40,725 nt of DNA from Octopus bimaculoides (Eukaryota), in contig NC_068990.1 in assembly GCF_001194135.2 (NCBI RefSeq), positions 64,990,728-65,031,452 of the forward strand, in the 5' to 3' direction. Position 1 is the first letter of the stretch. Each line of letters begins with the position of its first letter. Positions 1 to 40,725 of this stretch are shown here, piece after piece. The position numbers and the translations under genes are program-made. Below the pieces are notes generated by a model, which ran no database searches, had not been told where the DNA came from, and saw only the letters and a program-made list of their open reading frames with translations.

Positions 1-12876: not shown

Positions 12877-13661
12877 TATAAAACAAGACGAGACTGAAAT
12901 CGGTATTGAGACCGATACGATCGATTACATTACTTTTAAAGGTAGTGACCTAGCATGACCTCAGTGCAATGACTAAAATCAAGAAAAAAATGTTTTTTAA
13001 ACCTCTCAGATTAAAGGTTGGATAACCAGTGAATGGAATAGCATTTGTGTAAAACATATTCACTAAGGTATGATCATTTATAGAACTATCGATCGATCCA
13101 ACGGTGATTGCGAGAAAAGTTTACGAAAAACCATAGAATTCGTAAATTATCAAGGGAAGGAAGCTATGATAAGGGAAGTAACTCTGCTAAAATATAGCCG
13201 TCACATTTTTATAATGAAAGCGTTATTTTTGCTTAGATTCAGTTCAGCTGTGATAAAGTAGACAAGTGATCAAAGGCATTCAAGTTATGGTTCTCCTCTC
13301 TTCCCAAACATAATTAATACCTTTGGGTTTACATTATTGAATGTCTCCTTCCTTCTTCAAAATGGTAAAGTGCGATTTGACTGCTAGTCAATAGAACCTG
13401 ACTCAATTATGGGAAGTGTTTTTAAAACTGGTGCTTATTTCTGATATAAAACAAGACGAGACTGAAATCGGTATTGAGACCGATACGACCGATTACATCA
13501 CTTTTAAAGCTAGTGACCTAGCATGACCTCAGTGCAATGACTAAAATCAAGGGAAAACATTTTTTTAAACCTCTCAGATTCACGGTTGGATAACAAATGA
13601 ATGGAATAGCATTTGTATAAAACATCATCACTAAGGTATGATAATTTATAGAACTATCGAT
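12877..13661. repeat. Pair of 217-bp direct repeats (12877-13093 and 13445-13661), roughly 90% identical
   Basis: tataaaacaagacgagactgaaatcggtattgagaccgatacga...atttatagaactatcgat occurs twice, 568 bp apart. Confidence 0.9.
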
Positions 13662-13819
13662 ACCAATCACTAATCTATTACAACTTGCAACTTTCTCCAG
13701 AAAGGCCAAGTAGTTATTCTGATGTTAATTACATAAAAAAGAATTAGATACTTCACAGAAAAAATGCTTATGTTCAAGGTTATCTAAAAGCTATATTGCG
13801 ACAGATTCTAGTATTGATA

Positions 13820-14025
13820 AATAATAATATTTTATAAGCTTAAAGCTTATAAGCGATCACCATGTATTCACTAACACAAAAACATAAAGATGTGGGTTGA
13901 AGTCCCGCACATACAGAAAACCCATTTTTTCCACTGAGGGCTTATATGCCCCAATATTAAACTATTTTCTTTAGTCAATACACGGTGATTGCTTATTGGC
14001 TTTGAGCTTATAAAATATTATTATT
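13820..14025. repeat. Foldback/MITE-like element with 55-bp inverted arms
   Basis: 13820-13874 is the reverse complement of 13971-14025 with about 7 mismatches; 96-bp spacer. Confidence 0.75.
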
Positions 14026-14040
14026 AATATTTACATAATT

Positions 14041-14258
14041 GTAAGGCGGTGAGCTGCCAGAAACGTTAGCACGCCGGGCAAAATGCTTAGTGGTATTTCG
14101 TCTGTCTTAATGTTCTGAGCTCAAATTCCGCCGAGGTCGACTTTGCCTTTCATCCTTTTGGGATTGATAAATTAAGTACTAGTTGTGTACTGGGTCGATC
14201 TAATTGACTGACCCCTGCCTCCTCCAAAATTTCGAGCCTTGTGCCTAGAGTAGAAATG
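14041..14258 (+). mobile_element. SINE family A, near full-length copy
   Basis: gtaaggcggtgagctgccagaaacgttagcacgccgggcaaaatgcttag...gtcgactttgcctttcatcc...aagtactag...gccttgtgcctagagtagaaa. Confidence 0.85.
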
Positions 14259-14552
14259 AATATTTATAGAATTGTAAAACTCAGCACTGTTTATCAAATC
14301 ATTACAGAAAACACACTTGCTTTTTGATAAAAACAACTCTAATATTGGTATTTCTTCAAATGTGCCTATGGTAATCAATGTCTTTACAAGAGTGTTTATA
14401 CATCATTCCAGTTGTACCAACTGTTATTGTTGCTGTATTATCAGGAAAAAAGTATATACACACATATGCATGCATATGTGAATGTGCATACTTTTTTTCT
14501 TTTTTTTTGTTCATATACGAAAATCCAAGATCTAATTAGTGACTCACCTGGA

Positions 14553-14836
14553 TTAACTGTCCTCAATGGCATATTTATTCTTTAGCTCTGCCACTATCGC
14601 ATTCAGCTCACTGATTCGCAGGGCGTCTAGTAGTTCTGCAATTCTATTGGAATTATCCCTGTTGTTATCCCTCCACAGAACTAAGAGGGTAAAAATTTGC
14701 TTGAAAGAGTCAGAAGGATGGTCAAGTTGGATTCTTTCAATGTCAGCTTGTTGTAAGCCCAACTGGAGACCAACTGCAAACCAATCTTTGCCAAGTTTGG
14801 CAGCCAAATACCTTAAACCCAGATCACTCAGCAGGC
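14553..14836 (-). CDS. MFHAS1: Coding exon 3: death domain (GLLSDLGLRYLAAKLGKDWFAVGLQLGLQQADIERIQLDHPSDSFKQIFTLLVLWRD...ELLDALRISELNAIVAELKNKYAIEDS*)
   Basis: Acceptor ttcttttcttcatattttccAG (AG at 14838-14837), phase 1. It shows the typical death-fold pattern LAxxLGxDWxxVGxxLGLxxxDIxxIxxDHP...QxxxLLxxW...LLxAL. TAA at 14555-14553. Confidence 0.85.
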
Positions 14837-14904
14837 CTGGAAAATATGAAGAAAAGAATTTTTATTTTTAAATAAAATAAAAACAAACTTATAATCATTT
14901 CTCT

Positions 14905-15114
14905 TTTACACTTTTACTTGTTTCAGTCATTTGACTGCGGCCATGCTGGAGCACCGCCTTTTAGTCGAGCAAATCGACCCCAGGACTTATTCTTTGGAAG
15001 CCTAGTACTTATTCTATCGGTCTGTTTTGCCGAACCGCTAGGTTACGGGGACGTAAACACACCAGCATCGGTTGTCAAGCGATGGTGGGGGGACAAACAC
15101 AGACACACAAACAC

Positions 15115-15146
<32 letters not shown>

Positions 15147-15268
15147 GACAGGCTTCTTTCAGTTTCCGTCTACCAAATCCACTCACAAGGCTTTGGTCGG
15201 CCCGAGGCTATAGTAGAAGACACTTGCCCAAGGTGCCACGCAGTGGGACTGAACCCAGAGCCATGTGG
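14905..15268 (-). mobile_element. SINE family B, young copy; head lost in a gap
   Basis: High identity to the reverse complement of 35063-35460. Confidence 0.85.
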
Positions 15269-15844
15269 NNNNNNNNNNNNNNNNNNNNNNNNNNNNNNNN
15301 NNNNNNNNNNNNNNNNNNNNNNNNNNNNNNNNNNNNNNNNNNNNNNNNNNNNNNNNNNNNNNNNNNNNNNNNNNNNNNNNNNNNNNNNNNNNNNNNNNNN
15401 NNNNNNNNNNNNNNNNNNNNNNNNNNNNNNNNNNNNNNNNNNNNNNNNNNNNNNNNNNNNNNNNNNNNNNNNNNNNNNNNNNNNNNNNNNNNNNNNNNNN
15501 NNNNNNNNNNNNNNNNNNNNNNNNNNNNNNNNNNNNNNNNNNNNNNNNNNNNNNNNNNNNNNNNNNNNNNNNNNNNNNNNNNNNNNNNNNNNNNNNNNNN
15601 NNNNNNNNNNNNNNNNNNNNNNNNNNNNNNNNNNNNNNNNNNNNNNNNNNNNNNNNNNNNNNNNNNNNNNNNNNNNNNNNNNNNNNNNNNNTCTCTCTCT
15701 CTCTCTTTCCCCAACTGCGGTAGCCATGTAACTCCTCCACAGCAAGACACCTGTTTCAGTTCCTCTATGATAGTTTAAGCTTTCACCACCTGGCACAAAC
15801 ACACCTCTCTCAATACTACTTTTCCTCTCAGTTGAGGAGTCTTT

Positions 15845-16050
15845 CAGTTCTATATTTAAGAGATGAGGAATTATTTACATTATTTACATTTGATGGATAT
15901 TTGTCCTCATCTTGTTTGTCGTTAACATATTTCGGCTGATATACCCTCCAGCCTTCATCGGGTGTCTTGGGGAAATTTCGAACCTGGGTTCTCATTCCTA
16001 AGGTATTTTTTGATGTTGTTATTGTTGTTGCTGTTATTATTATTATTCCT
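15845..16050 (-). mobile_element. Family E partial copy (3' part with degenerate hammerhead-like motif)
   Basis: cagttctatatttaagagatgaggaatt...ttcggctgatataccctccagccttcatcgggtgtcttggggaaatttcgaacc. Another terminal fragment lies at about 27084-27130. Confidence 0.75.
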
Positions 16051-16708
16051 CATGAAATCATTTTAAAATGATACCTATAGATATCATGATCCCATACATC
16101 TGACATCTGAATAAACTGAGGCAATTTACAATAAAGTTATTCTACAAAAACACAAAGAAATGCATGCAGTAGATTCATAACTGCAAACCAATGAGCCTTA
16201 CTTCAATACTTTATATAGGCAAAGATTGCAATTTTAAGCAGTGCTCCTAGCTATTTTCTTCAACTTTGGAGATGGGTGAAAAAAATAGGAGTTATCTTCA
16301 GGCCTAAAACTTAGGCTGAATCCCTAACAGTAGAGTGAACTCATTAAACAAGTCCAAGAAGAAGACAAAGGTGAGAAACTAGGTAACAGATAAAGTCTAC
16401 AACACATGAACAGGAATAGTTCTTCTGTTAGGTTTCCACACAGTTTCTATCAACCAATTTCACTCAGAAAGATTGGACTGATCAAAGGCTATGGTAGACA
16501 ACACTTACCCAGGGTGTCATTCTGCAGGACTCAATCTGGAACCATGTAGTTGCAAAGTAAACTTCTAAACTACACAGTAATACACAGTTGAGTTGAATGG
16601 TTCACAGATGGACCACAAGTCGAGAATGGAAGTAGCAGAGAGAAATGGGAAACAAGATGTATAGTATGAAAATATATTAAAAAAGAAAACAAATTGCAGT
16701 TTATTTAC

Positions 16709-16819
16709 CAGTATTGGCAGAAGATCCATCAATATCATCCATGGTTTGCATCAAGATATTGCACCTGTGCATGAAATCAACTGTGGTCTGAATATGCTTT
16801 GGTAAGTCTTCTTGGAATT
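16709..16819 (-). CDS. MFHAS1: Coding exon 2 (111 nt, phase 1-1) of the ROCO gene: linker EFQEDLPKHIQTTVDFMHRCNILMQTMDDIDGSSANTG
   Basis: Acceptor cttccgtttcttttcattAG (AG at 16821-16820) and donor CTG|GTAAAT after 16709. The frame is stop-free and phase-compatible with both neighbouring exons. It is too short for the ORF track. Confidence 0.8.
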
Positions 16820-16934
16820 CTAATGAAAAGAAACGGAAGAAAAATTTTCAAATAAGAGAAGAGAATTTAAAAATAGCAATGAGTATCAATCATTATCATC
16901 AGTACTATACTAACATCAATAATTTCCCTTCTGA

Positions 16935-17125
16935 GCTGACAGAATCGTTAATATGCCAGGCAAAATGCTTACCAGCATTTCATCTGTCTTTACGTTCTGA
17001 GTTCAGATTTCACTGAGGCCGACTTCACCTTTCATCCGTTTTTGGGGTCAATAAAATAAGTTGATCTAATCGACTTACTCTTCCTGCCAAACTTGCTGGC
17101 CTTGTGCCAAAATCTGAAATCAATA
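16935..17125 (+). mobile_element. SINE family A copy
   Basis: gagctgacagaatcgttaa...ttctgagttcagatt...gacttcacctttcatcc...ggccttgtgccaaaatctgaaat. Confidence 0.75.
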
Positions 17126-17153
17126 ATTTCCCTTCTGTCAACAAAGTTTAGTG

Positions 17154-17411
17154 TAGAGTTTCTCAACCATTTTCTACCTACGGATCCCTTTGATTCCTAT
17201 TTTACTCTATTGGACCCTTCATAGCCATTTGATGTTTAAAAAAATCCTGTTATATTTTTATAATTAAATATTATTAGGAATTGCATTAAAATAATTGTCG
17301 AAATATTTTGTGTACTGCAGGAGTATAACTAATTCATTGCAAATATATTTTAACAACAAAATCTTATATGGACCCCAGAAGGGCCATATGGAACCCAGTT
17401 CAGAACTCCTG
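17154..17411. mobile_element. hAT-type MITE
   Basis: Degenerate TIRs tagagtttctcaac / gttcagaactcctg. Perfect 8-bp TSD GTTTAGTG (17146-17153 and 17412-17419). The body is related to 33821-34200. Confidence 0.8.
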
Positions 17412-17829
17412 GTTTAGTGCCATCAACAACAACAACCTTAAGCTGTACAAGACAGAACATTAACTAGATTAACCTAAACCAGTTTAATCTGCATTACCAG
17501 CAACAGTGGCTCCTGTAGATGTAAGTTTTTCTCAAAGAAGCCCCTATAAAGTGACTGCTGTTTCACCTACTCATATTAACACTATTTCTGCCACTTTATT
17601 ATATCATTAAGGATATCTCTTGACCATTAGATTGCATATATATACGTGCATACATACATATATATGGTAGGCTTCTTTCAGTTTCATAGCAAATCTACTC
17701 ACAAGGCTTTGGTCAGCTCTAGGCTATAGTAAAACACACTTATTCAAGGTGTCCATGCATGTCTATACATGTGTGTGTGTGTATGTATATNNNNNNNNNN
17801 ATATATATATGAATGTGTGCATGTGTAAT

Positions 17830-18140
17830 TCTTCATCACCATTGTTTAATGTCCCCCTTCCATGCTGGCATGGGTTGGACAGTTTGACAGGAGCTGGCCA
17901 GGCAGAAGACTGCAACTGATTTCTGTGTCTCTTTTGACATAGTTTTTATGGCTGAATGCCCTTCCTAACAACAACCACTCCGCAAAGTAGGCTGAGTGCT
18001 TTTTACGTGGCACCAACACAGGCGAGGTCAGTTTTGACATGGTTTTTACAGTTGGATGCCCTTCCAAATGCTAACCACTTTACAGTGTGGACTGGATACT
18101 TTTTAAGTGGCACCAGCACTGGCAGGGTCACTAAGTAACT
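17830..18140 (-). mobile_element. SINE-like family C (ggttggcgttaggaagggcatcc...gcatggaaagcggacgttaaa(tga)n tail)
   Basis: ccttccatgctggcatgggttggacagtttgac...gcccttcctaac...gtgcttttttacgtggcacc, with an internally repeated unit. Confidence 0.7.
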
Positions 18141-18239
18141 TGCAAGCTAAATAATGTTTGAGAGAGGAAGGGCATTGGAGGAGGATATCTTGTGTCAGGT
18201 GATGAAAGGTTTACAGTGTGATGGAGAGACAAAGAGACA

Positions 18240-18600
18240 GATACAGATGTCTTGCTGTAGAGGAGGTACATGGTTACCCAGTCAGAGAAAGAGAGAGAGA
18301 CAGTTAACAAGGGAGAGAGACGGAGAGTTAACAAGAAAGAGGGCAGAAACAGGTGTACTGCTGTAAAGGAGATACATGGTTACCTAGCCAGAGGGAAGAG
18401 CAAGAGAAGGAGGGAGAGAGTGTGATCAAGAATGAGAGCAGAAACAGATGTGCTGCTGTAGAAGATGTACATGGTTACCCAAGGGGGGGGGGGAGAAAGA
18501 GAGAGGGAGAAAGAGTGATCAAGAATGACGGCAGAAAACAGGTGTGCTGCTGTAGAGAAGATACATGGTTACCCAGCCAAGGGGAAAGTAAGGGAAAGAA
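18240..18600 (+). repeat. Purine-rich minisatellite, 4 units of about 95-105 bp; an inverted unit lies at about 15692-15775
   Basis: The core tgctgtag..gag.tacatggttacccagcc recurs near 18250, 18355, 18450 and 18545. The reverse-complement core ggtagccatgtaactcctccacagcaagacacctg lies at about 15718-15755. Confidence 0.75.
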
Positions 18601-18768
18601 GAGAGAGAGAGAGGGGGGAAGAGGGGGAGAAGCAAGAGAGTGCAGGAGAGAGAAGGTGGCAAAGTGCCTGGGTATACTCACAAAGAACAGGGATCAGAGC
18701 ATAGATGGGATGGTAGAGTAAGGACAAGAGAGATAAATGATGGCAGGTGCCAGAGCATACTCCCAAGA

Positions 18769-19160
18769 TTGTTGTTGTTTATTGGCACTCCGTCGCTTAC
18801 AACGTCGAGGGTTCCAGTTGATCCGATCAACGGAACACCCTGCTCGTGAAATTAACATGCAAGTGGCTGAGCACTCCACAGACACGTGTACCCTTAACGT
18901 AGTTCTCGGGGATATTCAGCGTGACACAGTGTGACAAGGCTGACCCTTTGAATTACAGGCACAACAGAAACAGGAAGTAAGAGTGAGAGAAAGTTGTGGT
19001 GAAAGAGTACAGCAGGGTTCGCCACCATCCCCTGCCAGAGCCTCGTGGAGCTTTAGGTGTTTTCACTCAATAAACACTCACAAGGCCCGGTCTAGGAATC
19101 GAAACTGCGATCCTATGACAGCAAGTCTACTGCCCTAACCACTGGGCCATTGCACCTCCA
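18769..19160 (-). mobile_element. tRNA-derived SINE (family D), apparently full length with a (CAA)n tail
   Basis: Minus strand: A-box TGGCCCAGTGG, B-box GTTTCGATTCC, about 390-nt body, ending ...gcgacggagtgccaataaacaacaacaa. Confidence 0.75.
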
Positions 19161-19529
19161 CACTCCCAAGATATAGAGATCATAATATACATGGCAGGGT
19201 ACTGCCAAGACAGTATGATTGAGTAGGGAGCAGGGGTGGGGAAAGTAATGATACAGTGAGCAGGGTAGTGGGGACAGGAGTGGGGAGTGGGAGATAATCA
19301 TAGTGTATGAAGAGGAAATGTGAGAAAGAGAGGCAATGCAGTTTGGTTTGTCAGGGTAGGGTGTATTAAAATGTTATTGTTACATGTGGGTAGAACACAA
19401 TGCTTCTAGAACTCAGTTTCACTGATGTGAGCAGGTCTCCTCTAGAATCTTATATCACCAGACATCTCGGTCCATTGTCATTTCCTTTGTGAGCCCCAAC
19501 ATCCTGAGACTGGACCTCACCAGGTCTTC

Positions 19530-19565
<36 letters not shown>

Positions 19566-20069
19566 AGCTGTATAATGAAGTCAAACCAAATAGTGACATT
19601 TTAAAATCAATTACTACATACATTTCAGGTTTGCATAATATATTATAGAAAATGCAACCTTAGTAAGTTAAAGTGTTTCAAAGACATGAAGAAATCGAGG
19701 GAAATCTTTCAATATACATGTATATAAATGCATACGTTTGCATGTATACATGTGTGTGTATATATATATATATATTAATGTATGTTACATGCATGTGTAT
19801 ATCTATGAATTTATGTGCATGTACATGTATGTAGAAATGTGTATGTAAGTTATAATTTAGCATTAAATTTGACAGTAATTGTTATTGTTTTTGGGGACTG
19901 TTTAGCTTAATGCTTAAAGCACTCAGCCAGTATCTGAGGGGTATGGGTTTGAGTGCTGTAGCCACCTTCTGACAACTTTTTTCCCATCTTGTAAGGGTAA
20001 ATAACCAATCTTTCTCTGTTGTCTGTACAACTTTACTGTGTTAGAAATGTACTTTTTTGTCTGCAAAAT

Positions 20070-20430
20070 ATCATCATCATCATCATCATCATTTAACGTC
20101 TGTTTTCCATGCTGGCATGGGTTGGACAGTTTTGACTGAAAACAAGTAAGTTGGGGAGCTGCACCAGGTTCCAATCTGATTTGGCATGGTTTCTACAGTT
20201 GGATGCCCTTCCTAGTGCCAACCACTCTAAGAGTGCAGTGGGTGCTTTTTACATGCCACCAGCATAGGTGCCAGTTACAAAACACTGGCATCGGCCATGA
20301 CTGTGATCTCACTTGGCTTGACAGGTTTTCTCAAGCACAGTATATTGCTAAAGGTCATTTGTCACTGCTTCTGTGAGGCCCAAAGTTCTAAGGGTGCTTT
20401 TTACATGCCACCAGCACGGTGTGCCAGGTA
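20070..20430 (-). mobile_element. SINE-like family C copy
   Basis: (cat)n ttaacgtctgttttccatgctggcatgggttggacag...ggatgcccttcctagtgccaaccactc...gtgctttttacatgccacc. Confidence 0.75.
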
Positions 20431-22276
20431 TGCAACTGGTCTTGTAATTTATTGATAGTCCTAACGGACCTGAACAGCACCATTGTTTTTAAATGTTAGC
20501 TGACCAATTAGGTTGTAGGATTGATTTTGACTTCACCCCACTACGCATAGGGATATTGAGATTAGGTTTCGGTCAATAAGTAGCAAATATTAACATCGCA
20601 CTAAGGTTTTACCCAGTTTTTCTGTCATTAATGTACTTATGTATTAATTTTCCCTTAACAGGTTCAATTTAAGTTATTTCTGCCAACTTCTTTCATAATG
20701 CTATATCTATTAAATAGTGGTTAGCCTCTAACTTCTGGCCCCTGTAACATGGACCATACCATTAAACCCATCACATAACATACTACCTTCACTATTTCCC
20801 TCAATATAATGGAAACACGATGTAAACCACAGCCTACCAGTGGCTTTATTTACTTACCACAGGATGGAATACCATGGATTATAATAACACCTTAAAATGA
20901 AGTTCCTACCTTTCCTTACCATGTCTAATACATTACATTTTCTTTTTTTTATTTTCACCTATTTTATTCTATCTTGTCTTATTTTACTCTGCTCTATTTT
21001 TCTAACTGAATTTCCCACATTTTAGTTTCCTAACATTTGTACTCTCTGAAGAAGCCTTGAGGCTCAACCGTTATCCAATCTCTGTCCAATGTTTGTTCAT
21101 CCCTGTATATCATTGACATGATGAGGATGACTTGGAAGATTCTGAGGCCTCATGGCAGAAATGGCCATAAGGAATTTGTATTTGTACACTTATCTATTAT
21201 NNNNNNNNNNNNNNNNNNNNNNNNNNNNNNNNNNNNNNNNNNNNNNNNNNNNNNNNNNNNNNNNNNNNNNNNNNNNNNNNNNNNNNNNNCACTTAAACAC
21301 ATGTTTATCATTTAATAAATAGATATAATGAAATGTTTACTGGCTGGTATTTGTTGATTTTATACCTTCTCCATTTTCTTATATGCCTTATAAATCCTGG
21401 GTAAATTTTCAATTTACCCCTACCCATACCTAGTATTCAGTTGTAATATTGCCATGCAATAGTAAGCACTTGGTTAAAAATACGTAGGAACACATCCAGT
21501 AGTATATTGGATATTTAATATCCCTTAGATGGTTTCTTAACTTCTAACTCATAGACATAGGATTGATTTGTTCAACTAAACGTGGTGCTCCAGCATGGCT
21601 GCAGTTAAATGACTGAAACAAGTAAAAAAAAAAAAAAGAGAGAGTACACATAGATTATGCACACATATTATGCTTTTGAGATCAAATTCTACTTGAATCA
21701 ACTTAACTTTCAGACTTAAGTGATCAATAAAATAATAGTAATATATTTGGATAGAGTTAAGTCTCCATTCTTCCTATTTTTATAAATCAAAGAAGAAAGG
21801 GGGAAAAAATATCCATAACCATTATAGTAATAATAACAGAACTTCTGCTAGTCTGGATTCTTTTAGAATTTGATTAAAAAAAAATCTGTATTAGATTAAA
21901 AAAAAACTCTGTATAAGAAGTGTCAGAAACGGTAAAGCATCAACCAAAATGCCTGATAGTATTTATTTTTAACCCTGAGGCATTGATTTTATTGACTGTT
22001 AACCTTTAGCTATAAAATATCAGCTTTGTACACCAATGTGAGAAATTCTTAAATGTTGTGGATTGGGGGAAAGCAACAGGTAAGGAGACCCTTTTCAGAT
22101 AATGTGTTCAAAGGAACAATACAATAAATTGTTACTGAAATGGTCTGGTTTGACTCAATAGAATCAAGGTTAATGACAGTATGAAAAATGATAGAGAATT
22201 CTTGAAAAAGGTAATTTTACTAAAAAGAAAAGTTAGATATGAAAAAAAAAAAGAATATTGGGAATGACTAACTTAC

Positions 22277-25200
22277 CTGGATCAAGGAAGTAGACAAAAC
22301 AAGCAGGGATGGGACAATCTTTTTGATTAGGGCACTGCACGTGGTAGACTCCCTTGGGGCAGCGACGTTCCAAAACTTTCCCTGAGAACTGGTATGGTTC
22401 CTCATTACCTGTCATGATGCAATGCGAGCAAAGTAGTTTTATTTCAACAAGTGCAAATGGCCACTCATGTAGAAGACCAAGCATGTCGTGCCAAGATGCG
22501 TGAATGAGACCCCAGAGTTCTTGCATGTCACTGCCTCGTACAGACAGAGTAACTAGCATCATATTTTGACCATTCAATTCTTTCTTTTCTTTCTGCAGCA
22601 AACATTTACTCAAATTGTATCTAGCATAGATACCATTGCGCCAACCATCGCAGTAAGATACATAGTTCTGAAAACGAACAGATACTTTTTCAAAGAAATT
22701 TGGTGGACCCTTCTTTGGAAATTGAAACTGAATTGTGAGCTGTACAGTGTCCTTAGGGACCTGAGCAGGCCACTTTGAGACAAGATTTGCTGGTGAGACA
22801 TCAGGTAAGAACCAAGGAAATAAAAGTAATCGGGTGTAGTCCAGTAACGAGACATTAATCTCATTAATGGGTATCTCATAGCAAAGATCAAACTTTAACA
22901 TGAGTGAGGTAAATGTCTCAAGAGCACTGACATCAAGTTGAAAGTGGCAAAGAGTATAGCGAAGAAGTTCAACTGACATCATTCCTTCATGAAGGAAAAG
23001 TTGCTTGGCATTTCTAAATTGTTCCTCAGTCATGTTCACTTTCAAGCCCAAATGCCGATGATACACCATAATATCCTCAAAATCATGCCGAAATATTGAG
23101 CGCAACATATCAATCAGTGTCTCTGGTCGATGGAATACAAGCTGATTGAGCTTAGGATTGTCATAGTACCAAATGATTTCTCCAGTTGCATGAAAATATT
23201 TTAAAATAACTTGTAAACTTTTTTCAGGAGACCCTTCCATGCTAATCATTGACTGGCCTAAGCTTTTCATGAGATCAGTAAAAATCTTTAATGTATCATT
23301 CCAATGAAGTATTTTCTCTTCTCGTTGCTGCAGCTCAATTAAGAAACTATACCAAGACTTTGGAAGAGGCCGCTGTTCTGATTCTTTCAATGTAGTGATG
23401 ACTCTATCAACAAATTCATTAATGCCAACAAGATCATCTGCACAACTGACTGTTGAAATATCATCAGGTAATTTCACTCGAGTATTTACCATACGCAGCA
23501 GGTGACTAACTTTCTCAGAATCTCGTTCAACATCAAAATCTGAAAAACCACTCTTGCCAGTGTCTTGTTTCTGTGTACTATCTAACTTCTCTTTCAGCTG
23601 ATTTATTTCCATAAAAAGATTATCAATTTTTGTGTTCTCTTCAGAATGCATCTTCTCCAGGATGTAAGCTTTCTTCTCTGCTATTTCATTCTCATTACAA
23701 AGATCAGCGTGAGTTCCAACTAACTGAATAGATGCTCCTGGTGCTCTGTCCAGAATTCCTTCCAGCCAGTCTCCAATCCTAAAGTCATAGGATTCAGGAT
23801 CACAAGAAAACACATTCAGATCAAAAACAAGAATGTGCAAAGCTTCTGAGGTAAGAAACATATGATGAGCAGCAGAATAAATATGATGCCCACCAAAATC
23901 AAGAATCTGTACCCGTAAGCTTTCTTCAGGTTCCCAGAGATGGCGTTCCAATACCCACGTCCGTTCATCATCTGCAGTTAATCGTGATCGGCCCAAAAGC
24001 AATGCATTTCGTAAGCTAGTTTTTCCAGCCTTCACAGCACCAGTAAGAATCATCTTCCTCCGATGGTTTGCCTCACTAACTCGAATTTCTTTCAAGTATT
24101 TAAACAATGCCCCCACACCTTGATCACATATTTCCTGCCGTGGTTTTATCAAATAATTGCCTTGCAAGAAAATGCCATTTGTTTTTTCAAGGCCAGTAAG
24201 CTGGTCTAAGAGGAGAGGCAAGCGCTTGAGTTTGTTCTCTGTCAAGTTCAAAAAGTCTAAGTTGTCAAGTCGGTGGAACGTGTCCGGAATTTCTTCAAGC
24301 AAGTTGTGAGCTAAATTGAGTGACTGAAGCGACTGGCAACTAGATATTTCATTAGGCAAAAATTTTAGTTTATTATTGCACACACTCAATTTCCGTAAAA
24401 CATGAAGCCTTCTAATACTACCAGGAATTGTTTCAAGATAATTGTCTGACAGTTCAATTTCCTCCAACTGCTGAAGATTGAAGAATTCTTCAGGCAATTG
24501 GAGTAAAGCATTTTTCTGCATGAGAAATACTTTCAAATTTTCTAATCCACTAATTTCAGGAGGTATTGTAGTAAAATAATTGCCACTTATATTCAGTTTA
24601 ACTAAACTCTTGAGGTTAAGCAAAGCTACAGGTATTTTAGGAATAAACCGCATAGCGGCAGTAAGATGAAGTTCTTGCAAATTAGTACAATCAGCAATTT
24701 TTTTAGATATATATTTTAAGTGATTTCCACGCAAGCTGAGAATTTTCAGCTTTTTTAAATTGCCAATTTCATCAGGGAGTGTGTCAATTTGGTGCCAACT
24801 GCAGTCAAGGGTGAGCAGTTCTGGCAAATTGCACACTGAAGTTGGTAATGTCCGTAATCCACCTCGCGGACTCCACTTTCCAGACAGATTAAGAATCTGC
24901 AACTTCTTGCATTGACTCATTTGTTCCGGAACTTCGGACAACAGATTTCCACCGATATTCAGATGGCGCAGATTCTTAAGCTCTCCGATTTCCGGCGGTA
25001 GCCTTTCAACGCTGTTCTCACACAGGTTTAGCTCAACCAAACTGGTTAGTTTGAAAATAGACTGTGATAGCTCTGAGAGGTTGTTATAACTAAGGTTTAA
25101 TTTCTGTAATTCAGAAATTTGAGTAAAACAGTTTGGAATAGTTTGGAGGTAGTTGCCAACAGCATGGAAAACTTTTAAGCTAGTTAGAGAACCTAGACTA

Positions 25201-25388
25201 CTGCCGCGTACAGGGAAGGTGTACAATCGCATAAATGGGAGATAGAGTTCATCCAGCTCCAAGGAGTACAAAGACTTGGGTAGCCAACCCTTGTATTTGC
25301 CATCTGGAACAGTAAGCACAGTTCGACCATTACTTTTTGTCTCCAAATAGGTCAATAGTTGCTCTGATACTTGGCTGTGGGATGACAT
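22277..25388 (-). CDS. MFHAS1: Coding exon 1 (3112 nt, codons 1-1037 plus 1 nt) of an MFHAS1/MASL1-like ROCO protein: about 14-15 LRRs, ROC GTPase, COR
   Basis: 1051-aa ORF. LRRs follow LxxLxLxxNxLxxLP. ROC motifs are GAVKAGKT (P-loop), DFGGH, VGTHADLC and VSC. VGTHADLCNENEIAEK and LLHEWPFALVEIKLLCSHC...CP closely recall human MFHAS1 (VGTHADLCGERELEEK; LLQEWPGLHYTVHILCSKC; from memory). The acceptor tttttacttctttacAG opens the exon at 25398, 10 nt before the ATG. The donor CAG|GTAAGT follows 22277. The symbol means MFHAS1-like; orthology is untested. Confidence 0.93.
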
Positions 25389-26239
25389 CTTTGGTATTCT
25401 GTAAAGAAGTAAAAAAAAAACATTAGAGTTAAATTAATCAGAGATAAAAGTGAACTTAACGATATTAAAGAGTCACTGAGAAAATTTATTACACAACAGT
25501 AATACATGAGCACTCATCAGATACACATACCTCGGAAGACACAATACAACATCCAGGAATCACATTCATCAAACAACTCAACACAACACTCCTAAGATGG
25601 CATGATACAATAATTGCCACATTTACAAAATCTCTATTGTAGTAATCAGCCGTAGAGTACAAGGGAGAAAACTGTGCTGGTATAGACGTGCAATGTATAT
25701 GACAGAGAGTATTTTCATTAAAGGTCAAGTGATACAAGTAAGTGGAAGGAGTCTTCAAAAGAGTAGGACAAGGAAAGAATGGTGAGCAGCCTGATCTCAG
25801 AATGCTTAATTTCATGAAGGAGACAGATGATCAGAGACTGCAACAAGTGGCAAGGTATTATGCCATAAAAGAATCATTCAACCATGCCAGTACAGCAAAG
25901 CTGATATAAAATTATGATGATTTTTGTAAATTAAGCATTTATGAAACTGAATGATAAACCTGTTAGATATTTAATGTCAAGTTAACTCTGAATGGAAAAA
26001 ACTATGATCAAAAACATTCAGGCCATGGTAATATTGTCATTTATTTGGACATAGTGTATCTAGAACATTATCTAATGTGTCCTTCCTTAATTTTTTTGGT
26101 TTTAAGAGAGTAAAGTGTAATTTGAAAAGATTTACTTGCTATATCTAGCTAATCAGAATTTGAGAAGATTAAAAACCGTGGCTGTCCTTGCATACAGGCA
26201 TGTCTCCTGCATCCCTCTTCAGCTGAGCAAATTAATCTT

Positions 26240-26410
26240 GCAGGCTCATGGGTGCTGGTTCCACATAAAAAGCACCCAGTACACTGTAAAGTTGTCATTA
26301 GAAAGGGCATCCAGCATGGAGCCCAGGTAGCTCTTCAGCTGGCCTGCTCCAGTTAAACTGCCCAACCCCTGCCAGCATGGAAATCGGATGATGATGATGA
26401 TGATGATGAT
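26240..26410 (+). mobile_element. SINE-like family C tail, opposite orientation
   Basis: aaaagcacccagtacactg...agaaagggcatccagc...gccagcatggaaatcggatg(atg)n. Confidence 0.6.
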
Positions 26411-26919
26411 TATTATTTGTTATATCTAGCAAGTTAAGCTCCTGAATAACAAGGGAAGAGTCAAGAGATGACACAACATCAACAGCACCACTGTTGAAGG
26501 CTTAAATAAATATCAAATCCCACTCTGTATTTCAATCTGGTACTTATTCTATCATTCTTTAATTAATAAATGGCTAAGTCACCTTAGCAACCCAACAAAT
26601 CATTTTTAGCCCAATACCCACAAACACACACACATAACTTAGTTGTTCAATAAAGAGAGTGATAAAAATAAGCGTCAGGCTAAAATTAAAAATAATGAGG
26701 TTGATATGACTAATTTCTGCTCTTGTCAGTGGGACTCCAACATGGCTACAGAGCAACGACTGAAACTAGTCAAAGAATAATAAAAGCATACATTGTAATA
26801 AAAACCTGTCAGGATGACATTATCCAATGTGTCCTTTTCTTAAGATGGTATCACATAATTGTGCTCGTGTGTGTGTGTGTGCATGCACGCACACACACNN
26901 NNNNNNNNGTGTGTGCATG

Positions 26920-26967
<48 letters not shown>

Positions 26968-27149
26968 CCTGAGGGTTTTCCCAAAAGTGTGCAAAAGGGA
27001 GAATAACTCCTTTTATTAACTCGTTTTGAGATTTGGTTTGCAAGATTCTTTATGTGAGTTCGTGTGTTGAAGCATATATTATACAGTTCTATATTTAAGA
27101 GATGAGGAATCATGTACATTATTTACATTAACGTTGATAACATTAACCC

Positions 27150-27282
27150 CAGTGCATAACTAGTACTTATTTAATCGACCCCCGAAAGGATGAAAGGCAA
27201 AGTTGACCTTGGTGAAATTTGAACTTAGAACATAGCAGCAGACAAACACCCAGCATCGTAACGGTTCTGCCAGCTCACTACC

Positions 27283-27285
<3 letters not shown>
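27150..27285 (-). mobile_element. SINE family A partial copy followed by a (GAT)/(GAC)/(GAG) microsatellite
   Basis: tagtacttatttaatcgacccccgaaaggatgaaaggcaaagttgacctt...gttctgccagctcactacc. Confidence 0.75.
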
Positions 27286-27313
<28 letters not shown>

Positions 27314-27772
27314 CGATGACGACGACAACGATGACGATGACGATGATAAGGAGGAGGAGGAGGAGGAGGAGGCATCAGGTGCACTGTTGGCAAATTTCAG
27401 AAAGCATGGAAGTTTTCAAGGATATGACCTTGCTACAATTCTTCCAAATTTCCCCATTGTAAGTTACAATGAATCAATGGAAAAGTGTAGCTTGATATGA
27501 TATTTAGGTTAACTGATAAGTATGGTGTACGAGCATGCAATTTTATGTTGTTAGCTAAAACTAAAAAACACAAGTTTTAGATATGTATAATCAATTTAGA
27601 TTTGATTTTTCAGACACAGACCCAATCAAACTGAAAGCTAAAATGTCTCATTTCGAAATGGAAAGTATATAGTGATTGATTAAACTAAATTATTTAAGTA
27701 GGAACTGGTTTGATGAACTAATTAAATGGCTGAGGTTGAAAAAGAAAACTAGATGAGAACCTTGTTAGATTT

Positions 27773-27941
27773 TACAGTTCTATATTTAAGAGATGAGGAA
27801 TTATGTACATTATTTACATTATTTACAATTGATGAATATTTGTCCTCATCTTGTTTGTTGTTAACACAATGTTTTGGCTGATATACCCTCCAGCCTGGGT
27901 TCTCATTCCTAAGGTATTTTTCGATGTTGTTGTTGTTGGTG

Positions 27942-27984
<43 letters not shown>

Positions 27985-28322
27985 CATCATCATTATTATT
28001 ATTCAGGTTACTGCCTGGAATCAAACTCGGAATCTTGGGGTTAGTAGCCCGCGCACATAACCACTATGCCCACGGGCATATGGTGTAGTGGTTAAGAGCA
28101 CGGGCTATTAACCACAAGATTCCCAGTTCGATTCCAGGCAGTGACCTGAACAATAATAACAATAATAATAATACCAACATCGAAAAATACCTTAGGAATG
28201 AGAACCTAGGTTCGAAATTTCCCCAAGACACCTGATGAAGGCTGGAGGGTATATCAGCCGAAACGTGTTAACAACAAACAAGATGAGAACAAATATCCGT
28301 CAATTGTAAATAATGTAAATAT
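27773..28322. mobile_element. Head-to-head dimer of a tRNA-headed SINE-like element (family E) flanked by the 11-bp direct repeat TTGTTAGATTT
   Basis: Plus arm from about 28074: A-box TGGTGTAGTGG, B-box AGTTCGATTCC, (AAT)n, then the body. The minus arm (about 28072-27773) is its reverse complement, with an internal deletion at cct microhomology. TTGTTAGATTT at 27762-27772 and 28323-28333. Confidence 0.8.
28227..28269 (+). ncRNA. Minimal hammerhead-like motif inside family E
   Basis: GACAC-CTGATGA-A-GGCTG-gagggtatat-CAGCC-GAAAC-GTGTT. The minus-arm copy reads CAGCC-AAAAC-ATT-GTGTT, consistent with an ancestral GAAAC-GTT-GTGTT (palindromic AACGTT stem III) altered by CpG decay. Confidence 0.45.
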
Positions 28323-28619
28323 TTGTTAGATTTAGGAAAGACTTTCAATATTAAAAAAATTTCTCAACTCAAGTCGGAACTGATAGAATAGAAGACATTT
28401 ATAGAAAGGATAGCATTGAATATGTGTTTGTAGCTAAAAACAGCTTAACTATTTTGACAAAAAGGATACATTGACTGAGCTATGATACATGTTCTAAAAC
28501 ATGAGGTTATGAAAGCGACTGAATGAGTAACAGAGAAACAATGTAACAACAAAACTTTGATATGACATATCTAAGAAGGCGTGTCAGTTTAAGCCCCAAA
28601 GTGACATGTTGTATCTCTC

Positions 28620-28830
28620 AGCAGCAGGTGGCAAGCAGGCAGAATCGTTACCATGCTGTGTGAAATGCTTTGCAGCCTTTTGTCTATCTGTATGTTCTGA
28701 GTTCAAATTCTTCCAGGGTCGACTTTGTCTTTCATCCTTTCGGGGGTCAATAAAATAAGCACCAATTGAACACCAGGGTCCATTAAATCGACTTGGCCCC
28801 TACTGGCCTTGTGCTAAAATTTGAAACCAA
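28620..28830 (+). mobile_element. SINE family A copy
   Basis: ggcagaatcgtta...gtcgactttgtctttcatcctttcgggggtcaataaaataagcacc...ggccttgtgctaaaatttgaaac. Confidence 0.75.
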
Positions 28831-29341
28831 AACATGTGCAATTCCAGGAAGGTTTTTGTGTAGTATACCACTGAGAAGGAAAGAAGAGCAACCTCTCAGA
28901 CAGCTTTAATACATTCAGATAATTCAAAAGCAACTACATGAACTTTAGCATTCAGATTACTCTATCAAATATAATACTTATTTATTTACATTGTTTTGAA
29001 TTAATCATACATTATCTAGTAACTGCAAGATTTCAATGATGTGTTTATTTTTACGATGATATTGTAGGTGTCAGGGGATGGGTCTGGCCAGTTTTGACAT
29101 AAAATAGGCAGGATATTGTTGGTTTAAACGCTATAGCATGCATCTTGCCTTCAGAGGTTGCATAACTCATGAAAACTCATTATCTCCTTGGTGGTCAACA
29201 TAAATGGCCATCTTCCAGAACAGTGCATTACCATGAGTGGATACCATCAAGACCTACTCTTCTCTTCACAGCTTCTGTAGATTCAATTCTTGAGGCTTTA
29301 CAGAATGAGTGAGACTCAATAAATCAGTGTGTACATATATA

Positions 29342-29550
29342 CAGGGTGTCCACAAGCCTGGGTACATGAGGATTAATACATACTTTACGACATTATTATT
29401 TCTCATATTTAATTGTTTATGTTGTGATTTTATTTACAGTCTGGGTACATGAGGATTAATACATACTTTAAGAAATTATTATTTCTTATATTTAATTGTT
29501 TATGTTATGATTTTATTTACTCCATGTACCCAGATTTTGTGGACACCCTG
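29342..29550. mobile_element. Tc1/mariner-type MITE with TA TSD and an internal ~82-bp tandem duplication
   Basis: TA|CAGGGTGTCCACAAgcCTGGGTACATG ... CATGTACCCAGattTTGTGGACACCCTG|TA. Duplicated units at 29358-29440 and 29441-29520. Confidence 0.88.
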
Positions 29551-29684
29551 TAGATAATGCCTCTATCATTACAATGGATATCTCAATAATCAACATAATT
29601 TGAACTAACTTGAAGAAATATAAGGTAAGAGGAGTAAGAACAAGTCAGTGACTTCCAACTTGATAACTGATACGTCCTTGCTCA

Positions 29685-30730
29685 CTAGTAGAGCTGTAGT
29701 TTTCTTAGCCTATCCCTATAGCTCATCCACTGCACTGTTTCAATCTTTTTAGTGTAGTGGCGCGGGACTGCTTCAAGCTCCGCTGTTAGTTTGGCACTAT
29801 GTGGTGACCATAACTGGGAACAGTAGTCAAGGCAGCTGAGAACAAAGGTTCTCCACAGGGTCAACATAGTTTCTTGGTCTCTTGTCTTGAAGGACCTCAG
29901 TATCCATCCTGCCAGTTGTCCGCACTTTGCTGCCACCTTGCTTGTGTGCATATGAAATGATGTGTCATTGCACATACTGATCCCCAAGTCTTTCACTGCA
30001 TGTGACTCGGATTATAGTGCCTTCAGGTCCTGTAAATGTAGATCATACTGTATTTGTACTGAGTTGATAGTGCAGTGTTTAAAATTTTCCAGCATTAAAC
30101 TGCATGTTGTTTATTTCAGCCCACTTGTATATTGAGCTTAAGTCCTGCTGTAAGATTGTGACATCCCCTTGGTTTTTTTATTGCCTTTGATAAATTTGGG
30201 TCATCGGCGTAGCTAGTTACAGTCGCTGTCCGAGTGACTGTAGGCATGTCTAAGAGGGCTATTGTAAATAGTAATGGCCCCAGAACAGTTCCCTGGGGGA
30301 CACCACTAAGGATTTGAGTTTCCTCAGAAAGGGCGCCATTGGCTGCAACAACCTGACTTCTGTTTTTAAGGAAGTCATGCAACCACTCTCCCAGTTTACC
30401 AGCAATGCCAAGATCTCGTAGCTTATGACTCATCATGTCATGATCTACCTTATCAAATGCCTTTGCAAAGTCACGGTATATCACATTGACATCTGAATGA
30501 TCAAGCAGCTGTTTCAAAACTCAGTCATAGTGCTGTAGGAGCTTTGTGAGGTAGCTTCTTCCAGGGGATAAGCCATGCTGAGTGTTGTTCAGTAGGTCAT
30601 TTTCTTCTAAGAACATAATCAACTTCTTTCTGATGATTCGCTCCATGACTTTACTGATATGTGAAGTCAGAGAGATTGGCCTGTAGTTTTTGGCCTCTGC
30701 TCTGCTTCTACCTTTGTGAATAGGGCATAT
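29685..30730 (-). mobile_element. CR1-like LINE reverse-transcriptase fragment (pseudogenised)
   Basis: ICPIHKG...NYRPISLTSH...DFAKAFDKVDH...SGVPQGTVLGPLLF...YADD...LDYCSQLWSP...RLRKLQLY, with stops and frameshifts. Confidence 0.9.
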
Positions 30731-30735
30731 AATAT

Positions 30736-31628
30736 AGTGACACCGACGCTACTCTAGAATCACAACATGGTAAAGCTGACCATGTATGAACCGACGGAAA
30801 CCATGGACATGCAGCCTACAAGAAACTCTCAGAATCTTTCCAGCTTGAACTTCCATAAGGCAAACTGGAAACAAATTGAGTAAGAGATCCTCAAACAAAA
30901 CTGGCCTAAATGTCTCTCCTCACCAGACATCAACATGAAACTTCATCAATTCATGTCTAATGCAAGCCATATGCTACAAATGTGTCCTGGAGAGAAAGGC
31001 CACTGTACACAAGAACAAAATCCCCAGGGCGAGGAAAATTCTTATGAGGCAGCGTACAAAAGTTTCAAATGGCCTAAACAAACAAATTGAAAGCAGTGAA
31101 AAGTCCTGCCTGAAAATACAATTGCTAGAGATTGAAAACAATCTGCAACTCTCCCATGAAAAAGAAAGAGCAAAAGATGCCTGGGCTATAGACAATATAA
31201 AATCTAACCCCCGAGATTTCTACAATTTTGCCAAAGAAACTGCTTCAGTGCACTGCAGAATAGGGCCACTCCTCGAAAAAGATGGTGCACTAACAGGAAA
31301 CCCAAGGAGGATAAGTGAAATACTAAATGAGCAATTCAAAAGTATTTTCACTCCACCCCAGGACACTTGCAAGTCAGCAATCCAACTGACTTTTGTACCA
31401 CTGCAGATATAAAAACAGAGACAGTGATGATTGATTACATCAATATAAAGGAAGACAATGTAATAAGGGCTACAGAAGAAATGAACCCAAACTCAGCTAC
31501 TGGCCCTGATGGATTCCCAGCAATCTTTCTAAAAGTATGTAAACGAGTCCTAGCAAGACCACTGCAGTCCCTCTTTCAGAGCTTCCTTGCAACTTCCAAG
31601 AAAACTGCAGGAGGGTAAAATATGCCCT
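30736..31628 (+). mobile_element. CR1-like LINE ORF2 fragment, from the end of the endonuclease to the start of RT
   Basis: VTPTLL*NHN (degenerate SDH), NFHKANWKQI, IKSNPRDFYNFAK, RISEILNEQFKSIFT, SATGPDGFPAIFLK, KLQEGKICP, then a 10-N gap. Confidence 0.85.
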
Positions 31629-31638
31629 NNNNNNNNNN

Positions 31639-32272
31639 CTGTTCATAATGGCCCTCTCAGACATGCCCTCAACCACACAGAAAGCCACGATCACAAGTTA
31701 TGCAGATGATACAAAAGTCTCACAGGTAATACAGAACCCTGAAGACACTATGCACCTGCAATATGAGCTGGATGAAATATACAAGTGGGTTGAAAAGAAT
31801 AGCATACAGTTTAATGCTGAAAAGTTTCAAGCTTTGTGCTATCAGCATGCAAAACTAAATGCAATATCAATTAAATACACTGGACCTGGAGGGATTGCAA
31901 TCCCAGAGGCACCGTCAGTGCAAGACATGAGTAATGATGCATCCCTCCATGTGCATGTTCCTAAATTGGCAATGAAATGCAGGCAGCTGACCAGATGCAT
32001 TCTTAGAACTTTTAGAACAAGAGATCAGGAAAACATGATGGTCCTCTGGAGGACACTTGTCCTAAGCCACTTTGGCTATTGCTCTCAGCTAAGGTGACCA
32101 ACCAGTGTCAAATTAATCTTGAGGCAATCCAACAAAGCTACACAAAGAAGATAGCCTCTATGCAGCATATAAGGTACTGGGAAAGACTCAAGAGATTAAG
32201 ACTCTATTCCTTAGAACGCAAGCGAGAAAGATATGCCATAATATACATCTGGAAGATCCTCGAAGGACTTGT
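31639..32272 (+). mobile_element. CR1-like LINE ORF2 C-terminal fragment
   Basis: LFIMALSDMP...SYADDTKV...QFNAEKFQ...LWRTLVLSHFGYCSQL...YWERLKRLRLYSLERKRERYAIIYIWKILEGLV, ending at a Helitron-like fragment. Confidence 0.88.
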
Positions 32273-32470
32273 AGAGGAGATATTATGTTGTTGTGGGCTC
32301 GAACTATGCAAGAAGTTAAAATTTTTTTTTGACTACTGGGACCCTAAGTAAGGCATGTGTAAAATTTGAATGAAATTGTTTGTGTAGTTCTCGAGTTTTA
32401 GGGAAACACACAGACACACACACACACACACACATACATATACTCTCATTTTTATATATATATACATGCA
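32273..32470 (-). mobile_element. Non-autonomous Helitron-like 5' segment
   Basis: Reverse complement matches 40111-40275: tatatataaaaatgag...ccctaaaactcgagaactacac...ttaacttcttgcatagttcgagcccaca...atatctcctc. Confidence 0.6.
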
Positions 32471-33489
32471 TACATATACATCCATGTACGTATGTGTACA
32501 AGTATAAACATACACACTTACACATATACACAGACGCACACATACGAATACATATGCATGTATATAATACAGACATCCACATAAAAACATATCTAGGTCC
32601 TAACGTACATATACAAACAACTTTTTACAAATTGCTGAGAGTATAATAATAAAAAATCAGATAAAAGACATGCAAAATAGAACACCATATATCGAATTAT
32701 CTATAAATATAACGATTAAATGGGTTTGTAAAATGTAATAAAATGGAATAAAAAATAAAATCTTAAACATGAGAATAATATATACAGATAACAGTCGAAG
32801 GTTTACTTAAGAAATACGTCGAAATATATACAATATCTTTGCGATGCAAAAAACCAAGCATTACAAAATACAAATCCAACAGTGGGATTGAAAACTAGTT
32901 CAAGATTCACAAAATATATACTATCCAATATGGTATTTTGTCAGCTGACTCTTTAAATTTTGTTGTGTGTCTGCAGGAATTCAAGAGTTCATGTCTTTGA
33001 TTCAAAGCACTATTGTCCTGGAATAAAATATAGAATTTTTCCAAAAGTCATAAATTACATTTGATGGGTCTTTTATGCGCACCGTGTCTGTAAGGTGATG
33101 CTCTATCTAAAATTCTCCAAGTCACGTTATTTACGTGTTTGTGTGTGTGTGTGTTTATGTCTATGTGTGTGAATGTGCATTTGTGTGAGTGAAGTTTGTA
33201 TTTCTTTCACATTCATTGGTTTCTAAACAATAGCTTCTGGTGGTATTGTTTGTTTGCATGTCTGGGCTTCTTGACATGTTGCATGATTTTTATAAACAAA
33301 AGGCTTATTCAACCAATGGTATTTATTTCCAGTTCTCCACATAAGTTTGCTGTTTGCTAGACAGAGAGATTGGAAAGAAATAGAGTGGACACATGGAAAG
33401 ACATTCAGTAGGAAACAATTCTGCCTCAACGCACTTTTGCCTGACACATGAAGGCATCAAAAGCAGATGTTAAAGTGACAACAATGACA

Positions 33490-33520
<31 letters not shown>

Positions 33521-33820
33521 AAGTAAGCACCCATGTATGTGTACACACTTCTGTCATCATCTGAGCAAATCAGTAATATGGTGTGTACATTCCTAATTGA
33601 CATGACAATTGGTCACTTTGCATGTTCAAAGACTAGTCAAATATATCTGAAAAATAGGTAAGTGTTGGTAACAGGAAGAGCCTCCAGCCATAAAATGTTG
33701 CCTCAAATGTTGCCCCATCCAGCCCCACCATAGACATTAAATGAAAGAACACCATTTTAAGCAACTGACTTTTTATGTGCACATGTTAATTCGTTTTGTG
33801 TGCATGCAGATGTAATAGTT

Positions 33821-34200
33821 TAGGTGTTCTCAACCATTTTTTTTTTTTGTGGACCCCTTTGGTTACTATTTTATTCTGGTGGACCCCTTTGGTTACTATT
33901 TTATTCTGGTGGACCCCCATAACCATTTGATACTTAAAAACTAATTTTATAGATACTTCTTTCAAAATTCCTATTTTGTTTCTCACACATTAATTTGTGT
34001 CTGCTGAACTATGTAAAATGTTAGTGAAAAATGCCTAGCTGTTTCTTGCCATACATACCAATACATACATTTAAAGCAAAACTTTTTCAAGGTCCCTAAA
34101 ATACTATTGTGGATCCATAATATACTATTTTGTTGCATGAACCTCCAAAAACTTTATATGGACTCTCAGAGGCCATGTGGACCCTGACTGAGAACCACTG
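33821..34200. mobile_element. hAT-type MITE related to 17154-17411, with a 30-bp internal tandem duplication
   Basis: taggtgttctcaac ... gactgagaaccactg. The unit gtggacccctttggttactattttattctg occurs twice. TSD imperfect. Confidence 0.7.
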
Positions 34201-34308
34201 GTTTAGAAGAAAATACCTTCTTTCCCAAATCAACACCTTTGTAAAGTATCAAGAAATAAACATCACATAACATCTTGAACATGAAAATAGAAAAAAAGAA
34301 ATACTTAC

Positions 34309-34403
34309 TAGTCGAAACTTTCAGCAGGGGTTTGATTACCAAAATCTTTCCACGATATCACATCTAATTAAACAATTATTGGAACCATTTCTTTATAAGC
34401 TGC
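34309..34403 (-). other. Candidate 5'-UTR exon (95 nt) of the ROCO gene
   Basis: Long polypyrimidine tract tttttgtttcttttttttcctccctcttctAG (AG at 34405-34404) and donor CTA|GTAAGT (GT at 34308-34307). Same strand as the gene. No transcript evidence. Confidence 0.5.
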
Positions 34404-35062
34404 CTAGAAGAGGGAGGAAAAAAAGAAACAAAAAGCATTAACAGTTAGATAATATACAAAAATAAATTTAATCAAATGTTCATTTCAACAACAGGGTCAA
34501 ATCATAAAAACATTGAATCAATTTATTTATAAACAGTATATCAGCTTCATGTGTTGAAGTATAGCCACAAACAAGTGAAATAAAACAATCTATGAACAAC
34601 AACAAAATATTCCAAACAAAACACCTTTGTTATGTTTAAACTTCCAAGCTCCACCTTAACCACAATGCCCAAGTTCTCTGGAATTCCTTCCCTGCTCATA
34701 TCTTTCCCACTATGAGCACTGCCTTTTCCTCCAGACCCACCAGGAAAATAAATAACTACACACACAATAAAACTATCTATTGAACAAAATAATGAAGAAG
34801 TTTCTATGCAATTGTTATTTCTAGAAAGATCTCTGCTCGTTAGTTTTAAAACATTGTTTTAAAAAAAAGAAAAAATTTCATAATGGTCACAGCTCCATTA
34901 GAAATAATAGGGAAAAATAACTTATCAAAAAGTCATCATAGAGGATAAATACAGAACATAACAAGCCAACAGGGGGCTTCAACATACTAGAAATAACAAT
35001 CAAATCCTCCTTGAATCATATTGTGCTATCTTAAAAAAATAAAAAGAAAAGATACATCAGAT

Positions 35063-35460
35063 AGGCGCAGGAGTGGCTGTGTGGTAAGTAGCTTGCTTAC
35101 CAACCACATGGTTCCAGGTTCAGTCCCACTGCGTGGCACCTTGGGCAAGTGTCTTCTACTATAGCCTCAGGCCGACCAAAGCCTTGTGAGTGGATTTGGT
35201 AGACAGAAACTGAAAGAAGCCTGTCGTATATATGTATATGTATATATATATATGTGTGTGTTTGTGTTTGTCCCCCCAACATCGCTTTACAACCGATGCT
35301 GGTGTGTTTACGTCCCCGTAACTTAGTGGTTTGGCAAAAGAGATTGATAGAATAAGTACTAGGCTTACAAAGAATAAGTCCTGGGGGTCGATTCGCTCGA
35401 CTAAAGGTGGTGCTCCAGTATGGCCGCAGTCAAATGACTGAAACAAGTAAAAGAGAAAAG
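35063..35460 (+). mobile_element. SINE family B, full length: tRNA head, CORE-like ccttgggcaagt domain, internal (TA)n/(TG)n, A/G-rich tail
   Basis: A-box-like TGGCTGTGTGG, B-box-like GGTTCAGTCCC, then gtggcaccttgggcaagtgtcttc (CORE-type motif). Further fragments at about 12205-12265, 12600-12735, 16420-16580, 17660-17750, 21560-21640 and 36520-36650. Confidence 0.85.
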
Positions 35461-35689
35461 AGAGTATACAAAAGTTTCACATTAACTATGTCTGACAAAA
35501 TAGACCAAGGCTATAATGACCTTGATCATAGGTCTACTTAATCAAAGCAGACCTAGGGCTGAACAACAAACTATAAAGCTACTCATTAGCTCTGGATTCA
35601 GTAACCGTAACTAACTATATGCAAGATGTATCTTTTCAAGCAAAAACTATACATCTGTTGCTTGCGAGAAAAGTCTAGAAAATCTAGTA

Positions 35690-36003
35690 CAGTGGTTCCC
35701 AAAGTGGGCGGTATTGCCCCACACCCCTGGGGCAGTAGAAAGTTCCAAGAGGGTGTTGAAGAAAAGTGGGGCAATAATAGGTAAGTGATTCATGAAAAAA
35801 GTGGGGCAATAATGAGGAAACAATTCATGTAAAAGCAACAAAATAAAGGGTTCATTAGGTGAAGTTTTATTTGTGAAATACAGTCACTTTGAATTTGCTT
35901 TAGAAAGAGGTCTATGTTTGTGATGGTTAGTTGGGGTGGGGGCACTAGGAATGTGGCTTGGGTGTCAAGGGAGCAAAAACCTGAAAAAGTTTGGGAACCA
36001 CTG
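35690..36003. mobile_element. hAT-type MITE
   Basis: Perfect 14-bp TIR CAGTGGTTCCCAAA / TTTGGGAACCACTG. 8-bp TSD ATCTAGTA / ATCTGGTA. Confidence 0.88.
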
Positions 36004-36304
36004 ATCTGGTACATTTAGAATCCTAGAAAATCTAATATTTTTCCTAACACTCCAAGTAAACTCGCATAATTTCAAAAGACACAACAAACATCCATGAATT
36101 TGTATCTAAATACCATTTTTTTCAATTATCTCCACAAGGTGGGGTTATATAAAGCAGGACAAAAGAAGCACTGGTGCTAGTGCAACATAAGAAGCACCCA
36201 GTTCACTTTGTAAAGTGATTTTTGTTAGGAAAGGCATCCAGTTAAAGAAACCATAGCAAAACAAATAAGGGAATTGGGTGCAGCTCTCCTGTCAAATAAT
36301 GATG

Positions 36305-36470
36305 ATCATCATCATCATCATCATCATCGTTTAACGTCCGCCTTCCATGCTAGCATGGGTTGGACGATTTGACTGAGGACTGGTGAAACCGGATGGCAAC
36401 ACCAGGCTCCAATCTAATTTGGCAGAGTTTCTACAGCTGGATGCCCTTCCTAACCCCAACCACTCAGAGA
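36305..36470 (-). mobile_element. SINE-like family C tail
   Basis: Differs from about 37297-37455 at only about 3 positions over about 160 bp. Confidence 0.8.
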
Positions 36471-37294
36471 TGATGACAACAACTAACACGATACATACAC
36501 AACAGATCTGCATAACAACATGTAGATCAAGGCTTTGGTCAACCTGGGACTAAAATGGAAGACACTTGCCCAAGATGTCATGCAGTAGGACTGAATCCAA
36601 AATCATGTGGCTGGAAAGTGAATTTCTTCACCACACAGCCATGCCAGTGTTTTTTAATCTCTACACAGTTTTGTTGAAAGAAAAGAGAAATAAGTGGAGA
36701 ACATTCAGTAATTACAACACTACTCCACATGCAGGCAATGTGAGTTGAGGAGCTTTGAGGAGAATAAGACCTGTAGAGAGGTAGAGTTTATCTCTTATCA
36801 GCCCAATATTTTGATAACTTCCAAGAAAAAAAATTATCTATCAGTTTGCTCAAACAGAGGTGACTGTAGGTTACTCAAGAACAATACTAAAAAATAACAG
36901 CAAGAGAAAAGTGACTGTATCCATAGCATATTACCTGCTATATAATTTTCTCTTGCACAACCAACACAAACTACCATTTTTAACTTTTAATTGACAATGT
37001 AATGGCAGGAAGGTCAAAACCACATCACAATAACAGACATTTAGCATTATTTAACAAAACAAAATATAACTATGCAAACATGTGGTTTATAAGTTGTGCA
37101 TAAAAGTGTGTATGTGTACATAGATAAAGTATGAGCATAGATAATTGTTTGTTTGCATGTATTAATGTGTGAGCATAGGTAATTGTTTGTTTGCATGTGT
37201 ATATGTATTTAGATAAATGGATGCTTCTATGGGAAAGTATGTGACATGAAGATTACTACTGCAGTATATGTGAGAAAATGCCTATTTGTAATAA

Positions 37295-38475
37295 CATCAT
37301 CATCATCATCATCATCGTTTAACGTCCGCTTTCCATGCTAGCATGGGTTGGACGATTTGACTGAGGACTGATGAAACCGGATGGCAACACCAGGCTCCAA
37401 TCTAATTTGGCAGAGTTTCTACAGCTGGATGCCCTTCCTAACGCCAACCACTCAGAGAGTGTAGTGGGTGCTTTTACGTGTCACCCGCACGAAGGCCAGT
37501 CAGGCGGTACTGGCAACGGCCACGCTTGAAATGGTGTCTTTTATGTGCCACCTGCACAAAAGCCAGTCCAGGGGCACTGGCAACAANNNNNNNNNNNNNN
37601 NNNNNNNNNNNNNNNNNNNNNNNNNNNNNNNNNNNNNNNNNNNNNNNNNNNNNNNNNNNNNNNNNNNNNNNNNNNNNNNNNNNNNNNNNNNNNNNNNNNN
37701 NNNNNNNNNNNNNNNNNNNNNNNNNNNNNNNNNNNNNNNNNNNNNNNNNNNNNNNNNNNNNNNNNNNNNNNNNNNNNNNNNNNNNNNNNNNNNNNNNNNN
37801 NNNNNNNNNNNNNNNNNNNNNNNNNNNNNNNNNNNNNNNNNNNNNNNNNNNNNNNNNNNNNNNNNNNNNNNNNNNNNNNNNNNNNNNNNNNNNNNNNNNN
37901 NNNNNNNNNNNNNNNNNNNNNNNNNNNNNNNNNNNNNNNNNNNNNNNNNNNNNNNNNNNNNNNNNNNNNNNNNNNNNNNNNNNNNNNNNNNNNNNNNNNN
38001 NNNNNNNNNNNNNNNNNNNNNNNNNNNNNNNNNNNNNNNNNNNNNNNNNNNNNNNNNNNNNNNNNNNNNNNNNNNNNNNNNNNNNNNNNNNNNNNNNNNN
38101 NNNNNNNNNNNNNNNNNNNNNNNNNNNNNNNNNNNNNNNNNNNNNNNNNNNNNNNNNNNNNNNNNNNNNNNNNNNNNNNNNNNNNNNNNNNNNNNNNNNN
38201 NNNNNNNNNNNNNNNNNNNNNCATGTGTGTGTGCGTGTGCTTGTGTCGCCCACACAAGAGCCAGCCCAGGGGCACCGGCAACGATCCCGCTAGGAAAGAT
38301 TTCATGTGTCGCCCTCACATGAGCCAATCCAGGGGCACTGGCAACGATCCCGCTCGAAAGATTTCATGTGTCGCCCGCACATGAGCCAGTCCAGGGGCAC
38401 TGGCAACAATCCCGTCCCGCTCAAAACATTTCATGGGTCACCCGCACAAGAGCCAGTCCAGGGGCACTGGCAACA
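37295..38475 (-). mobile_element. SINE-like family C copy with an expanded internal ~62-bp tandem array spanning the 635-N gap
   Basis: Tail at 37297-37455. The unit atgtgtcgcccgcacatgagccagtccaggggcactggcaacgatcccgctcgaaagatttc occurs about 2 times before the gap and about 3.7 times after it. Confidence 0.75.
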
Positions 38476-38580
38476 AACAAGAAACATAAAGACTTGTGTG
38501 TTTATGTGTGAACATGATAAGAAAAATTACAGCTCATTTTGTTACTGGTTCAGTGATTTATTTCACCAACTGAAACTTAC

Positions 38581-38608
38581 CTTACAAAGAAACATTAACA
38601 AGATCAAT
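38581..38608 (-). other. Candidate 28-nt 5'-UTR micro-exon
   Basis: Acceptor tgtatttatgccttcAG (AG at 38610-38609) and consensus donor AAG|GTAAGT (GT at 38580-38579). Confidence 0.35.
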
Positions 38609-38814
38609 CTGAAGGCATAAATACACAGATATACATTACATATACAAACACATGCACTGACATAAACACACATATATTGGACAAACGCCTACATACAATA
38701 GATACAAACATAATACGCACATATACACAGTTAACAACATACATATGTTCAGAGTATGTATACAAACACCAGTGTGCGTGTTTATGTCCGCATCATATAC
38801 ATATATATCATCAT

Positions 38815-39001
38815 TATCATCATCATTTAACAACCATTGTCCATGCTGAAATGGATTGAACAGTTGGATCAGAGCTGGTAAGGTAGGGAGCTCCATCAGA
38901 CTCCAGTCTGATTTGGCATGATTTCTACAGCCAGACGCCCTTCCTAACACAACCACTATACAGAGTGTGGTGGGTGCTTTTACGTGGCACCGCCACAAGT
39001 A
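38815..39001 (-). mobile_element. SINE-like family C, diverged copy
   Basis: (cat)n ttaacaaccattgtccatgctg...ctacagccagacgcccttcctaacacaaccac...gtgcttttacgtggcacc. Confidence 0.65.
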
Positions 39002-39063
39002 CTTTACACCACCAGCTGGATCAGTCTTAACACTTCTGCTACAGAGTACGGATCTTCTTGTGC

Positions 39064-39102
<39 letters not shown>

Positions 39103-39135
39103 CATCTGTAAATATAATATGTGACAATTATTCGG

Positions 39136-39208
39136 TAGCCATGATAAAACTTTGAGTTTTGGATGTCGGGGCGGAAACCCATGCTGGCATCTCTTCAGTT
39201 ATTGGGCC
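39136..39208 (-). ncRNA. Decayed paralog of the 426-504 hammerhead element
   Basis: The reverse complement reads ...tggcccaataa CTGAAGA gatgccagcatgggtttccgccccgacatcc AAAAC tcaaa GTT ttatcatggcta.... Homology to about 420-540 includes ccgccccgacatcc and aataattgtcacatatta. GAAA has become AAAA. Confidence 0.55.
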
Positions 39209-39756
39209 ATTGAAAAATANNNNNNNNNNNNNNNNNNNNNNNNNNNNNNNNNNNNNNNNNNNNNNNNNNNNNNNNNNNNNNNNNNNNNNNNNNNNNNNNN
39301 NNNNNNNNNNNNNNNNNNNNNNNNNNNNNNNNNNNNNNNNNNNNNNNNNNNNNNNNNNNNNNNNNNNNNNNNNNNNNNNNNNNNNNNNNNNNNNNNNNNN
39401 NNNNNNNNNNNNNNNNNNNNNNNNNNNNNNNNNNNNNNNNNNNNNNNNNNNNNNNNNNNNNNNNNNNNNNNNNNNNNNNNNNNNNNNNNNNNNNNNNNNN
39501 NNNNNNNNNNNNNNNNNNNNNNNNNNNNNNNNNNNNNNNNNNNNNNNNNNNNNNNNNNNNNNNNNNNNNNNNNNNNNNNNNNNNNNNNNNNNNNNNNNNN
39601 NNNNNNNNNNNNNNNNNNNNNNNNNNNNNNNNNNNNNNNNNNNNNNNNNNNNNNNNNNNNNNNNNNNNNNNNNNNNNNNNNNNNNNNNNNNNNNNNNNNN
39701 NNNNCAACCACTATACAGAGTGTGGTGGGTGCTTTTACGTGGCACCGCCACAAGTA

Positions 39757-39993
39757 GCAGACATTCCTTTTACATTCAGAAGACTGCAATTCCCCCTTCG
39801 TATCACTTTGGCCATGTCCATTAATAAATCTCAGGGTCAAACCTTCTCTGTAGCTGGTCTTCTCTTGGAAGAGCCCTGCTTCTCACATGGACAACTGTAT
39901 GTTGACTGCTCAAGAGTGGGAAGCAAAACAAACCTATTTTCATATGCTCCACAAGGAAGAACAAGGAATATTGTTTACAACGAGATGTTATAA
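39757..39993 (+). mobile_element. Helitron PIF1-type helicase C-terminal fragment
   Basis: PFTFRRLQFPLRITLAMSINKSQGQT...EEPCFSHGQLYVDCSRV...GRTRNIVYNEML*, the typical end of Helitron RepHel (SF1 helicase motifs V and VI). Confidence 0.88.
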
Positions 39994-40110
39994 TGACAAC
40001 AGCAAGAAAGTATGTACATGATCACTTTCTTTTACCAAACTTCATTGACTTTCAAGTATTTATATTGATATACATATATATATGTGTGTTTCGGTGTGTG
40101 TGTATATATA

Positions 40111-40400
40111 TCTATATATATAAAGATGAGAATGTGTGTCTGTGTGAATCCCTAAAACTCAAGAACTACACAACCAATTTCATTCCAAATTTATACATGC
40201 TTTAATTAGGGTCAATGTAGTGTCTTAGGCCAAAAACATTTTTAACTTCTTGCATAGTTCGAGCCCACACCAATATCATATCTCCTCCACTATTTCAGTA
40301 TTACGTGTCAAAAGTGAAACAATAACATCACTCTACTGTAATGTCAGATACTTTCACTTTAATACTTTCAATTTCATACCGAAACTATTAAAGTGAAACT
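40111..40400 (+). mobile_element. Helitron-like 5' end (A|TCTATATATATAAAGATG...)
   Basis: TC start after an A, TC(TA)nAAA pattern and short (TG/TGTC) run. A second copy lies at 32273-32470. The 3' boundary is uncertain. Confidence 0.55.
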
Positions 40401-40725
40401 ATATACTCTCACATACATACAGGCATACTATAAGACCCAAGTTAAAAACATTCCCAACAATTCAACTTCTCTGGTTGACATTAACACACCCACCCCCAAT
40501 AGGAGCCTTCATTCCCACATTTTAGAGCTCCATGAGCTCCATTTTTCAGGAGCAAAATCCTTTTTACAGGTTGCAGAAGACTGGAATTTTGGAATATGTA
40601 CATAAAGATCAATAGTATGGGATACATGTGTCATGATTAGAATTTTTTTACGGTGTGTAAAGAGGGAAAGAACCCTCATGTGCAATTTTGATGAAATTCG
40701 AATCATAGGTATTCCAGTTCCTTAC

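Follow-up and report, generated by a model that had tools for sequence, protein, structure and literature searches.

In the published view of ROCO/AP-GTPases, an NTP switch is combined with an LRR sensor and with a C-terminal effector that varies between members (PMC8195603). The vertebrate member MFHAS1/MASL1 (human NP_004216.2, 1052 aa) is a kinase-less LRR-Roc-COR protein; the human protein forms complexes in a nucleotide-dependent manner (as cited in PMC6337361), and MFHAS1 modulates TLR2/TLR4 signalling (PMC4658032, PMC6851511). In DAPK1 a death domain comes after ROC-COR, an order for which it is the sole characterised example among ROCO proteins (PMC6337361, PMC6320773). DAPK1 lacks LRRs and carries a Ca/CaM kinase and ankyrin repeats at its N-terminus. 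The Roco protein of Chlorobium tepidum (PDB 6hlu) is bacterial, with an LRR-Roc-COR fold and no death domain. In placozoan and molluscan ROCO proteins (Trichoplax, Aplysia), LRRs and CARD, death or TIR domains flank ROC-COR (PMC4104024; PMC9334734 Fig. 6 legend), and the Trichoplax set includes proteins with CARD and death domains (PMC4104024). These are the same kind of protein as the octopus protein described here; the reports are at catalogue level and do not treat its molluscan orthogroup.

Two other systems share parts of this organisation. PIDD1 has N-terminal LRRs, two ZU5 domains, a UPA domain and autoprocessing sites, and its death domain is known from the PIDD-RAIDD PIDDosome (PDB 2of5). 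NLR/STAND proteins (NOD/NLRP, Apaf-1) combine a repeat sensor and an NTP switch, in their case a NACHT or NB-ARC ATPase, with a death-fold effector. The idea of such NLR-like logic operating on a GTPase has already been published (PMC8195603, PMC4104024, PMC11378527).

The window analysed here, a 40,725-nt stretch of Octopus bimaculoides DNA, carries a gene with three coding exons on its minus strand (Table 1). The joined coding sequence of exons 1-3 is 3507 nt long and in frame, and encodes 1168 aa from an ATG at 25388-25386 to a TAA stop at 14555-14553. As read from the window sequence, both introns are in phase 1 with GT/AG borders; the exon 1 donor is ...GATCCAG/gtaagt at 22277/22276, and the exon 3 acceptor, ...ttccag/ at 14836, is conserved in O. 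sinensis. All three assembly gaps in the gene span are intronic and the coding sequence is free of gaps, so the reading frame is independent of gap length. The joined protein is identical over 1168/1168 residues to RefSeq XP_014784932.1/XP_052827222.1, which bears the name "MFHAS1 homolog" (Octopus bimaculoides); the gene is confirmed as real, but it was annotated before and is not new.

Table 1. Features of the octopus LRR-Roc-COR-Death gene, in positions of the window.
Feature	Position	Strand	Details
Putative 3' splice acceptor	25389..25400	-	ctttacag/AATACCAAAG; read from sequence; 10 nt upstream of ATG
Coding exon 1	22277..25388	-	3112 nt; aa 1-1037 (LRR, Roc, COR) and first base of codon 1038
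LRR region	24114..25271	-	aa ~40-425, ~15 repeats in model; Pfam LRR_8 1e-37, LRR_14, LRR_4
Roc GTPase	23703..24056	-	aa 445-562; Pfam Roc 34.9 bits, cut-off 27
COR-A	22866..23363	-	aa 676-841; Pfam 32.3 bits, slightly below cut-off 35.3; fold supported by LRRK1/CtRoco match
COR-B	22323..22739	-	aa 884-1022; Pfam 28.1 bits, cut-off 27
Intron 1	16820..22276	-	phase 1, GT...AG; holds assembly gaps 17791-17800 and 21201-21289
Coding exon 2	16709..16819	-	111 nt, phase 1-1; flanks ...cattag/ and /gtaaat
Intron 2	14837..16708	-	phase 1, GT...AG; holds assembly gap 15269-15691
Exon 3, coding part	14553..14836	-	284 nt; aa 1075-1168 and stop
Death domain	14577..14813	-	aa 1083-1161; Pfam Death PF00531 35.0 bits in whole protein, cut-off 22.6

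The protein has a Roc domain with intact nucleotide-binding motifs and a COR domain C-terminal to Roc, the sequence features of a ROCO protein. G1-G4 are intact, with a GAVKAGKT P-loop at aa 450-457 (24018-24041), switch-I T477, DFGG at 497-500 and THAD at 559-562, and the LRRK2 Roc domain is among the PDB sequence matches (E down to 2.5e-9). In the full-length AF2 model (pLDDT 87.2, pTM 0.68), regular strand-helix repeats occupy aa 47-381 at pLDDT >90. The best PDB fold matches of this model in Foldseek are LRRK1 (8e05_A, E 2.9e-33), the C. tepidum LRR-Roc-COR protein in second place (6hlu_A, E 7e-30) and LRRK2, over a range of E 1e-33 to 1e-25 and with alignments that span about 1030-1058 columns. 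Pfam gave no match in the octopus protein to a kinase, ankyrin, ZU5, UPA, NACHT or NB-ARC domain, to an autoprocessing module, or to a secretory or membrane domain. The octopus protein shares with DAPK1 the order of ROC-COR and death domain but has LRRs at its N-terminus, and in comparison with PIDD1 it has a Roc-COR GTPase switch in place of the ZU5, UPA and autoprocessing region. Its resemblance to NLR/STAND proteins is one of logic only: the effector repertoire of CARD, death domain, caspase and TIR is common to them and to the family of the octopus protein, whereas the octopus protein has a Ras-like Roc GTPase plus COR as its switch and the domain order differs, with the LRRs N-terminal and the effector C-terminal.

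Beyond COR, the octopus protein continues for 131 residues of linker and death domain. Exon 2 encodes the linker, EFQEDLPKHIQTTVDFMHRCNILMQTMDDIDGSSANT(G), whose 37 aa are predicted to be helical (AF2 model, helix at aa 1043-1056) and are conserved in bivalves and one gastropod as EFQDDLxxHIK...DTVDG. When the C-terminus is scanned alone, the PF00531 score rises to 38.7 bits. A sequence search with the death domain returned the PIDD death domain first (2of5_H, E 3.5e-8, 37 bits) and CRADD second (2.5e-6), and in Foldseek its model matched 2of5_H (PIDD) first (target TM 0.85, rmsd 2.0 Å) and RAIDD second, with FADD and ankyrin death domains also matched; every one of the top 21 PDB fold hits is a death domain. 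The death-domain blocks of the AF2 model have pLDDT 85-92, and DSSP assigns five helices past the linker, the first of them long. Judged from profile, sequence and model together, the predicted C-terminal death domain is real. The initial annotation had drawn much of this from the window, and its three-exon gene on the minus strand, with junctions 22277/16819 and 16709/14836, holds: the coordinates are exact, splice sites and frame fit, and the 111-nt linker exon in phase 1-1 can be read directly from the splice sites. Its LRR-ROC-COR-Death layout was recovered by Pfam as LRR, Roc, COR and Death, with which the fold matches of the full-length model agree. Its comparison of the death domain with PIDD/RAIDD is borne out by the top two matches in both searches, and the HMM or structure match to a death fold that it had called for was found in both forms, as a Pfam Death score above cut-off and as PDB matches to death domains.

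We think it quite probable that the protein is an LRR-ROC-COR-death-domain member of a molluscan orthogroup in an old metazoan family and acts by a predicted sensor-switch-effector mechanism. The observed basis of this explanation is the gene structure, the domains and folds, their conservation and the intron positions. In the mechanism, for which we infer GTP gating, death-domain partners and a biological role, the LRR solenoid would provide a sensing or autoinhibitory surface, and ROC-COR would, by analogy with other ROCO proteins, be a switch that dimerises or oligomerises depending on the bound nucleotide. Switching may expose or cluster the death domain, which would then recruit death-domain partners through homotypic binding, and these could feed an immune or cell-death pathway of the caspase or NF-kB type.

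It is possible, though unlikely, that the death domain does not nucleate a death-fold signalosome and is instead a regulatory or localisation module of the DAPK1 kind, for instance one that docks the protein on a receptor or that folds back on the LRR or COR. ROC-COR units dimerise, which is fewer copies than helical death-domain assemblies use. Such assemblies, the PIDDosome and Myddosome among them, usually hold 5-8 death domains. The predicted linker helix could pack on COR, and in DAPK1, the one characterised protein of this order (PMC6337361, PMC6320773), the death domain mediates regulatory protein contacts. Against a regulatory role, the closest death domains are those of the oligomerising adaptors PIDD, RAIDD and FADD, and the corresponding slot of paralogous members holds a direct executioner or adaptor module (caspase, CARD, TIR), a sign that the slot serves output.

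The sensor-switch-effector reading presupposes that the death-domain exons reach the mRNA. Were they normally absent from it, the main product would be a protein of 1051 aa without a death domain, made by read-through or polyadenylation past the 22277 donor, and the 1168-aa model would have been joined by computation only. The read-through ORF does stop 14 codons on, at 1051 aa, close to the 1052 aa of human MFHAS1 (PMC9573974); a Logan contig of a related octopus (P0005) is translated in this way; and the 1168-aa join in octopus comes here from genomic sequence and computational models, RefSeq XP_ entries being of the latter kind. P0005, however, is most simply a genomic contig translated straight across the donor, and an intron-free Logan contig of 1173 nt from a relative holds an unbroken ORF of COR end, linker and death domain, followed by a 3'UTR, and looks like a spliced mRNA. 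The same gene model is predicted in three Octopus species, with orthologs of 1168 aa in O. vulgaris and O. sinensis, and in two O. bimaculoides RefSeq accessions. At the orthologous O. sinensis locus, which contains no N, the exons again measure 3112, 111 and 284 nt with GT/AG sites kept, and exons 1/2/3 are 98.1/96.4/96.8% identical to those of the window, against 87-90% for the alignable intron sequence (86-90% for the alignable blocks of intron 1). Orthologs from Sinanodonta/Potamilus, Batillaria, Solemya and Pinctada, at ~50% identity, are collinear with the octopus protein over both junctions and across linker and death domain, and the last intron of Potamilus is identical in position and phase (DGT/G/NMLSD vs octopus ANT/G/LLSD). 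A product normally lacking the death domain is thus very improbable. Between O. bimaculoides and O. sinensis, dN/dS is 0.27 for the whole gene; for the death domain it is ~1.0, a value that derives from 7 non-synonymous and 2 synonymous changes and shows no significant difference from the remainder of the gene (Fisher p = 0.15).

Vertebrate MFHAS1 and the octopus protein have in common the C-terminal COR motif ...CxHC...P..F.G...C......VYP, but their ROC-COR identity is only ~26%. The vertebrate protein ends ~11 residues after IYPP, where the octopus protein continues with linker and death domain, and the Pfam scan found no death domain in the vertebrate representative (P0113). In a search from P0113, amphioxus proteins rank 2-14 with far higher scores, Potamilus 17th and octopus 40th. 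A neighbour-joining phylogeny of ROC-COR supports the mollusc clade at 100% bootstrap, while the deep nodes are weak (3-45%, and 22-45% for those that bear on orthology with vertebrate MFHAS1). Several Branchiostoma (amphioxus) "MFHAS1 homolog" proteins and one from the sea anemone Actinostola are themselves LRR-Roc-COR-Death, an annelid protein of 2607 aa has a C-terminal death domain by a purpose-built death-domain profile only, and other relatives have a CARD, caspase, TIR, OTU or trypsin-like peptidase in that slot. The molluscan orthogroup sits within a family that is old among metazoans, whose members are LRR-ROC-COR proteins without a kinase and with an interchangeable C-terminal module, and vertebrate MFHAS1 looks like a derived form that ends at the COR boundary without an effector module. 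The octopus death domain scores 46.7 bits to one amphioxus death domain, just 16 to that of amphioxus P0110 and 7 to that of Actinostola, both below the 37 bits to human PIDD; by these scores the ROCO-attached death domains are heterogeneous, so that a single ancient fusion is not proven.

The initial annotation, right that a death domain is lacking in human MFHAS1 (PMC9573974 table; PMC6337361), had a PIDD/RAIDD-type death domain added in the octopus lineage, placed the novelty in the MFHAS1 lineage and took the phase 1-1 structure as consistent with exon shuffling. The phase 1-1 structure stands; the lineage-specific addition and the novelty do not, since linker and death domain are common to cephalopods, bivalves and a gastropod, and the protein had been annotated earlier. 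A recent gain by shuffling onto a cephalopod or molluscan MFHAS1-lineage protein without a death domain would fit an exon 2 of phase 1-1 and an exon 3 that begins in phase 1, a linker exon found, among the proteins compared, in molluscan ones alone, and an octopus death domain more similar to that of human PIDD than it is to certain ROCO death domains, with replacement at the intron possible; it is hardly credible given the sea anemone, amphioxus and annelid counterparts, a vertebrate MFHAS1 that stops just past the boundary motif IYPP, and a phase-1 intron at the same COR/DD boundary in every lineage mapped (octopus, Potamilus, Branchiostoma, Actinostola). With death domain and boundary intron shared by molluscs, a cnidarian and amphioxus, any exon shuffling would have been ancient or recurrent.

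Two minor features of the locus may be added. An interspersed repeat of ~370 bp lies at 14900-15268 in intron 2 and abuts the gap 15269-15691. At the 5' end, O. sinensis likewise shows ...cag/aataccaaagATG ahead of the ATG, and the putative acceptor before the start codon probably implies a further 5'-UTR exon upstream.

The octopus protein has an LRR solenoid, a competent-looking Roc-COR unit, and a PIDD/RAIDD-like death domain (DD) carried on a flexible tether. Pfam assigns LRR, Roc, COR, and Death domains along its length (see the table), and the G motifs of Roc are all intact (GAVKAGKT, T477, DFGG, and THAD). In a full-length AlphaFold2 model computed from a 46-sequence alignment (mean pLDDT 87.2, pTM 0.68), about 15 LRRs are followed by a Roc fold, a pair of long helices (566-635), and COR; a linker helix and a short disordered hinge (1063-1069) then lead to the helical domain at the C-terminus. 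Among PDB folds, this model best matches LRRK1 (E 2.9e-33), followed by the crystal structure of C. tepidum LRR-Roc-COR (E 7e-30) and by LRRK2. In sequence searches, the C-terminal 131 residues match the PIDD DD of the PIDDosome core (2of5_H, E 3.5e-8) and CRADD/RAIDD (2.5e-6), then FADD and ankyrin; the same order emerges by fold from a second model, confined to the last 141 residues (pLDDT 77.5, DD blocks 85-92), in which the PIDD DD ranks first (target TM 0.85, rmsd 2.0 Å), followed by RAIDD, FADD, and ankyrin-G.

Features of the octopus gene and protein and of the surrounding window (a slash marks a splice junction)
Feature	Position	Strand	Evidence or remark
Exon 1, end	22277	-	consensus donor CAG/gtaagt
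Exon 2, 111 nt	16819-16709	-	acceptor cattag/, donor /gtaaat
Exon 3, start	14836	-	acceptor ttccag/
N runs in intron 1	17791-17800, 21201-21289		
N run in intron 2	15269-15691		directly adjoins ~370-bp interspersed repeat
LRR_8	many repeats		Pfam, whole octopus protein, E 1e-37
Roc	aa 445-562		Pfam, 34.9 bits (cut-off 27)
COR-A	aa 676-841		Pfam, 32.3 bits (slightly below cut-off 35.3)
COR-B	aa 884-1022		Pfam, 28.1 bits (cut-off 27)
Death	aa 1083-1161		Pfam, 35.0 bits (cut-off 22.6)
~370-bp interspersed repeat copies	14900-15268, 35104-35463, 10656-11008, 4879-5062		75-93% identical among themselves
Reverse transcriptase fragments	30116-30517, 31648-32097	-, +	Pfam RVT_1, 5.5e-14 and 4.9e-4
ORFs beside reverse transcriptase fragments	29685-29996, 30960-31412	-, +	

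The underlying gene is visible in the window as two minus-strand ORFs of 1051 aa (25388-22233) and 84 aa (14807-14553), and its three coding exons join into 3507 nt in a single frame of 1168 aa. Both introns cut a codon after its first base and are therefore phase 1. None of the three N runs at the gene reaches into an exon, and the orthologous locus of Octopus sinensis, which contains no N, has exons of 3112, 111, and 284 nt as in the window, with GT/AG at all junctions; thus, nothing coding is hidden by the gaps. The exons of the two species are 98.1, 96.4, and 96.8% identical (exons 1, 2, and 3), against 87-90% for alignable intron sequence. An exact-sequence cluster look-up matched the joined protein to RefSeq XP_014784932.1/XP_052827222.1, and orthologs of 1168 aa in O. 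vulgaris and O. sinensis fall into the same 90% cluster. The acceptor-like ctttacag found 10 nt before the ATG hints at a noncoding 5' exon farther upstream. The initial annotation, which had assembled this gene by eye, was right in every coordinate, including the splice sites, the frame, and the length, and its proposed LRR-ROC-COR-death architecture and PIDD/RAIDD-type DD are borne out by Pfam and the structural models, a death-fold HMM match and a structural match both having been found. As a gene model, it is a correct re-derivation of the public one and no discovery.

Reading past the exon 1 donor (22233-22276, minus strand) adds 14 codons before a stop, which gives the DD-less 1051-aa ORF, a length near the 1052 aa of human MFHAS1. 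This ORF was absent from the protein collection in an exact-sequence cluster look-up; P0005, from a Logan contig of a related octopus, was called as such a read-through ORF, the contig being probably genomic rather than an intron-retaining mRNA. The 111-nt exon 2 (16709-16819, minus strand) is symmetric (phase 1-1), and skipping it would preserve the frame and leave a 1131-aa LRR-ROC-COR-DD protein without the linker, the arrangement found in Actinostola and amphioxus. In the O. vulgaris isoform CAI9729021.1 (1179 aa), the DD is cut off after ...LWRDNNR, a break that matches a GT within exon 3 (aacagggGTAAT) as read in the DNA of the O. sinensis locus (L001 23610-23630). The O. bimaculoides counterpart (window 14649-14669, minus strand) reads aacagggATAAT, and this exon 3 donor is therefore unusable in the O. 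bimaculoides genome.

Scanning 1.84 billion representatives exhaustively by HMMER, with the ROC-COR-DD portion of the octopus protein as query, gave 2127 matches at E<=1e-3. A separate homologous-protein search found none with the DD alone as query and three fragments with the COR region. The best HMMER matches, at about 50% identity and collinear through to the C-terminus, were found in bivalves, namely the unionids Sinanodonta and Potamilus (1154 aa) together with Solemya and Pinctada, and in the gastropod Batillaria (1167 aa). Potamilus is LRR-Roc-COR-Death by Pfam, as is, weakly, Batillaria, and octopus, Batillaria, and the unionids form one clade with 100% bootstrap in a neighbor-joining (NJ) tree of ROC-COR. 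The sequence of the linker exon is kept across the molluscan orthologs (EFQDDLxxHIK...DTVDG) and, among the proteins aligned, is present only in molluscs. A 1173-nt Logan contig from a relative (SRR27896763) runs in an uninterrupted ORF from the end of COR through the linker into the DD, has a 3'UTR of about 670 nt after it, and shares ...G/AATTCCAAGA... at the first junction, as a spliced mRNA would. Between O. bimaculoides and O. sinensis, dN/dS is 0.27 for the whole gene (LRR 0.13, Roc 0.18, COR 0.44), which points to overall purifying selection. For the DD, the value of about 1.0 comes from nine substitutions, lacks significance (p = 0.15), and was rejected as a sign of positive selection or decay.

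Beyond molluscs, Pfam gives LRR-Roc-COR-Death for a protein of the sea anemone Actinostola (KAK3732553.1) and for several from Branchiostoma whose name is "MFHAS1 homolog" or "MFHAS1", and a 2607-aa protein of the annelid Owenia ends in ROC-COR-DD according to phmmer and a home-made DD profile. Nine proteins matched by this iterated HMM were cross-checked by Pfam, the rest standing on phmmer and the profile. The region after COR varies among the 150 closest representatives, with Pfam identifying modules besides Death: single or double CARD in P0026 (a Lingula "MFHAS1 homolog"), P0019, P0021, P0024, P0029, P0066, and P0078, a complete caspase in P0058 (177 bits), an OTU protease in P0040, TIR_2 in P0122 (locus L006), and Trypsin_2 in P0016 (Branchiostoma). 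Such a repertoire would be expected if the family served as immune or cell-death sensors. It agrees with the published view in which ROCO/AP-GTPases are NTP switches whose sensors are LRRs and whose C-terminal effectors vary (PMC8195603), and with descriptions of Trichoplax ROCOs carrying CARD and death domains (PMC4104024), of Aplysia COR proteins with TIR and Death (PMC9334734), and of brown-algal ROCO proteins as candidate receptors (PMC11378527). A further protein, P0150 (770 aa), has four DDs by the home-made profile (122-187, 201-266, 280-351, and 676-747) that score 24-36 bits against the octopus DD, and has no ROC-COR match.

Intron positions were obtained by mapping proteins onto their genomic loci. 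The last intron of Potamilus is phase 1 (DGT/G/NMLSD) at the place of octopus intron 2 (ANT/G/LLSD), and the sole intron of the two-exon Actinostola coding sequence, also phase 1 (LIYPMQ/A/SAS), is no more than one residue away from octopus intron 1 (FVYFLDP/E/FQ). The amphioxus protein P0110 has many introns, of which the last is phase 1 (LVYPPHRDP/D/QKMDSV) and directly precedes the DD. A phase-1 intron between COR and DD is therefore common to a cnidarian, two molluscs, and a cephalochordate. Vertebrate MFHAS1 was represented by P0113, a Logan protein picked out by its 64% identity to a human MFHAS1 sequence on which no conclusion rests. P0113 is LRR-Roc-COR without Death by Pfam and ends 11 residues past the conserved IYPP; a DD called by the home-made HMM at 274-331, within its LRRs, is a false match, as Pfam gives no Death there. 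The simplest reading is that the DD exon, preceded by a phase-1 intron, goes far back in the family and is missing from vertebrate MFHAS1.

The claim of the initial annotation that the DD had been "added" in this lineage is accordingly unsupported, since DD and phase-1 intron also occur in a bivalve, a cnidarian, and a cephalochordate, and its claim of novelty fails as well: the protein was already annotated, and publications already cover both its kind, ROCO proteins bearing a death-fold effector, and the analogy with NLRs. Vertebrate MFHAS1 and DD-bearing amphioxus proteins group at only 22-27% bootstrap in the NJ tree, the deep nodes of which lack resolution, and orthology to vertebrate MFHAS1 is therefore not claimed. 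The DDs attached across the family are heterogeneous: that of octopus matches amphioxus P0031 at 46.7 bits and human PIDD at 37, but amphioxus P0110 at only 16 and Actinostola at only 7. Capture or replacement at this intron may thus have happened more than once. Vertebrate MFHAS1 looks like an effector-less member of an effector-bearing family, a view not found stated in the literature searched, in which nothing on MFHAS1 with octopus or oyster was found either. On this view, human MFHAS1, a modulator of the TLR pathway that is still poorly understood, would descend by truncation from a family whose remaining members have death-fold or protease effectors at their ends.

By analogy with bacterial Roco, LRRK2, and human MFHAS1 (PMC6337361), the ROC-COR dimer or oligomer would change in a nucleotide-dependent manner and thereby expose or cluster the DD, which could then recruit a DD adaptor. 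Since TLR2/TLR4 signalling is modulated by human MFHAS1 (PMC4658032, PMC6851511), a role of the octopus protein in innate immunity is plausible, though not established. The main rival is that the DD has a regulatory role like that of DAPK1. If the DD proves to be a nucleotide-gated output, the protein would offer a tractable model for ROC-COR switching without an attached kinase. A more far-reaching reading, less likely than not, takes in the whole family: LRR-ROC-COR proteins that lack a kinase and end in a Death, CARD, caspase, TIR, OTU, or trypsin-like module might constitute, in animals other than vertebrates, a counterpart of NLRs built on a GTPase, the octopus protein might nucleate a PIDDosome-like DD assembly upon Roc-COR oligomeric change, and vertebrate MFHAS1 might be a relic whose effector exon was lost at the conserved phase-1 intron. 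The wider family picture is modestly useful, and points to a group of candidate sensors in invertebrates, NLR-like and switched by a GTPase, that has received little study.

Elsewhere in the window, the ~370-bp interspersed repeat is the kind of sequence that breaks assemblies; the copy at 4879-5062 starts straight after the gap 4766-4878, and another adjoins the gap 15269-15691. Upstream of the octopus gene, the RVT_1 fragments lie on opposite strands around a 10-nt gap (31629-31638) and look like decayed non-LTR retrotransposon copies. Within intron 1, the stretch 18000-19000 has a GC content of 0.475, compared with about 0.36 elsewhere, and a GC skew of +0.36, and with direct repeats at 18215-18612 it looks like a tandem or low-complexity repeat.
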